NCBI GenBank assembly: GCA_965216565.1
Contig: OZ244170.1
Coordinates: forward strand, 3,680,001-3,744,000
Reading direction: 5' to 3'
Source of the DNA: Bythopirellula sp.
GTDB taxonomy: Bacteria > Planctomycetota > Planctomycetia > Pirellulales > Lacipirellulaceae
Length of the DNA: 64,000 nucleotides
Shown here: positions 1-64,000 of the stretch, in pieces
Position numbering within the stretch: the first letter of the stretch is position 1
Layout of the letters: each line of letters opens with the position of its first letter
Notes under the pieces: model-generated
Seen by the model: only the letters and a program-made list of their open reading frames with translations
Database searches by the model: none
What the model was told of the DNA's origin: nothing
Made by a program: the position numbers and the translations under genes

Positions 1-1086
1 ATCGATGCGCTCAAGGCCGGCAAGCATGTCTACTGTGAAAAGCCGATGACCCACTCCGTCGAGGAAGCATTCGACGTGGTGAAAGCATGGAAAGAGTCTG
101 GCAAGGTGATGCAAGTTGGCGTTCAGTCCACTTCGCTACCCATCTGGGACAACGCGAACTTGCTCATTCGACAAGGCAAATTGGGCAAGGTGCTCATGTT
201 CCAAACAGAATTCTTCCGCAATTCGGTCATGGGACAATGGCGTTACTACGAACTCAAGAAGGAAATGTCGCCCAAGAATATCGATTGGAAGCAGTGGCTG
301 GGCACCGAGGAAGGCTTGGCCCCCAAGATGCCTTTCGACCGTGCTATCTATGCCCAATGGCGTCGCTTCTGGCCATTTGGATCCGGCATGTATACCGATC
401 TGTTTGTCCATCGCACCACCTCGATGCTCAAAGCCACAGGCTTGCGATTCCCGGAACGTGTCGTTGGTTCCGGGGGGATCTATCTAGAATACGATGGCAG
501 GGACGTGCCCGACGTGGCCACCGTGCTGGCCGACTATGGCGAAGGTGTGCAAGGAATGATCTCGGCAACCATGTGTTGTGCCAACACCCCAATTCGTCAA
601 CTGATTCGCGGACACCACGGATCGCTGGTATTCGGAAATGGAGAAGACTTCGGCGGCTTCAACTTTGTCGCCGAGCGTCCACAAGTGACGTTGGATAGTT
701 CCATTAAGGACGAAGAGTTCAAAACTGGTAAGTTAAAGAACTCCACCTACGAGCATCAATGGAATTTTGTGCAGTGCTGTTTGAATAACACACCGTATCT
801 GGCCAATTGTCCTCCGGACTTGGGTGCCGCAGCTATCGTGACCGTCAATCTTGGGTCGCGTAGTTATCGCGAAGGAAAGGTGTTCCACTTCGATCCCAAA
901 ACAAACAAGGTTGCCAATGGCGACGAATCGTGGGCAAAGCGTTGGGAGAAAATGTCGAAGAATCGCGAAGAACCCAAACACGTTTTCGGCTGGCAGGCCG
1001 GCGACACTGGTAGCACCCTCCAAGAACCTGAGTATCAGTCGTTGGAAGGCCCCTGGATCGATGGCAAGGATCCTGCGATCACCTAG
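1..1086 (+). CDS. Gfo/Idh/MocA family oxidoreductase (5' end outside window)
   Basis: Frame 1 is open from base 1: IDALKAGKHVYCEKPM (EKP motif), QVGVQ, TDLFVH. Confidence 0.9.
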   Translation: MDALKAGKHVYCEKPMTHSVEEAFDVVKAWKESGKVMQVGVQSTSLPIWDNANLLIRQGKLGKVLMFQTEFFRNSVMGQWRYYELKKEMSPKNIDWKQWLGTEEGLAPKMPFDRAIYAQWRRFWPFGSGMYTDLFVHRTTSMLKATGLRFPERVVGSGGIYLEYDGRDVPDVATVLADYGEGVQGMISATMCCANTPIRQLIRGHHGSLVFGNGEDFGGFNFVAERPQVTLDSSIKDEEFKTGKLKNSTYEHQWNFVQCCLNNTPYLANCPPDLGAAAIVTVNLGSRSYREGKVFHFDPKTNKVANGDESWAKRWEKMSKNREEPKHVFGWQAGDTGSTLQEPEYQSLEGPWIDGKDPAIT

Positions 1087-1121
1087 GGAAATCCTTTCCT
1101 TGCGGACGAAGAAGTAATCCC

Positions 1122-2276
1122 GTGCCAAACAATCTTGCCTTCGACGAACTCTCCTCCAGTGCGAACGATCCGGCAGAGCTATTTCGCGTTGTCGGTCGTC
1201 AGCTGGTCGACGCTGGAGAGTTTCATCGACTGTTCGATTTGCGGCTCGTCCAGCGGCGTCACGAACTAGGTCTCTCACCAGAGCCCCATGCAGCGATCGA
1301 TGATCTCGACGAACAGGTTGCCACCAAGCTTGAGCAAGGCTACCTGGATGCCTGCCGTGAGATTGGCCAATTGTTTCTCCAAGCAGGCCAACCACTCGTA
1401 GCCTGGCGCTATTTGCGGCCCACTGGTGAGAAGCGATCGCTGCGGCGATGGCTTTCGAGCGTAGTGCCAAATGAAGAAAACGCCGACGAATTGATCGAGC
1501 TTGCCCTGCACGAAGGGATCGATCCCGAACGTGGCTATGCTTGGTTACTGGCTAGGCGCGGCACATGCCAGGGGATTACTGAACTGGAAGGCATGCAGGG
1601 ACATTTGCCCATCGATCAGCAGGCGGCCTGCGCCACGGTCTTAGTGCGACAACTTCATAAAGAACTCTCTGCAAATCTACGCGGCCATCTCGAGCAACTT
1701 GGCCAGCAGGCAGACGACCACTTATCGGTGCAGCAACTACTTGCCACCTGGCCTCAACTGACCGCCGAAGCTCATTTCCATGTCGACACCTCGCATCTTT
1801 CTACGACTGTTCGCTTTGCGCGACTGCTGACGGAACCCTCCATTCTGGAGAAGGCCATTGAGCTAGCGGATTACGGCGCGCAGCTTGCCGAGGATTATCA
1901 GTATCCCGACCAGCCGCCCTTCGAGGAACTCTATCCGACTCACGGCATGTTTTTCCGCGCAACCCTTGGCCAGGACGTCGATCAGGCCGTTGAGTATTTT
2001 GGGGGTCGTGCCCGCGAGAATTCCGAAGATCAATCAAGCACGGCCGAGATCGAGACTTATCTAATACTACTAGATCGATCTGGTCGCTACGTTCAGGCAT
2101 TGGAAGAGTATGCTTCGCTCGTGCCGGAAGACTGTGAGCTTTCGCCCTATGCGCCCAATCCGCTGGCCCTAGCACGAAAAGGAAACTGTTGGTCTCAATA
2201 TCTCGAACTGTGCCAGTCCCGCGACGATATTGTAGGCTTCGCAGCCGGGAAGCTTCATGAGCAGCGAGATCAATAG
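1122..2276 (+). CDS. Hypothetical alpha-helical protein
   Basis: 384-aa ORF co-oriented with the upstream gene; helix-rich, no recognisable catalytic motif. Confidence 0.75.
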   Translation: MPNNLAFDELSSSANDPAELFRVVGRQLVDAGEFHRLFDLRLVQRRHELGLSPEPHAAIDDLDEQVATKLEQGYLDACREIGQLFLQAGQPLVAWRYLRPTGEKRSLRRWLSSVVPNEENADELIELALHEGIDPERGYAWLLARRGTCQGITELEGMQGHLPIDQQAACATVLVRQLHKELSANLRGHLEQLGQQADDHLSVQQLLATWPQLTAEAHFHVDTSHLSTTVRFARLLTEPSILEKAIELADYGAQLAEDYQYPDQPPFEELYPTHGMFFRATLGQDVDQAVEYFGGRARENSEDQSSTAEIETYLILLDRSGRYVQALEEYASLVPEDCELSPYAPNPLALARKGNCWSQYLELCQSRDDIVGFAAGKLHEQRDQ

Positions 2277-2307
2277 CTAACTTCGCGACTTACCGGACGA
2301 CCACCGA

Positions 2308-3828
2308 CTACGGACGCTTGCCGGATTGAGGCTCGTCAGAAAAATCTGGCCGACGCCGTCGCGGTCGATCGTCGTTGTCTTCGTTCTCGAATCGACGGGG
2401 GCGTCGCTGGCCATGGGGGGGGCGATCATCTCTGGGGGGAGGAGGCGGGGCCCATCGATCTCCGGGCCGCTGATCGTCACGCTCCCGATCTTCTCGAGAA
2501 AACTCTGGTCGCTGCCTTGGAAGCGAACCGCTATACATTTTACGGAGTTGCTGCTCCATTTTATCTTGCGGCAGGGCCAACAGCGTTTCTTTTGTCGCGG
2601 CATCGACCTCCTCGACAAAAAATCGCTCCAACTCCTGGTCGGGAATACCTTCGCCTTTTTTGTGTGGACCTGGGCGACGACCCTCCGTAGCCACCCAATG
2701 CGCCTCGCGCATCCAGGCTTCGATCTGCATTCGCTTTTGCGGCATCGAAAGCCTCATGAAGGCTTCCGATTTTTCTTCCGGCAAGACACGACGAATGGTG
2801 TCCACCACCTCCATCGCCAGTTCCAAATGCTGCCGAGTCAGAAATTGCCAAAAGCGCTCGCGGGACGATCGTTTTCGTTCGTTTTTTTGATTGTCAATTC
2901 TATCCTGCATAGCTCGAGCTCGAATTGCCTCCAACTGCGGTCGAACTTCTCTGTACAGGGCTAACAGTTCTTCCTCGGTGAGCGTCAGCAGACGTTCTTT
3001 CGATTGCTCTTCAATCATGCGGCTAATTCGACTCAACCTCTTGTCGATGTCCAGCTCTCGCAGTTCAAACTGCTCGCTGGCCGTGAGTCCATGCAGCCAG
3101 TGTTGGTAGGTCAGCATGGTTTCCTGCAATCTGTCGGCGTCCGGAGCACTAACAATCTCCGCGTGCAGAGATCGCAGCCGATCTTGCTGTGTGACGGAGA
3201 GGGCTCGAAAGCGATTGAACTTTGCCCGCAGTTCGACTCGCTGCTCATTTTCTAAGGTGTCTAGCCAATTCTCTCGAGAGTTGTCTGCAATGACTTGCAA
3301 TAGTTGCGAAAGCTCTGCTTCGGTGTGTTCCTTGGCCACGGCGGAATCGATGCCAAGGATATTCTTCAAACGTCTGAGAAACTCGACTTCGCGAAACTGC
3401 GAGTAGATATCAATGTATTGAATCACCGGCAAGTCGGCAGTAAGTTGCTGGTTAACGTCCGGCATGACAAGCCGCGCGACGAGCAACCCCGCCAGAACCG
3501 CTCCTACCGCCAATAGGCCTGTGGCCAAACGCCGCTTGCGCTTCTGCACTGGCACAGCCATCGTCATCTTCCGCACGTCGTTGCCAGCCGATTGGACGAC
3601 CATTTCCATCGTTGTGCGGCTAAAGTTGTCGTCCACCGTTATTCGCGGCAGTTCGTCGAGTGCACCCCAAGCGCGATCCACCCCCTGGAGTTGCCGGCGG
3701 AACTGTTCGTCAGCAGCCAACCGACGCTCCACCTGAGCACTCTCGTCGGGCGAAAGTTCTCCGTCCAGATAAGAGACAATCAGTTCTAATTGCTCTGATT
3801 TCTGATCGTTGGGAATGGGACTGCTCAT
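2308..3828 (-). CDS. Transmembrane anti-sigma factor
   Basis: N-terminal LIVSYLDGELSPDESAQVERRL (anti-sigma N-domain lacking zinc ligands), KRKRR followed by one TM helix, long helical C-terminus; directly downstream of an ECF sigma. Start placed at ATG 3828 because the ORF-track start lies in a repeat. Confidence 0.8.
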   Translation of the reverse strand: MSSPIPNDQKSEQLELIVSYLDGELSPDESAQVERRLAADEQFRRQLQGVDRAWGALDELPRITVDDNFSRTTMEMVVQSAGNDVRKMTMAVPVQKRKRRLATGLLAVGAVLAGLLVARLVMPDVNQQLTADLPVIQYIDIYSQFREVEFLRRLKNILGIDSAVAKEHTEAELSQLLQVIADNSRENWLDTLENEQRVELRAKFNRFRALSVTQQDRLRSLHAEIVSAPDADRLQETMLTYQHWLHGLTASEQFELRELDIDKRLSRISRMIEEQSKERLLTLTEEELLALYREVRPQLEAIRARAMQDRIDNQKNERKRSSRERFWQFLTRQHLELAMEVVDTIRRVLPEEKSEAFMRLSMPQKRMQIEAWMREAHWVATEGRRPGPHKKGEGIPDQELERFFVEEVDAATKETLLALPQDKMEQQLRKMYSGSLPRQRPEFSREDRERDDQRPGDRWAPPPPPRDDRPPHGQRRPRRFENEDNDDRPRRRRPDFSDEPQSGKRP

Positions 3829-3865
3829 GTGACTATCGTGTGAGATAACGGATACGGTCCAGGGT

Positions 3866-3982
3866 TCCACTCTCCTCGGGAGAGAGGATAGGCGAAGGGC
3901 TGAAGTGACAAGTGAACCAAGCCTCCTCTAACCCCTCCTCTCCGCAGGCGAGTCACCGAGGCGACCTTTCAACGGAGGGGGA
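3866..3982. repeat. Inverted doublet of the C/G-rich hairpin repeat (family A), no enclosed gene
   Basis: TCCACTCTCCTCGGGAGAGAGGATAGGCGAAGGG (3866-3899) and CCTCCTCTAACCCCTCCTCTCC...GGAGGGGGA (3922-3982); matches the repeats at 29256/29673 and 63877-63993. Confidence 0.8.
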
Positions 3983-4626
3983 TCTGTTAATGAATCTAAT
4001 GGTGCACCGTGCTGGAGGTAGGGCTCCAACACATCACGGAGGTTATTACGAGCACGCGACAATAACGACTTGATGGCCGAGGGCGTCAGCTGCATGACAT
4101 CGGCAATTTCTTCATAGCTAAGGTGTTCAAACTTATTTAGCAGCACCGCCATCCGTTGCCGTTCGTTCAGCGTTGCAATGGCGAGTTTTACGACGTCTCT
4201 CAATTCCGCTTTGTCCAACTGACGGGTGGGCATCAGTCCACTAGCTGCGGTGGCTGTTGCTTCAATCGGGTTGGTGGCGTGCTCCCCACTTTCGCGATTC
4301 ACCAGATTGATTTCCTTTCGGCGAGCCAATCCACGCAGGGCATTCAAGGCAACATTATTAGCAATCGTATATAGCCAAGTGGAAAACTTCGATCCCGGGA
4401 TGTAACGTTTACGGGCACGATAGACGCGCAGGAACACTTCCTGAGCCAAGTCCTCTGCCATGTCGCGACGACCCACTTGGTGCGACATGAGCGACACCAG
4501 ACGATTCTGATATCGTTGCATCAGTTCTTCGAAGGCAGTCGCATTGTCATCGCGCACCTGTAGCATTAACCGCACATCGGGATCTTGTGCAGTGAACCGC
4601 TGGGCGGTGGAATCGCTAATGGCCAA
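3928..4626 (-). CDS. ECF RNA polymerase sigma-70 factor
   Basis: AEDLAQEVFLRVY, FSTWLYTIANN (region 2); LSYEEIADVMQLTPSAIKSLLSRAR (region 4). Confidence 0.95.
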   Translation of the reverse strand: MAISDSTAQRFTAQDPDVRLMLQVRDDNATAFEELMQRYQNRLVSLMSHQVGRRDMAEDLAQEVFLRVYRARKRYIPGSKFSTWLYTIANNVALNALRGLARRKEINLVNRESGEHATNPIEATATAASGLMPTRQLDKAELRDVVKLAIATLNERQRMAVLLNKFEHLSYEEIADVMQLTPSAIKSLLSRARNNLRDVLEPYLQHGAPLDSLTDPPPLKGRLGDSPAERRG

Positions 4627-4780
4627 CCGTCTTCTCCGCAGGTCAACTTTTTCGAGCGCCGTTCACCAAGGACGGCCTCTTTATTTCGAATCTAGGATTT
4701 CAGACTTAACACTTGGAGTCTCAGATTCCAATCTCCAAATCCAATGTCTTCAATCCGCAATTCGTTGTGAGTGTCTATAG

Positions 4781-4809
4781 ATAAAACCCCGCGGAGGGAT
4801 ACAGGTTTC
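4781..4809 (-). promoter_or_regulatory. Candidate ECF-type promoter of the first sigma/anti-sigma operon
   Basis: Minus strand GAAAC-N16-GGTTTTAT about 155 nt upstream of the sigma gene. Confidence 0.35.
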
Positions 4810-4835
4810 GCTGCAGAATTTAATGCGGAAAAGCC

Positions 4836-5588
4836 CTACAACAGGCTCTCCAGCAGCAGTCTGATTTTGCGAAGCTCTGCTCGATGTTCAGTTCCCTCCA
4901 GCGGAGGCATATGGACGGCAAGAGCCCGATTAAAGCCAACTGCGTCGAGCTGCGAGATCAACTTGCCGTAGTCCACTTCTCCTTTGCCGACGCGAACATG
5001 CAACTCCGTCTTGGTCGAGTCTCTCAATTGTACGTGCATGGTGTAAGGAATCACCTTCGAGAAATCGCGCCCTTGCCGCGGACCTGTGATGTAATGACTA
5101 GGATCGAGAGACAGTCCTAGGCCTTTCACATTGTCGCACAGTACGACTGCGGTGTCGGGATCTTCAGTCATACAGCCAATCTGAGTTTTCATCGCCACCA
5201 GACAACCTTCGAATGATGCGATACGCACGAGCTCTCTCAGCCGCTCGATTTCTGCATTGAAGGGCGTACCCAATTCGGCCGCTGGGACCACCAGAGGTAC
5301 CACCTTCATCGCCTTGGCAAGTTTTGCACAGGCAGCAAACTGCTCGTAGTACTCCTGGCCTTCGCAAGATTGTTCGACGCTAAAAGCCGCCACGGTCAAA
5401 CGATGATTGTCGCGGCAAGTCTCAAGAGCCTTATCAGGATCGGAGAGCACGACGGACGGCTGGACCCAACCACTCTGATCTTCGTGAAGGGGGATTTCAA
5501 CCGCGACAAATTCCAAGTCTACTAATGTTGGTAGAACTTCTTCGCGAGGCTGATTGGGGAAACATTCTGTCGACGCACAAACGATCAA
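4836..5588 (-). CDS. Sugar phosphate isomerase/epimerase family (xylose-isomerase-like TIM barrel)
   Basis: GLSLDPSHY, HVQLRDS, VGKGEVDY motifs. Confidence 0.8.
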   Translation of the reverse strand: MIVCASTECFPNQPREEVLPTLVDLEFVAVEIPLHEDQSGWVQPSVVLSDPDKALETCRDNHRLTVAAFSVEQSCEGQEYYEQFAACAKLAKAMKVVPLVVPAAELGTPFNAEIERLRELVRIASFEGCLVAMKTQIGCMTEDPDTAVVLCDNVKGLGLSLDPSHYITGPRQGRDFSKVIPYTMHVQLRDSTKTELHVRVGKGEVDYGKLISQLDAVGFNRALAVHMPPLEGTEHRAELRKIRLLLESLL

Positions 5589-6048
5589 AGGGGGAACTCC
5601 TCTCGGCTAGGGAGGCTACTTTTGGAATCAGAGCATCTATCGTGGAAACATCTAGGTTGATTCCTGGCGGGCCTACACCCAGCGGATTGCAAAACTGAAC
5701 TTCAGGATTATCTAGGAAGAGCCCAAATACCTGGGGACCACTTCCTGGCAAGTAATTTAGCGTGAATCGAGCCTGCGAAGCAACACCGCGACGGTTGCCA
5801 GCAGTCGTTGTCTCTGGCCGAGGTGCCAGTAGAATAGTGAAAATGTCTTCGGCCTATTCAGCACAGCGCTAGGAATAAACTCTTTCGCAAGGTTTTTCCC
5901 GCTGAATCCAGGATATCCCTTAGATTCGGTGGCTCGATAGCGTCGCATTGCACCCCTAGAGCCAGACCGCTTGAAAACCTGTCCATGACCCCGCCCTAGC
6001 CGGCGTCTCCAACTATTACCCGGCACATCATCTCCACCGGAGCCTACT

Positions 6049-7128
6049 ATGTCGTCCGCATCGCCACCCGGCCCACCCTCGTCCCCGCCGCAGCAGGTAG
6101 TCATCCAGCAGCAGCAATCGGCTTTGGGCCGTTATGGAAAGTACGTCCTGATGCTACTCATTTTTTGCGTGATGGCACTCATTGGGTTACAAGCCCGCTA
6201 CGAAAGCTACTTCAGCAAGCCCGGCGAGCCCCAGGAGAAGTACCATTCGCTGAGCAAAGAAGCCACTAAGAAAGTCGCGGTCGTCAGCGTCTCTGGGACG
6301 ATCGTCGAAGGCAACGATTTTGTCAAAAAGCAAATCGATCAGGTTAAGAAAGACAAAGATGTCGTGGCAGTCGTATTGCGGATCGACTCTCCTGGCGGCA
6401 CCGTGACTTACAGCGATTATCTCTACCACCATCTCCGTGAGCTAACCACCCAGGAAGACCGCCAGCTACCGATGGTCGTCAGCATGGGCAGTATGTGTGC
6501 CAGCGGAGGCTACTACATGGCCATGGCTGTGGGGGACGAAGAGAACACCATCTTTGCTGAGCCAACAACGTGGACCGGTTCCATCGGCGTAGTCATCCCG
6601 CACTACGATCTCTCAGGTTTGCTGGCTACCTATAGCGTGAAAGACGACTCGATCGCCAGTCACAAGAACAAACTCATGGGTAGTCCGACACGTGAGTTAA
6701 CAACCGAAGAGCGTGCCGAAGAACGCGAGTTGCTCCAGAATCTGGTCAACATCAGCTTCGAGCGATTCAAAGACATCGTTCGAGCCGGACGTCCACATTT
6801 GGCTGAAGATGATGAAGCGTTAGACAAGGTTGCCACAGGGCAGATTTTTACGGCCACACAGGCACTCGAACTCGGGCTCGTTGATAACATTGGGTTTATC
6901 GAAGAAGCTATCGAGCGCGCCGCTGAGCTTGCCGATCGCGATCCGAAAAAACTGCGCTGCATCGAGTATGAAGAGCCACCGATGACGGTCAGCGACCTAT
7001 TGAGTGCCCAACCCGCCAAACGCAACATTCTCAGCGGTGATCTCCAGGCTTTGCTGGACCTTACGGCCCCCAGGGCATACTACCTCTGCACTTGGCTGCC
7101 GTCTGTTCTCTCCAACTCGAACCCTTAG
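6049..7128 (+). CDS. sppA: Signal peptide peptidase SppA (S49, 36K type)
   Basis: N-terminal TM; LRIDSPGG, CASGGYYMA, TGSIGV, ATGQIFTATQALELGLVD. Confidence 0.92.
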   Translation: MSSASPPGPPSSPPQQVVIQQQQSALGRYGKYVLMLLIFCVMALIGLQARYESYFSKPGEPQEKYHSLSKEATKKVAVVSVSGTIVEGNDFVKKQIDQVKKDKDVVAVVLRIDSPGGTVTYSDYLYHHLRELTTQEDRQLPMVVSMGSMCASGGYYMAMAVGDEENTIFAEPTTWTGSIGVVIPHYDLSGLLATYSVKDDSIASHKNKLMGSPTRELTTEERAEERELLQNLVNISFERFKDIVRAGRPHLAEDDEALDKVATGQIFTATQALELGLVDNIGFIEEAIERAAELADRDPKKLRCIEYEEPPMTVSDLLSAQPAKRNILSGDLQALLDLTAPRAYYLCTWLPSVLSNSNP

Positions 7129-7156
7129 CCAAAACACGTTACGGTCGCTTATCTTC

Positions 7157-8221
7157 ATGCCGCATTTGTTAAATGACATCGATCAGTTGCTTGGCGACTG
7201 CATTGCGAAGTTGTGCCTGCCAAAATTCCGCGCGGGACAGGTGCGCAATTGGCTCTTTAAGCGTCGGGCAACCGATTGGCAGGACATGACCGATCTGCCC
7301 AAGCCACTTCGGACTGAATTGGCTCACGAGTTGCCGCTGTGGACGACAGAAATCGTCCGCCATACCAAGGCAGACGACGGCACAGAAAAGCTCCTGCTCC
7401 AGCTAGCCGACGGCGGACAAGTCGAGTGCGTGCTACTCCGCGATCAGGTGCGTCGCACCATCTGCGTCAGCAGCCAGGTGGGATGCGGTATGGGGTGCGT
7501 GTTCTGCGCAAGTGGCCTCGACGGCGTTGATCGCAATCTGACGACCGGGGAAATCGTCGAGCAAATGCTCCGCCTGCAGTTATTGCTCGACGAGGACGAA
7601 CGTCTCAGCCATATCGTGATGATGGGAATGGGCGAACCGCTGGCCAATCTCGACGCAGTGCTGTCAGCCTTGGACGAGGCTCACCGCGACGACGGTCTGG
7701 AAATCAGTGGTCGCCGGATCACAATTTCGACTGTGGGCCTGCCCCAAGCTATTGATCGCCTGGCAAAGCTCGATGCACCCTATCGCTTGGCAATCTCGCT
7801 GCACGCACCCAACGACGAGCTCCGCGACGAGCTGGTGCCCGTCAATGACAAAATCGGTCTTACCGACATCATGGCCGCAGCCGATCGGTACTTCGCCGTC
7901 TCAGGAAGACGCATGACCTACGAATACGTCTTGCTCGCGGAATTGAACGACCGACCGGAACACGCCCGACAACTCGTCACGCTGCTCAAGGGACGCGAGG
8001 CACTAGTGAACGTGATTCCATACAACCCGGTCGCCGGGCTGCCTTACCAAACTCCCAGCAGACGTCGTCAACAAGAGTTCCGCCAAATCTTGGAGAACGG
8101 TGGCATCCGCGTGCAATTCCGACACCGCAAGGGCGATCGCATCGATGCCGCCTGCGGCCAACTGCGTCGCTCGCAATTGCAACAGCCGGTCGTTAATATC
8201 GACACCACTCCCACATCATAG
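7157..8221 (+). CDS. rlmN: 23S rRNA (adenine2503-C2)/tRNA methyltransferase RlmN
   Basis: CVSSQVGCGMGCVFC radical SAM motif, MGMGEPLAN, SLHA, IDAACGQL. Confidence 0.95.
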   Translation: MPHLLNDIDQLLGDCIAKLCLPKFRAGQVRNWLFKRRATDWQDMTDLPKPLRTELAHELPLWTTEIVRHTKADDGTEKLLLQLADGGQVECVLLRDQVRRTICVSSQVGCGMGCVFCASGLDGVDRNLTTGEIVEQMLRLQLLLDEDERLSHIVMMGMGEPLANLDAVLSALDEAHRDDGLEISGRRITISTVGLPQAIDRLAKLDAPYRLAISLHAPNDELRDELVPVNDKIGLTDIMAAADRYFAVSGRRMTYEYVLLAELNDRPEHARQLVTLLKGREALVNVIPYNPVAGLPYQTPSRRRQQEFRQILENGGIRVQFRHRKGDRIDAACGQLRRSQLQQPVVNIDTTPTS

Positions 8222-8252
8222 AGCCAGTGCTCAACGAACGACCGCACCTCAA

Positions 8253-9278
8253 TTACTGGGGATCGTTGCCGTTATCTAACCGGTCTCGCATCTCCTCCAG
8301 TTGCTGCTCGAGTTGTTCCATCCGTTCCATCACCCGATCGCGCTGTTCGTTCCCGAAGCCAAATCCGCGGCCATTGCCTTCTTCAAAGATACGAGGCATG
8401 CGGAACTGTAGGTTCTCTTCGAGTCCTTCGAGATTCCCAAAGTTGAACCCTGGCAGTCGGTTGTTCGACAGCGCTTTCACGCGGGCGCGGATTTCCTCGG
8501 GAAGTTCTTGCAAGGCTGCATCGTCGTCCCCCTCGATCGTCCAAGTCTCGTCACCCTTCTTAACGACAATCTTCGCGGGCTCGTTATTCTTGCGGGTGAT
8601 ATTCACCGAGTAACCGCCTGGCAGTGCATTGTTGGTTTCCCACTGTCCGTTGAAGTTGAGTCCCGCGCCGGGGAAGATCCGGAAAGCGTTATTCCGCCCT
8701 TGCATCAAATCGCCAAACATGTCTCCCTCGCCTCCAAAACCAAAGCCCCGATTGGACTGCTCAGTCAACAAATCAACCGATCGCTCCTCGGGAACAACGA
8801 CTATCGTCTCTTCCTTCGAAAGCCGAATCAGCCGCAGTTCTAGTGGCTTACCCTCACTCGCGCGGACCACTTCGGAAAGCTGTTCCATCGACTGCAATGC
8901 CTCGCCGTTAACACGAAGCAAGATGTCGTGCTGCCGTAGACCTGCTTTTGCCGCGGGGCTCTCGGGCACGACTTGCTCAATCACCACGCCCATGTCGGCG
9001 GCCAATTGGAATTGAGTTCGCAAAACTGGTTCCTCGACATTCCGGCCACGTAGTCCCACCCAATAGGCGGTCTGCTCGGATTGCTCACCTTCCTCCGGGT
9101 CGTTCTCACGAATTTCCGGCAAATCGTCATTGGCGGTGGGAGCGATTTCTACGATCCTTCCCTCAGGTTCTTCTAGGGCTGCCGCCGAAGCAATCTCGGA
9201 ATTGGCCATACCGAATCCCATCACCATGGCAAGCGATGCCAGGCAAACAATTTCCCAAGATAGTCTTGTTTGTTTCAT
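8253..9278 (-). CDS. Secreted PDZ-domain protein
   Basis: Signal peptide; YWVGLRG...GVVIEQVVPESPAAKAGLRQHDILLRVNG PDZ; C-terminal coiled coil; no protease domain visible. Confidence 0.85.
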   Translation of the reverse strand: MKQTRLSWEIVCLASLAMVMGFGMANSEIASAAALEEPEGRIVEIAPTANDDLPEIRENDPEEGEQSEQTAYWVGLRGRNVEEPVLRTQFQLAADMGVVIEQVVPESPAAKAGLRQHDILLRVNGEALQSMEQLSEVVRASEGKPLELRLIRLSKEETIVVVPEERSVDLLTEQSNRGFGFGGEGDMFGDLMQGRNNAFRIFPGAGLNFNGQWETNNALPGGYSVNITRKNNEPAKIVVKKGDETWTIEGDDDAALQELPEEIRARVKALSNNRLPGFNFGNLEGLEENLQFRMPRIFEEGNGRGFGFGNEQRDRVMERMEQLEQQLEEMRDRLDNGNDPQ

Positions 9279-9332
9279 CCTTCTTCTCCTTCAATTCTGC
9301 TCAGCTAATTAGCGTAAATACGAATTCAACAA

Positions 9333-9364
9333 TCTCCTTCCCTAATTCAGGGGAGGATTGAGGA
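9333..9364. repeat. Degenerate single copy of family A hairpin repeat
   Basis: TCTCCTTCCCTAATTCAGGGGAGGATTGAGGA. Confidence 0.5.
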
Positions 9365-9365
9365 C

Positions 9366-10067
9366 TCAAAGCACAGGCCGGCTCACTGGGACCACATAGG
9401 CGTCGTCAACCGGTACGGCCATGGGGACGACTTGTTCGTTCTGTTCGATAAAAAACGGTGCATAACGGCGTCGACCCCTGAGGTCCATACCGCGACGTTG
9501 CAGTTGTCGCACAAACGCGTCCGGCAACGTTCCGACAGAGGTTTCGCCCTCTTGGTCGGCGCCAGCCAGTTCAACTAATGGAACCCGCAGCCGATTTGCT
9601 TGGCCTTGATCGTCGCGGACCAAAAGCGTCACCACATCGTGATCGTCCAGTTCTGGCCTTATCGCTGGCGGTTTGTCCGCTACCTTCGGTTCAGGCACTT
9701 GCTCGATGTCACCCGCCGCCAGTTGATGCTGAAGATCCTCTGCAGTTCCTCCAGGCCGAGTCAGCCATCCAAGAGAGAAAGCAATGAGCAAACCCGCGGC
9801 CAGCGCCATAAAACTCAACACGCGGCTATCGGCTTGTCGTGCGTCGGGTCGAGTATCGGCCGGAGGCAAAGTCTTTTCTTGAATTGAGGGCCTCACGAGC
9901 GACTTCATTTCTCGTCGCCACGTTTGGTTCTCAAGAAATGCCAACGCGCAGTCGCGCCAGCCATTTTGCTGCTCGATCGATGCCAAGAGCCGTTCGCGCT
10001 CTGATGCGGAGAGCTCGTCATCTACGAGGCGATCAAGCAGAATGTGTTTCTCTTCCGATTCTTGCAT
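9366..10067 (-). CDS. Putative transmembrane anti-sigma factor
   Basis: LLDRLVDDELSASERERLL N-domain, one TM (MALAAGLLIAFSLGW); 3 nt downstream of an ECF sigma. Confidence 0.75.
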   Translation of the reverse strand: MQESEEKHILLDRLVDDELSASERERLLASIEQQNGWRDCALAFLENQTWRREMKSLVRPSIQEKTLPPADTRPDARQADSRVLSFMALAAGLLIAFSLGWLTRPGGTAEDLQHQLAAGDIEQVPEPKVADKPPAIRPELDDHDVVTLLVRDDQGQANRLRVPLVELAGADQEGETSVGTLPDAFVRQLQRRGMDLRGRRRYAPFFIEQNEQVVPMAVPVDDAYVVPVSRPVL

Positions 10068-10070
10068 GGT

Positions 10071-10634
10071 TTATTGTGGTGTTGAAAACTGATCGGGAGC
10101 CACCGTTGCCAACGCCCTTCTCATTTTGGCGCGAGCACGATGTAGCCGCGCTTCCACGGCACTAGCGCTGATTCCCAAGTGATCTGCCAATTCTCGATAA
10201 CTCCAATCCTCTGTATATTTCAGCATCAGCATTTCGGCATCTCGCGGGGGCAAGTGCTCGATAGCTTGTCGAACGATCTGTTGCTGTTCTCTGACAAGAA
10301 GCCAATCAAGTGGATCGGGTTCTTGAGTGAACGAATCTTCTTGGCGATCGGCATAACTTCGGATTAGCTTCTTGCGTCGTCCCACCCGTCGGCGGTACTG
10401 CAAGGCAGCGGTCACTGCAATGCGATAAAGCCAAGGGGCCAGCTTCGCAGGATCACGCAATTTCGCAGATCCTGCTATTGCCGTTGCACTGACCTCTTGA
10501 AAAACGTCCTCCACAGCCGACGCCTCCACTCCCCGGGCCAACATCACCGTCAATAGCCAACGCCGATGGGCAGACAATGCTTGCTGCCAATCGATGATTG
10601 TCTGGTCTGCGTTTGACTGGTCGGGCGAATTCAT
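10071..10634 (-). CDS. ECF RNA polymerase sigma-70 factor
   Basis: VEDVFQEV, LAPWLYRIAV, WSYRELADHLGISASAVEARLHRAR; alternative TTG start at 10646. Confidence 0.93.
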   Translation of the reverse strand: MNSPDQSNADQTIIDWQQALSAHRRWLLTVMLARGVEASAVEDVFQEVSATAIAGSAKLRDPAKLAPWLYRIAVTAALQYRRRVGRRKKLIRSYADRQEDSFTQEPDPLDWLLVREQQQIVRQAIEHLPPRDAEMLMLKYTEDWSYRELADHLGISASAVEARLHRARAKMRRALATVAPDQFSTPQ

Positions 10635-10734
10635 AGGCTTGGACAATGCGACGCCGGAAAGATAGTTACCGCGGGGCTACACATCTTGCGGTTTATTTTT
10701 GAGGAATTCACTGGCGGTCGCAAATTCTTGCCAG

Positions 10735-12003
10735 CTATGCACTTTCGGCGAAGCTCTGGAGCGGAGTATCCGTCGGCGAGAATTTCAGCCAACCCCACAG
10801 CAGGACTGCTCCGGCCAGCAGAAATAGGCTGATATTCTGCGAAATGCTCAACCCCGTGCCGAATACGGCTGACTCATCGATGCGGATAATTTCCAGCAGG
10901 AATCGGGAGATCGGGTAAATCGCGAGCAGCAACCCGATCACCTGGCCATCTCGCTTGCGGAAGGGATAGAACGACCACAGGAGCCACGCGAGCAGCGCAG
11001 CATTGATTGAACTGTAGAGCTGCGTGGGATGCAGTGGCCGACTGCGTGGCGATAGACTCCCATCGAGTTCGAACGATTCGCCCGAGGCCAATGTGAGTCT
11101 CAAGGGTTGCTCTCGGCCCGAGCTTTCAAACAGCTCTTCTTGCACAACTTGCATATCGCTGGCGTCTCGGTCATTGATTTTTCGCAGCTGGGCTCCCGGC
11201 TCCATGCCTGCTAATTCTGCCGCAGAGCCACTCTCCACCGAGAGGATCGCCGGCTGATCCTGTTGCGTGACGGAAGAACCAATTTGAATTCCAAACGCGC
11301 TGCCTTGGCCGAGCTGTTCGAAGTAGGGAATGCTGTCGCGGGGAAACGTCACGCCCCAGGGGTGATCTGTCTGACCACCATAACAACAACCGTTGAGTAA
11401 ACAGCCGATCCTGCCAAACGCCAAACCGATCATCAAACTCGGTGCGACGATATCCGCAAAAGCCAACACCGGCAGCTTATTTTTGCGAGCCAACAGAACA
11501 AAGGCCAAGGTCCCACCGATGATCGAACCATAGAAGACCAAGCCACCCTCGGTAAACTTGAACACCTCAATAAGTGTTGCTTTCCAGTTTCCTTTGTCGA
11601 ACCGAGCATCCCAATACTCGATCACAAAAAACAACCTGGCACCAGCGATACCACTGATGAAAACGCCGAATGCCATCGAGATAATGACGTCCGGGTTGAG
11701 CCCCACCTGACGTGCGCGGTACAGCACCATCGCCATCGCGGCGATCGAACCCAAGAGTACCATCACACCATATCCGCGAATGGGAAGTCCCTCAGGGAAT
11801 AGCCGCGGCACGAGCAAGAATACGGCGCCGCCTAACAACCAACCTGGCAAATAACCTGCTAGTTCACTCGCAGGACGATTACTGCGAAGCAAATATATAC
11901 CAACCGCAATTCCGACGATCACCCAAATCGCCAGCAAAATGCCCATCCCAAACAATGGCATGCCATGGAGTTCGATCGGAATACGAAACAGTTCTGAACA
12001 CAT
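10735..12003 (-). CDS. lgt: Prolipoprotein diacylglyceryl transferase with inserted PDZ-like domain
   Basis: IRGYG, GARLFFV, EGGLVFYG, GRIGCLLNG, HPTQLY, SRFLLEIIR motifs; start at ATG 12003. Confidence 0.9.
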   Translation of the reverse strand: MCSELFRIPIELHGMPLFGMGILLAIWVIVGIAVGIYLLRSNRPASELAGYLPGWLLGGAVFLLVPRLFPEGLPIRGYGVMVLLGSIAAMAMVLYRARQVGLNPDVIISMAFGVFISGIAGARLFFVIEYWDARFDKGNWKATLIEVFKFTEGGLVFYGSIIGGTLAFVLLARKNKLPVLAFADIVAPSLMIGLAFGRIGCLLNGCCYGGQTDHPWGVTFPRDSIPYFEQLGQGSAFGIQIGSSVTQQDQPAILSVESGSAAELAGMEPGAQLRKINDRDASDMQVVQEELFESSGREQPLRLTLASGESFELDGSLSPRSRPLHPTQLYSSINAALLAWLLWSFYPFRKRDGQVIGLLLAIYPISRFLLEIIRIDESAVFGTGLSISQNISLFLLAGAVLLWGWLKFSPTDTPLQSFAESA

Positions 12004-12027
12004 AGAGAAAAACTTCGAGTCGCTGTG

Positions 12028-12054
12028 AGCCGGAGGCAAGTGTGCCTCCGGCTA
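12028..12054. repeat. Family B palindrome (TAGCCGGAGGCACAC-type)
   Basis: AGCCGGAGGCAAGTGTGCCTCCGGCTA; related copies at 16666, 38716, 41798, 53570. Confidence 0.85.
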
Positions 12055-12066
12055 GGACATCCCAAT

Positions 12067-12933
12067 CTAGGGCATCCCAATCGTGTGGTTATCGATCAAT
12101 CGAGCTGGCCCGACCCTTGCAGCCAACGCCACGGTCGTCGGCCCCTCGATTGTTTCCACCTCGGTCATGGTTCCGTCCTTCAGAAAGGCAATGTAGTCGA
12201 TCTGGCCGATGCCCGACGATGCCAATTGCTCTCGCATTTGCTGCTCCAACACAGCGCAGTTTTGTTCGCCCGCGGCATGCTGCTGCTCAGCTAGCTCAAG
12301 AGATTTCCACAAAGCGGTTGCTTGCTGGCGCTCTCCTGCATCTAAATAGGAGTTTCGCGAACTCATCGCCAGCCCATCCGACTCGCGCACAATTGGGCAT
12401 ACCTTGATTTCCACGGGCAGATGAAAATCTTCTACCAATTTGCGGATCACCAGCGACTGCTGATAATCCTTTCGGCCAAAATACGCGAAGTCGGCCGGCA
12501 CAAGCTGAAACAACTTCATTACCACAGTCGCTACGCCTCGAAAGTGCGACGTGCGAATCGAGCCTTCAAAGGGCTCAGCGATCCTACCTACATCAATGTA
12601 GGAATCGAATCCTGCCGGATAGATCTCTTCGACAGCAGGCACAAAGGCCACCCAGACTCCACGCTCGGAGAGAAGCTGAATATCTTTCTCCAAGGGCCGC
12701 GGGTAATGCTCAATATCCTCTCCTGGCCCGAACTGCGTGGGATTTACAAATATGCTGACGACCGTCCGGTCACACTCAGCGATCGATGCCTCAACCAGGC
12801 TGAGGTGCCCTTCGTGCAGCGCACCCATAGTCGGCACGAAACCAATCGTGTCTCCCGAAGCCTTAGCTTCCCGAACAGTAGTTTGCACCTCGTGCGGAGA
12901 ACTTAACTGCCGAATGATTTGCGCGTCGATCAT
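12067..12933 (-). CDS. panC: Pantoate--beta-alanine ligase
   Basis: FVPTMGALHEGHLSL, SIFVNPTQF, HFRGVATVV, FGRKDYQQ, DGLAMSSRN, RLIDN. Confidence 0.97.
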   Translation of the reverse strand: MIDAQIIRQLSSPHEVQTTVREAKASGDTIGFVPTMGALHEGHLSLVEASIAECDRTVVSIFVNPTQFGPGEDIEHYPRPLEKDIQLLSERGVWVAFVPAVEEIYPAGFDSYIDVGRIAEPFEGSIRTSHFRGVATVVMKLFQLVPADFAYFGRKDYQQSLVIRKLVEDFHLPVEIKVCPIVRESDGLAMSSRNSYLDAGERQQATALWKSLELAEQQHAAGEQNCAVLEQQMREQLASSGIGQIDYIAFLKDGTMTEVETIEGPTTVALAARVGPARLIDNHTIGMP

Positions 12934-12956
12934 AAATATTTGTTAGGGCATGAATG

Positions 12957-13817
12957 TTAATCGAGGTCTTTAGATTGGGGAGGTGCCGCTGTGAATTCAG
13001 GCCATGCAGCTTGGATGGCAGCCAATACTTCAGGCATCACCGCCTCAGCACTCGGTCCCCCGACAATCGCTAGCGGCCCATTCCAGGAAATTCTATCCCG
13101 CACCTGACATTCATCTTCCAACTGCCCCCGGGAATTGCAATCCCAGGCGACCACCACACCCACATCCGATCCCGCAGTGCAGCGTTGATTTTCGTGTCTT
13201 TGATGCCAGGTCGTGGTAATTTCCAATTCCTCATGCTCCGGCGAGAACGCACTCGTATCTAGGGACAGTTCGTCTTGGAAACGGCTCTTGAGAATCGAAG
13301 ATAATTCCTCGGCTGGCGTGCCATCACTGGCAACTACGGCCACCACTGGCGGTGCCTGCCGGAGATGGCTGGCCAATTGGAAGAGGGTCCATCCGCTCAA
13401 GGGATGAACCATGGCACCAGCAATTTCACAAGCAGGTTCCAAAACAAACCGCCGAAATGTCATTCGAGGATGCGGCACTGTAAGAGAATCGCTGGAAACT
13501 ATCTGGCTGTCGTAAAGCAATAAATCGACATCTATCAACCGCGCATCCCAACGCACGCGACGCTCGCGACCCATGCGAGCCTCTAGGTTGTGCATCTCAT
13601 GGGACAATTCGAGAGGCTGAAGGCGGGTTTCTAGGAGCACGCTCGCATTGAGAAATCCATCCTGCCCAGCAGGGCCACCGACTGGATTGGTGCTGTACCA
13701 CGCGCTCCGCGCCAGCTGATTGGTGCCCGGGAAAAGCGAAATCCCTTTCACCGCCTGGTAGAGATTCTCAGACGGGCACCCCAAATTCGACCCTAGTGCT
13801 AGCAATGCCCGAGCCAT
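12957..13817 (-). CDS. folK: 2-amino-4-hydroxy-6-hydroxymethyldihydropteridine diphosphokinase with C-terminal extension
   Basis: LALGSNLG, FLNA, RWDARLIDVDLLLY, VPHPRMTFRRFVLEP; about 130 extra C-terminal residues. Confidence 0.92.
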   Translation of the reverse strand: MARALLALGSNLGCPSENLYQAVKGISLFPGTNQLARSAWYSTNPVGGPAGQDGFLNASVLLETRLQPLELSHEMHNLEARMGRERRVRWDARLIDVDLLLYDSQIVSSDSLTVPHPRMTFRRFVLEPACEIAGAMVHPLSGWTLFQLASHLRQAPPVVAVVASDGTPAEELSSILKSRFQDELSLDTSAFSPEHEELEITTTWHQRHENQRCTAGSDVGVVVAWDCNSRGQLEDECQVRDRISWNGPLAIVGGPSAEAVMPEVLAAIQAAWPEFTAAPPQSKDLD

Positions 13818-13927
13818 AAATTCCAATCAGTCACGACGTCAAAAAATTTGCCATTACTTTTCTCGCCAGAGACCGAGTAGTCAAGACTGCGAGTCTCGGT
13901 AAGATATGCAATATAGCGACTGGGTAC

Positions 13928-13963
13928 AAAAAAAGGAGTTCAAGACGTCTTGCCTTGAACTCC
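13928..13963 (-). terminator. Rho-independent terminator
   Basis: Minus strand GGAGTTCAAG-9 nt loop-CTTGAACTCC (10-bp perfect stem) followed by T7. Confidence 0.9.
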
Positions 13964-14141
13964 CTTCGTAAGCATCCGTGCCATCAAATGGGGAGGGGCA
14001 TCCAGTCCTCAACAGAAAGCATGCTTCCTGCGCCGACGGGCGTTCCCTACTTTGTCGCCCCCCATAAGTTGAACAGCAATGGCTCGCTAAAATCGTTTAT
14101 TACAGCAGTTCTCAAGTTCGTTTCGACATTCGCAGACGGTT
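13928..14141 (-). ncRNA. Candidate CsrA/RsmA-binding (CsrB/RsmY/RsmZ-like) small RNA
   Basis: Six GGA motifs within 13961-14046 on the minus strand, an ACGGA hairpin, no credible ORF, ends in an intrinsic terminator; 5' end inferred from a sigma28-like promoter. Confidence 0.6.
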
Positions 14142-14147
14142 CGGAAG

Positions 14148-14175
14148 TTATCGTGCAGAAGGTAGACATACTTCA
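14148..14175 (-). promoter_or_regulatory. sigma28(FliA)-like promoter candidate for the sRNA
   Basis: Minus strand TGAAG-N15-CACGATAA; same geometry as 58806-58833. Confidence 0.35.
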
Positions 14176-14671
14176 ATGAAACAACGCAGGAATATCGGAG
14201 ACCTCTCATTCCATAGAGAATCTCGGGCAATAGCACTAACGCCAAACAACGAAAACTGCAGACTATCGCAATGAGGATCATCGGAGCGCAATCTTAGCGC
14301 TGAAAGTCGTGCCAGTTCTTTACCAAGTCCCACCAGTTGCGACCGCCTGGGCCCCAACACAAAAGCAATCGAGGTAATGCCAATCGAGGTAAACAAGACG
14401 AGCAGTCGGAGGCACTGCTCAGGTTTGAGGTCTTCAAATACTAAAAGGTTCCATCAACAGGAGGCGATTTTTGCCGCTCTCGGCACATATGTCAACCATC
14501 GATTTTAATTTTCCGTGTCGAGAAAAGTTACCGAAAAAACAAAATCGACTTGACAAAGTTATTCTAAACAGAATTCCGCTTCGTCCACTTATCTGAATCC
14601 GATTCTGTCGTTTACGATGCGATGTTCTGCTGACCATTTGTTACCACACTGAGACACAATTCCACTTGCCG

Positions 14672-16594
14672 ATGACTACTTCCCAATCGAAAAACAAACC
14701 GGTGCGGATTGCGGCCTTCGAGAGTCGCCGTATGGCCGAAATGGAAAAACTGATTGAGCGCACCGGCGCGGTTCCTTTCGTCAGCCCTTCGATGCGCGAA
14801 GTCATCGTGGAAGAAGATCGTCCCGCCATTGATTTTTGCAATCGATTGATCACCGGGCAAATTGATGTAGCTATTTTTCTCACCGGCGTAGGAGTGACCA
14901 AGTTTTTCGAACGCATCCAGCGACACGTACCGCGTCAACGTGTGCTGGATACTCTTGCCGATATCCAAACCGTAGTTCGTGGCCCCAAACCCTTGGCCGC
15001 GGTCAAAGCAATCGGGATTACTCCCTCGCTACGTGTACCGCCACCAAACACCTGGCGTGAAATTCTTTCTACGCTCGATGCGCAGCTACCCGTTGCGAAC
15101 CAAGTCGTGGGGGTACTCGAGTACGGAGTACCTAACGTCAGTCTGAATGCTGGGCTCGAAGCTCGCGGTGCCACGGTGGAATCGGTATCGATCTATCGTT
15201 GGGATTTGCCCGAAGACATCGAGCCATTGAAAGCTAACGTTCGACGAATCATCGCCGGGGAAATCGATCTGGCGATGTTCACCTCTGCCCAACAAGTGGT
15301 GCACTTACTGAAGATCGCAGGACAACTCCAGCAAGAAGAAGAACTGCGCCAAGCGTTGACCAAAATCGCAATCGCATCCATCGGTCCGACGACTAGCGAA
15401 ATGTTGCGATCGCAAGGACTCTCCGTCGACTTCGAACCCTCCGTTGCAAAAATGGGACACCTCATTAAGGAAGCGACGTCACAAGCGGAGCAACTACAAA
15501 AACGCAAACAACAATTGGCAGCGCAGCTTGTTCTCACCAAGGAGAGCTCGACTGACGGACAATGGGACGACACGCCGTTCATGCGAGCCTGCCGTGGACT
15601 ACCGACACCGTACACGCCCACGTGGCTGATGCGGCAAGCCGGTCGTTACATGGCCGAATATCGCGCCGTGCGAGAGAAGACCTCCTTTCTCGAGTTGTGC
15701 GAAAACCCTCAGCTTTGTAGCGAGGTGATGTGTACAGCTGTTGATAAACTAGGAGTCGACGCGGCGATTATCTTCTCCGACCTGCTCCCTATCCTGCAGC
15801 CGATGGGACTAGACCTGGAATTCGTGGCTGGCGACGGCCCACGTATCAACAACCCGGTTCGTTCAGCCGATGACGTAGGCCGTGTGAAAGAGCTGGAAAA
15901 TGTCGATGCCCTGCACTATGTCGTCGAAACCGTCTCGCAAACCCGCAAGGACTTACCGGCAGATATCCCACTGATCGGATTTGCCGGAGCGCCGTTTACT
16001 TTGGCAAGCTATGCGATTGAAGGTGGCGGCAGCAAGAGCTACCTCCACACCAAGACGCTCATGTATCGTGAACCTGCCGCTTGGAACGATTTAATGCAAC
16101 GGCTCTCGCATTCGATCACGATCTACCTGAATGCTCAGATCGCCGCCGGTGCCCAAGTCGTGCAGCTCTTCGATAGCTGGGTCGGCTGCCTCGCCGTGGA
16201 AGACTACCGCACCTTTGTGATGCCGCATGTGGCCAGCATCATTGGCAATCTGTCGCCCGGAACGCCGGTAATTCACTTCGGCACGGGCAACCCCGCCCTG
16301 TTGGGTTCTATGACCGAAGCCGGTGGCGACGTCATTGGCATCGATTGGCGCATCAATCTTGCTAGCGCCTGGCAAACGGTTGGCACCGATCGCGCTGTCC
16401 AAGGCAATCTCGAGCCGCTTGTGCTGCTCGCGGACCAGGAGACGATCGCAAGCCGCGCGCAAGACGTGCTCGACGCCGCCGCAAATCGGCCCGGGCATAT
16501 TTTCAATCTCGGGCACGGCGTGCTGCCACAGACGCCCGTTGAAAACGCACGGTTCTTGGTCGATTACGTACGCCAAGCCAGTGCTCGACAATAA
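14672..16594 (+). CDS. hemE: Fused uroporphyrinogen-III synthase (HemD) / uroporphyrinogen decarboxylase (HemE)
   Basis: N-half HemD-like (FLTGVGV, VRGPKP, FTSAQQV, SIGPTTSE); C-half HemE (PTWLMRQAGRYMAEYR, AAIIFSDLL, GFAGAPFTLASY, QLFDSW, VQGNLEP, HIFNLGHG). Confidence 0.93.
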   Translation: MTTSQSKNKPVRIAAFESRRMAEMEKLIERTGAVPFVSPSMREVIVEEDRPAIDFCNRLITGQIDVAIFLTGVGVTKFFERIQRHVPRQRVLDTLADIQTVVRGPKPLAAVKAIGITPSLRVPPPNTWREILSTLDAQLPVANQVVGVLEYGVPNVSLNAGLEARGATVESVSIYRWDLPEDIEPLKANVRRIIAGEIDLAMFTSAQQVVHLLKIAGQLQQEEELRQALTKIAIASIGPTTSEMLRSQGLSVDFEPSVAKMGHLIKEATSQAEQLQKRKQQLAAQLVLTKESSTDGQWDDTPFMRACRGLPTPYTPTWLMRQAGRYMAEYRAVREKTSFLELCENPQLCSEVMCTAVDKLGVDAAIIFSDLLPILQPMGLDLEFVAGDGPRINNPVRSADDVGRVKELENVDALHYVVETVSQTRKDLPADIPLIGFAGAPFTLASYAIEGGGSKSYLHTKTLMYREPAAWNDLMQRLSHSITIYLNAQIAAGAQVVQLFDSWVGCLAVEDYRTFVMPHVASIIGNLSPGTPVIHFGTGNPALLGSMTEAGGDVIGIDWRINLASAWQTVGTDRAVQGNLEPLVLLADQETIASRAQDVLDAAANRPGHIFNLGHGVLPQTPVENARFLVDYVRQASARQ

Positions 16595-16615
16595 ACGGCA
16601 TCGCAGCTTTTAACC

Positions 16616-16690
16616 TATGCCCAACCGCCACTGTCGACCCGTCGCGGTGGGCGGACCGAGGCACTCCGGAGGCAGGTGTGCCTCCGGCTA
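16616..16690. repeat. Family B element, long form
   Basis: Reverse complement aligns over ~65 nt with 38716-38789 (TAGCCGGAGGCACAC..TGCCTCC..CCGCCCACC..CGGGT.GACAGTGGCGGT). Confidence 0.8.
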
Positions 16691-16716
16691 TTTGACAAGC
16701 AGAGTGAGCTGTCAGA

Positions 16717-16959
16717 TTAAGCCGAGGGGCGACGGAAGTACTGATATGCTAGCAGCACTTCGTACAGGTCCGTGGAGACGGTGATATCATCGTCTTCGAA
16801 GTCGCTCAGCCAGGTACGCTGGCTATTCACAGCGTCGGCCAACAGCGGAAGAATTTCACCGGCCGAGACGGTAATGCAGCTTTGGCCCGACTCGTTCTTG
16901 GAGATCGTCGGAGCTTCTGTTTGCTCGGGACCACAGTACAATTTCAGATTATGAGGCAT
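16717..16959 (-). CDS. Small hypothetical protein (80 aa)
   Basis: ATG with AAGGA SD; protein-like C-terminus (ILPLLADAV..RTWLSDFEDD..STDLYEVLLAY); upstream promoter motifs. Confidence 0.75.
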   Translation of the reverse strand: MPHNLKLYCGPEQTEAPTISKNESGQSCITVSAGEILPLLADAVNSQRTWLSDFEDDDITVSTDLYEVLLAYQYFRRPSA

Positions 16960-17052
16960 GTCGAGGGTTCCTTCCCATCGATAGTGGATTTTCTTAACAA
17001 CTACTCAACCGCGCACTACAGCACAGCAAGACCATGCCCCCATCTTTGAAAG

Positions 17053-17081
17053 TTATCGGCAGCACCGGCTGTGGGCATTAA
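17053..17081 (-). promoter_or_regulatory. sigma28-like promoter
   Basis: Minus strand TAAT-N16-GCCGATAA with a perfect FliA -10 box, upstream of the 80-aa gene. Confidence 0.55.
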
Positions 17082-17388
17082 ACCTATTCGCCAGCTATTT
17101 CCGTTTTTTCCGGCAAAGGTGCTAGCACCAGCGGTGCTGAGAAAGGAAGGAGATGGGTTTCCGCAGCTTCGTTGCAGGATGGTTTCGATAGGCCCCTCGA
17201 TTCGATGGATTCAGATCAGAAGAACGATGGGCTGCTGAGTCGATTTGGCCCAACCACGGCCCGCCAACATCGGTGCAAGTCTGCACGCTGTAAACGCCAT
17301 CCCCAATATCCCCATTCATCCCCGCATCTCCTTCCCTTAGTCCACCCGCAGGGCTTGCATCGCTAGCTGACCGCGATACGGTAGAGGC

Positions 17389-17871
17389 ATGGATTTCAAG
17401 CAACGACTACAACGTGCCACCGAGCGTGGCCAGCAGGCCCGCGACGAAGAGGCCCGCAAGGCGGCTGAGGCGGCCCTTTCCGAAGAGGAATGGCGACGTC
17501 TGCACTCCGACTATCGCCTGACGCTCACCGAACATATCGAAAAGTGCCTCAAGCAATTGGGCGAAAACTTTCCCGGCTTCAACTACGAGACCGTCGTCGA
17601 AGACAAGGGCTGGGGCGGAGCCGTGCGACGGGACGACCTCTCCCTCAAGGCCGGCAAGCGCGAAAATCTGTTCAGCCGCCTCACCATGACCGTTAGCCCG
17701 CACAGCGACTACCATGTGCTGGAGCTGCAGGCCAAAGGCACGGTCCGCAACAAAGAGAACTTCAGCCGCAACCACTACCAACTGCTCAAGGAAGCCGATC
17801 TCGATAGCTTCACGCAGTTAGTCGAACAATGGACGCTCGATTACGCCGAGCACTATGCAGCAGGAAGTTAA
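17389..17871 (+). CDS. Hypothetical protein
   Basis: 160-aa ORF with GC3-rich codon usage like the neighbouring core genes; N-terminal charged helix. Confidence 0.8.
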   Translation: MDFKQRLQRATERGQQARDEEARKAAEAALSEEEWRRLHSDYRLTLTEHIEKCLKQLGENFPGFNYETVVEDKGWGGAVRRDDLSLKAGKRENLFSRLTMTVSPHSDYHVLELQAKGTVRNKENFSRNHYQLLKEADLDSFTQLVEQWTLDYAEHYAAGS

Positions 17872-17921
17872 AAAAGTTTGAGGGAAGAACTCATGAAGCT
17901 TGAGCTTTCAACTTCAAACTT

Positions 17922-18836
17922 CTAACTTTCCTCAGCCAGGGCCAAACTACGCAGCGCGTCGAGGCAGCTCACCACCGACTCCGGCTTGGTCTCTTGCCAG
18001 CCTTCGCGTCGATGGGCGATGATCGCCAGCTTGAACGACTCGAAGGCCTCCGCCAAATCGTCGGGCAATTCGTCAACATCGATGTTCAGCGGAACTCGCC
18101 GCTCTTGCGCTGGCTTGGTTGCTGTAGCCTCGTCGGCGTCTTCACCGCCGGCATCATGAGAATCGGCCGCAGTGATCTCCGCCGCTTGCGGCTTGGCGGT
18201 CTGGCTCTGAGTTTCAGATGACTGCTCCGCTTTCGGCGTACTAGAGGCTTCGCCTGCTTCCGCTGTGGAAGACGACTGGATAGCATCTGCCGGGGCACTC
18301 GACCCCTCAACCTCATGTACCGCAGCCAGCTCAGCCTGCTGCTCCTCCGGCGGCGTGCCGAGGGTCTCCCAGCGTTTGCCCCGCATTTGCGAGATCGACC
18401 ATTCGTTGCGAATGGATCCCTCGAGCCACATCTCCGCATCGTCCCAATCCAGGGCGGCTTGGAAATGGCTCCAAAAGAGCCCTTCGTACTGATCGTACTC
18501 CTCACCAAAACGCTGGAAAACGCGACGCAGGCGGCCCACGTGCTGGCTAGTGACACCCCCCACGAGTTGGGCCCACGCCTCGTCGGAATATTCCGAGACG
18601 GCAACGCCACTGGTCATCAGCGACTCGCGCCATTCGCAGATGATGCGGCCCTTTTCCCAGTTGGTGGTGCTGACAAGCCGATTCCACTGCCCGACAAACT
18701 TTTCGGCAGCGGCGTCATCGGCAACGACGTCATCCGACTTGGAGGAATCTACTTGTTCGTCGGTTGGCGTTTCTTCGATGGTCGCTGTCGTGGTTGAGTC
18801 TTTCGCCTTGGGGGCACGTCGCTTCTTTTTCGCCAT
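17922..18836 (-). CDS. Hypothetical protein with DUF1016(YhcG)-N-terminal-like domain
   Basis: AAGGAG SD; NWEKGRII..., GLFWSHF, NEWSISQMR pattern; acidic low-complexity linker. Confidence 0.75.
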   Translation of the reverse strand: MAKKKRRAPKAKDSTTTATIEETPTDEQVDSSKSDDVVADDAAAEKFVGQWNRLVSTTNWEKGRIICEWRESLMTSGVAVSEYSDEAWAQLVGGVTSQHVGRLRRVFQRFGEEYDQYEGLFWSHFQAALDWDDAEMWLEGSIRNEWSISQMRGKRWETLGTPPEEQQAELAAVHEVEGSSAPADAIQSSSTAEAGEASSTPKAEQSSETQSQTAKPQAAEITAADSHDAGGEDADEATATKPAQERRVPLNIDVDELPDDLAEAFESFKLAIIAHRREGWQETKPESVVSCLDALRSLALAEES

Positions 18837-19117
18837 CTTGCGGCTCCTTGCCTAGCCAGAGTTTGTATCGTCTGAAGAAGTTGCCAGGGCTGTCCAAATG
18901 ATCAACCAAGGCAGGGCCTAGACTGTAGCAGTGGCGCACTGTCATCGCTAGCATTTTCGAAAGCCAACTGACAAGAAACTCGCCAAAGAATTTGCCGGTG
19001 ACTCGCGCAATCGTTACATGCAGCACGATTCGCGATTGGATGGCGAGGCGATGAGGCTTCGAACCAGGTCTGCGGAGTCGGCAAGTGGTGGATAACCTGT
19101 CGATCTCCGACAGCCGC

Positions 19118-19330
19118 TTACCCGCCGGCGCGTTCGTCGGAGTCGAATTCGCAGTTCTTATGGGCACCGTCGCAGAACGGACGATTGGCCGAAGCACCGC
19201 AGCGACACAGGGCAATCGCAGGTTTGTCGGGACTTATCTCAAACTCATTGCCGTCTGAATCGGTCAGTGTGAAAGGACCCTCAACAACAAACGGGCCATG
19301 GGGACGCATGCGAATTTTGACTTCTGCCAT
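19118..19330 (-). CDS. CDGSH iron-sulfur domain protein
   Basis: HGPFVVEG...ALCRCGASANRPFCDGAH. Confidence 0.92.
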   Translation of the reverse strand: MAEVKIRMRPHGPFVVEGPFTLTDSDGNEFEISPDKPAIALCRCGASANRPFCDGAHKNCEFDSDERAGG

Positions 19331-19475
19331 CGATTCAATCACCTTTCAAAGAATGAGATAAAACCTGAATGAGCGAAGTATATCCGAACCATGTATTGCC
19401 GAATAGTTTCAAGTTTAGGAGATGGGGGGAGATTCGAGATAAGTAGGGATGGCGTAAGAAACGCCACTACTACCA

Positions 19476-19534
19476 TGTCATTTCGAGCGAAGCGAGAAAT
19501 CTGGCCAGATCCCTCGGCAGACCTCGGGATGACT
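19476..19534. repeat. Family C imperfect palindrome
   Basis: TGTCATTTCGAGCGAAGCGAGAAATCT-GGCC-AGATCCCTCGGCAGACCTCGGGATGAC; each arm also forms a small hairpin. Confidence 0.7.
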
Positions 19535-19592
19535 AGTTAGCGTATTGGGCTGAAAAGCCAGTTGCTATTGATGAGCCGAAGTCGCTTACAGC

Positions 19593-20747
19593 TCATTCCC
19601 CAGCAGGCAGCAGGACAAACAGCACGCGGAGGTTGCCGCGATTGGCATCCAGCCTGGGGTCGGCGGTTGCGTCTACAGCGCTCTCGTCTTCGGCAGAATC
19701 AGAGGCGGCGAACTCTGCAGCAGAAGGTACCGCTGCTTCCGTTCCACGGCCTAAGTAGAGAGCCCACGCATTACTAGTCGAACCCTGAAGCGAAAGCCAA
19801 CTGCCCAACGATTCGAGCGCGCCATCTTCGGCAGCAAAGAAAGACAGTGCCGGGGCCGCGTCGCTTTGACGACGGATGTTGACCGTTGTCCAATCGGAAT
19901 CATCGCTCTGGCAGTGAAGTAGAATCTTGCGAATCTGCAGCAAAGGGGCGTCCACTAAGATCATTTGAGCGCGGTAGCCCTCGGAGGACGTTGTCGATGC
20001 CGGCGAATTCATTTGCGTAATGCCAGAATCCTCGAGCAACTGGGCAAAGGCGCCTTCCTGAGCAGCACCCGCTTTAGGTTTCAGGTGCACATGCAAATGT
20101 TCGAGCGGTGCGTCGCCCAATAACTGATCGCCGATCAACTCGACACTGGGCGAAGGAATCGTACTGAATTCCGACTCTGTCACTTCGTTCTTGTTTTGCC
20201 GCGACGAGAACATGGCTCCCAGACCGCCCATCCCGGCAATCTGCGTGTTCTCAGAATTAGCGCCACGAATGATGGTGTCCGGAGCACCTGCCTTGGCGTT
20301 GTCACCTGACATTGCCACCTGGTCGCCCGCGGGATTCTCGCCACCCTGGTAGAACATTAATAGCAAAGCCGCCGCGATGGCAGCTGCAGCGTAGACAATC
20401 CGTCGGCCCGATCCATGGTCGTTAGCCTCGTAGATGTCTGTGTTGTAGTCCAGGCTGTCCTCCAACGTTGAGCTTCGTGGTTCAACCTGGCTCCACGGCT
20501 GAACCTGAGCGCGCTGCAGCACTAGCTCGCGCAGATCGATGCCCAATGTGTGCGGAGGCAAGCTACGCACTGCCTCGGAAGCAGATCGCAATTGATCGAG
20601 CATTTCTCGCGCTTGCTCATCTTCCAACAGACGCGTTTCGACCTCACTATGCTCCTCAGCGGTCAACTCGCCATCGAGGTACGCACTTAGTAGCTCGCCA
20701 TTCAAGGGTTCTTTGCTCATTGGAGATTGGTCTTCAGATTCGGCCAT
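19593..20747 (-). CDS. Transmembrane anti-sigma factor
   Basis: ELLSAYLDGELTAEEHSEVETRL N-domain; TM YAAAAIAAALLLMF; downstream of an ECF sigma. Confidence 0.8.
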   Translation of the reverse strand: MAESEDQSPMSKEPLNGELLSAYLDGELTAEEHSEVETRLLEDEQAREMLDQLRSASEAVRSLPPHTLGIDLRELVLQRAQVQPWSQVEPRSSTLEDSLDYNTDIYEANDHGSGRRIVYAAAAIAAALLLMFYQGGENPAGDQVAMSGDNAKAGAPDTIIRGANSENTQIAGMGGLGAMFSSRQNKNEVTESEFSTIPSPSVELIGDQLLGDAPLEHLHVHLKPKAGAAQEGAFAQLLEDSGITQMNSPASTTSSEGYRAQMILVDAPLLQIRKILLHCQSDDSDWTTVNIRRQSDAAPALSFFAAEDGALESLGSWLSLQGSTSNAWALYLGRGTEAAVPSAAEFAASDSAEDESAVDATADPRLDANRGNLRVLFVLLPAGE

Positions 20748-20786
20748 GGTGTTCTCGAAATCCTAATTCAAGTTCCTATCCCAATT

Positions 20787-20828
20787 TCCCCTCCCCCGTC
20801 TTCGAGGGGAGGGGTTAGGGAAGGGGGT
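20787..20828. repeat. Single copy of family A hairpin repeat
   Basis: TCCCCTCCCCCGTCTTCGAGGGGAGGGGTTAGGGAAGGGGGT. Confidence 0.85.
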
Positions 20829-20829
20829 T

Positions 20830-21429
20830 TCATCCAGTCACGTCTTCATCCTGCAACATCGCTTGTAATTGGTCTTTCAATTGCACACGCGCACGAAACA
20901 AGCGACTTCGGACAGTGCCTACCGGTACGTCCAGGATGTCGCCGATTTCTTCGTACGAGCAGCTTTCCATTTCACGCAGTACCAGAATCTGTCGATGCTC
21001 TTCGCCAAGTTCTAGTAGCGCCTGCTGTACCAATTGTGCACGCTCTTTCTGTTCTAAATCCTGTTCCGGCCCTTGGAGTTCGTCGATCGGCTCTTCGCCT
21101 AGCTGATCCTTCGCGGCATCGACCGAAACTACAGGCCGTTTCTTGCGACGCTGGCTCAAAGAGAGATTGATCGCAATGCGGTACAGCCATGTGTAAAATC
21201 GGGCGTCGCCTCGAAAGGTATCGAGCTTCACCAGCGCCTGCACAAACGCGTCTTGTGCCAAATCGCTGGCATCGTGTCTCGATCCGGTAAACCGGACCAA
21301 GGTATTAAACAACCTGTCTTGGTATTTTTGCACCAGTAGCCCGAACGACTGCGTGTCGCCGCTAAGGGTCGCCTGAACCAGTTCGGCGTCGTCCAATGGA
21401 GTTTCGTCCGGGGGGGGTTCGTGGCTCAC
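20830..21429 (-). CDS. ECF RNA polymerase sigma-70 factor (SigE/SigW-like)
   Basis: DASDLAQDAFV, FYTWLYRIAIN, SYEEIGDILDVPVGTVRSRLFRAR; start GTG 21429 or TTG 21396. Confidence 0.95.
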   Translation of the reverse strand: MSHEPPPDETPLDDAELVQATLSGDTQSFGLLVQKYQDRLFNTLVRFTGSRHDASDLAQDAFVQALVKLDTFRGDARFYTWLYRIAINLSLSQRRKKRPVVSVDAAKDQLGEEPIDELQGPEQDLEQKERAQLVQQALLELGEEHRQILVLREMESCSYEEIGDILDVPVGTVRSRLFRARVQLKDQLQAMLQDEDVTG

Positions 21430-21454
21430 TTTTCGCTCGGGTATCGGAGGGTTG

Positions 21455-21480
21455 GACGCGCACACAGGCGGAAGAGTTCC
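21455..21480 (-). promoter_or_regulatory. ECF-type autoregulatory promoter
   Basis: Minus strand GGAAC-N17-CGTC immediately upstream of the sigma gene. Confidence 0.7.
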
Positions 21481-21545
21481 CACATTTTACCGGCTGAAAG
21501 GGGGCGTCTTGGGGCTTTTTATCGCAATTCTGCTACTATTTGAGC

Positions 21546-22751
21546 ATGGATCCCCTCAATTGGATAGATGACGGCCTCCGGCAACTCCGCCAGCAGGACC
21601 TACTGCGGACGCTTCCCCCGGCGATTGGCGCCGCTGGAGTTGTGGCGGTGGACGAGGGTCAGCGGTATCTAAACTTTGCCTCCAACGACTATCTGGGCTT
21701 GGCGGCCGACCCTCGGCTGGTCGACGCCGCCGTCAATGCCTCGAAATCTACGGGCGTCGGCCGCGGCGCCAGTCCCTTAATCTGCGGTCGCGCCACCTGG
21801 CACGAACGGCTGGAACAGCGGCTGGCAGAATTCGAGCAGACCGAAGCCGCCCTGCTGTTCCCTTCCGGCTTTGCCGCCAATACGGGCGTGATCCCAGCAC
21901 TGGTCGACAAAGACGATGCTGTCTACAGCGATGCTTACAACCACGCGAGCATCGTCGATGGTTGTCGGCTGTCGAGGGCGCAGCGATTTGTCTATCCGCA
22001 TAACGACACCGATGCCCTGGAAAAACTACTGCGTGAGGGCCACAGCTTCCGGCGTCGCCTGATCGTGACCGATACCCTGTTCAGCATGGACGGAGATTTC
22101 GCCACGCTGAGTCAACTGGGCGAGCTGGCTGAAAAATACCAGGCAATGCTGATGGTCGACGAAGCGCACGCCACCGGGGTTTTTGGCGAGCACGGCCGTG
22201 GATTGGTTGAACACTTTGCCGATAGCCACCCTCGGCTGCACGAGCAGGTTCAAGTCCGCGTGGGTACATTGAGCAAATCGCTCGGCTCAGCCGGTGGCTT
22301 CGTTTGTGGAAGCCAGTCTCTGGTGGACTGGCTGGCCAATCGAGCCCGATCTTACGTCTTCTCCACGGCCCACCCCGCGGCAGCCAGCGCCGCAGCACTT
22401 ACGGCATTAGAAATAGTGGAGAGTGAACCCGAGCGACGGCAAAGGTTGCTAGAAACAGCCCAGCGCGTCCGCTTGGAGCTTCGCGAGCAAGGTTGGACAC
22501 TGGGAACAACCACCAGCCAAATCGTGACAATACGCATCGGTTCCGCAGCAAAAACCATGAAGCTGGCGGCGGCACTTCGAGATCGAAACATCTGGGTGGG
22601 AGGAATCCGACCACCGTCAGTGGCGGAGAACGAGTCGCTCCTGCGAATCGGCCTTTCTGCAGCGCACAGCGACGAGATGATTGAGCAATTGCTCGCAACG
22701 CTGGGTGAGTCCCGCAGTTTGGTCCTGGAATCAGTTCCTCTTCAAATGTAG
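21546..22751 (+). CDS. bioF: 8-amino-7-oxononanoate synthase
   Basis: NFASNDYLGL, FPSGFAAN, NHASIVDG, FSMDGD, VDEAHATG, GTLSKSLGSAGG, IRPPSV. Confidence 0.95.
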   Translation: MDPLNWIDDGLRQLRQQDLLRTLPPAIGAAGVVAVDEGQRYLNFASNDYLGLAADPRLVDAAVNASKSTGVGRGASPLICGRATWHERLEQRLAEFEQTEAALLFPSGFAANTGVIPALVDKDDAVYSDAYNHASIVDGCRLSRAQRFVYPHNDTDALEKLLREGHSFRRRLIVTDTLFSMDGDFATLSQLGELAEKYQAMLMVDEAHATGVFGEHGRGLVEHFADSHPRLHEQVQVRVGTLSKSLGSAGGFVCGSQSLVDWLANRARSYVFSTAHPAAASAAALTALEIVESEPERRQRLLETAQRVRLELREQGWTLGTTTSQIVTIRIGSAAKTMKLAAALRDRNIWVGGIRPPSVAENESLLRIGLSAAHSDEMIEQLLATLGESRSLVLESVPLQM

Positions 22752-22806
22752 CTGGATTCGCAAGAATTCAGATCACACGAGTCTGAATTCTTGCGAATTC
22801 AGCGAC
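22748..22806. repeat. GTAG-type REP doublet (REPIN-like), family D copy 1
   Basis: GTAGCTGGATTCGCAAGAATTCAG-11 nt-CTGAATTCTTGCGAATTCAGCGAC; supplies the bioF TAG stop. Confidence 0.85.
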
Positions 22807-23028
22807 GGGTTGCCCAGCAATCGATCGTCGCCCCTAAGTGCAGATCAATCGCAATGTGACGGTTCTGCGGGGTCAAAATCGCCAGCAACGCGGCCCTATT
22901 CTGAGAGTATTCGGTAATCGTAAGCCATAGGCCAGCAAAAACTTGACGCTGCCCAGGTGCCCACTTACGATCGAAAATAGAGGAACTTCCCACCACCTGA
23001 AACACTTTCGTGTGGTCGGTGATAGGCT

Positions 23029-23089
23029 GTAGCTGAATACGCAAGTATTCAGAACACAAATTCGGCTGAATTCTTGCGAATCCAGCTAC
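23029..23089. repeat. GTAG-type REP doublet (REPIN-like), family D copy 2
   Basis: GTAGCTGAATACGCAAGTATTCAG-13 nt-CTGAATTCTTGCGAATCCAGCTAC. Confidence 0.85.
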
Positions 23090-23108
23090 GTTCTACAAGG
23101 AACATCGC

Positions 23109-24290
23109 TTGGCACTCGTTTTCCAAATCGTATTGGCTCTCGCCCTGGTCACGGCCTTGGTGAGCATCGTGCTTAGCACCAAAATCTGGCATTGGACCCA
23201 GGTGGTGTTGGTGACGTTCATCTTGCTATTTGGCATCACCGCAATGTTCCTAGGTGCTGAGGTCTTTCGCATTCATCGCAATCTGCGCGCTGGCATTCCG
23301 AATTTCGAACAAAGACTTGAGGCCGAAGCTAAAAAGACAGAGCGTCTGCTCAACGGCGCGGGTGAGGACCTTGGCATACGAGAACTCGAGCACGAATTGC
23401 AGCTCGTCACCCGGCAACGCGGTCGCGTTTGGCGACAAGTGCAACCTGTGGGCCAGGTCAGCGATCAAGGCGAGGTGACCGTAGCGGTTCCCCAACCGGT
23501 GCCTCACGGACTCGATACCGATTCGATCGTCTACGCTTTCGAGTCGGGCAACCCCATCGAAGGGGCCCAGTATCTGGGTGAGTTCCGCGTCACTGGTTCT
23601 ACGGCCGAGGGCGTGACGTTAGAACCCGTCACACTCATTGATCAACGAACCGGCGAGCGACTCGCGAATAGCGGCGGGCCCTGGACCTTGTTTGAAACCA
23701 TGCCCTCCGATCGCCACAATTTGTACGAAGACCTCAGTGAGGAACAACTTCGCGAGCTACTGCCCGAATCGACAGTCGCTGAGTTCATCCATCATGGAGA
23801 AGAGGCCGACAACGATGATGATCCTTGGAACGTGATTAGCTTGGATGCATCAGGCAATCGGGTTGACCCAGACTCAGCAGATGCAGTGGCGAAAAAGCTC
23901 TATGATCGACCATTGCGAGACTACGCCTATCTATTCGAAGAACTAGCCCGGGAACGTGTAGAAGCACGGGCGCAAATCCAAGCCATCCAAGGCGACATCG
24001 CTAAGCTAGAAGAAACCTTAGCCAGCGCTGAAAAGCTCAGCCAATTTCGCCAGGAGCAGATTGACGCCCTGTCGAGCGATGTCGAGGGAATGCGCAGCGA
24101 TCGTGAAAAAATTGAGTCGCTACGCGATCGGGTTCAACAGGGATTGTCCAACGCCCTGAAACGAATTGAAAGTCTTCTGGCAGAAAACCTCTCTTTGGCC
24201 CGCCAACTCAAGCGGCAGCAGCTACAATCGATCGAAGAGATCGACTCGCGTGCTCCTTCGCCCCGCGACCTAGGTATTCTTAGCCCCTAG
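23109..24290 (+). CDS. Hypothetical membrane-anchored coiled-coil protein
   Basis: AAGGA SD before TTG; two N-terminal TM helices, central beta-rich part, long C-terminal coiled coil. Confidence 0.8.
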   Translation: MALVFQIVLALALVTALVSIVLSTKIWHWTQVVLVTFILLFGITAMFLGAEVFRIHRNLRAGIPNFEQRLEAEAKKTERLLNGAGEDLGIRELEHELQLVTRQRGRVWRQVQPVGQVSDQGEVTVAVPQPVPHGLDTDSIVYAFESGNPIEGAQYLGEFRVTGSTAEGVTLEPVTLIDQRTGERLANSGGPWTLFETMPSDRHNLYEDLSEEQLRELLPESTVAEFIHHGEEADNDDDPWNVISLDASGNRVDPDSADAVAKKLYDRPLRDYAYLFEELARERVEARAQIQAIQGDIAKLEETLASAEKLSQFRQEQIDALSSDVEGMRSDREKIESLRDRVQQGLSNALKRIESLLAENLSLARQLKRQQLQSIEEIDSRAPSPRDLGILSP

Positions 24291-24501
24291 CCGGAGTAGA
24301 ATTACCGGGGCTAGAATTCCGCTGGACCCGGTTTCGCTATTCCTCTAGTGCAGTAGTGGGCCGTCCAATACCGCAGCGAGAGCGGTGCTAGCAGGACATT
24401 CCACTTCCTGGAACCCTTCGTGCGATGTATCTTTCTTGACCCTTGCCTAGGCATGGCGATAAACCACCCACTACCGACAACCGACCACTGACCAACTCCC
24501 C

Positions 24502-25344
24502 ATGGGTTACGACAACCGCGACTACGCCTACGGTGCCCAACCGGGCATTCATCTACAACCGCCCCAGTCGGTGACGATGAAGCTGGTGCTGATTACATTT
24601 GTTGTGTACGGCCTACAGCTTTTCGTGCAGTCGTTTTCCAATTGGTTTGTATTGACCGCCGATTGGTTTGTGCAACCTTGGCGTTTCTACACGCTGCTCA
24701 GTTACGGCTTTCTGCACGACGAGCAAGGCGTGCAGCATATTCTGTTCAACATGCTGATGCTGTGGATGTTCGGACGCGAGCTAGAAACCCTTTACGGCCG
24801 GCGGGAATATCTGCTGTTCTACCTCTGGGCAATCGTTTTCGCAGGACTGTTCTGGTCAATCAGCGAAGCATCCGTGGGCCGAGGCCAAGCGGCTATGCTC
24901 GGCGCATCGGGCGGAATCAGCGCTCTCTTTGTGCTATTTGCACTCAATTATCCACATCGTCAGGTGCTCTTCATGTTCGTGATTCCCATGCCGATGTGGG
25001 TTGTCGCACTGATGTTTGTGGGGCATGACATCTATGGTTCGATCTATCGAACCAGCAATATCGCCTTCACCGCTCACTTAGCGGGAGCTGTTGCGGGGCT
25101 TTACTACTACAAATTCGGATTCTCACCGTTTGCGTGGATTGCAAACCGGTTCTCGGGCGTAAGGCCCAAACGGGGACCGAGCTTACGCCTGCATACGCCG
25201 ACTGCTGAAGACGGACCGAATGAGGACGATCGCGAAAACGAAATTCTCAAAAAGATTCACGAGCAGGGCCAGGAAAGCCTCACGCGGAGTGAACGAAAGT
25301 ACCTGGAGAAAAACAGCGAAAAGTATCGACGCAAACGGTCGTAG
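24502..25344 (+). CDS. Rhomboid family intramembrane serine protease
   Basis: PWRFYT, HILFNMLMLW, GASGG (Ser), AHLAG (His). Confidence 0.93.
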   Translation: MGYDNRDYAYGAQPGIHLQPPQSVTMKLVLITFVVYGLQLFVQSFSNWFVLTADWFVQPWRFYTLLSYGFLHDEQGVQHILFNMLMLWMFGRELETLYGRREYLLFYLWAIVFAGLFWSISEASVGRGQAAMLGASGGISALFVLFALNYPHRQVLFMFVIPMPMWVVALMFVGHDIYGSIYRTSNIAFTAHLAGAVAGLYYYKFGFSPFAWIANRFSGVRPKRGPSLRLHTPTAEDGPNEDDRENEILKKIHEQGQESLTRSERKYLEKNSEKYRRKRS

Positions 25345-25352
25345 CACCCCCA

Positions 25353-25422
25353 TAGCCCCCGGCTCCGTCGGGGGATTGTGTTGGCCTGCGTTGTCACGAT
25401 CCCACGGCAGAGCCGTGGGCTA
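25353..25422. repeat. Inverted REP-like doublet, family E
   Basis: TAGCCCCCGGCTCCGTCGGGGGAT ... ATCCCACGGCAGAGCCGTGGGCTA. Confidence 0.75.
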
Positions 25423-25498
25423 GATGAATTGATTGCGTATCAGTGAATTGGTTGCGGATTAGATCGTTAGCTCACTAGATGGAAAGGATTCCAAACTC

Positions 25499-26413
25499 TT
25501 GTCACGCTTGCTGAAAATGTGCTGCTTCGGAGCGATCTTGCTGCTACCGGCACCCATGGCTTGGAGGGCGTGGCGTGAGGATACGCCTCCAACGCGTTCC
25601 CCTCTTCTCGCAACATTGCCCAGGAGCCAGGGCATGGTGCAATTGCCAGCCGGCAGCTTCGCGATGGGTAGTCACAACTCTGGAGAAATGGACCAGGAAC
25701 CGGTCCACGATGTGGCTCTGCGAAGCTTCTGGCTAGACGTGCATCCCGTGACCAATGCGCAGTTCTCCAAATTCGTCGAGAGCACCAACTACGAAACTAC
25801 AGCTGAGGAGCTTGGGTACTCACAAGTCTTCATGCGACGCAACAAGCAATGGCAGAAAGTCACCGGTGCCAACTGGCGACGACCGGAAGGTCCCGACGAC
25901 ACGCTTGTCGGCAAGGAAAATCACCCGGTGGTCCAGGTCTCCTGGTTCGATGCCGCCGCGTATGCCGCGTGGGCAGGAAAGCGGCTACCTACCGAAGCAG
26001 AAATGGAATACGCCGCGCGAGCGGGTCTGAATGATCGCGACTATCCGTGGGACGATCAAACGCCGGCGGCCCAACGTGCCAATGGTTGGCAAGGCTGGTT
26101 CCCCGACGAGAACCACAAACTTGATGGGTTTTCCGGCGTCGCCCCCGTCAGCAGCTTTCCGCCCAACCGGTGGGGGCTCTACGACACCGCGGGCAATGTC
26201 TGGTGCTGGTGCGCAGATTGGTACAGCCCGGAGTACTACGGCGCAGCTTCCTTGCGCGACCCCGTCGGACCGAAAACAGGGTCTGAGCGAGTGCGCCGCG
26301 GCGGCAGTTGGCAGTCGTCAGACAACCACGAAGGCGGCCTCCGCCTCGCCCAACGCGGACATGCCCCACCCGAGCAATCGACCAATCACACCGGTTTTCG
26401 CTGTGCGCATTAG
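25499..26413 (+). CDS. FGE-sulfatase (SUMF1)-domain protein, probably exported
   Basis: FAMGS, VTNAQF, HPVVQVSWFDAAAYA, RLPTEAEMEYAAR, GLYDTAGNVWCWCADW, GFRC. Confidence 0.9.
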   Translation: MSRLLKMCCFGAILLLPAPMAWRAWREDTPPTRSPLLATLPRSQGMVQLPAGSFAMGSHNSGEMDQEPVHDVALRSFWLDVHPVTNAQFSKFVESTNYETTAEELGYSQVFMRRNKQWQKVTGANWRRPEGPDDTLVGKENHPVVQVSWFDAAAYAAWAGKRLPTEAEMEYAARAGLNDRDYPWDDQTPAAQRANGWQGWFPDENHKLDGFSGVAPVSSFPPNRWGLYDTAGNVWCWCADWYSPEYYGAASLRDPVGPKTGSERVRRGGSWQSSDNHEGGLRLAQRGHAPPEQSTNHTGFRCAH

Positions 26414-26549
26414 TGCAATCTTTATCTGTCGGACCACGTGGCGGTCCGACTATCCCCCAAAATAAAGCCCCTGGTCTTGTGAAGATTTTGCGCTAGTGTA
26501 CCGTTAGTGAAACTAACGCTCCACAATGCCAGCTGGTTGGGAATATGCG

Positions 26550-27470
26550 ATGAGTGCAGAAGGTTCGAATCGAAAAATCGTGGTTACCGGTGCTTCCGGG
26601 TTGGTCGGGACACCGCTGGTCAACTCACTCGAAGCCGCGGGGCACGAGGTATTGCGTGCCGTGCGTCGCGAAGTCCGCGATCCTGCGAAAGAACTCTTCT
26701 GGAATCCCGCTGCAGGGGAAATCGACCGAGACAAACTTGCCGGTGCCGATGCGGTGGTGCATTTGGCCGGAGCAAACATCGCGGGCAAGCGCTGGACCGA
26801 GGACTACAAACAAACATTGATCGATAGCCGTGTCGATGGCACGACACTCATCAGCGAGACCATGGCCTCGCTCGATCCCAAGCCACGTGTGTTGGCCTGC
26901 GCTTCGGCCATTGGCTACTACGGAGATCGCGGCGTCGAAGTGCTCGACGAATCCGCTTCCAGCGGCGATGCCTTTCTGCCCGAAGTCTGTTTGCAATGGG
27001 AACGCGCTTGCCAACCAGCCCGCGACGCGGGTATCCGCGTCGCCAACATGCGACTCGGCGTAGTTCTAAGCCCCGAAGGTGGTGCGCTTGCCAAGATGCT
27101 GCCGCCGTTCAAGATGGGGGCCGGCGGAGTTCTAGGAAGTGGCAAGCAATACTTCAGCTGGATCTCACTCAACGATGCTGTTGATGCCATCGAACACGTT
27201 TTGGAAACCCAAGACATTACCGGACCCGTGAATCTTGTGGCACCGGCCCCGGTCACCAACCGCGAATTCACCAAGGCCTTAGGCAAGGTTCTGTCCCGCC
27301 CCACGGTGATCCCCATGCCCGCCTTTGCGGCAAAATTGGCATTGGGCGAGATGGCCGATGCCCTCCTGCTGGCTAGCACACGGGTCGATCCCAAAGTGCT
27401 ACGGGAGACGCAATTCCAGTTTCAGCATCCCACCGTAGAATCTGCTCTGAGAGATCTCCTGCAGAAATAG
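26550..27470 (+). CDS. TIGR01777 family NAD-dependent epimerase-like protein
   Basis: VTGASGLVG, VVHLAGANI, ASAIGYYG, GSGKQYFSWI, ALGKVLSRP. Confidence 0.92.
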   Translation: MSAEGSNRKIVVTGASGLVGTPLVNSLEAAGHEVLRAVRREVRDPAKELFWNPAAGEIDRDKLAGADAVVHLAGANIAGKRWTEDYKQTLIDSRVDGTTLISETMASLDPKPRVLACASAIGYYGDRGVEVLDESASSGDAFLPEVCLQWERACQPARDAGIRVANMRLGVVLSPEGGALAKMLPPFKMGAGGVLGSGKQYFSWISLNDAVDAIEHVLETQDITGPVNLVAPAPVTNREFTKALGKVLSRPTVIPMPAFAAKLALGEMADALLLASTRVDPKVLRETQFQFQHPTVESALRDLLQK

Positions 27471-27530
27471 CCTCTCTTTTTGAGGGCCATTGTGAGAACT
27501 ATCTCATGCGGTAAAATGGGGGGTTCTAAC

Positions 27531-27763
27531 ATTACAGCGCAGGGTGAGCTTGAAATGGGGACTAGCTCGTGATTGCTGAGTTATGTTTTGGGAATTGATT
27601 AAACGTAGCTAAAATCACGTGCCTGTCCCCATTTCAAGCGGAAGTTACAGATGGTCCGTCGAAAAAAGGGACAGGCACGACGACGTTGCGTGCGATGAGG
27701 GCTCAAGCCGTGTTCGAGCGTCGAGCCAGTCCCTATTTTCGACTCGCAACTCGGCGCTGTAAT
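27531..27763. mobile_element. ~230-bp MITE-like double-hairpin element (family F) copy 1
   Basis: 10-bp terminal IR ATTACAGCGC/GCGCTGTAAT enclosing two long hairpins; second copy at 44367-44581. Confidence 0.75.
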
Positions 27764-27795
27764 ACTTAACTCTCTCATGGAACTCAGGAATCGCT

Positions 27796-29214
27796 ATGCA
27801 CTCACAGGTCGTGGTACTTGGAGGAGGACCCGGGGGGTACGCTGCTGCCTTTATGGCTGCGGATCTCGGCATGGAAGTCACGATCGTCGAAGCCGATGAC
27901 CGACTAGGCGGAACTTGCCTGTTGCGGGGATGCATCCCATCCAAGGCACTGCTGCACGTAGCGAAGGTGATCAGTGAAGCCCGCGAAATGACGGAGTGGG
28001 GTGTCGCCTTTGGCAAAATGAAGCTGAAGGTCGACACCATGCGCGACCGCAAGAATCAGGTTATCGAAACGCTCTCCGGCGGGCTGGCCCAACTGGCCAA
28101 ACGTCGCAAAGTACAAGTGATCCATGCCCGCGGCGTGTTTGTAGATTCACAAACCTTGGAGCTTGAGAATGTCGATGAATCCAAGCACGATAGCTCGCGA
28201 CTGACTTTCGACCATTGCATCTTGGCCACAGGCTCTGTGCCCGCAATGCCAAAGATGTTCGACATTGGCTCGCCTCGGGTGATGGACTCCACGGGTGCTC
28301 TGCAATTGGCCGACGTGCCGAAATCTCTATTGGTAATCGGCGGTGGCTACATCGGCCTCGAAATGGGCACCGTCTATGCCGAACTCGGTTCGGAGGTGTC
28401 GGTTGTCGAATTGACCGAGGGACTTTTGCCGGGCGCCGATCGGGATTTGGTCAAGCCTTTAGAAAAACGTTTGCAGGGCCTGTGCAAGGAAATTCGGCTG
28501 GGCACGAAGGTTGTCGGGTTAAAAGAAAAAGGCAAACAGATTGAAGTGCAGATGCAGGGCCCGGATTTCGAGGGCGCGCTGACCTACGACCGGGTGTTAG
28601 TTTCTGTGGGACGTCGCCCTGTATCGCACGGCATTGGGCTGGAGAACACGAAAGTCACCCTCACCGAGCAAGGCTTTGTAGAGGTCGACGCCCAGCAACG
28701 CACATCCGACCCTCATATTTTGGCAATTGGCGACATTGCCGGCGAACCGATGCTGGCTCACAAGGCCTCGCACGAGGGCAAAGTGGCTGCGGAGGTACTC
28801 GCCGGCGAACCTGCTGCCTTCGAGCCGCAGGCCATGCCAGCCGTGGTGTTCACCGACCCCGAAATTGCCTGGGCCGGGCTCACCGAAGGCGAAGCCAAAC
28901 AGAGCGGTCGCAAAGTAAAAGTCAGCCAATACCCCTGGCAAGCCAGCGGCCGGGCAATCGCCATCGGCCGAACCGACGGCATGACCAAGTGGCTCGTGGA
29001 TCCTGAAACCGACCGTGTGTTGGGCTGTGGGATTGTCGGTTCTGGCGCAGGAGATTTGATTTCCGAAGCGGTGGTCGCCATTGAAATGGGTTGTGTCGTC
29101 CGCGACGTGGCCGACTCGATTCATCCTCATCCCACGTTGAGTGAAACGGTCGCCTTTGCCGGCGAAGTTCACCTGGGAACCGCGACTGAGGTTTATCGTC
29201 CGAAGAGAAAGTAG
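27796..29214 (+). CDS. lpdA: Dihydrolipoyl dehydrogenase (E3)
   Basis: GGGPGGY, GGTCLLRGCIPSK, GGGYIGLE, IHPHPTLSE. Confidence 0.97.
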   Translation: MHSQVVVLGGGPGGYAAAFMAADLGMEVTIVEADDRLGGTCLLRGCIPSKALLHVAKVISEAREMTEWGVAFGKMKLKVDTMRDRKNQVIETLSGGLAQLAKRRKVQVIHARGVFVDSQTLELENVDESKHDSSRLTFDHCILATGSVPAMPKMFDIGSPRVMDSTGALQLADVPKSLLVIGGGYIGLEMGTVYAELGSEVSVVELTEGLLPGADRDLVKPLEKRLQGLCKEIRLGTKVVGLKEKGKQIEVQMQGPDFEGALTYDRVLVSVGRRPVSHGIGLENTKVTLTEQGFVEVDAQQRTSDPHILAIGDIAGEPMLAHKASHEGKVAAEVLAGEPAAFEPQAMPAVVFTDPEIAWAGLTEGEAKQSGRKVKVSQYPWQASGRAIAIGRTDGMTKWLVDPETDRVLGCGIVGSGAGDLISEAVVAIEMGCVVRDVADSIHPHPTLSETVAFAGEVHLGTATEVYRPKRK

Positions 29215-29255
29215 TACTTATAAATGTTGAGGAAACGGGTTTAGGCCGAGAACAA

Positions 29256-29713
29256 TCCCCCTCCCTCGCAGGGAGGGGTTAGGGGAGGGTAGGATTAGGC
29301 TGGACTCATGGGCTCGCGATCAAAAAAACGAGTAAGCCAGCAAACCCGTGATCGGGCACTTAAACTAAGGAAACAAACAACTGAGCCAGAAAAGCTCTTG
29401 TGGTCGATACTTCGCGCTCGCCAGCTTGCTGGCCTGAAGTTTCGCCGACAACACCCCATCGAACCCTATATCGTTGATTTCTATTGTGCTCCTTGCCAAT
29501 TGGTTATCGAACTCGATGGAGAAAGTCACGAAGGTCGTCAACAATATGACGCAGAGAGAGAAAAATACCTGCATAACTTAGGATTGACAGTCTTCCGAGT
29601 TACTAACGATGACGTAATGAATAATTTGGAAGGTGTGGCCGAAGCGATTTACAGGGCCACATTGAATGAAAGACCCCTCCCCTAACCCCTCCCCTGCAGA
29701 CAGGGGAGAGGGA
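29256..29713. mobile_element. DUF559 gene cassette bounded by inverted family A hairpin repeats
   Basis: Left TCCCCCTCCCTCGCAGGGAGGGGTTAGGGGAGGGT (29256-29290), right ACCCCTCCCCTAACCCCTCCCCTGCAGACAGGGGAGAGGGA (29673-29713); interrupts lpdA-aceE. Confidence 0.65.
29308..29685 (+). CDS. DUF559 family (Vsr-like PD-(D/E)XK) endonuclease
   Basis: LRKQTTEPEKLLW, GLKFRRQHPI, YIVDFYC, LVIELDGESH, VFRVTNDDV. Confidence 0.93.
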   Translation: MGSRSKKRVSQQTRDRALKLRKQTTEPEKLLWSILRARQLAGLKFRRQHPIEPYIVDFYCAPCQLVIELDGESHEGRQQYDAEREKYLHNLGLTVFRVTNDDVMNNLEGVAEAIYRATLNERPLP

Positions 29714-29742
29714 CAAATGGGCAGCGAAAACAAAGGCCCCCT

Positions 29743-32445
29743 ATGTCTGATACAAAAACCGATATCCCACCGTCACCAATTCCAGATGACGTCGACCCTG
29801 GCGAAACCGCGGAATGGTTGGAGTCGCTCGATTACGTGCTGGAAAGCAAAGGCCCCGAGCGCGTAGGGAAATTGCTGCACGTGCTCGACGAAGCGGCGCA
29901 CCGCAACGGAGTGGAACTGCCGTTCACGGCGACCACTCCTTACTACAATACCATTCCCCGCGACAAGCAACCGCCCTACCCCGGCAATCGAGAGCTGGAA
30001 CGCCGCATCAAAAGCTTCGTACGTTGGAACGCCATGGCGATGGTCACCCGCGCCAACCGCGACCCGGCCGCCCCGGGCGGACATATCTCCACTTTTGCCT
30101 CCTCGGCCACGTTGTATGAAGTGGCCCAGAACCACTTTTTCCGCGGTCGGGGCGAGGATGGTTTCGGCGGCGATCAGGTTTACTACCAAGGTCATGCCGC
30201 CCCTGGTATGTACGCGCGAGCCTTTTTGGAAGGCCGTCTCACCGAGCAAAACCTGGTGAACTTCCGTCGCGAACTCAGCGAAGGTGGCGGGCTTTCGTCC
30301 TATCCCCATCCCTGGTTGATGCCGGAGTTCTGGGAGTTCCCCACCGTTTCGATGGGACTCGCGCCCATCATGGCCATCTATCAGGCGCGGTTCAACGAGT
30401 ACCTGAATGACCGAGGCATTCTCGACACCACCAACAAGCGTGTCTGGGCTTTCCTGGGTGACGGCGAGTGTGACGAACCGGAAACGCTCGGTGCCATTAC
30501 CCTGGCCGCCCGCGAGCATCTCAACAATCTGACCTTCGTAATCAATTGCAATCTGCAACGCCTCGACGGCCCGGTGCGCGGCAATGGTAAGATTATTCAG
30601 GAACTGGAAGGAGCGTTCCGAGGTGCCGGTTGGAATGTGATCAAAGTCATTTGGGGCAACGATTGGGATCCCCTGTTGGAAGAAGACGACCTCGGAATAC
30701 TCGCCCGGAGGATGATGGAAGTCGTAGATGGCCAATACCAAAAATATGTGGTCTCGCCTGGCAGCTTCATCCGCGAGGATTTCTTCGGCAAGTATCCTGA
30801 ACTGTTGGAAATGGTGAAAAACTACTCCGACGAAAAAATCGCTAAGCTCCGTCGTGGAGGACACGATCCTGAGAAGGTTTACGCGGCATACAAAGCTGCC
30901 GTCGAGTGCAAGGATCGACCCTCGGTTATCATTGCCAAAACCATTAAAGGCTATGGCCTGGGCGAAGGCGGCGAAGGCCGCAATGTCACCCACAACCAGA
31001 AAAAGCTCAACGAAGATGAGTTGCGCGAATTCCGCACCCGCTTTGGCATCCCGATCTCCGATGAGAAGGTTTCTGAGGCACCGTTCTATCGTCCGCCGGA
31101 AAACAGTCCCGAGATGATTTACCTGCGCGAGCGACGCGAAGCTCTGGGTGGCTCAGTTCCCAGTCGAACGGCCAAGCCAATTACAATGAAAGTGCCCACT
31201 CTGGCCGACTACGAAAAAACGCTGCCCAAGCTCGTCAGCAAAGGCCCCGGCAAAGAAATGTCGACCACCATGGGCTTTGTCCGATTGTTAAGCGACCTGC
31301 TGCGAGACAAGCAAATCGGCAAGCACATTGTACCGATTGTTCCCGATGAATCTCGCACGTTTGGTATGGAAGGCTTGTTCCGGCAAGTTGGCATCTACGC
31401 CCACACGGGCCAGCATTACGATCCGGTCGACTCCGATCAAATCGCCTTCTACAAAGAGGCCCGTGATGGCCAACTCTTAGAAGAGGGCATCACCGAGGCG
31501 GGGTCGATGTCGTCGTTCAACGCTGCCGGCACGGCTTATGCTTCGCATGGCGTGAACATGATTCCCATGTTCATTTACTATTCGATGTTTGGCTTCCAGC
31601 GCATTGGCGACCTGGTTTGGGCGGCAGCCGACATGCGGGCCAAAGGCTTTATGCTCGGCGGCACCGCAGGACGCACCACCCTCAATGGCGAAGGACTCCA
31701 GCACCAGGACGGGCACAGCCTATTGAATGCGATCGCGTTCCCCACCGTACGCTCGTACGATCCGGCCTACGCCTACGAGACGGCCGTGATTATCTTCGAC
31801 GGACTGAAACGGATGTACGAAGACAACGAGACCGCCATCTACTACATCACGCTGGAGAACGAAAACTACCTGATGCCCGAGATGCCCGAGGGCTGTGAAG
31901 AAGGCATCATTCGCGGCATGTACCAGGTGGCATCGCAGGAGGCGAAGGGCCATCGGGTCCAGCTATTCGGTAGTGGTGCCATTCTGCGAGAAACGTTGCG
32001 AGCCGCAGAGATTTTGGCCGATAAGTACGACATCGCGAGCGATATTTGGAGTGTCACCAGCTACACCCAACTCCGACGCGATGCCCAAGAATGCGAACGC
32101 TGGAACATGCTGAACCCCGGCAAGAAACCGCGTCGCTCGTACTTGCAAGAACAGATGGAGGGCCGCGAGGGTCCGACCATCGCCGCTTCCGACTATGTGC
32201 AAGCGTTGGCCGAGCAGTTGATGCCTTGGATTGAAGGCGGTTACACGGTTCTCGGTACCGACGGTATGGGACGTAGTGAATCGCGCGAAGCGCTGCGGCG
32301 TCACTTCGAAGTCGATGCCGAGTGCATCACGATTGCCACACTCTACCAACTCAGCAAGCTCGGCAAGGTAGATGCCAAGGTGGTTACCAAAGCAATCAAA
32401 GACTTGGGAGTCGACCCCGAAAAACCCTCGGCACTGTTCGCATAA
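29743..32445 (+). CDS. aceE: Pyruvate dehydrogenase E1, homodimeric type
   Basis: DVDPGETAEW, GGHISTFASSATL, SSYPHPWLMP, GDGECDEPE, EGLQHQDG. Confidence 0.98.
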   Translation: MSDTKTDIPPSPIPDDVDPGETAEWLESLDYVLESKGPERVGKLLHVLDEAAHRNGVELPFTATTPYYNTIPRDKQPPYPGNRELERRIKSFVRWNAMAMVTRANRDPAAPGGHISTFASSATLYEVAQNHFFRGRGEDGFGGDQVYYQGHAAPGMYARAFLEGRLTEQNLVNFRRELSEGGGLSSYPHPWLMPEFWEFPTVSMGLAPIMAIYQARFNEYLNDRGILDTTNKRVWAFLGDGECDEPETLGAITLAAREHLNNLTFVINCNLQRLDGPVRGNGKIIQELEGAFRGAGWNVIKVIWGNDWDPLLEEDDLGILARRMMEVVDGQYQKYVVSPGSFIREDFFGKYPELLEMVKNYSDEKIAKLRRGGHDPEKVYAAYKAAVECKDRPSVIIAKTIKGYGLGEGGEGRNVTHNQKKLNEDELREFRTRFGIPISDEKVSEAPFYRPPENSPEMIYLRERREALGGSVPSRTAKPITMKVPTLADYEKTLPKLVSKGPGKEMSTTMGFVRLLSDLLRDKQIGKHIVPIVPDESRTFGMEGLFRQVGIYAHTGQHYDPVDSDQIAFYKEARDGQLLEEGITEAGSMSSFNAAGTAYASHGVNMIPMFIYYSMFGFQRIGDLVWAAADMRAKGFMLGGTAGRTTLNGEGLQHQDGHSLLNAIAFPTVRSYDPAYAYETAVIIFDGLKRMYEDNETAIYYITLENENYLMPEMPEGCEEGIIRGMYQVASQEAKGHRVQLFGSGAILRETLRAAEILADKYDIASDIWSVTSYTQLRRDAQECERWNMLNPGKKPRRSYLQEQMEGREGPTIAASDYVQALAEQLMPWIEGGYTVLGTDGMGRSESREALRRHFEVDAECITIATLYQLSKLGKVDAKVVTKAIKDLGVDPEKPSALFA

Positions 32446-32517
32446 AGCCAAGACCGAATGCACTGCCGACGAGTACACAAGAGAGACGTAACGAGATCTA
32501 GTCGAATCTAAGAATGT

Positions 32518-32602
32518 TTGAACAGAAGAAAACAAAGAAAACAGAGAAGCGATGATTAGCTCCTTTCCGGCTTCTCGGTTACCACTGTTTACTCCTGTTC
32601 AA
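32518..32602. repeat. Purine/pyrimidine-arm imperfect inverted repeat (family G)
   Basis: TTGAACAGAAGAAAACAAAGAAAACAGAGAAGC ... GCTTCTCGGTTACCACTGTTTACTCCTGTTCAA; related at 45150-45226. Confidence 0.6.
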
Positions 32603-32643
32603 CAAATCCCCACGATCCATTTGTAAGAACGTCAAAGCAAGAA

Positions 32644-34038
32644 ATGGCCACACAAATAACACTGCCCAACTTGGGCGAGAATATCGATTCGGGCGACATT
32701 TTATCGATCCTTGTTTCCGAGGGCGAAAGCGTCACCGCCGATCAGGACTTGATCGAGATTGAAACCGACAAAGCCACCATGCCGGTGCCTAGTCCCCAAG
32801 CGGGCACGATCGTCAAACTTCTAGTGAGCGAAGGCGACACGCTGGAAGTTGGCGCCCCGTTTGCTGAAATCGATGCCTCCGGTGAAGCACCTGCTGCAGC
32901 GCCCGCGGCCCAAGAGGAACCTGCGAAGGAGCCTGAACCAGAGCCCGAACCAGAACCGCAGGCCAAGGCAGAACCGGAACCGGATTCCGAGCCGACTCCA
33001 CCGCCCGCAAAAAGTCCGGCACCTGCCGCAAAGCAGCCTGCTGCTGAAGTTACGCCCCCTTCAGCAGTGCCACCCAAAAAAGTCGCCACCACGCCTTCGC
33101 CCGCTTCTGATCGCGATTTACCGGGCGATGGTCACTCGGCCGCCGCTGCTGGGCCCGCCGTGCGACGCTTGGCTCGCGAACTTGGCGTCGATCTTCGCAG
33201 TGTCCAACCTAGCAGCACTTCCGGCCGCCTCACCGAAGACGATGTCCGAGCCCACGTTCGGCATCGCAACGAGCTAGTCGACGCTGCCCCTTCCGCAGCT
33301 GTCACGCCTCCTGGCAGGCCCGATACCGATGGTGCCGGAGCAGTGCGACGAGAGAAAATGTCTCGCATGCGGCAGACCATCGCGCGGAATATGATGCAAT
33401 CGTATTCCACAATTCCTCAGCTCACCAATTTCGACGACGTCGATGTCACCGAGCTAGAACGAATTCGCAAAGATAGCAAAGAAGACTACGCCTCTCAGGG
33501 CATTAAGCTCACGGCAATGCCTTTTTTGATTAAGGCGATTGCCGCTTCGCTCAAGCATCATCCGCTGTTGAATGCTTCGATTGATGAAGAAGCGAATGAA
33601 ACGATCTACAAGGAATACGTAAATATCGGAATTGCGGTCGATACCGAAAAAGGTCTGCTGGTACCTGTTCTGCGGGATGCAGACCGCAAAAACATTCCGC
33701 AGATAGCACGCGACCTCGCCAACCTGGCAGAGTCGGCACGCGATGGAACCTTTACGGTCGACGACCTCCGCGGTGGAACATTTACGATTAGTAACTTGGG
33801 CGCCGTGGGCGGCACTTATTCCACGCCGATTATCAATCCACCTGAGGTCGCCATCTTGCTTGCTGGTCGCAGTCGCATTATGCCACAGTATGTCGAGGGG
33901 CAGTTGGAACCTCGGCTGATGATGCCTCTTTCGATCACTTACGATCATCGCATTGTCGACGGCGCGGCAGCGGCCCGATTCCTCAACGAGGTCAAAGGCT
34001 TTCTGGCCAATCCAGGTCGGCTTTTGCTAGCTCCATGA
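32644..34038 (+). CDS. aceF: Dihydrolipoamide acetyltransferase (E2), one lipoyl domain
   Basis: IETDKAT lipoyl Lys, Pro/Ala/Glu linker, AGPAVRRLARELG, GGTFTISNLG, YDHRIVDG. Confidence 0.93.
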   Translation: MATQITLPNLGENIDSGDILSILVSEGESVTADQDLIEIETDKATMPVPSPQAGTIVKLLVSEGDTLEVGAPFAEIDASGEAPAAAPAAQEEPAKEPEPEPEPEPQAKAEPEPDSEPTPPPAKSPAPAAKQPAAEVTPPSAVPPKKVATTPSPASDRDLPGDGHSAAAAGPAVRRLARELGVDLRSVQPSSTSGRLTEDDVRAHVRHRNELVDAAPSAAVTPPGRPDTDGAGAVRREKMSRMRQTIARNMMQSYSTIPQLTNFDDVDVTELERIRKDSKEDYASQGIKLTAMPFLIKAIAASLKHHPLLNASIDEEANETIYKEYVNIGIAVDTEKGLLVPVLRDADRKNIPQIARDLANLAESARDGTFTVDDLRGGTFTISNLGAVGGTYSTPIINPPEVAILLAGRSRIMPQYVEGQLEPRLMMPLSITYDHRIVDGAAAARFLNEVKGFLANPGRLLLAP

Positions 34039-35201
34039 GTAGGCCTCGAATAAACTACCTGCAAGTGGTATTGGTCCCGTTGCTGATCTGGCAACTGCAC
34101 TGGGTTACCTTGGAGAGCAGTGTGGGCGAGCAGTTCGATGTCTGGGTGGGCACAACACGTCACGAGCAAACCGAGAGCAAGGGAATTTACCACGCTCGGT
34201 TCGATGCCGAGAAAGGCCGCCTGACGAAGCCCACCTTGGTCGCCGAGATCGAAAGCCCCGGATTCCTGACGCTCGATCCAACCGAAAGCATTCTCTACGC
34301 AACGGGCCGACAGCACGAAAGCGATTCGCTCTCTGCCTATCGCATCGGCCGCAAGAATCAAGCCACACGTCTCGTGCTCATCAACTCTCAGCCGATCGGC
34401 GATGGCGGGGCCGCCCACCTGGCCACCGACCGCACAGGAAAACTCTTGTTATCCGCCCAATATGGCGGCGGGTCGCTGGCTGTGTTTCCTCTCAAAGAGG
34501 ATGGCAGCATTGGCAAACGCACTCAACTTTTGAAGCACAAAGGCGGATCGGGAATTGTCGCCAAACGCCAAGAGGCACCGCACCCACACTGGGTTGGTAC
34601 GTCTCCCAATAATCGCTTTGCCTTTGTTCCCGATCTGGGTCTCGATCGCGTCGTGATCTACCGAATAGACGACACCAACTCCCAACTCACGCGCCATGGC
34701 GAAGGAGTCGCCCCCGCGGGCGCCGGTCCCCGACACATGAAGTTCCACCCCAACGGCAAGTTCATCTACCTGCTCAATGAATTGGCCCTCTCCGTCACTG
34801 TGTTTACCTACGACGTAGAGCAAGGGACGATGACCCCGATTCAAACGATTCCCACACTTTCGAAGGAAGCGAAAGCAAAGGAACCGTTTGTCAGCGCATC
34901 GGAAATCCGCGTTCATCCGTCGGGCGACTTTGTATACGCCGCAACGCGGGGTCACGATTCGATTACCGTGTTTCGAACACAAGCGGACGGCAAACTGAAA
35001 CTCGTCGAAATCGAACCGGTCCGGGGAAGCTGGCCGCGGAATTTCAATCTCGACCCCACCGGCAAATGGCTCGTCGTTGCCGGCAGAGATAGCAACACCC
35101 TCTCCGTGTTTGCGATCGACCCCTCTTCTGGCGAGCTTAGCTACTCTGGCCACACTGCCCCAGTTCCGAATCCTATCTGCGTATTATTCGGCAAGCCGTG
35201 A
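34035..35201 (+). CDS. Lactonase family (6-phosphogluconolactonase-like beta-propeller)
   Basis: AQYGGGS, RQEAPHPH, PDLGLD, GAGPRHMKFHP, WPRNFNL; ATGA overlap with aceF; N-terminal hydrophobic segment. Confidence 0.9.
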   Translation: MSRPRINYLQVVLVPLLIWQLHWVTLESSVGEQFDVWVGTTRHEQTESKGIYHARFDAEKGRLTKPTLVAEIESPGFLTLDPTESILYATGRQHESDSLSAYRIGRKNQATRLVLINSQPIGDGGAAHLATDRTGKLLLSAQYGGGSLAVFPLKEDGSIGKRTQLLKHKGGSGIVAKRQEAPHPHWVGTSPNNRFAFVPDLGLDRVVIYRIDDTNSQLTRHGEGVAPAGAGPRHMKFHPNGKFIYLLNELALSVTVFTYDVEQGTMTPIQTIPTLSKEAKAKEPFVSASEIRVHPSGDFVYAATRGHDSITVFRTQADGKLKLVEIEPVRGSWPRNFNLDPTGKWLVVAGRDSNTLSVFAIDPSSGELSYSGHTAPVPNPICVLFGKP

Positions 35202-35413
35202 TTCATTGCCGACGAGAGCAAGAACTTAGCCCTTTTCAACGTTCTGTGAGAAAGCTCACACCTCGGTGAAATTTCTCTGAATCTTGGCTGCAAACGGTGG
35301 AAAGTTGGCCAAAATCGCGTTACACCATAGGACGCGATTGACCTAGGCCTACCGCGCTGACGGTCCACCCGCAATCAATGGCCAACTACCACGATTCCGC
35401 GAGGTACAGAACG

Positions 35414-36712
35414 ATGAAGAGCTCTACAAATCGCAAACCGACACAGCACATGGAAACTCTCGAAAGCCGCCGCATGTTGGCAGGTGATGTCGCCGTGTTC
35501 GACAACTTTACCGACACGCTATTCATCAATGGCGATGCGGAAGCCAATTCGCTGCTTATCGAAGGAACTGGCAACGCCGACGAGATCCGTATCACGGGCT
35601 TACCTACCTCAGGCGGCGCAACCACAGTTAATGGTCAGGCCTCAATCACTGTGGAGCTAATTGATTTCGACCGAGTGATCGAACTGATCCAATCTGACTT
35701 GGGAGCAGGGGACGACTCGGTTTTCTTTGAAAATGCCACTATCCAAACCAACATCGATATCGACACCGGCGCAGGGAACGACGACATAGAGTTCACCGTC
35801 ACCCAAGTCCGCGGCTTCGTTGCTATTGTGGGCGATGGCGTTGACGACTTTACGCTCGATACGTTTCACGCAGTTGACGACGTTTCTTTCCGCGTCGAAC
35901 AGGTGGGAGTTGCCGACGTCAATGATGCAAGAATCTTTGGCAATCTGAACATTGCCTCCACGGGCCGTAACAATTCGGCTACCGATTGGGTGAATGTGAC
36001 CAACTCCGACATTGTCGGTGGCGACATCATGATCACCACCGACAAAGCGGGACGTGCCTGGGTCACCGATTCCACCGCCACAGGTGTGTCCATCATGGCA
36101 CTGCGGGGCGGCGACGCCGACTACAATGTCGAAGCCAGTACGATAGGCAGTCTCTCGATGAGCACGCGCGGCGGGAACGACTCGCTGCACATTGGCTCAA
36201 ACGACATCTCAGGCTCCGTGACCGTCCTGTCGCGGGGTGGAAATGATGACATCACCTTCGACAACGTCGATATCGGCGGTGCCGTCGATGTGCAGTCGGG
36301 TGGCGGCAACGACAATCTATTTGCTGACCAGGGCACCTGGGGAGACACCAGCATCAAGACGAACTCAGGTGACGACAATGTCACTGTGTTCGATACCACG
36401 TTCACTGCTTCCCTGCTGATCAACACGGCGCGCGGCGAAGACGAATTGCTGGTATCGAATATCTCCGTCGACGGAGATGTCGATCTAATCGGCGGGCGTG
36501 ACGAGGACGTCTTTGAGGTGGTCTTCGGCGACATCGGTGCTGATTTGAACATCCGCATGGGTAGCGGCAACGACGAACTGACTGTCAGGAACAATACGGT
36601 CGGCGAATCGGCCCTCTGGGATGGACAGAGCGGGATCGACACCCTGATCGACGACGGCAGCAACGTCATTGGCGATGCCCTGACGATTCTCAATTTCGAG
36701 AATGTCATTTGA
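35414..36712 (+). CDS. Planctomycete extracellular protein with acidic Gly/Asp beta-helix-type repeats
   Basis: ETLESRRMLAG motif; repeated GxG(N/D)D-x-I/L units at ~22-aa period. Confidence 0.8.
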   Translation: MKSSTNRKPTQHMETLESRRMLAGDVAVFDNFTDTLFINGDAEANSLLIEGTGNADEIRITGLPTSGGATTVNGQASITVELIDFDRVIELIQSDLGAGDDSVFFENATIQTNIDIDTGAGNDDIEFTVTQVRGFVAIVGDGVDDFTLDTFHAVDDVSFRVEQVGVADVNDARIFGNLNIASTGRNNSATDWVNVTNSDIVGGDIMITTDKAGRAWVTDSTATGVSIMALRGGDADYNVEASTIGSLSMSTRGGNDSLHIGSNDISGSVTVLSRGGNDDITFDNVDIGGAVDVQSGGGNDNLFADQGTWGDTSIKTNSGDDNVTVFDTTFTASLLINTARGEDELLVSNISVDGDVDLIGGRDEDVFEVVFGDIGADLNIRMGSGNDELTVRNNTVGESALWDGQSGIDTLIDDGSNVIGDALTILNFENVI

Positions 36713-36717
36713 GATCG

Positions 36718-37146
36718 TTAGCTATCTTTGATCGGTAACGATTCAACATATTTGCGGATCTCGTCGCGGACGCGTCGATAGGCAGCGATTGCTTCCTCCT
36801 CTGTGGTGGCGTCGCGCGCTAATCGCGGTGGGTCGTCGAAGGGATGGTGGACCACCTGCGCTGCACCCGAAAACACCGGGCACGATTCCGCCGCGTTGTC
36901 GCAGACCGTCACCACATAGTCGAACTCGATGCCTGAGAGCTCATCGACGTGCTGCGATTTCTGCCCGGAAATATCCACACCGGCTTCGGCCATCACGGCG
37001 ACCGCGGATTCGTTGAGTCCGTGGGTTTCAATTCCGGCGGAGTAGACGTCGACAACATCGGCTTTCAAGTGCCGTGCCCAACCCTCAGCCATCTGACTGC
37101 GGCACGAATTGCCCGTGCAGAGAAAAAGAATTTTTTGTCGGCTCAT
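36718..37146 (-). CDS. arsC: Arsenate reductase, thioredoxin-coupled LMW-PTP type
   Basis: FLCTGNSCRSQMAEG, VTVCDNAAESCP, FDDP. Confidence 0.92.
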   Translation of the reverse strand: MSRQKILFLCTGNSCRSQMAEGWARHLKADVVDVYSAGIETHGLNESAVAVMAEAGVDISGQKSQHVDELSGIEFDYVVTVCDNAAESCPVFSGAAQVVHHPFDDPPRLARDATTEEEAIAAYRRVRDEIRKYVESLPIKDS

Positions 37147-37273
37147 TTTGGATGTCCAGAGTGGTGAGTCGAGTGTCCAGGGTCAAGTAAGTAGTTGTAG
37201 TAACTCTAGTCACTGGTCTCTAGTCTCTAAGCCTCATGATTTCCTGTTGTTGCACGGGTAGCGGGCAGCTAAG

Positions 37274-38665
37274 ATGCCCGGCATGAATCGCCCTGTACGC
37301 CAGGCCCCTCTCGATACGGGGCCGCTTTGCCATACGCAAAAACTTTTGCCCAACTCGCGGCAAGATCTAATTGTCATCGCGCTATTGCTGCTCCTCTCTT
37401 GGTATTTGCGGTCCCTCTATCAAACCGAGTCAACCACCGACCAGCCTCTGCGGGCGGATGCAGGAAGATACGCCAGAACCGCATTCAACCTGCACGTTCA
37501 CGGCGCGTTTTCCAAAGAGCCTCCTTCACGTGAAGTTCCACAATCCCGCACCGATCTCGCCCCAGGATACCCACTTTTTTTGACGTTGTTCCTAGAGCCT
37601 ACCGATCAGGACCCTGGCTGGTATTTGGATTTGGATCAAGTCCGCGCCTGGCAGGCAATCATCGGTAGCGCCGTGGTGCTTCTCACCTATTTGCTTGCGC
37701 GGCAGTTCCTTGCGCTTGGCTGGGCTGTGGTTGTAGGCGTTCTCACATGCGCTAGCCCCCACTTGATTGTCATTAGCGACTATGTGCTGACCGAGAGCTT
37801 ATTCATGCTAGTGATGATGAGCGGCTTCCTGCTGGCTACGTTCGCCTTGCGACGCGCACAGCTAGGGTTCCTGTTCGCCGCGAGTTTTCTCATCGCGTTG
37901 TCGGCCGAAGTGCGTTACATCGCCCTCGCCATGCCGTTGTGTCTCGTGCCGTTGGTGTTTATGTGGCCCCAAGTTAAGGAGGGTGCCGCAACTCGATCAC
38001 GAGTTGCAGTGTTCGCAACAATCTTGGCAGCGGTTGGTTGTGTTCAATTGCTGCACGCAGGGTTTCAGCAGCGGACCCTGGCCAATGCTCCCGACAGCGA
38101 CCAATCTGCCCCCGAGCACTTTCGGCCTAGGTCTCCTTGGGAATATCTTAGCCGAACCGTCCGGCCACCCAGCTATTACGTGGCCGGGGAAAGCCACATC
38201 TCCTCTCAAAATCCCAACCCGCAACAATCACTGAAACGCACCGAGGTGAACCTCTCGGATGCCCCACTCGCCTACATTCGTTGGAACACGTACGGCCGCC
38301 TCTTAGTGAACTGGCATTTCGATAACGCTTACAACGGCGATGTCTATCTCTACCCCATGCTGCGAAAAGGATTTGAGGAGCATCCAGGGCTGCAAATCGT
38401 ACATCGCACGATGCGGCTATTGCACTGGCCCCTGCTGGCGCTGTCTCTAGCTGGCCTGATACTGCTCGCCGTGCAAACTTGGCGAGGCAACCTAACATTG
38501 GAATCCCAAATGGCGTGGCTCCCAGCCCTGGGAATGGGCTACTTCATCGCGGTACTGACGCTACTCGCCTGGCTGCCACGCTACTCAATCCCCGCACGAC
38601 CGTTCGTTTACCTGATGGCAGGATTCTGCATCGCAAGTCTAATTCGCAAGTCCCCTCAGGACTAA
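37274..38665 (+). CDS. GT-C fold membrane glycosyltransferase-like protein (ArnT/PMT family)
   Basis: ADAGRY, PGYPLFL, LTESLF, PRYSIP; about ten hydrophobic segments. Confidence 0.75.
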   Translation: MPGMNRPVRQAPLDTGPLCHTQKLLPNSRQDLIVIALLLLLSWYLRSLYQTESTTDQPLRADAGRYARTAFNLHVHGAFSKEPPSREVPQSRTDLAPGYPLFLTLFLEPTDQDPGWYLDLDQVRAWQAIIGSAVVLLTYLLARQFLALGWAVVVGVLTCASPHLIVISDYVLTESLFMLVMMSGFLLATFALRRAQLGFLFAASFLIALSAEVRYIALAMPLCLVPLVFMWPQVKEGAATRSRVAVFATILAAVGCVQLLHAGFQQRTLANAPDSDQSAPEHFRPRSPWEYLSRTVRPPSYYVAGESHISSQNPNPQQSLKRTEVNLSDAPLAYIRWNTYGRLLVNWHFDNAYNGDVYLYPMLRKGFEEHPGLQIVHRTMRLLHWPLLALSLAGLILLAVQTWRGNLTLESQMAWLPALGMGYFIAVLTLLAWLPRYSIPARPFVYLMAGFCIASLIRKSPQD

Positions 38666-38715
38666 GCAGTAGCAGACAAGATTGCAGGCAAAGCAAATCA
38701 CTAAAGTCCGCAACA

Positions 38716-38789
38716 TAGCCGGAGGCACACTTGCCTCCAGAGTCCTACGAACCGCCCACCACAGCGGGTAGACAGTGGCGGTCCGGCTA
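38716..38789. repeat. Family B element, full form with TAGCCGGA/TCCGGCTA ends
   Basis: Terminal 8-bp IR, first arm hairpin GGAGGCA-CACT-TGCCTCC. Confidence 0.8.
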
Positions 38790-38850
38790 TCAAACGTCTA
38801 TATCTAATCTTCCGCACCTAGTCTTCGGGCTGACTTTAGAAACCCATCGT

Positions 38851-39939
38851 CTAGCGAAAGCCCTCGATCGGAAAGCAAAACAGCGGAATCAGCAGCGACG
38901 CCAACCCTATGGCCCACCGCCACGGCCCCAGCTTGACCTTGTCGTTTGCCGTTGGCGGATGGTGGATTCCCATTAATATCACTAGCACCAACATCGGCGT
39001 CCACATGACGGCATGCTCGAGATTGATGACGACATAGAAAATCGTCAGTGATAAAAACCAACGTGCCAGCGTGTGGGCTCTTTTCAAGAACAGAGCATAA
39101 ATGGTATGCCCTCCGTCCAGTTGACTAATCGGCAGCATGTTGAGTCCTGTAATCAACATCCCGACCCAACCGGCCATGAAGAAGGGATTGAGTTGAGACA
39201 AACCAATCCACTGCTGGTCGGCCCACTGAGGATGGGCCCGCTCGAGCATCATCTGCCCAATCCAAGGCATGTAAAGTTGAAACTCATCGACGGCCGCGGG
39301 GCGCGATAAATCGAGGTCGACGATCCCCCACCACAACACAGGGATGGCCACCACCAGCCCCGCCACGGGACCTGCAATACCGATGTCGAATATCTGGCGT
39401 CGATCGGCCCGCGTACCATCCATCCCAATCACCGCGCCCATCGTACCGATGGCATTGAACGGAATGGGAATACACAGCGGATAGCTCGCCGGGATGCGGT
39501 GTCTGACCGTTTGCAAAAAGTGGCCCATCTCGTGGGTGAGCAAGATGGCCAGCACAGCCACCATGTACTGCAAACCTGTTTGCCAATTGTTGGCCACCGT
39601 GTGCCACATCACCGCCGAGTTGCTAAGGAATTCTTCTTCCAACGGGGCCCAATGAGTGGTTCCCACCCAAAACGTCGACACGCAAGTCGCCAAAAAAAGC
39701 ACAATCGGCAGGAATGTATTCCGCTGGGGTCGAAAATGCAGATCCGACACCGTCAATTCCGGGGAGCTGGAGAAAGCCGGGTCGTCGTACGACCTGTCCT
39801 TCGGCACCGTGCGCCGCGGTTGTTTCTCGGCAGCGGGCAGTCCGGTCGGTGGAGGATCCGTCGACGGAGTTTGCGGGGGGACGGGGACGGCCGATGAAGG
39901 GTTGGGGCCGTCTGGTCGGGGGGGAACCTCGGTGCTCAT
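38851..39939 (-). CDS. Site-2 protease family (M50) metalloprotease
   Basis: HEMGH, IAGPVAG, NMLPISQLDGGH. Confidence 0.93.
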   Translation of the reverse strand: MSTEVPPRPDGPNPSSAVPVPPQTPSTDPPPTGLPAAEKQPRRTVPKDRSYDDPAFSSSPELTVSDLHFRPQRNTFLPIVLFLATCVSTFWVGTTHWAPLEEEFLSNSAVMWHTVANNWQTGLQYMVAVLAILLTHEMGHFLQTVRHRIPASYPLCIPIPFNAIGTMGAVIGMDGTRADRRQIFDIGIAGPVAGLVVAIPVLWWGIVDLDLSRPAAVDEFQLYMPWIGQMMLERAHPQWADQQWIGLSQLNPFFMAGWVGMLITGLNMLPISQLDGGHTIYALFLKRAHTLARWFLSLTIFYVVINLEHAVMWTPMLVLVILMGIHHPPTANDKVKLGPWRWAIGLASLLIPLFCFPIEGFR

Positions 39940-40009
39940 TGATTAATCATAGCACAGCACGCCGGGCCGAGAACAGGTGAATGCACATAGGACAACCCAA
40001 GTCGGGCCA

Positions 40010-41668
40010 TCACAGCAGTTCGATGCTCTTCACCCCATTCGCATGACTCGACTGCGCCGCGGACAAACATCGCTCAGCAGCATGCAACAAGTCGGGCGGA
40101 TGAAAATTCTTTGGAGGCAGTGTCACGGAGGAGATGCCGACACTAATCGAAAAATAGAATTCATTGTTCTGAATGGCAAGATCGCACGTTTTCTCTTCCA
40201 AAGCACCGATCAACTGATTGGCCACACGCACGGTGAGATGCCGTTCGTAATTCGGCATCAGCAATAGCCATTTGTGCGAACCAAGCTTTACGATTTTCAC
40301 TTGCTCAAGCTCCTGGCACTCTTCGTGCAGCATCAGCTCAAGCTGCTTGCGCTCCTGCTCCGGTTGGTTCTCGCTACATTCGATATCAATTAGCATCACG
40401 CTCAGTGGACACCGGCGCGATCGACAAGATCCAACCGCCAGGGTTAGTTGCTTAGGAAAATCGGCCAAGCCGTTACTCTCAGCGACCCCACTTTTTGCTA
40501 TCTCTGGCGACGACTCGGGGCCGCCTCCACCAAAACTAAGATCGGAGGCTTGCGCTAAGTCCGCGGTCGGAGCAGAAGCAGTCGGCTGGCCTGCATCTGC
40601 CGGGGCAATCAGCTCATTGGCAGCGTCTTGCAACTCTAAGGCGGCTGCCAGCACTTCGTCGTATTCGCGCTCTTCAGTATTCGATGGCGAGCTAAGCGGC
40701 GTAGGGAATTCTTCGCACAGCAGCGCCATCTCCTGGTGCGCTTGCACGACGATTTGTTCGTAGGACGTATTCTGCTCGAGATTCAAATTCAGCACATCCG
40801 CCAATTGCTCCACTTTTTCTTGCAGAGGTGGAAGCAAATCGTGAAGAGCGTCCTTATCGAATCCGCAGTAGGCTTCCCCGGCAGTCAGCAATTCCGGCAA
40901 GGCTTGAATCCGATTCTGCCCCACCAAATCGCCAAGCAATCCCGCGAGGTGTAAGACCTTGGCCAAGTCGACAACCGCATCGCCCTTGGCGATGGCGGCC
41001 AGTTTCCGATGGTCCATGGAAATCGCTTGAACCAGTAGCTCTGGCAAATTCCAACGACGCAGTAGTGCCGATGTTAGAGTTTGGTGATCGAACCCGAGAG
41101 ACTGCACTTCCAGCTCGCCCAAATCGGAACGGTTCTCCAACACACGTCCGAGAAACTGGGCATAGGGCACGCGGAGCTGATCGAGCAGCACCAGCACTCC
41201 AATGTCTTGCAACAATCCAGCCAAAAAGGCTTCGTCACCGTCGCTGTTCCAATATTGTTGGCTCAATTCCCGAGCAGCCACGGCACGCACGAGCGACGAC
41301 TTCCAATACCAGACAAGCTGCTCTCGAGCCACTCCGGCAAATAGCTCTTCAGGCAAGCTGAATCCCAGCACCAACAGCTTTAACGGTTTTGTTCCCAGTA
41401 GGGCTAACGCTTGATTGAGATCATTCACTTCGCGGCTCAAACCAAACAGCGAACTATTCACCACCTTGAGCAGTTTCGCGGTGAGTGCCGGATCGTTTTC
41501 GATACAGTTTTTTAGTTCCGTGGCATCCACCTGCGGATTGCTCGTCAATCGCACGACCTCCATCGCCACAGCAGGCAACGAGTAGAGCGATTTGGTGCGG
41601 TCGACGATGGTCGCCACCGTGGTCGGCGGATTGGCTTCGCGAGGGGGTGTAGCAAGCTGGGTATCCAT
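40010..41668 (-). CDS. HDOD domain protein with degenerate C-terminal GGDEF-fold domain
   Basis: LYSLPAVA, DPALTAKLLKVVNS, AFLAGLLQDIG; C-term LSVMLIDI, SISVGIS, LLHAAERCLSAA. Confidence 0.85.
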   Translation of the reverse strand: MDTQLATPPREANPPTTVATIVDRTKSLYSLPAVAMEVVRLTSNPQVDATELKNCIENDPALTAKLLKVVNSSLFGLSREVNDLNQALALLGTKPLKLLVLGFSLPEELFAGVAREQLVWYWKSSLVRAVAARELSQQYWNSDGDEAFLAGLLQDIGVLVLLDQLRVPYAQFLGRVLENRSDLGELEVQSLGFDHQTLTSALLRRWNLPELLVQAISMDHRKLAAIAKGDAVVDLAKVLHLAGLLGDLVGQNRIQALPELLTAGEAYCGFDKDALHDLLPPLQEKVEQLADVLNLNLEQNTSYEQIVVQAHQEMALLCEEFPTPLSSPSNTEEREYDEVLAAALELQDAANELIAPADAGQPTASAPTADLAQASDLSFGGGGPESSPEIAKSGVAESNGLADFPKQLTLAVGSCRSRRCPLSVMLIDIECSENQPEQERKQLELMLHEECQELEQVKIVKLGSHKWLLLMPNYERHLTVRVANQLIGALEEKTCDLAIQNNEFYFSISVGISSVTLPPKNFHPPDLLHAAERCLSAAQSSHANGVKSIELL

Positions 41669-41797
41669 GCAATTGGCCGGTCTTGGGAGCAAGGGCTAAA
41701 TAGGCGTCTCTTCGAGTCGCGCGCAGATTGCGGCGCCAAAGTATAGCTCGCGATTGCTAACCGGGACGCCGTTGCTAGCACAATCGTCACAACCGGT

Positions 41798-41852
41798 TAG
41801 CCGGAGGCACACGTTCCTCCGCTGTGCCTTGGACCGCATGGCAGTCCGGCTA
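41798..41852. repeat. Family B element, short form
   Basis: TAGCCGGAGGCACACGTTCCTCC...GTCCGGCTA. Confidence 0.75.
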
Positions 41853-41940
41853 GGGGATACTCAGCTTCTTAATGCACTAGGGGAATTGCTAGGCGGGTGG
41901 TTAGAATATCGCCCTTACGGAACACGGATTGGGAGCTCCT

Positions 41941-43245
41941 ATGCTGGTTGTCAGGAATCATTGTCTCGCGTGGCTAGCGTCTTCGGTTGGCTTGCTGCTA
42001 GCTCAATTCGCGGTAGCCCAAAACATCGTTCCGACAAGCGCCACAACCCCGGCAACCTCTGACTCCAAGTCCGCCGAAGTCGAGAAAATCCGCCGCATCG
42101 TGGTTGGCTTAGGAGCGGAAGCGGCGACGCCGGCACGGCTGATCCAGCTGACACGCAATTTGGCACCCGAGGTCGCCTGTCAGGCGTATTTGCTTGTCGC
42201 GGATGACTTTCTGCGGGAGGGACAAGTCGATTTAGCGGCACAAATTCTCGAGTATCAATTAGAACACCACGCCAAACAGCCAGCCGCCGAGCAAGCCGCC
42301 CTGCAACTGGTGCAAATCTATTCCAGCGGCGAATTAGCACACACACAGCGCAGTAAAAAGAATCTCAAAGGAGGCCTGTCGCTCCCTCCCGGATGGCAAA
42401 GGCAACAGTCATCCAATCAGCAGCCGGTTGGCAATCAGTCGCATTCGAATCACAATCTGCTCACCTACGCCTCTTATGCAGCGAATCGCCAACTACAACA
42501 GTTGCCGCAACTGGCTAAGGATTCTGCCTTTGCATTTCAGTGCGCTGCCACGGCCCGACGGGGAGGCCGATCTTCGGAAGCCAAATCTTGGCTCACTTTA
42601 GTCAAACACAAACGCGATTTTCCTCAGTGGCGCAAGCGAGCCCGCGCCGAGGCCTGGCTACAAGACCAGCGTGAGGGCCAGCCCCCGCTGCCAACAATCT
42701 CTTGTCCTCAAGCCAGTAAGCCACCTCGTTTAGACGGCATCTTGAACGAACCACTCTGGGAAACCGCAGGCCGATTGAACACCGGCGACGACCAAGCTCA
42801 TCAAGAATCCGAAGTGCGAGTTTCATTCGACAAAAAATACCTCTATCTGGCTGGGCGATCGAAGAAGATCGAAAATCAAATCTACCGCAATGATGCGAAG
42901 CCGCGGACGTACGATGCGGACCTTTCCCAACACGATCGATTGCAGATCTCCCTCGACATCGATCGCGATTATGCCACTTGTTATCAGTTCACAGTCGACC
43001 ATCGAGGCTGGACGAACGATGCCTGTTGGCTGGACACCAGTTGGAACCCCGAGTGGTTTGTGGCGGCGGGCGGTGCCAAACTTTGGACTTTCGAAGCGGC
43101 GATCCCCTGGAGCGAGCTCACGCCCCAGCCTCCCCAAGCGGGTGGAGTTTGGGCGATTGCCGCCCAACGACTGATCCCGTCGGGAAAAAGGCTACTGGAA
43201 GAATCAGATTCTAGCGGCGAATTTAACCTCTTACTTTTCGAGTGA
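41941..43245 (+). CDS. Secreted protein, helical N-terminus plus CBM9-like (DOMON-like) C-terminal domain
   Basis: Signal peptide; PRLDGILNEPLW, FDKKYLYLA, DRLQISLDID, WTFEAAIPWSEL. Confidence 0.7.
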   Translation: MLVVRNHCLAWLASSVGLLLAQFAVAQNIVPTSATTPATSDSKSAEVEKIRRIVVGLGAEAATPARLIQLTRNLAPEVACQAYLLVADDFLREGQVDLAAQILEYQLEHHAKQPAAEQAALQLVQIYSSGELAHTQRSKKNLKGGLSLPPGWQRQQSSNQQPVGNQSHSNHNLLTYASYAANRQLQQLPQLAKDSAFAFQCAATARRGGRSSEAKSWLTLVKHKRDFPQWRKRARAEAWLQDQREGQPPLPTISCPQASKPPRLDGILNEPLWETAGRLNTGDDQAHQESEVRVSFDKKYLYLAGRSKKIENQIYRNDAKPRTYDADLSQHDRLQISLDIDRDYATCYQFTVDHRGWTNDACWLDTSWNPEWFVAAGGAKLWTFEAAIPWSELTPQPPQAGGVWAIAAQRLIPSGKRLLEESDSSGEFNLLLFE

Positions 43246-43291
43246 ATTGCCCCCCTGCCCCCTGCCCCCTCCATCCTGTATCCTCCCACTT

Positions 43292-44299
43292 ATGGCATGG
43301 ATGATCGGCATCGACGAGGCGGGGTACGGACCAAATCTGGGTCCGTTGACGGTTAGTGCCACCGTTTGGAAAGTGGAAAGCGAAGCGCGGAAAGCGGATC
43401 GCGTTTCAGATCAAAGCCAAGCGGTTGCCACGTCCGTTGAAAATAACGTCGACCTCTATGCTCGACTGGCTGCCCTTGTTTCTCCCACGGTTCAAAAAAA
43501 CCGGCTGGCCATTGCCGATTCTAAAGCACTCTACAAACCGAAGGGTGGCTTGCAGAATCTAGAACGCGGCGTCCTCGCGGCGCTTGCTGTCTCGCGTGGT
43601 AAACTGCCGACCCGATGGCAAGATCTAATCGAACCCCCTCCCCAGCTTCCCTGGTATGGCGACTTCGATTGCTGCCTTCCCATCGATGCGACGAGTGAAG
43701 AACTGCAGGAGCTTGCCGCGAAATTCTCCGCCGTTTGCGACTCAGCAGACGTCGAACTTACCGATGTCCGCACCCGACTCGTGTTCCCTCGCGAATTCAA
43801 CGAGCTCACAGAACAATACGGGACGAAGGGTGCCGCGCTCTCGCACGTCACCATCGGCCTTTTGCGTCAGACCATCGATTCCCTGCCCCCCGGCCCCCGG
43901 ATCCCGACCTCCACTCACCATTACATCTCCTGCGACAAACATGGCGGCCGCAATCGCTATGCCGCGCTGCTGCAACATCACTTTTCCGAGCACTGGATTG
44001 AGACACACGAAGAGAGCACGCCAATTAGCCGGTACAGTTGGAGCACTGAGGATTCTGAATTTCACATTTCGTTCCAGGCCCGCGGCGAATCGCAACTCCC
44101 CACGGCCCTGGCTTCGATGACAGCCAAGTACCATCGCGAACTGGCGATGCGCGCGTTCAATGCCTATTGGTGCCAGCTCGTTCCAAACTTGAAACCAACG
44201 GCCGGCTATCCAGTCGATGCCAAACGCTTCAAGCAGGCCATTGCGAGCAAACAAATCGAATTGGGCATTGAGGATGCCGACCTCTGGCGGTATCGGTAG
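43292..44299 (+). CDS. Divergent ribonuclease HII-like protein
   Basis: IGIDEAGYGP, IADSK, CDKHGG, ALASMTAKYHRE, AGYP. Confidence 0.75.
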   Translation: MAWMIGIDEAGYGPNLGPLTVSATVWKVESEARKADRVSDQSQAVATSVENNVDLYARLAALVSPTVQKNRLAIADSKALYKPKGGLQNLERGVLAALAVSRGKLPTRWQDLIEPPPQLPWYGDFDCCLPIDATSEELQELAAKFSAVCDSADVELTDVRTRLVFPREFNELTEQYGTKGAALSHVTIGLLRQTIDSLPPGPRIPTSTHHYISCDKHGGRNRYAALLQHHFSEHWIETHEESTPISRYSWSTEDSEFHISFQARGESQLPTALASMTAKYHRELAMRAFNAYWCQLVPNLKPTAGYPVDAKRFKQAIASKQIELGIEDADLWRYR

Positions 44300-44366
44300 A
44301 ATCGTGGTTAGTTGTCAGTAGTCAGTTGTTAGTTGTTGCCTTTTGATTCTTAGGACTCTTAGTAGT

Positions 44367-44581
44367 ACAGCGCAGGGTGAGCTTGAAATGGGGACTGGCT
44401 CGTGATGGCGAGAGTTTACTTCGAGATCATCAAGGTGTAGCCGCCATCAGGTGCCTGTCCCCATTTCAAGCGTGGTGGTCCGTCGAAAAAAAGGGACAGG
44501 CACGACGACACAGAACGAGCTGTGGGCTCAAACCGATTTTGAGCGTCGAGCCAGTCCCTATTTTTCGACTCCGTGCGCTGT
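44367..44581. mobile_element. MITE-like double-hairpin element (family F) copy 2
   Basis: ACAGCGCA/TGCGCTGT ends; stems nearly identical to 27531-27763, loops diverged. Confidence 0.75.
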
Positions 44582-44630
44582 GTTGTAGAATCTGAAAACC
44601 CATACCAGCGAGAACTCAAAAGCACAAACC

Positions 44631-45119
44631 ATGTTCATCTACATCGCACGTCACGCCTGGGCTTATGAATTCGGTGATCCGCGTTGGCCCGACGATTCGC
44701 TACGAGAATTGGAGCCCGAGGGTGCCGATCGGTATATGCAAGTTGTACAGGCACTCGCAGAACGCAATTTTGCACCCGATCGAATCGTTACCAGCCCTTA
44801 CACACGTTGCCGACAAACTGCTGAAATCATCTCCCAATACTCGGCCAACTCTCCGGAAATCTTGGAGCTAGATGCCCTGCAGCCCGGCAGTCAATTCGAC
44901 GAACTTGTCGAGTGGTCCCGCAACGCCGGTGGAGAACAGCTCTGCTGGGTGGGCCACGCCCCCGACGTCGGCCTGATGACCGCCGCCCTCGTAGGCGATG
45001 GTCACGCGAATATCCGCTTCGCCAAAGGTGCCATCGCCGCCATCCGCTTTCACGACCAGCTCCGGCCCGGCGAAGGCGAACTCTATTGGCATGTCACGGC
45101 GAAATCGTTAGGAATATAA
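44631..45119 (+). CDS. sixA: Phosphohistidine phosphatase SixA
   Basis: YIARHA, TSPYTRCRQTA, VGHAP. Confidence 0.85.
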   Translation: MFIYIARHAWAYEFGDPRWPDDSLRELEPEGADRYMQVVQALAERNFAPDRIVTSPYTRCRQTAEIISQYSANSPEILELDALQPGSQFDELVEWSRNAGGEQLCWVGHAPDVGLMTAALVGDGHANIRFAKGAIAAIRFHDQLRPGEGELYWHVTAKSLGI

Positions 45120-45253
45120 GGCGGACCGCAAACAAAGATTAAACGAGCTGGAGGAAACAGAGGGAGCAGAGAACGAAATAGACCTTGCTCGTGTCACTTA
45201 ATTCTCCGTGTCCTCTGTTTCCTCCTGTTAAAAAAACAAGGAAGTAATCTCAC

Positions 45254-46876
45254 ATGGCCAAACATGGCAAATACGACTGCGTCATTATCGGCGGTGGTCA
45301 CAATGGGCTCGTCTGTGCTGCTTATCTCGCCAAGGCGGGACGAAAAGTTTGCGTGCTGGAACGCCGTCACGTGCTCGGTGGTTGTGCCACCACCGAAGAA
45401 CTCTGGCCCGGCTACAAAGTTTCGACCGCGGCCTACGTGATTAGCCTGTTTCAAACCGAGATCATCAAAGAGCTGCAGCTTAAGTCGCACGGTCTGCGGA
45501 TTTTGCCGCGCTCGCCCTCGTCGTTCACGCCGCTGCCCGATGGCCGCAGTCTGACGATGGGCCCCGACGAAGCGCTGAATCATCGCGAGATCAGCAAATT
45601 CAGTCCTCGCGATGCAGCCACGTATCCTCGCTACGAAGCGCTGCTGGAACGCATCGCAGCGGCGCTGGAGCCCACGCTCAGCCAAGCCGCGCCCGACCCC
45701 CTGCCCTTGCCTTCCGGCTGGCGCGACATCGGCATGGCCAAACGGCTCCGCGACGGGAAAAAGCTGTTCCAAATGCACAGTGCTCTCAAAGCGCTCGGTG
45801 CCGACTTGCCCGAGGCGGTGGAGATTCTCACCGGCGCCGCCCGACCGATTCTTGAGAGATGGTTTGAAAGCGAAGTGCTCAAAGCCACGCTCGCCACCGA
45901 TGCCATCATCGGCGCATTCACCTCAATCAGTTCGCCCGGCAGCGCTTACGTGTTGCTGCACCACGTGATGGGCGAAGCTGGGGGATCGCGCGGCGTGTGG
46001 GGCTATGTGCAAGGCGGCATGGGTGGGTTGGCCGATTCCATTGAATCAGTTTGCAAAGAGCTGGGCGTAGAAATCCGCCGCGAGGCCCCCGTCCATTCCA
46101 TCCACACCAGCAAACAGGGTGTGGTGGGCGTAGGCCTCGATGACGGTTCGCAGATCGAAGCCCGGGTGGTCGCCTCCAGTGTCGACGCGCATCTCACCTT
46201 CGAAAAATTCTTGCCGCCCGAGGTGTTGCCCGAGGAATTCCGCGCGGCAGTCTCTCGGATCGATTACTCTTCCGCCTCGGCCAAAGTGAATCTGGCCCTC
46301 GCCGAGCCGCCCAACTTCACCGCCCTGCCGTCCACCGGCGTCATGCCGCATCACCATGGCACGATGCACGTCGGCCCGACGCTCGACTATCTGGACCGTG
46401 CCTACGACGACGCCAAGTACGGACGACCCAGCGACGAGCCGGTGCTCGAGATGACGATGGCCACCAGCGTTGATGACACCATCGCCCCCAAGGGCAAGCA
46501 CTTGCTGTCGATCTTCGTCCAATACGCACCCTACCACTTGGCCGAGGGACATTGGGACGATCAAAAAGAGGCCTTTGGCGATCGCTGCGTGGAAATCCTC
46601 TCCCGCTATGCCCCCAACGTGCCGGATGCGATCGAACATCGGCAAGTCCTCAGCCCCTTGGACCTCGAGCGCACCTACGGCATCACCGGCGGCAACATCA
46701 TGCAGGGCGCGATGGGCCCGCACCAACTCTATTGCTTTCGCCCCGTCGCCGGCTGGGCCGACCACCGCACCCCGGTGCCCGGGCTCTATCTCTGTGGCGC
46801 CGCCAGCCATCCCGGCGGCGGCGTGATGGGCGCCTGTGGCCGCAACGCGGCAACGGAGATCTTGCGAGACCGGTGA
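45254..46876 (+). CDS. Phytoene desaturase-like (PYROXD2-like) FAD oxidoreductase
   Basis: IGGGHNGLVCAAYLA, GGMG, SPLDLE..YGITGGNI, GLYLCGAASHPGGGVMG. Confidence 0.88.
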   Translation: MAKHGKYDCVIIGGGHNGLVCAAYLAKAGRKVCVLERRHVLGGCATTEELWPGYKVSTAAYVISLFQTEIIKELQLKSHGLRILPRSPSSFTPLPDGRSLTMGPDEALNHREISKFSPRDAATYPRYEALLERIAAALEPTLSQAAPDPLPLPSGWRDIGMAKRLRDGKKLFQMHSALKALGADLPEAVEILTGAARPILERWFESEVLKATLATDAIIGAFTSISSPGSAYVLLHHVMGEAGGSRGVWGYVQGGMGGLADSIESVCKELGVEIRREAPVHSIHTSKQGVVGVGLDDGSQIEARVVASSVDAHLTFEKFLPPEVLPEEFRAAVSRIDYSSASAKVNLALAEPPNFTALPSTGVMPHHHGTMHVGPTLDYLDRAYDDAKYGRPSDEPVLEMTMATSVDDTIAPKGKHLLSIFVQYAPYHLAEGHWDDQKEAFGDRCVEILSRYAPNVPDAIEHRQVLSPLDLERTYGITGGNIMQGAMGPHQLYCFRPVAGWADHRTPVPGLYLCGAASHPGGGVMGACGRNAATEILRDR

Positions 46877-46929
46877 TATGTGTGAGGGTAGATGTTAGAT
46901 TGTTGATGTGGGACAACATTCAAGCGAAC

Positions 46930-47004
46930 GTAGGGTGGCGCCGCCAGGCCCACCGTTTCGGTTGGTTTGTACCAGCACCAACGTTGTGCCGCGGTTTCGC
47001 TTGG
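46930..47004. repeat. GTAGGGTGG-type REP-like element (family H) copy 1
   Basis: Aligns over ~70 nt as a direct repeat with 48124-48195. Confidence 0.75.
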
Positions 47005-47019
47005 GGACGTCCTGCGAGC

Positions 47020-47823
47020 TTAATTCGCTGCCACGATCGCGCTGTCGGTGCGGCGGAAGACCACGTGGATCTCGTCCTCTCGCACGTCGAGCGCCTCGAT
47101 GCGAATCTTTGCATCGTCCGGCACGGTCGAAATCGTTAGTGTCGGCCTCTCGCCGCTGACGTCTAGCGCGATCCCCTCTGGCAAAACGGGATCGGTCTTC
47201 AGATATTGTTCAAGAATCGTTGCCGCCGGTAGCGGCAGCTTGCCCACAAGCACACGATGCAACTGGAACGTCAGATCAGTTTGCTGGCTCTTCGCCACGG
47301 CAAACTCGCACGACAGCACAACGTCGGTTGCTGGCGTTTCCAGCGTGATTGCGAAACGGATCATGTCGTCTGCCAGCGAAAGGTGCGGCCGCCGCAATTT
47401 TCCACCCGACTCGGAAAATTCCTGCTCCAGCCACGCATTAAGATGCCGTTCTGCCACGGTATAGGCGAATGTATCTTGGGTAACGTCCGGCGAACGGATC
47501 AACTTCTTTAAATCGCGTGCCACCTGCTGTTGGTCGCCATGAGGATTCTTGACGAGGACATCTAACTGTTCCGGCGGCATCTCCTGAAGACGCCGAAAGT
47601 CTTCCGCATCCAATTTCAAGAACAGACCTAACGAGTTGGTCATTCGTTCAAATTCTGCCGTGGCGGCTATCGAGTCGGCCTGGTTCACAGGCTGCTCCAG
47701 GGCCGCGGCATAGAAAGCGGGTGTGGAACTCGCCAACCAATAGCAGCAGGCCACCACGCCCAGAAGGCAGCAGAACATTAGCAGACAAATATGTACGCAG
47801 CGCCTAATCAGTTTGAAAATCAT
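47020..47823 (-). CDS. Hypothetical membrane-anchored protein
   Basis: N-terminal TM, PAFYAAAL, VGKLPLP; start uncertain (47823-47859). Confidence 0.75.
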   Translation of the reverse strand: MIFKLIRRCVHICLLMFCCLLGVVACCYWLASSTPAFYAAALEQPVNQADSIAATAEFERMTNSLGLFLKLDAEDFRRLQEMPPEQLDVLVKNPHGDQQQVARDLKKLIRSPDVTQDTFAYTVAERHLNAWLEQEFSESGGKLRRPHLSLADDMIRFAITLETPATDVVLSCEFAVAKSQQTDLTFQLHRVLVGKLPLPAATILEQYLKTDPVLPEGIALDVSGERPTLTISTVPDDAKIRIEALDVREDEIHVVFRRTDSAIVAAN

Positions 47824-47994
47824 GAAGTCGACATCCATATTGATAAATCGAATTGACAAACCTGCAGCATTCTTGAGCTTCTACAAACAGGCACGCCTTC
47901 CAGTAAAGTATAGGTCACGCCAGGGATATGGACGGCCGCTCCCATTTTGCACGGCTTTCGTAGCGCCCGACGTGTCGTCGTGGTTCAAGAAAGC

Positions 47995-48116
47995 GGGTAG
48001 CACCGGTTGGCCGCGAGACCTACCGGTGTGACGACAGTCACAAGAGGCCTCGGGAAAGACTCGAAACCTCCTGTCGCGGCGCGACCCAGGTAGGCTATCA
48101 CCAACCTGGGCTACCC
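47995..48116. repeat. GTAG-type inverted REP doublet (family I)
   Basis: GGGTAGCACCGGTTGG..CCTACCGGTG and CCCAGGTAGG..CCAACCTGGGCTACCC. Confidence 0.7.
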
Positions 48117-48123
48117 CTAGGGT

Positions 48124-48205
48124 GTCGGGTGGCGCCGCGAGGCCCACCGTTTTGGTTTGTATCTGCACAATCGATGTGCCGCCGCTTCGCTTTGGCAAGC
48201 CCTAC
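48124..48205. repeat. Family H copy 2
   Basis: GTCGGGTGGCGCCGCGAGGCCCACC...CCCTAC. Confidence 0.7.
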
Positions 48206-48394
48206 AGTTCTACCTTCGTGGCTAAAACTATCTCCGCGACTCTGCGTCTCTGCGAGAAAACCCCTCCCCCACACGATTCCCGACTCGCGGGCCCTAGAAC
48301 TACCCCGTGCGATGTGAGATGTTAGAATCAAGGTGTGGACCGAGTTCGAAAACGTCCACATCATCCTTCGAACATCAAACATCCCACATCCCCA

Positions 48395-48781
48395 ATGCCC
48401 TCCGAAGAAGAACTCTACCAAGAACACATCCTCGATCATTACGAAGATCCGTTCCATCGCGGCACGCTCGACGAGGCCAGCCATGCCCACGAAGATAAGA
48501 ATCCGCTGTGCGGCGACGTGGTGCGAATTGAGCTGAAGCTCGCGCCCGATGGCAAAATTGAGGACGCCTACTTCACCGGCGAAGGCTGCGTCATCAGCCA
48601 GGCGTCGGCTTCGATGCTGCTGGAAGAAATGCATGGTAAAACGGTCGACGAAGTGAAGGATTTCACCGCCGAAAAAATGCTGGAACTCTACGGCCCCCGC
48701 CTTACCCCCAACCGCCAAAAATGCTGCCTGCTCTCCTGGAAGGTCCTGCAGTCGGCGGTCCATGCACCATTAGAGAACTAA
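48395..48781 (+). CDS. sufU: SUF system NifU/SufU-type protein
   Basis: LYQEHILDHY, NPLCGD, GEGCVISQASAS, RQKC. Confidence 0.85.
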   Translation: MPSEEELYQEHILDHYEDPFHRGTLDEASHAHEDKNPLCGDVVRIELKLAPDGKIEDAYFTGEGCVISQASASMLLEEMHGKTVDEVKDFTAEKMLELYGPRLTPNRQKCCLLSWKVLQSAVHAPLEN

Positions 48782-48792
48782 AACTACAATAC

Positions 48793-48860
48793 TCTCGCAG
48801 AGACGCAAAGGCACAGAGAAACTGCAGATCGAATCTTTGCGGCTCTGCGTCTCTGCGAGA
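48793..48860. repeat. CGCAGAGA-type inverted repeat (family G)
   Basis: TCTCGCAGAGACGCAAAGGCACAGAGA ... TCTTTGCGGCTCTGCGTCTCTGCGAGA; half copy at 48231-48257. Confidence 0.75.
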
Positions 48861-48892
48861 ACTAACTTAGAATTAGTAGTTCGTTGAAATCG

Positions 48893-50185
48893 ATGAGCAC
48901 TATCGACCAATCACAAACCGAGCAATCCATGCTGCTCCCCGAAGCGTTGCGCGATGACTTTCCGATTCTCACTAGCGACATCCACCAGGGCCAGCCGCTG
49001 GTGTTTTTGGACAATGCCGCCAGCACTCAACGTCCGCGACAGGTGATCGACGCGATTAGCGGCGTTTACGAGCGCGACTATGCCAATGTCCATCGCGGCA
49101 TCCACACACTCAGCGAACGGAGCACCGAGCAATACGAGCAGGCTCGCGGTAAGGTTCAGCGATTTATCAACGCTGCGAACCCGCAGGAAATCATCTTCAC
49201 GCAGGGAACGACCGCGTCGATCAACTTGGTCGCCAGCAGTTGGGGTGGTAGCAATCTCCAGCCGGGTGACGAAATCCTCACGACGGTGATGGAACACCAT
49301 TCCAACTTGGTCCCCTGGCAGCAGGTGGCCGAGCGAACCGGTGCGGTGCTTCGGCATGCCACGCTCACAAGCGACGGCCAGCTCGACATGGAATCGTTCG
49401 ATGCACTGCTCACGGAGCGAACCAAGCTGGTCGCTGTCACTAGCCTGTCCAATACCTTGGGCACGGTGAATCCGATCCAACAAATCGTTGCCAAAGCGCA
49501 CGCTGCGGGTGCTTTGGTGCTGGTGGACGCCGCCCAAACGGTTCCGCACATGCCGGTGGATGTCCAGGCGTGGGATGCCGACTTTGTCGCGTTCAGCGGT
49601 CACAAGATGCTGGGCCCCTCGGGCGTAGGCATTCTGTATGGCAAAGAATCGCTGCTCGAGGCAATGCCGCCGTTCCTGGGCGGAGGCAGCATGATCAACG
49701 AAGTGAAGCTCGACAGCTTCACCCCCGCCGAGCTACCCGCTAAGTTCGAAGCCGGCACGCCGCCGATTGCGCCCGCCATTGCGATGTCCGCAGCCATCGA
49801 CTATCTCACGAACGTTGGCCTCGAAGCGATCCATGCCCACGAACAGCATTTGGTCGCACTGGCCTACGATGCTTTGAGTAAGATCGACGGCCTGAAGATT
49901 TTGGGCCCCGCGCCCGAGCATCGCTCGTCGCTGGTGAGTTTTTCGTTTGATCGCATCCATGCCCACGAATTCGCTCAGGTGCTGAACGATAGTTATGGCG
50001 TTGCCGTCCGTGCGGGTCACCATTGCACGCAACCGCTGCACAGTTTGCTGGGCATCACCGCCAGCACTCGGGCCAGTTTCTATCTATACAACACGCCTGC
50101 TGAAGTCGACCGACTGGTCGAAGGCATCGCGGCGGTGCAGAAGATGTTTGCTCCCAAGGGACGCAAACGACAACGGCGTAGCTAG
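48893..50185 (+). CDS. sufS: Cysteine desulfurase, SufS family
   Basis: FLDNAAS, ANVHRG, MEHHSNLVPWQ, FSGHKMLGP, VRAGHHC. Confidence 0.93.
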   Translation: MSTIDQSQTEQSMLLPEALRDDFPILTSDIHQGQPLVFLDNAASTQRPRQVIDAISGVYERDYANVHRGIHTLSERSTEQYEQARGKVQRFINAANPQEIIFTQGTTASINLVASSWGGSNLQPGDEILTTVMEHHSNLVPWQQVAERTGAVLRHATLTSDGQLDMESFDALLTERTKLVAVTSLSNTLGTVNPIQQIVAKAHAAGALVLVDAAQTVPHMPVDVQAWDADFVAFSGHKMLGPSGVGILYGKESLLEAMPPFLGGGSMINEVKLDSFTPAELPAKFEAGTPPIAPAIAMSAAIDYLTNVGLEAIHAHEQHLVALAYDALSKIDGLKILGPAPEHRSSLVSFSFDRIHAHEFAQVLNDSYGVAVRAGHHCTQPLHSLLGITASTRASFYLYNTPAEVDRLVEGIAAVQKMFAPKGRKRQRRS

Positions 50186-50298
50186 AAATCCTTTCTTTGG
50201 ATAGATTCTCGAATCTTTGCTATATTGAAGTGGCGATCAGTTCTGGGGCCTCGGAACACCCCCTGATCTCTCCCCACAGCGAAGGAATCGACTTCCCG

Positions 50299-51210
50299 AT
50301 GCGCAGTTTCTCCATGCCCGTCCGTTCTCGATGTCGCTGGTACGACTCGGCATTCACGCTCGTCGAGTTGTTGGTTGTGATCAGCATCATCGGCGTCCTG
50401 GTAGCTCTGCTGTTACCAAGTATTCAAGCATCGCGCGAGTCGGCCCGCCGCACTGCCTGCTCCAACAACCTCCGACAGATGGCCTTGGCGGTGGAAAATT
50501 ATCATACCTCCAAACAGGTTTTTCCTCCCAGCAGTACGCACGATGTCACTACGAATTGGGATTTGCTAGAGCAGCATAGCTGGTCCAGCTTGGTGCTCCC
50601 CTACTTGGAACAAGACTCGTTGAATCAGTCGATCGACTACGAGCAAGAGCTAACCTCCCCAGAGAATATCACCGCTGCCACGACCATCGTTTCTATTTAT
50701 CGTTGCCCTTCTTATACCGGGGATGAGTACAGCACCAAGGAAGAGTACGCCAGCGTCGGCGACTTCGCCATCGGCAACTATGCCTCGATCGGCGCGAGCA
50801 CGGTTGGACACATTTGGGGAGAAACCTTGAAACCAGACGGCGTCATTTTCCCGCTGGCAGAAATACGTGCCCAGGACGTCACCGACGGTTTGACACACAC
50901 AGTTTTTCTTTGCGAAACGCGTGAAGAAGGGTTTCGCGTTTGGATGGATGGCCTGACGGCTGGGCTAACATCACTGCGTTTTAGACAGGGGGGCCCACGC
51001 TACGCAGGACCGGAGATTTCCTTAAACTATAAGCCTTACTACCCAGTAACACCGCACTTAGACTATGGCCCATCGAGTATGCACGCCGGGGGAGCGTTTC
51101 ATTCCTTAGGCGATGGCTCGGTTCGTTTCATTGCCGACGACATCGAACCCGAAAATTATATCGCCTATTGCACTCGAGCCGGTAGCGAAGTCTTCGATCA
51201 TGGCCTTTAG
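50299..51210 (+). CDS. DUF1559 prepilin-type N-terminal cleavage domain protein
   Basis: AFTLVELLVVISIIGVLVALLLP, ARRTACSNNLRQ, TDGLTHT, SMHAGG..LGDGSVRF. Confidence 0.95.
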   Translation: MRSFSMPVRSRCRWYDSAFTLVELLVVISIIGVLVALLLPSIQASRESARRTACSNNLRQMALAVENYHTSKQVFPPSSTHDVTTNWDLLEQHSWSSLVLPYLEQDSLNQSIDYEQELTSPENITAATTIVSIYRCPSYTGDEYSTKEEYASVGDFAIGNYASIGASTVGHIWGETLKPDGVIFPLAEIRAQDVTDGLTHTVFLCETREEGFRVWMDGLTAGLTSLRFRQGGPRYAGPEISLNYKPYYPVTPHLDYGPSSMHAGGAFHSLGDGSVRFIADDIEPENYIAYCTRAGSEVFDHGL

Positions 51211-51856
51211 TTTTCGATTCATCCTGCCGTCGTTCTGCATGCTCTCAATTCTTGTCGGCTGCGGTCCGAGTGAGACCGATCAACTGCTGACCCAACTCCA
51301 CGACCCGGATGTCGAAGTCCGACGGGCTGCCGTCCAGTCGTTGTCGGAAACAGAAGGTGAGCCGATTTCGATTGCCCTGGCAGAGACCATTCAGGACTCG
51401 GATCAATTTGTTCGCCGGGCAGCAATCGAGGCCCTGAGACAACGCACCCCACCGGCCGTCGCCCAGCTTCCTCAGATCCTACCGGCCCTGGAAGACCCAG
51501 AACTCTCGGTCCGTTTGGCCGCGGCAGTTACGATTCAAAAACTCGACGCTAGCGAATCTCGTTCGCAATCTCTGTTGATCGAAGCGTTACGCGGGGGCGA
51601 AGGTGGAGTTTTTTTGGATGTGGCCGAACTGGGGCCCCATGCCAAGTGGGCCGTGCCGACTTTGAAACAGCTCCTCGCGCACCCCGATACGAAAATCCGA
51701 GCCCTGGCCGCCTTCACCTTGGGAAAACTTGGTCCGGCGGCAATCGACGCCGAATCAGCATTGCAGCGGGCCACGAAGGACCAAGAAGAAATCGTCCGCA
51801 AACGAGCAACGCAAGCACTCGAGCTCATTCAGCCCACTGCCAAGAATGAGCCCTAA
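51200..51856 (+). CDS. HEAT-repeat lipoprotein
   Basis: Lipobox LVGC; repeats DPDVEVRRAA, DSDQFVRRAA, DPELSVRLAA, HPDTKIRALA. Confidence 0.85.
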   Translation: MAFSFRFILPSFCMLSILVGCGPSETDQLLTQLHDPDVEVRRAAVQSLSETEGEPISIALAETIQDSDQFVRRAAIEALRQRTPPAVAQLPQILPALEDPELSVRLAAAVTIQKLDASESRSQSLLIEALRGGEGGVFLDVAELGPHAKWAVPTLKQLLAHPDTKIRALAAFTLGKLGPAAIDAESALQRATKDQEEIVRKRATQALELIQPTAKNEP

Positions 51857-51885
51857 GCATCGATGAAGAATGACTTGTCCCTAAG

Positions 51886-51922
51886 TTCCTCGCCCCTTAG
51901 GGGAGAGGCTAGGTGAGGGGGG
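51886..51922. repeat. Single copy of family A hairpin repeat
   Basis: TTCCTCGCCCCTTAGGGGAGAGGCTAGGTGAGGGGGG. Confidence 0.8.
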
Positions 51923-52068
51923 ACCACACTACGAAAATAGTTCTCCCCCGATCCCATAATCTGCAGGCAAGCCCACGCTTTCGATCAGATTTCTGACCCC
52001 TCTGCCAGCACACGCGGCACTCTCTTTACATTCTCGTTACACGCCACTCGGCGAACTTTTCGTAAAGT

Positions 52069-52095
52069 GAAACTATCGAAAGTATCGTAGCGTGT
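52069..52095 (+). promoter_or_regulatory. Candidate ECF-type promoter
   Basis: GAAAC-N17-CGTGT about 60 nt upstream of ATG 52154. Confidence 0.45.
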
Positions 52096-52153
52096 TTCGT
52101 GTTGGGCAACGTGCCCTCGCGTGTTCCCTTTTCTTGCAGAGAGGAGTTTTGTG

Positions 52154-53506
52154 ATGTCTCGAATCAAACTATCTTGGGCCGTGCTGGCACTATTTGCACT
52201 GATGCTGCCTGCCGTGAACCTGCTTGCGCACCCCGAAGCCATTCCTGATCCGGGCGAGCAAGTTGCGGAGAATCCCGCGGCTGATGCCGTCGAAACAGTG
52301 GTCACTCAACTGGTCAAAGAGGAAAAAAACAAGGAGACACCTCCGGGCAAATTCCCCACGTTCTTAAAGAAGAGCATCGCCTGGCTGATTGCCGCCCAAC
52401 ACAACGACGGTGGCTGGGGCGGTGGCTCGCATTCCAAACAAAGCATCCGCGACCCCCATGCCGTGGTGACCGACCCCGCGACCACGTCATTCACTCTGCT
52501 CTCGCTCATGCGTTCGGGCCATACCCCGATTAGCGGAGAGTACAAAGAACAGGTCAACAAGGGTTTGGAATACCTGCTCGCTGCCGTTGAAAAAGCGAAG
52601 ACGGAAGGCCCGCTCATCACCGACGTCACCGGCACCCAGCCACAAACCAAGCTAGGCCGTTTTGTCGATACCTCCATGACCGCCCAGTACCTGGCCCGCG
52701 TGTTGCCACTGTTCAAAGAGAAGGATCCAATGCATCTGCGAATCGATGCGGCGCTCGACAAGTGTCTCGCCAAACTGCAAGTCTCGCAGCAAGCCGATGG
52801 CAGTTGGGGCAAGGGTGGCGGTTGGGCTCCCGTGCTACAGTCTTCGCTTTCCTGCTCGGCGCTCGAGATCGCTGCCGCCAATGGTAAGCAGGTCGACCAG
52901 GAAGTCCTCGACAAAGCTCGCAAATATCAGAAGGACAACTTCGACGTTTCCTCTGGTCGGGCGAAGTCGGAAGCTGCCGCCGGCGTGGAACTCTACGCCT
53001 TTGGTGGCTCACTGCGTGGCAATGCCTCGGATGCTCGCGAGGCGCAGCAGCAAATTTCCAAGGCCAAAGAGGAAGGAAAACTGGCCGCAGACGCCTCGAT
53101 CAATGAAGAGTCGCTACGGATTTCTGGCGTCAAGGACGTCGACCAGGCAAAAAAGCTGGCCCAGGCCGCTGCACAGAACCAAGCCCAACTGCGCCGCTTG
53201 GACGACGAAAACTTACTCAAAGGTTTTGGCAATAACGGTGGCGAGGAATTCTTAAGCTACCTGATGACGAGCGAATCACTCGTGATCGCCGGGCCCAAGC
53301 AGTTCAAAAAGTGGAATGACAAAATGCTCACCCGCATGGAGAAAATCCAGAACGCCGATGGCTCCTGGAACGGGCACCACTGCATTACCAGCCCCGTGTT
53401 TTGCACAGCCGCGGTTGTGCAGTGTCTCACGACGGAAAACGATGCGGAGTTTCTCACCGAGATGGCCAATCGCACGGCTGGCGAGAAACTCGTCAGCAAC
53501 GAGTGA
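52154..53506 (+). CDS. Secreted prenyltransferase/squalene-cyclase (QW) repeat protein
   Basis: GAGGAG SD, signal peptide; QHNDGGW, QQADGSW, QNADGSW. Confidence 0.85.
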   Translation: MSRIKLSWAVLALFALMLPAVNLLAHPEAIPDPGEQVAENPAADAVETVVTQLVKEEKNKETPPGKFPTFLKKSIAWLIAAQHNDGGWGGGSHSKQSIRDPHAVVTDPATTSFTLLSLMRSGHTPISGEYKEQVNKGLEYLLAAVEKAKTEGPLITDVTGTQPQTKLGRFVDTSMTAQYLARVLPLFKEKDPMHLRIDAALDKCLAKLQVSQQADGSWGKGGGWAPVLQSSLSCSALEIAAANGKQVDQEVLDKARKYQKDNFDVSSGRAKSEAAAGVELYAFGGSLRGNASDAREAQQQISKAKEEGKLAADASINEESLRISGVKDVDQAKKLAQAAAQNQAQLRRLDDENLLKGFGNNGGEEFLSYLMTSESLVIAGPKQFKKWNDKMLTRMEKIQNADGSWNGHHCITSPVFCTAAVVQCLTTENDAEFLTEMANRTAGEKLVSNE

Positions 53507-53528
53507 ATGATCGTTTGACGCCATACAG

Positions 53529-53594
53529 TCCCTCTCCCCCTTGGGGGGAGAGGTTAGGAGAGGAGGCTCCCGGAGGCAGGTGTGCCTCCGGCTA
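53529..53594. repeat. Adjacent family A (53529-53563) and family B (53570-53594) repeats
   Basis: TCCCTCTCCCCCTTGGGGGGAGAGGTTAGGAGAGG then CCGGAGGCAGGTGTGCCTCCGGCTA. Confidence 0.85.
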
Positions 53595-53644
53595 GGCGGT
53601 ACACTCAAATTCTTAATTGCCTCGTCGACTTTGGAACTTCTCCC

Positions 53645-54841
53645 ATGCGAATCATCTTTGTTTTGATCTTGTTGAGTGTGACGGCGTGGGCGTCTCTTGC
53701 CCCAGCCGAACCGACCACACGGGAACGAGCCCTCCAACATGCAGCAGAATTCCTCTGGAGCAAACAACAAGCCGACGGCTCCTGGCGGAGCGACTACTAC
53801 GGCGTGATGCGCAGCGGCCAATCGCTCACGCCATTTGTGCTCTTCGCTCAGATGTTGCACATCGACGAACTATCCTCCGCAGAAGCAGGACGCATCCGGA
53901 AGGCCACGCAATTCCTCCTGGCTCACCTCGACAAACAGGGTGCCCTCGGCCGTAGTGATCCAGACATTTTGGAATATCCCGTTTACAGCACGTCGTACGC
54001 CATCGAAAGTTTGCGGCACATCCTCAAGTATCAAAAGGCATGGGGTCCAGGTCCGTGGGACGAAATCCGTGAAGCGCGACAACGTATGATAGATTTCTTG
54101 GCACAGGCTCAATACCAGGAAGCCAACGGATTTGAAGAAACACACGTCGCCTACGGAGGCTGGGGATTCAACGCACCGGTCGGCAAGGGAGTTGTGGGGC
54201 ACATGGACATCGCGCACACCCGCAAAGCGCTCGCCGCGCTTGCTTCCACCGCTGACGAAGACGAATTGAAACAACTTCGTAACCGTGCAGAACTGTTTCT
54301 GCTCTTGATGCAAAAAGATCCGCGAGCGAAAGCAACCCAGCCGCATCCCGTGGAAGTCCCCGAGGATAAATCTTCCTCACACTACGACGGTGGCTTCTAC
54401 TTTTCCCCCGTCGCCCTTTCTGCCAACAAAGCGCCCTACGATGAGAAAACCCATAGTTGGCCCAGCTACGCGTCGGCCACATGCGATGGCATTCTGGCGC
54501 TACTGGCGGCAGGCGTTTCGGCAGACGATCCGCGTGTCGTTGCCGCCACCGATTGGCTGCGCAAGCATCCCGAAGTAGATTATCCCCAGGGCGTCCCCGC
54601 CGATCATCCCGAGCCTTGGGGCGATGCCATTCGGTTCTATCACTACGCCGTTCGGGCAGAGGTTTATGACAAGCTGTCATTTCCCACTGAAGACAAGCAG
54701 CGTCTGCTCACGGCAATTCTCAAACACCAGCTACCGGACGGAAGTTTCTCCAATTCGGATAGCCCGCTGATGAAAGAAGACGACCCGCTCGTATGCACCT
54801 CGCTAGCGATGATCGCACTCGCTCACTGCAGCATGGACTAG
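53645..54841 (+). CDS. Secreted prenyltransferase/squalene-cyclase (QW) repeat protein
   Basis: Signal peptide; FLWSKQQADGSW, YGGWGF, DGGFYF, QLPDGSF. Confidence 0.85.
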   Translation: MRIIFVLILLSVTAWASLAPAEPTTRERALQHAAEFLWSKQQADGSWRSDYYGVMRSGQSLTPFVLFAQMLHIDELSSAEAGRIRKATQFLLAHLDKQGALGRSDPDILEYPVYSTSYAIESLRHILKYQKAWGPGPWDEIREARQRMIDFLAQAQYQEANGFEETHVAYGGWGFNAPVGKGVVGHMDIAHTRKALAALASTADEDELKQLRNRAELFLLLMQKDPRAKATQPHPVEVPEDKSSSHYDGGFYFSPVALSANKAPYDEKTHSWPSYASATCDGILALLAAGVSADDPRVVAATDWLRKHPEVDYPQGVPADHPEPWGDAIRFYHYAVRAEVYDKLSFPTEDKQRLLTAILKHQLPDGSFSNSDSPLMKEDDPLVCTSLAMIALAHCSMD

Positions 54842-54930
54842 CGGAAACTGCTTCGCGCCCTCGGCCGGTTTGATATACTGGACGGCTTACATTTCTTATC
54901 TCTTTTCGTCTGGTAGAGTGAGGCACCGTC

Positions 54931-55830
54931 ATGGCCCGCATGCGTATCCCCTTCCCAATGCCCCGTCGTCGAGGCGGCTCCCGAAGAATGCCCGGCATGG
55001 GCGGCCGAAGTAGCTTCAAGGCACGGCTAATCATCGCGTTGGCCATCGCGGCATTCGCGCTGCTCAGTTACTACGGCAAGCCCAAAGATCAGAACCTCGT
55101 CACCGGCGACCGCGAACGCGTGGCCATCTTGGAAGAAGATCAAGAGATTCAGCTAGGCCTGCAAGCCGCACCGCAATTGGTCCAGCAACACGGTGGACCG
55201 ACAAGTCGCTCGGTGCATCAGGAACGGGTCAATCGAATCGGCTTTCGTTTGCTCACCGCGCTCGAAAGAGAATTGCAGGAAAAAGGCCGCAGCAATCCCT
55301 ACCGAGAAGCCTTTCAATTCACCTTGCTTTCCGACCCCAAGCTGGTGAACGCGTTTGCCCTGCCGGGCGGACAGGTGTTTATCACCGAAGCGCTCTACAA
55401 CCAACTCGAAACCGAAGGCCAAGTGGCAGGCGTGTTAGGCCACGAGATTGGCCACGTCATCATGCGTCATGGTAACAAGCAAATGGCCAAGCAGGGTTTG
55501 TTCCAAGGCCTGGCCGGAGCGGCGGGTGTGCTAGGTGGCTCGGAGGAAAGCGCCCGCGCCGCGCAGATGGTGTCGCATGTCCTCAGTATGAAGTATGGTC
55601 GTGAGGCCGAGCTCGAGTCCGATCATTGGGGCGTGCGTCTCTGCGCCATGGGTGGATACGATCCCCGGTCGATGATCGGTGTGATGAAAGTGCTCGAAGA
55701 AGCTGGAGGTGGCGGTGGAACGCCGGAGTTTTTCAGTACCCATCCCAAACCAGCCAACCGCGTTGAATATATCAAACAAGTCATTCAGGAAGAATTCCCC
55801 AATGGAGTTCCCGACGAGCTGATTGATTGA
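54931..55830 (+). CDS. M48 family zinc metallopeptidase
   Basis: NAFALPGG, VLGHEIGHV, ELESD, FFSTHP. Confidence 0.92.
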   Translation: MARMRIPFPMPRRRGGSRRMPGMGGRSSFKARLIIALAIAAFALLSYYGKPKDQNLVTGDRERVAILEEDQEIQLGLQAAPQLVQQHGGPTSRSVHQERVNRIGFRLLTALERELQEKGRSNPYREAFQFTLLSDPKLVNAFALPGGQVFITEALYNQLETEGQVAGVLGHEIGHVIMRHGNKQMAKQGLFQGLAGAAGVLGGSEESARAAQMVSHVLSMKYGREAELESDHWGVRLCAMGGYDPRSMIGVMKVLEEAGGGGGTPEFFSTHPKPANRVEYIKQVIQEEFPNGVPDELID

Positions 55831-55870
55831 ATCTCGTCAGCAATCTGAACAACACTTGCGAACAGTCAAG

Positions 55871-56356
55871 ATGGCCACGGACCGGCAGCTCACCATCATC
55901 TCGGGCGGACAGACAGGGGCGGATCGCGCCGCGCTCGACTTTGCCATTCGGCGGGGCCTTCTCCATGGCGGTTGGTGCCCGCTGGGACGCAAGGCAGAAG
56001 ATGGCCCGCTAGATAGCAAATACCAATTGCAAGAAACCACCAGCCGACGTTACGACCAACGCACTCGCTGGAATGTACGCGACTCCGATGCCACGCTCCT
56101 GCTGACGATCGATGCCGAGCTCACTGGCGGCACCGGGCTCACCGCCCAAGTTGCTCAGCGCTTGGGTAAACCGTGGCTGCATCTTTCCCGAGCCGAGTAT
56201 CCTGAGGCCCAAGTCGCTGCGCAGCAGATTCGCGAGTTCCTGCTCCGCCATCAGGTGCAAAGGCTAAACATCGCCGGCCCCCGCGCCTCGCAAGCACCAG
56301 AAATCGCCGAATACGTCGACGCGGTACTCAACTGTGTACATCCCGCCACTGCTTAG
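55871..56356 (+). CDS. Putative molybdenum carrier (SLOG superfamily) protein
   Basis: ISGGQTGADRAALD, GGWCP, RTRWNVRDSDATL, LNIAGPRAS. Confidence 0.88.
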   Translation: MATDRQLTIISGGQTGADRAALDFAIRRGLLHGGWCPLGRKAEDGPLDSKYQLQETTSRRYDQRTRWNVRDSDATLLLTIDAELTGGTGLTAQVAQRLGKPWLHLSRAEYPEAQVAAQQIREFLLRHQVQRLNIAGPRASQAPEIAEYVDAVLNCVHPATA

Positions 56357-56497
56357 CCACAAAGAACACAAAACAGCACAAAAGAGTCTGTCCAAAGTCT
56401 TCTCTTAGATTATCGTGGCAATAAACTTCTACCCGACTCTAAGACTCCCTCCGCGGCCCTCACCCAACTCAGCGATCTCTGCGTTGAACCCCACCGC

Positions 56498-58609
56498 CTA
56501 ACGACGCTGTTCAGTCTCGTCGGTGTTCGAAACCTTCTTGGCCAAACTCGTGTACTTGTCTGCCGTGTTCTTCTTGCCCTGGGCTTCGTACATGGCAGCC
56601 AAATTGCCGTAAGGCACCATCAGCGATTCGGATCCCAACACTCCCTTTTCCACAGCTTGCTCGATGAGATCCGCACCTTTTTGCGTGAGCTGGATGGCAC
56701 GGTCGCTTTGTTGCTGGTTCCAATAGGAAACACCCATGCTCACCAGAGCATCGCCGTGCTGCTGAGGCCCAGCCATCGTGGTGACGGGGAACGGATTGAT
56801 CAACCGATCCGCTGCCTTGTCGTACCAAGTGCAGGCTTTCCGATGATCTTCGTGATGAATCGCGTGCACGGCTCCGATCTGAAAGTAGAGTCGACCCATG
56901 AGATACGACGTGTCGGGCAATTCGTCCCGAGTCTTGGCCAGTCCGCTCAGTTTTTCTTCCGCCAGCTTGCTGTACTCCAGCGCACTGTCGGCTTGTTTGC
57001 GAAGATGCTCGATCTGAGCCGCCTGGAAGTACGCCAAACCCAAATTCCAGTCGTACAATTCTTGCAGCTTCGGATCGGTCGTTGTGTCGCGGAGCTTGAC
57101 CGCGGTCATTTCTGCCTCTTCAATCCATAAAGCGGGATCGATGGGCGGTTCCAAATTGGCTCCGGCTGCAAGTGCTGTGACCGCCACATACAAGCGATGC
57201 AGCGTTTGACTGTCGTCACAGGCAATGAGCTGTTCCGAAATCCCGGATGCGCGCTCGATCCACTCTGGAACTGAGATTTCCTTTTGGCGAAACTTGCCCT
57301 TGGAAATGTAAAGAGCCATATCTAGGTGCGACTCGACCAGCAACTTCGTCGCGGCCACCTGCAGGTGGTAGTCCTCGGTCGTGGCCAACTCATCTGCCAG
57401 ATCAATTGCCCCAGAAAGCAGCGGAATCACGCGCTCGGCAACCTCTGCCGAACCCAACGATGCCAACAAACCCATTTCGCGCAGCGAACGAGCCTTGTCG
57501 AGCGGTTCGACATCTAGATCGTTAAATACTTGTTTGGCCAAAACGGAAGCTTGGTCGTATCGCGCTAGCTTTCGCAAACATCTTGCATGCTGCAAGAGAA
57601 ACGAATTGTTCGAGGGTTCTGCTTCGACGGCTTCCGCAGCAAGATGCTCGGCACTGATGGCTTTGCCGGTTTCCAGCAGCAGGACCGACAGCAACCACTT
57701 GGCGTCGGTATTGTCTTGGTCGAGTTTCAAAACCTGCCCGAGATCGTTAATGGCGATAGACGGACTACTGGAAATCACGTTCTCCGCTCGATTCAAGAAC
57801 AGGTTTGCCTTGATCGGCTGGATTCTTACTTGAGAAATCGATAAGCTCTGCAGGTCTGGCAGACATTCCGTGTTCGAACCATCTCGGTTTGAATCGGTAT
57901 CTGCATAACGGAGTACAACGCCGCGCTCGGGGAAACCACAAGCGTCGTTGTTGCCAGTGGAATCTGTGAGTAGCGCGGGCCGAATGCCATCCAAACCGAG
58001 CGAGGCAACCAACCGATCTGCCCGCAAGGGCCTCGGCAGTTCCACCTCCACAGCATCCACCACGTCACCGTCAAAATGCACAAAAACATTTTGCAGTTGA
58101 TCAAATCGATACTTGAGCTGGCTCGCCTGGGTGCTCTCGCTGCGAGGGTCGCCCCAAGTCCGCAGGACGTTGAACCGCGTGGAGATTCCAGGGGTAATAC
58201 CGTGGAAGCTGAGGACCTTGGTCTCAGCGGGAATTGCTTTGGCCAGTTGATTTTGGCCCGCTTCAGGGCGATCGGTAACTTCGATCTCGCGCGGCTCCTC
58301 GGCCGGCGCTGCCGCTAGATCGGGAATTAAGCCCTGGGCCGGTTCCGCCAAATCGGGCGTGTAACCCGAACTCACGGCGATCGGCTCCAGGCCTTCCGCA
58401 GTGCCAGCAGCCTTAGCGGTGTCGAGGTCTTTCAGCTTCTTGCTGGCCACCACGATCGACTTTTCAGCCGGGCGAGTGATGCAGTTCTGGCCATCGGCCG
58501 CATCATGGGCACTGGCAAGTGACCCACTCAGCACAGCCCAACCAAATCCGGCAACGGCCAGCACGGCCGGCCAGACAGTGAGCGCTCCTCTAGAATTCCC
58601 CCCTCGCAT
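56498..58609 (-). CDS. Exported tetratricopeptide-repeat protein
   Basis: AAGGAG SD before ATG 58609; signal-like N-terminus; TPR-like helices (LGLAYFQAA, MGRLYFQIG, YGNLAAMY). Confidence 0.8.
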   Translation of the reverse strand: MRGGNSRGALTVWPAVLAVAGFGWAVLSGSLASAHDAADGQNCITRPAEKSIVVASKKLKDLDTAKAAGTAEGLEPIAVSSGYTPDLAEPAQGLIPDLAAAPAEEPREIEVTDRPEAGQNQLAKAIPAETKVLSFHGITPGISTRFNVLRTWGDPRSESTQASQLKYRFDQLQNVFVHFDGDVVDAVEVELPRPLRADRLVASLGLDGIRPALLTDSTGNNDACGFPERGVVLRYADTDSNRDGSNTECLPDLQSLSISQVRIQPIKANLFLNRAENVISSSPSIAINDLGQVLKLDQDNTDAKWLLSVLLLETGKAISAEHLAAEAVEAEPSNNSFLLQHARCLRKLARYDQASVLAKQVFNDLDVEPLDKARSLREMGLLASLGSAEVAERVIPLLSGAIDLADELATTEDYHLQVAATKLLVESHLDMALYISKGKFRQKEISVPEWIERASGISEQLIACDDSQTLHRLYVAVTALAAGANLEPPIDPALWIEEAEMTAVKLRDTTTDPKLQELYDWNLGLAYFQAAQIEHLRKQADSALEYSKLAEEKLSGLAKTRDELPDTSYLMGRLYFQIGAVHAIHHEDHRKACTWYDKAADRLINPFPVTTMAGPQQHGDALVSMGVSYWNQQQSDRAIQLTQKGADLIEQAVEKGVLGSESLMVPYGNLAAMYEAQGKKNTADKYTSLAKKVSNTDETEQRR

Positions 58610-58805
58610 GACGCCTATCTCCTTACGAGCATCGCAGCCCTTCACAACAACAAGTGCATGGTGACCATCCGTGGTTACTCACGATCGCGGCTTGCAATTG
58701 CCAATCTCAATTGCCGGGACCACTTAGAATTGTTGGACTCGAAGCTGACAGATTTGAATGGTTGCTGGCACGACAATGCGGGTAGTCGCACCTTTCCATC
58801 GTCCG

Positions 58806-58847
58806 TTATCGACCTTGCGGGTCGTACACTTTGCAACAATTTTGCCA
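58806..58847 (-). promoter_or_regulatory. Overlapping sigma28-like and sigma54-like promoter motifs
   Basis: Minus strand TGGCAAAATTGTTGCA (GG-N10-GC, 58832-58847) overlapping CAAAG-N15-GTCGATAA (58806-58834). Confidence 0.45.
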
Positions 58848-58915
58848 ACTGGCAAACAATTTCCTGCCAGGCAAGCAGTGCTGGCGGGGGGGCTCGCAGA
58901 GACTGCAAGAGGAGT

Positions 58916-60724
58916 TCACTCAATTCGCGTCAGTTCGAGTAGCCGCAGGTCCATTACACTTTTGCCGGGGATCTTAAGGGCGCGGAGCACCAACTCACCG
59001 CGACCTGACTCCAAGGTCAGCTCGCCCAGCGGCAATGGCTTGAACAACTTCATGTCACCTTCTTCCCGGGGGAAGCGGTCCCGCTGGGCCGCGGTCAGCG
59101 GTGGATCGTAGGCCGGCGCTACCTGCGCTTGGCACGCGTGCTGGCCGCAGCGAAGTTCGACCGTCGCACCGGCGTCCCCCTCGGCACAGGTGTAGTACGC
59201 ATCTGCCCGAAAGCGACCTGCCGCTGGCACTTCAATGTCCCAAACGATGGCGTCCTCTGGCGACGTCCAGTCACTAAAAAAGGTGCTGTTGAAGTGACGA
59301 CTCGAACGGCGGATATTCCCGCGGGTGGTGGCATCGCGGGCAGGCAACTGGGTCGCAGGTAGGCCTGGATACCCAACCGTAAACGGTCGCCGCGGTGCGG
59401 CATTGGCCTCGACTACCTCCTTCCGCCAAGCGGAAACGGCGTTTTGCAATTCCTCAGCCTCGGCTGATCGCGTTGCTGCCAGGTCGCACGTCTGCCCGGG
59501 GTCGTCCGACAAATCGTAGAGCCGATTCTCATTATCCAGCACCAGTGTCCCGCGACGCGCTGCGATTCGACCAAACCAATGTGAATACAGGATTCGCTCG
59601 GCGGATGACGGTTGCTGGCCGCGTAAGAGCTTGGCAAGGCTCACCCCATCGCGTGCCGGTCCCTCCAGAAGTTCCACTCCAGCAAGCTCGGCAAGTGTAG
59701 GTGCCAGATCGATGACACCTGCCAACTGCTTCGTCACAAGACCGGGCTCAATCACGCCCGGCAGACGAATGAGCAGGGGCGAACGCACGCCACCCTCGTC
59801 GGTCGATCCCTTAATCCCTCGCAGGCCACCATTAAAACGATGCCCATTGGGTCCGTTGTCGCTGAGATACACGACAATCGTGTTTTGATCGAGTTGAAAC
59901 TCTTCCAAAGCCGCGAGGAGTCGACCGACGTTCCAATCGATGTTTTCGCACATCGCCAAAGCGGCTCGCGTATGATCGAGCTTCTCCATGTCGGCAAGCG
60001 TGCCGCGCTCGCTTAGTGACTGCTGGGCATGACGCTCCCACCAGCGGTCGGGAACTTGCATCGGCGAATGCGGAGTGTTAAAAGCCATCAGCGCAAAGAA
60101 GGGTTGCTCGCCCGCTTGCTTGAAAAACTCGATAGCTTCGTTGGTGATGTCGTCTGTCAGATAGCCCTGACCGCGAGTGATCTCTCCATCGCGATCCAGC
60201 AGGGGCGAAAAGTAGTCGGCCCAATGGCCGGAAGTGAATCCATAAAACGAATCGAACCCGCGGCACAGCGGATGAAACGGTGCTTGGGTGCCATTGTGCC
60301 ATTTGCCGAATGCCGCCGTTCGGTAACCGGCCGCCCGAAACGCATCGGCGAGCGTGGGGACCGAGGGGTCCAGCCGTTCGTTGCCGCCGGTGACGCCAGT
60401 CACGCCCACTCGGGGTGCATAGCAGGCGGTCAGCAACTCAGCACGTGTCGGTGCGCAGACAGGTTGCACATAAAAATGTTCAAACGACGCCCCTTGCCCG
60501 CGCAGCTTGTCGAGCTGGGGCGTGGCAAGATTGCTATTCCCGTGGCAGCTAAAATCGCCCCACCCCTGGTCATCCGCAATCATGATCAGCACCGAGGGTC
60601 GAGCAGCAACGGCCCACGCCGAGCTGTTCGCAACGACTGCCAGTGCAATGGAGAGAATCCAGAAATTAGAACCTCGGAGGGTCAATGTAGTCATCAGGAA
60701 GTCGCGTCGAGAGTACAGAGACAT
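58916..60724 (-). CDS. Arylsulfatase (Cys-type S1) with C-terminal beta-sandwich
   Basis: IADDQGWGD, CAPTRAELLT, FGKWHNG, PHSPM, SDNG, EGGVRSP. Confidence 0.95.
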   Translation of the reverse strand: MSLYSRRDFLMTTLTLRGSNFWILSIALAVVANSSAWAVAARPSVLIMIADDQGWGDFSCHGNSNLATPQLDKLRGQGASFEHFYVQPVCAPTRAELLTACYAPRVGVTGVTGGNERLDPSVPTLADAFRAAGYRTAAFGKWHNGTQAPFHPLCRGFDSFYGFTSGHWADYFSPLLDRDGEITRGQGYLTDDITNEAIEFFKQAGEQPFFALMAFNTPHSPMQVPDRWWERHAQQSLSERGTLADMEKLDHTRAALAMCENIDWNVGRLLAALEEFQLDQNTIVVYLSDNGPNGHRFNGGLRGIKGSTDEGGVRSPLLIRLPGVIEPGLVTKQLAGVIDLAPTLAELAGVELLEGPARDGVSLAKLLRGQQPSSAERILYSHWFGRIAARRGTLVLDNENRLYDLSDDPGQTCDLAATRSAEAEELQNAVSAWRKEVVEANAAPRRPFTVGYPGLPATQLPARDATTRGNIRRSSRHFNSTFFSDWTSPEDAIVWDIEVPAAGRFRADAYYTCAEGDAGATVELRCGQHACQAQVAPAYDPPLTAAQRDRFPREEGDMKLFKPLPLGELTLESGRGELVLRALKIPGKSVMDLRLLELTRIE

Positions 60725-60810
60725 GTCGGCTCAAGGAATTCGGAACGATCCGACACCCGACCTATTGTAAGGTCGGCGTCACACAGCGGAACGACTATTC
60801 TGGGGGTGAC

Positions 60811-61977
60811 TCAACGAGTCAACGGCTCAAGTACCGCTAGTGCCGCCTCGTTCTTGCCTGATTGGCAAGGCTCGAGCGCAAGCTGCAGCAATTTAATCTG
60901 TCGTTGCGTAAATGGAATCGCTGATTGTGGGTCGGGAACTTCGGGCACTAGCCGTGTGGCCGCCGCGGTGATCAATTCCGCAATGCTCTCCCCGGTCGTG
61001 GCCGATACGCGGCAGACATCGGCTGCCAAATCGACGGGCGGAGGCGCAAGGTCGATTTTATTAATTACCACCAACAGCTTTTGGGTATCGATTGACAGTC
61101 CCATTGCGTCCGCTTGCCTGGAGACAATTGCTTCGGCGGTGAACTTACCGGCCAAGTCGGAGCAGGTTGCGTCAAGCAGCCAGAGCACCAGATCGGCCTG
61201 TTCTACCTGCTGCCGCGCCAGGTCGATGCCTGCTGATTCTAAAGGATCGTCCGTCGCGTGCATGCCCGCCGTATCGAACAACTCCACCGGCCAACCATCT
61301 AAGGCAGTCGTAGCCGATACCACATCGCGGGTCGTCCCCGGTTGGTCGAAAACAATTGCCCGTTCGTAACCCAAGAGCGCATTGATAAGACTGCTCTTAC
61401 CCACATTGGGCTCCCCAGCAATCACCACCTGCCAAGGCTGCGTCAGATGTAATCCAAACTCGCCTCGGCCCAACAGCGTGGTAATACGCCCCCCAGCCGA
61501 GTCGCCACCGCGACTCACGGAACTCAGCAATTTCTTGATCTCGCGAATCTCTTCTTCCAAACGCCCATGATACTGACGCAGCAAATAGTCCGCCGTTCGC
61601 TGAGTTTTGGCATGACCCAAGGCCAGCTCCGCCTCGTGCTGCAGCAGACTACCTGGTTCGTCCTCTAACCACTCTTCCCATTCGACATGTTCGGCACCGT
61701 CGTCAACCAGGGCAGCGATGATGCGCGCGGGCGATTGATATCCACCGTGGCAATGCACCTCCACCCGCTGATTGGCGAGTGGACAGACAATCAAGTCTTC
61801 CCCCTGCCAGTGGCCATAGGCAATTTTTGAAAGCGGTAGCTCGCTAAGCGGCAAGCCGCTGGCGGAGCGAAAGTGTTTTTCCACGTATTGAATCGCAGCC
61901 GGGCCTCGTACACCCACCACCGCCACAGCGCTGCGACCTTTAGCAGTCAACAGGCAAACCTGTGTGACGTCGCTCAC
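60811..61977 (-). CDS. MnmE/TrmE-like GTPase, short form
   Basis: EVHCHGG; GEPNVGKS, PGTTRD, DTAG, NKID; lacks the C-terminal FC(I/V)GK; GTG start overlaps the coaX stop. Confidence 0.85.
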   Translation of the reverse strand: MSDVTQVCLLTAKGRSAVAVVGVRGPAAIQYVEKHFRSASGLPLSELPLSKIAYGHWQGEDLIVCPLANQRVEVHCHGGYQSPARIIAALVDDGAEHVEWEEWLEDEPGSLLQHEAELALGHAKTQRTADYLLRQYHGRLEEEIREIKKLLSSVSRGGDSAGGRITTLLGRGEFGLHLTQPWQVVIAGEPNVGKSSLINALLGYERAIVFDQPGTTRDVVSATTALDGWPVELFDTAGMHATDDPLESAGIDLARQQVEQADLVLWLLDATCSDLAGKFTAEAIVSRQADAMGLSIDTQKLLVVINKIDLAPPPVDLAADVCRVSATTGESIAELITAAATRLVPEVPDPQSAIPFTQRQIKLLQLALEPCQSGKNEAALAVLEPLTR

Positions 61978-62828
61978 GCTTGCTCCCTGGCGATTGTGCA
62001 AATCGTCGACAGAATCATGTGCGGAATGTGCTTAGCAGGTCCCGCCTTCGTGCCCAAATGAGGAACGATCGCAGCCACGCCTCCGCCGGTGACAAATAGT
62101 TGGGGAGCCACTTCGCACTGCTCCGCGATGCGGGTCACTAACTCGGAGATGGCACCCACAGCGCCCCAATGCAACCCCGAGGCAATCGCTTCCTCGGTGT
62201 TCTTGCCAACCACTGGAATTGTTTGGTTGGCATCGATTTGATCGAGTTCCGGCAAACTGGCCGTGGCAACGTGCAGAGCGCGAGCCGAGAGCGTCATCCC
62301 CGGCAAGATAGTTCCACCTTCGAATGCTCCATCCGCAGCCACCAAATCCACTGTGCCCGCGGTACCCAGGTCGACCACAATGGCCGGCGACTTCTGATCG
62401 CGAAGCCGATTCACGGCAACCGCGTTAAGCAATCGATCGATGCCAACTTTTTCGGGAGCGTCGACCCGAATCTCCAGCGGTAGATCGCGATAGCTGAGTT
62501 TGCGGGGCGAGTTCCAGCCGAGATCGCTAAACAGCTCCAGCAGGGGCGATTCAATATTAGGTCGCACCGAAGCCAGCACGACTTCTAGCTCTTCCAAGAT
62601 TTCTTGCTCAAGCCAGTGGCGAATCGCTGCCAGGCCACGCTCGCGGTTCTCCTCGCTACAGTCCACAGCCAAATGAAGTGTCGGCTCGGGCAACTTAGGC
62701 GCGGCGATGGGCAGTTCCGTCGCTGGCTTGTCCTCACACGCGCTCAGCGGGGCGAACCAGCCTAGCTTAGTGCGACTACTCCCTACATCAATTGCCAGAA
62801 TCCCGCCGATGGTGTCCGTGCCGCTCAT
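61974..62828 (-). CDS. coaX: Type III pantothenate kinase
   Basis: AIDVGSSRTK, GIDRLL, VDLGTAGTVD, GGTILPG, VTGGG. Confidence 0.93.
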   Translation of the reverse strand: MSGTDTIGGILAIDVGSSRTKLGWFAPLSACEDKPATELPIAAPKLPEPTLHLAVDCSEENRERGLAAIRHWLEQEILEELEVVLASVRPNIESPLLELFSDLGWNSPRKLSYRDLPLEIRVDAPEKVGIDRLLNAVAVNRLRDQKSPAIVVDLGTAGTVDLVAADGAFEGGTILPGMTLSARALHVATASLPELDQIDANQTIPVVGKNTEEAIASGLHWGAVGAISELVTRIAEQCEVAPQLFVTGGGVAAIVPHLGTKAGPAKHIPHMILSTICTIAREQA

Positions 62829-63826
62829 ACCGACTGCCGCTCTTGGATCAAAAGATCGTGGGCTCGTCGCACCAATTCGTTGAGCCCCTGTCCGGTGACT
62901 GAGGAAAATAACATCACTTCTCGGCCTATCGACTGGGCCAACTGTTCGCGAATCTCCTCTGCCTCAGGAATCTCAGCTTTACTAACCGCGGCGATCTCAG
63001 GGCGGCTTGCTAGGTCTGCATCGTACTGCTCGATCTCATCTCGAATCGCACGATAGTTTTCCACCGGATCGCTACCGTCCATCGGCAATGGTTCCACGAG
63101 ATGCACCAACACGCGAGTCCGCTCGACGTGGCGGAGGAACTCGTGACCAAGTCCAGCACCTTCGTGGGCACCTTCGATTAATCCCGGAATGTCGGCCATC
63201 ACAAAGCTGCTGTCTCGATCGACTTGCACAATGCCGAGGTTGGGAATTTTCGTGGTGAACGGATAGTCGGCAATCTCCGGCCGAGCCCGCGAGACACGGC
63301 TCAAAAGAGTGCTCTTGCCGGCATTGGGTTTGCCGAGCAGGCCGACGTCGGCGATCACTTTCAGTTCAAGAGAAATCCGCCGCTCTTCGGCTGCGCCGCC
63401 CCGAGTTGCTTCGCGAGGCACTTGGTTCGTGGAAGACTTGAATCGCGTGTTCCCTTTACCACCCTTCCCACCGTGAGCCGCCACCACGCTATCGCCCGGT
63501 TCAGCCAGGTCCTTCAGCACGAAGTCGCCCTTGGTATCGATAATCACCGTGCCGGGCGGAACGTAGATCGTCAGGTCATCGGCATTCGCCCCATGGCGGT
63601 TGTTGCCTGAGCCCGAGGCCCCCGGCTTGGCTCGCCAATGTTTGCGATGGACCAATGGCGAAAGCGTATCGACGCCCTCCTTGGCCACGATGTTCACACT
63701 CCCACCGTTTCCGCCATCACCGCCATCGGGCCCGCCTCGAGGAACGAACTTCTCACGGCGGAAGCTCACGCAACCGTCACCACCCCGGCCAGCTTGGACA
63801 TCAATAGTTACGCGATCAACAAACAT
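62825..63826 (-). CDS. obgE: GTPase ObgE/CgtA
   Basis: MFVD, FRREKFVPRGGPDGGDGG, GKPNAGKST, YPFTT, DIPGLIEGA. Confidence 0.98.
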   Translation of the reverse strand: MFVDRVTIDVQAGRGGDGCVSFRREKFVPRGGPDGGDGGNGGSVNIVAKEGVDTLSPLVHRKHWRAKPGASGSGNNRHGANADDLTIYVPPGTVIIDTKGDFVLKDLAEPGDSVVAAHGGKGGKGNTRFKSSTNQVPREATRGGAAEERRISLELKVIADVGLLGKPNAGKSTLLSRVSRARPEIADYPFTTKIPNLGIVQVDRDSSFVMADIPGLIEGAHEGAGLGHEFLRHVERTRVLVHLVEPLPMDGSDPVENYRAIRDEIEQYDADLASRPEIAAVSKAEIPEAEEIREQLAQSIGREVMLFSSVTGQGLNELVRRAHDLLIQERQSV

Positions 63827-63876
63827 CGTGGGGAGTGAGCTGGATTTGATTCAGTTTTAGTGAGTAGCGAAACAGG

Positions 63877-63993
63877 TCCCTCTCCCCCGTGGGGAAAGGT
63901 TCGATGAGGGGCGAAGTCGGTTAGGGATCAACCCTCCCCTAACCCCTCCTCTCCAAAGGCGAGTCGCCGAGGCGACCTTGCAAAGGAGGGGGA
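63877..63993. repeat. Inverted doublet of family A repeat, no enclosed gene
   Basis: TCCCTCTCCCCCGTGGGGAAAGGTTCGATGAGGGG ... ACCCTCCCCTAACCCCTCCTCTCC...GGAGGGGGA. Confidence 0.85.
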
Positions 63994-64000
63994 TTTTCAA

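Follow-up and report, generated by a model that had tools for sequence, protein, structure and literature searches.

The window, by which we mean the whole 64,000-nucleotide stretch of Bythopirellula sp. DNA that was analysed (contig OZ244170.1, positions 3,680,001 to 3,744,000), holds a gap of about 840 nt between folK and a divergent gene encoding a HemD-HemE fusion, and nothing in this gap has a Pfam match. The features of the gap and its two flanking genes are collected in Table 1. The original prediction had placed here, at 13928..14141 in a gene-free region, a candidate CsrA-sequestering small RNA on the minus strand. The region is indeed without recognizable genes: its three intergenic ORFs lack Pfam matches, and across the genus none of ten small ORFs shows conservation at the protein level. 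A small coding gene was rejected after tblastn of these ten against 24 loci of the genus, in which the only matches were trivial ones where the hairpin and terminator are conserved as nucleotides. The likely start codon of folK is the ATG at 13817-13815, about 110 nt past the terminator, and the N-terminus aligns with those of orthologues. FolK is 289 aa long, with an HPPK domain that spans only residues 9-136 and a C-terminal region of about 150 residues without Pfam match; in orthologues the open frame is between 235 and 407 aa long. The upstream neighbor is a single gene of 642 aa that joins uroporphyrinogen-III synthase (HemD) to uroporphyrinogen decarboxylase (HemE), a fusion kept across the family.

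Table 1. Features of the folK-hemDE intergenic region and its flanking genes, in window coordinates.
Feature	Position	Strand	Details
hemD-hemE fusion, divergent upstream neighbor	14666..16594	+	Pfam HEM4 and URO-D; outside the element
Sigma-70-type promoter	14467..14495	-	TTGACA 14495-14490, 17-nt spacer, AAAAAT 14472-14467; 10/12 matches in consensus scan
Non-coding transcript / folK leader, predicted	13928..14460	-	about 535 nt from predicted start to U7; both ends predicted
5' hairpin	14399..14421	-	GAGCAG-loop-CUGCUC, then GUCUUGUUUACCUC; terminator-like scan
Core three-way-junction domain	13988..14065	-	covariation on 80 orthologues; model R1
P1 (closing helix)	14065-14058 with 13999-13988	-	GGGGGG/CCCUCC plus covarying closing pair
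P2	14057-14054 with 14037-14034	-	CGAC with GUCG; loop of about 23 nt with GGA1 and a conserved CGAC
P3	14031-14012	-	hairpin variable in length and sequence
J3/1	14011-14000	-	joiner of about 12 nt, carries GGA2
GGA hairpin	13972..13981	-	GCA-CGGA-UGC = GCACGGAUGC; holds GGA3 at 13977-13975
Strong intrinsic terminator	13928..13964	-	GGGAGUUCAAG-loop-CUUGAACUCC; 11/10-nt stem, 9-nt loop, U7; sequence and MFE fold
folK (HPPK)	12957..13826	-	Pfam HPPK, E = 3.2e-33

Transcription is predicted to start near 14460. Four sequencing runs under the same species label, presumed to be of RNA, gave no coverage of 13500-14900. The promoter that would drive it is shared widely, with a consensus across loci of TTGACA-N16/17-CAAAAT; that of the window aligns with TTGCTTGACA-N17-CAAGAAT in two congeneric genomes, G017 and G020. 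A strict regular expression finds the motif at 18 of 24 loci of the genus, and a looser one finds it at 22 of 27 loci from other genera of the family and at all 29 examined from other families. The motif is not shared by the tmRNA and RNase P promoters. Between promoter and junction domain lies a stretch of 50-450 nt, variable in both sequence and length, and the total length of the RNA ranges from about 120 to about 600 nt across orthologues. Within this stretch the 5' hairpin block AGCAGUG..CUGCUCGUCUUGUU is kept in G017 and G020, and a similar hairpin with a U-rich tail occurs in G113. Lying some 40-60 nt past the predicted start, this hairpin could act as a terminator early in the transcript, or as a regulatory element of the leader in its own right.

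At the other end of the predicted transcript, positions 13964-13928 form a G+C-rich stem followed directly by a U-run, and termination there is predicted from sequence; the terminator-like scan skipped this hairpin because of its loop limit of 8 nt. In G020 both arms have changed (CAAGG/CUUG to CAAAA/UUUUG) with the stem maintained. By a crude detector, the linker contains a further terminator at 14/24 loci of the genus, 18/25 of the family and 6/26 of other families. Just upstream of the terminator, the exact hairpin GCA-NGGA-UG(C/U) is found at 15 of 24 genus loci, with any of the four bases at N, and near variants occur at most of the remaining ones. GGC-ACGGAA-GCC is seen in G113 and G114. 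As a rule the hairpin is absent from other families. It resembles a CsrA site of the CANGGAUG type, which we take to be the consensus. In G020 (L003:1560-1710, minus strand) about 130 nt of inserted sequence lie between the junction domain and the module of GGA hairpin plus terminator, and the two modules are therefore separable.

Plain BLAST finds the element in only two of the 26 other genomes of the genus, G017 and G020, in both cases between hemDE and folK. The remaining orthologues were recovered by a combination of synteny, profile and covariance model. DNA upstream of folK was gathered from every genus genome with an identified folK, 24 in number. An nhmmer profile of three orthologues matches 23 of these 24 regions, several over their full length, and the twenty-fourth, from G009, was recognized by pattern and then by covariance model. 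In a three-region alignment (window, G017 and G020), conservation extends far past the limits of 13928..14141, through an ordered series of blocks: promoter, 5' hairpin with U-rich tail, further blocks, a GGGGGGCGAC...CCCCUCCC domain, GGA hairpin and terminator. A degenerate pattern for the domain matches sequences labeled Bythopirellula, Lacipirellula, Lacipirellulaceae and Pirellulales. Model R1 finds one match each in 65 of 120 genomes of the family (18 of 24 genera), about one each in 116 of 151 genomes of the order (28 of 30 families), and none in 150 genomes from the rest of the phylum. The second match in G257 looks spurious, and that in G136 is divergent, with no folK adjoining within 2.2 kb. 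G232 carries two copies of the domain plus folK, on two contigs, with near-identical domains and differing linkers.

The secondary structure was examined in a set of 80 orthologues (77 distinct). In alignments fitted to model R1, whose structure included P1 and three pairs of P3 from the outset, 92.0% of the pair cells of P1, P2 and P3 are standard-paired, compared with 50-59% when the 3' partners are slid by one to three columns. Changes on both sides are seen in 12 of 17 pairs (95 cells), and the covariation score is reached by none of 500 shuffles; a pair count on 51 sequences gave the same picture. P2 is absent from model R1, and yet the pair counts support it. The long-range helix that the original prediction had drawn between AUGGGGGGC (14065-14057) and GCCCCUCCCCAU (13999-13988) is P1, and in this alignment of orthologues it covaries. 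The pair that closes P1 beside the U-run is itself covarying (CG 17, UA 17, UG 15, AU 10). P1 is a G-C helix of 7-8 bp that runs directly into the U-run, as the stem of an intrinsic terminator does, and at least four U lie within 12 nt of it at 59 of 75 parsed loci. The arms of P3 read GCAGGAAGC/GCUUUCUGU in the window and mostly GCGAAC/GUUCGC elsewhere. A mini-stem of 2 bp, closing a 7-8-nt loop round GGA1, is weakly supported, with 62.5% of cells paired and a score reached by 12 of 500 shuffles. An alternative P2, pairing the second CGAC with GUCGG, was dropped since the window, G017 and G016, among other sequences, do not form it. Taken over these alignments, the domain is a structured RNA conserved about once per genome across the Pirellulales.

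The GGA trinucleotides deserve separate treatment, since the notion of a CsrA sponge was built on them. Six occur on the minus strand of the 145-nt element, at 14046-14044 (here GGA1), 14028-14026, 14008-14006, 14003-14001 (GGA2), 13977-13975 (GGA3) and 13963-13961, and they are present, like the ACGGA hairpin, the long-range helix and the terminator, just where the original prediction had them. Its chance expectation of about 1.3 GGA is also correct, the genome mean being 1.27 per 86 nt. Segments of 86 nt with at least six GGA number 17,933 of about 10.42 million in the genome (0.17%), however, and 12 loci of the 64-kb window reach this density, so that GGA density by itself is unremarkable and not significant. 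The folding energy of the 217-nt stretch, at z = -1.97 relative to shuffles, is likewise modest. The densest GGA locus of the genome lies elsewhere, at C1:313590-313735 (plus strand). It is a heptanucleotide tandem array, (GCATGGA)x14 followed by (GCCCGGA)x3, with up to 18 GGA in 145 nt, no open frame of more than 100 aa, and a TCC-rich, partly complementary segment 3' of the array; it is about 10 kb from a fliW-csrA-flagellin cluster. Judged by its sequence, it could be a simple repeat, or it could be a far better candidate for a CsrA sponge than the element upstream of folK.

Conservation singles out some of the six. Only three are conserved, and two of these are invariant in the 24-sequence alignment of the genus; the GGA in CAGGAAGC is not kept, nor is that of the terminator stem, which is retained only in G017 and G020. 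GGA1 is invariant in all 80 aligned orthologues, and GGA2 is kept in 79 of the 80, the sole exception reading GGC. The former is unpaired in the apical loop of P2, and the latter lies in the single-stranded joiner J3/1, directly 5' of the 3' strand of P1 (GGAUGYCCC). Positions outside the GGA are equally conserved, namely GCGAC, the loop CGAC and GUCGGCG. The 5' part of the RNA is not enriched in GGA, with 273 observed and 339 expected over 69 orthologues (mean z -0.45). The alignments resolve the stretch at 13928..14141 into an order-wide core plus a genus-specific 3' extension. What had been noticed there is real overall, in that the covariation of the helix and the conservation of three of the six GGA exceed chance.

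The position of the domain relative to its neighbors differs on its two sides. A folK gene lies downstream on the same strand at all 24 genus loci, at 24 of 27 loci from other genera of the family (27 of 40 matches examined), and at 26 of 29 from other families (the best-scoring 29 of about 110 loci), or 74 of 80 examined loci overall. The hemDE fusion lies upstream at 26 of the 27 loci in other genera of the family and at none of the 29 in other families. Across the order, to judge from these loci, only the co-oriented downstream gene remains linked, while the upstream neighbor changes. In five species the domain and folK are separated by only 11 (G100), 30 (G256), 34 (G102), 47 (G128) or 62 nt (G026), which leaves no room for a separate folK promoter. 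Six of the 80 loci retain the domain without a downstream folK. Three of these are from species of one genus (g25); here an intact promoter and domain are followed by a convergent gene, and folK is found on the opposite strand at a distance of 2.6-4.3 kb. The next gene is convergent in G036 as well; in G254 the domain is followed by a strong terminator and then a membrane gene of the LPG-synthase type, and in G246 by a gene without assigned identity. No other folate gene was found downstream of the domain at the folK-less loci.

Searches for known RNA families gave no identification. The comparison with Rfam that had been suggested as a check returned no Rfam 15 hit at gathering score anywhere in the window. 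With E allowed up to 10 over 13700-14800, only unrelated noise appeared (SpF36, BTnc049 and STnc290, with E above 4), and among 20 orthologous loci searched with E up to 5 there were three weak hits to unrelated families, none recurring. The Csr/Rsm families match neither the window nor the 20 orthologous loci, and the THF-I, THF-II and ZTP riboswitch models find nothing in the window region (E up to 10) or at those loci (E up to 5). In the 5' region the opposite strand carries a ZTP-like CCGCCUGGG, but this sequence lacks conservation and matches nothing in Rfam. ARAGORN finds no tRNA or tmRNA gene in 13000-15500, the tmRNA being at genome positions 4747893-4748251, and RNase P RNA is likewise encoded elsewhere, at 739593-740050. 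The 6S RNA model RF00013 has no match in this genome (E up to 1) and none in 61 Lacipirellulaceae genomes (E up to 0.01). This null result, in the genome and 60 relatives, agrees with a published remark that 6S is missing in Pirellula, Rhodopirellula and Thermogutta; PMC5673643 reports no 6S homologue in Thermogutta and cites Wehner et al. Folds of six short orthologues show local hairpins and the junction, with unpaired 5' and 3' ends and no rod with a central bubble.

The RNA upstream of folK is apparently previously undescribed. We found no description of it in literature on planctomycete CsrA and small RNA, folate riboswitch candidates, 6S RNA, candidate structured RNAs and Rhodopirellula baltica, and the Weinberg 2017 motifs were compared by way of Rfam 15. 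The Rhodopirellula-1 motif (Weinberg 2010) is a different, multi-copy motif.

The stretch originally flagged appears to be the 3' part of a longer non-coding region upstream of folK. We tentatively favor the reading that this region is a cis-acting transcription attenuator and not a CsrA sponge, giving it a little short of an even chance on the comparative evidence. On this view most transcripts begun at the strong promoter would end at P1 and its U-run or at the second terminator, and the fraction that instead reads through into folK-panC-lgt would change when an effector is bound to the conserved unpaired nucleotides. Candidate contacts for such an effector are the P2 loop, with GGA1 and CGAC, and the joiner with GGA2 beside the 3' strand of P1. 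The effector might be a folate-pathway metabolite, in which case the leader would be a riboswitch, or a GGA-binding protein, for example one of the 12 CsrA paralogues. GGA2 lies immediately beside the terminator strand, so that termination could be gated by a protein that binds GGA, a CsrA paralogue for instance. In the riboswitch version the domain would be the aptamer of a new class restricted to Pirellulales that senses a pterin or folate-pathway intermediate, and the closing helix would double as the intrinsic terminator gating folK. We regard it as possible, if on the unlikely side.

Several lines of evidence lead to the attenuator reading. As in cis-acting leaders, a covarying, conserved domain holds a consistent, co-oriented position upstream of one gene. 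P1 to P3 covary, there is about one copy per genome, and the distribution is limited to Pirellulales. The same-strand linkage to folK is kept while hemDE is lost; the duplication in G232 involves domain and folK together; and the gaps between the two can be very short. The U-run beside P1, its covarying closing pair and the non-coding character of the region point the same way. Other observations count against an attenuator. The six loci without folK fit a trans-acting RNA. A near-consensus promoter conserved across the order and followed by strong terminators is commoner for a stable RNA gene than for a biosynthetic mRNA. The long variable stretch upstream of the presumed aptamer is unusual, and no conserved anti-terminator pairing was found. 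Finally, the domain precedes no other folate gene, so that no regulon backs a metabolite ligand.

Those same folK-less loci, together with the strong promoter and the terminators that follow it, keep alive the idea of a CsrA-family decoy, in which an abundant trans-acting RNA would present the two invariant junction GGA, and in this genus a third in the hairpin, to one or a few CsrA dimers and so relieve repression of their mRNA targets. We consider this reading unlikely, although CsrA binding to the RNA is possible. Parts of the original proposal hold: this is by all indications a non-coding RNA with a long-range helix, a terminator and exposed GGA. The stand-alone, GGA-rich sponge of 140-215 nt is not supported, with the promoter about 535 nt upstream of the terminator. 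The conservation of the GGA is similarly divided, since two are kept order-wide in regions that the supported structure leaves unpaired, and a third is kept in the hairpin of 15 of 24 genus loci, where the loop NGGA tolerates any N and retains GGA, but the other three of the six are not kept. Two or three conserved GGA are few, as known Csr/Rsm sponges carry many more. A sponge would be expected to have about 4 to 22 GGA, mostly in hairpin loops and spread along the RNA; here there are six, three of them conserved, and the 50-450 nt of the 5' part show no enrichment. The equal conservation of non-GGA positions speaks for a specific fold and not for the display of a short motif. A decoy, moreover, leaves unexplained both the co-duplication in G232 and the linkage to folK, a linkage that persists while the other neighbor changes and that argues against a free unit. 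The sponge reading is thus weakened by the small number of conserved GGA, the deep conservation outside them and the tight link to folK, as well as by the failure of every Rfam Csr/Rsm family to match.

The supply of CsrA in these bacteria is compatible with a decoy. As the original prediction stated, csrA is not in the window; a check of the genome itself, also proposed there, gives 12 Pfam CsrA hits and a single FliW (L004-L012), with fliW at 302768-303112, csrA at 303229-303384 and flagellin from 303956. All 151 genomes of the order have CsrA, with 2-17 hits each, but these include 35 without a match to R1, so that co-occurrence is uninformative. A leader of about 110 nt directly upstream of one csrA paralogue (L006:1393-1503, equal to C1:1502980-1503090, plus strand) contains at least eight GGA and a AAGGAGGGAG ribosome site. 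It looks like a case of CsrA autoregulation, and a GGA-dense leader in this position suggests that the organism makes use of GGA sites. The flagellin leader of the genome offered no clean reference CsrA site.

A further reading, which we judge more doubtful still, is that of a stand-alone housekeeping RNA with some other partner, merely co-transcribed with folK, for which the junction would be a module binding protein or RNA, and P1 with its U-run the 3' end. The single-copy, order-wide occurrence and strongly conserved promoter suit such an RNA, as do the loci lacking folK. A vacancy of this kind could be seen in the absence of any match to the Rfam 6S model in this genome and its family, and in the remark on Thermogutta in PMC5673643. 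The six orthologue folds with their unpaired ends are not a 6S-like rod, however, the total lengths span about 120 to about 600 nt, and the retention of folK against the loss of hemDE indicates a functional link in cis. That the stretch is a functionless chance cluster of GGA beside an ordinary terminator, as the commonness of its GGA density and its modest fold z-score might suggest, can be given almost no credence in view of the order-wide conservation, the covarying helices, the invariant GGA and the model match found about once per genome.

Planctomycetes have almost no characterized regulatory RNAs, and the one upstream of folK is order-wide, single-copy and clearly covarying, and Rfam 15 has no equivalent family. 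Should it prove to be a riboswitch or a protein-gated attenuator, it would give a first handle on the control of folate synthesis in Pirellulales and a new RNA fold to solve. If CsrA binds it, the phylum's unusually large CsrA families would have a first RNA partner.

Comparison with characterized systems shows partial resemblance to each of several. With CsrB, CsrC, RsmX, RsmY and RsmZ of Gammaproteobacteria the RNA shares unpaired GGA, one of them in a hairpin, a Rho-independent terminator and a host that has CsrA. It differs from these sponges in its few conserved GGA, its conserved three-way junction, its fixed position before folK and its lack of an Rfam match. The THF-I riboswitch (RF01831) is built on a three-way junction, and both THF-I and THF-II resemble the present RNA in having a junction-type domain in the leader of a folate gene, followed by a helix and a U-run. 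THF-II, the folE motif, is located upstream of folE, according to PMC6800512. Unlike the THF riboswitches, the domain described here has no Rfam match, occurs only before folK, is preceded by a variable stretch of 50-450 nt, and has six loci without folK.

In Escherichia coli the 6S RNA gene ssrS lies upstream of the folate gene ygfA and is co-transcribed with it. The present locus is similar in that a strongly promoted non-coding RNA directly precedes a gene of folate metabolism, in a family where no 6S RNA is detectable, but the fold is not 6S-like, the length is variable and RF00013 does not match. Attenuators mediated by proteins are also known, with TRAP acting at trp, PyrR at pyr, and CsrA on termination in the pgaA leader. 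We know of no case in which CsrA gates an intrinsic terminator. The folK leader is unlike these systems in having only two triplets and a binding protein that is hypothetical here. It resembles the TRAP, PyrR and CsrA attenuators in its arrangement, in which a leader structure with repeated short triplets stands beside a terminator and GGA2 abuts the terminator strand.
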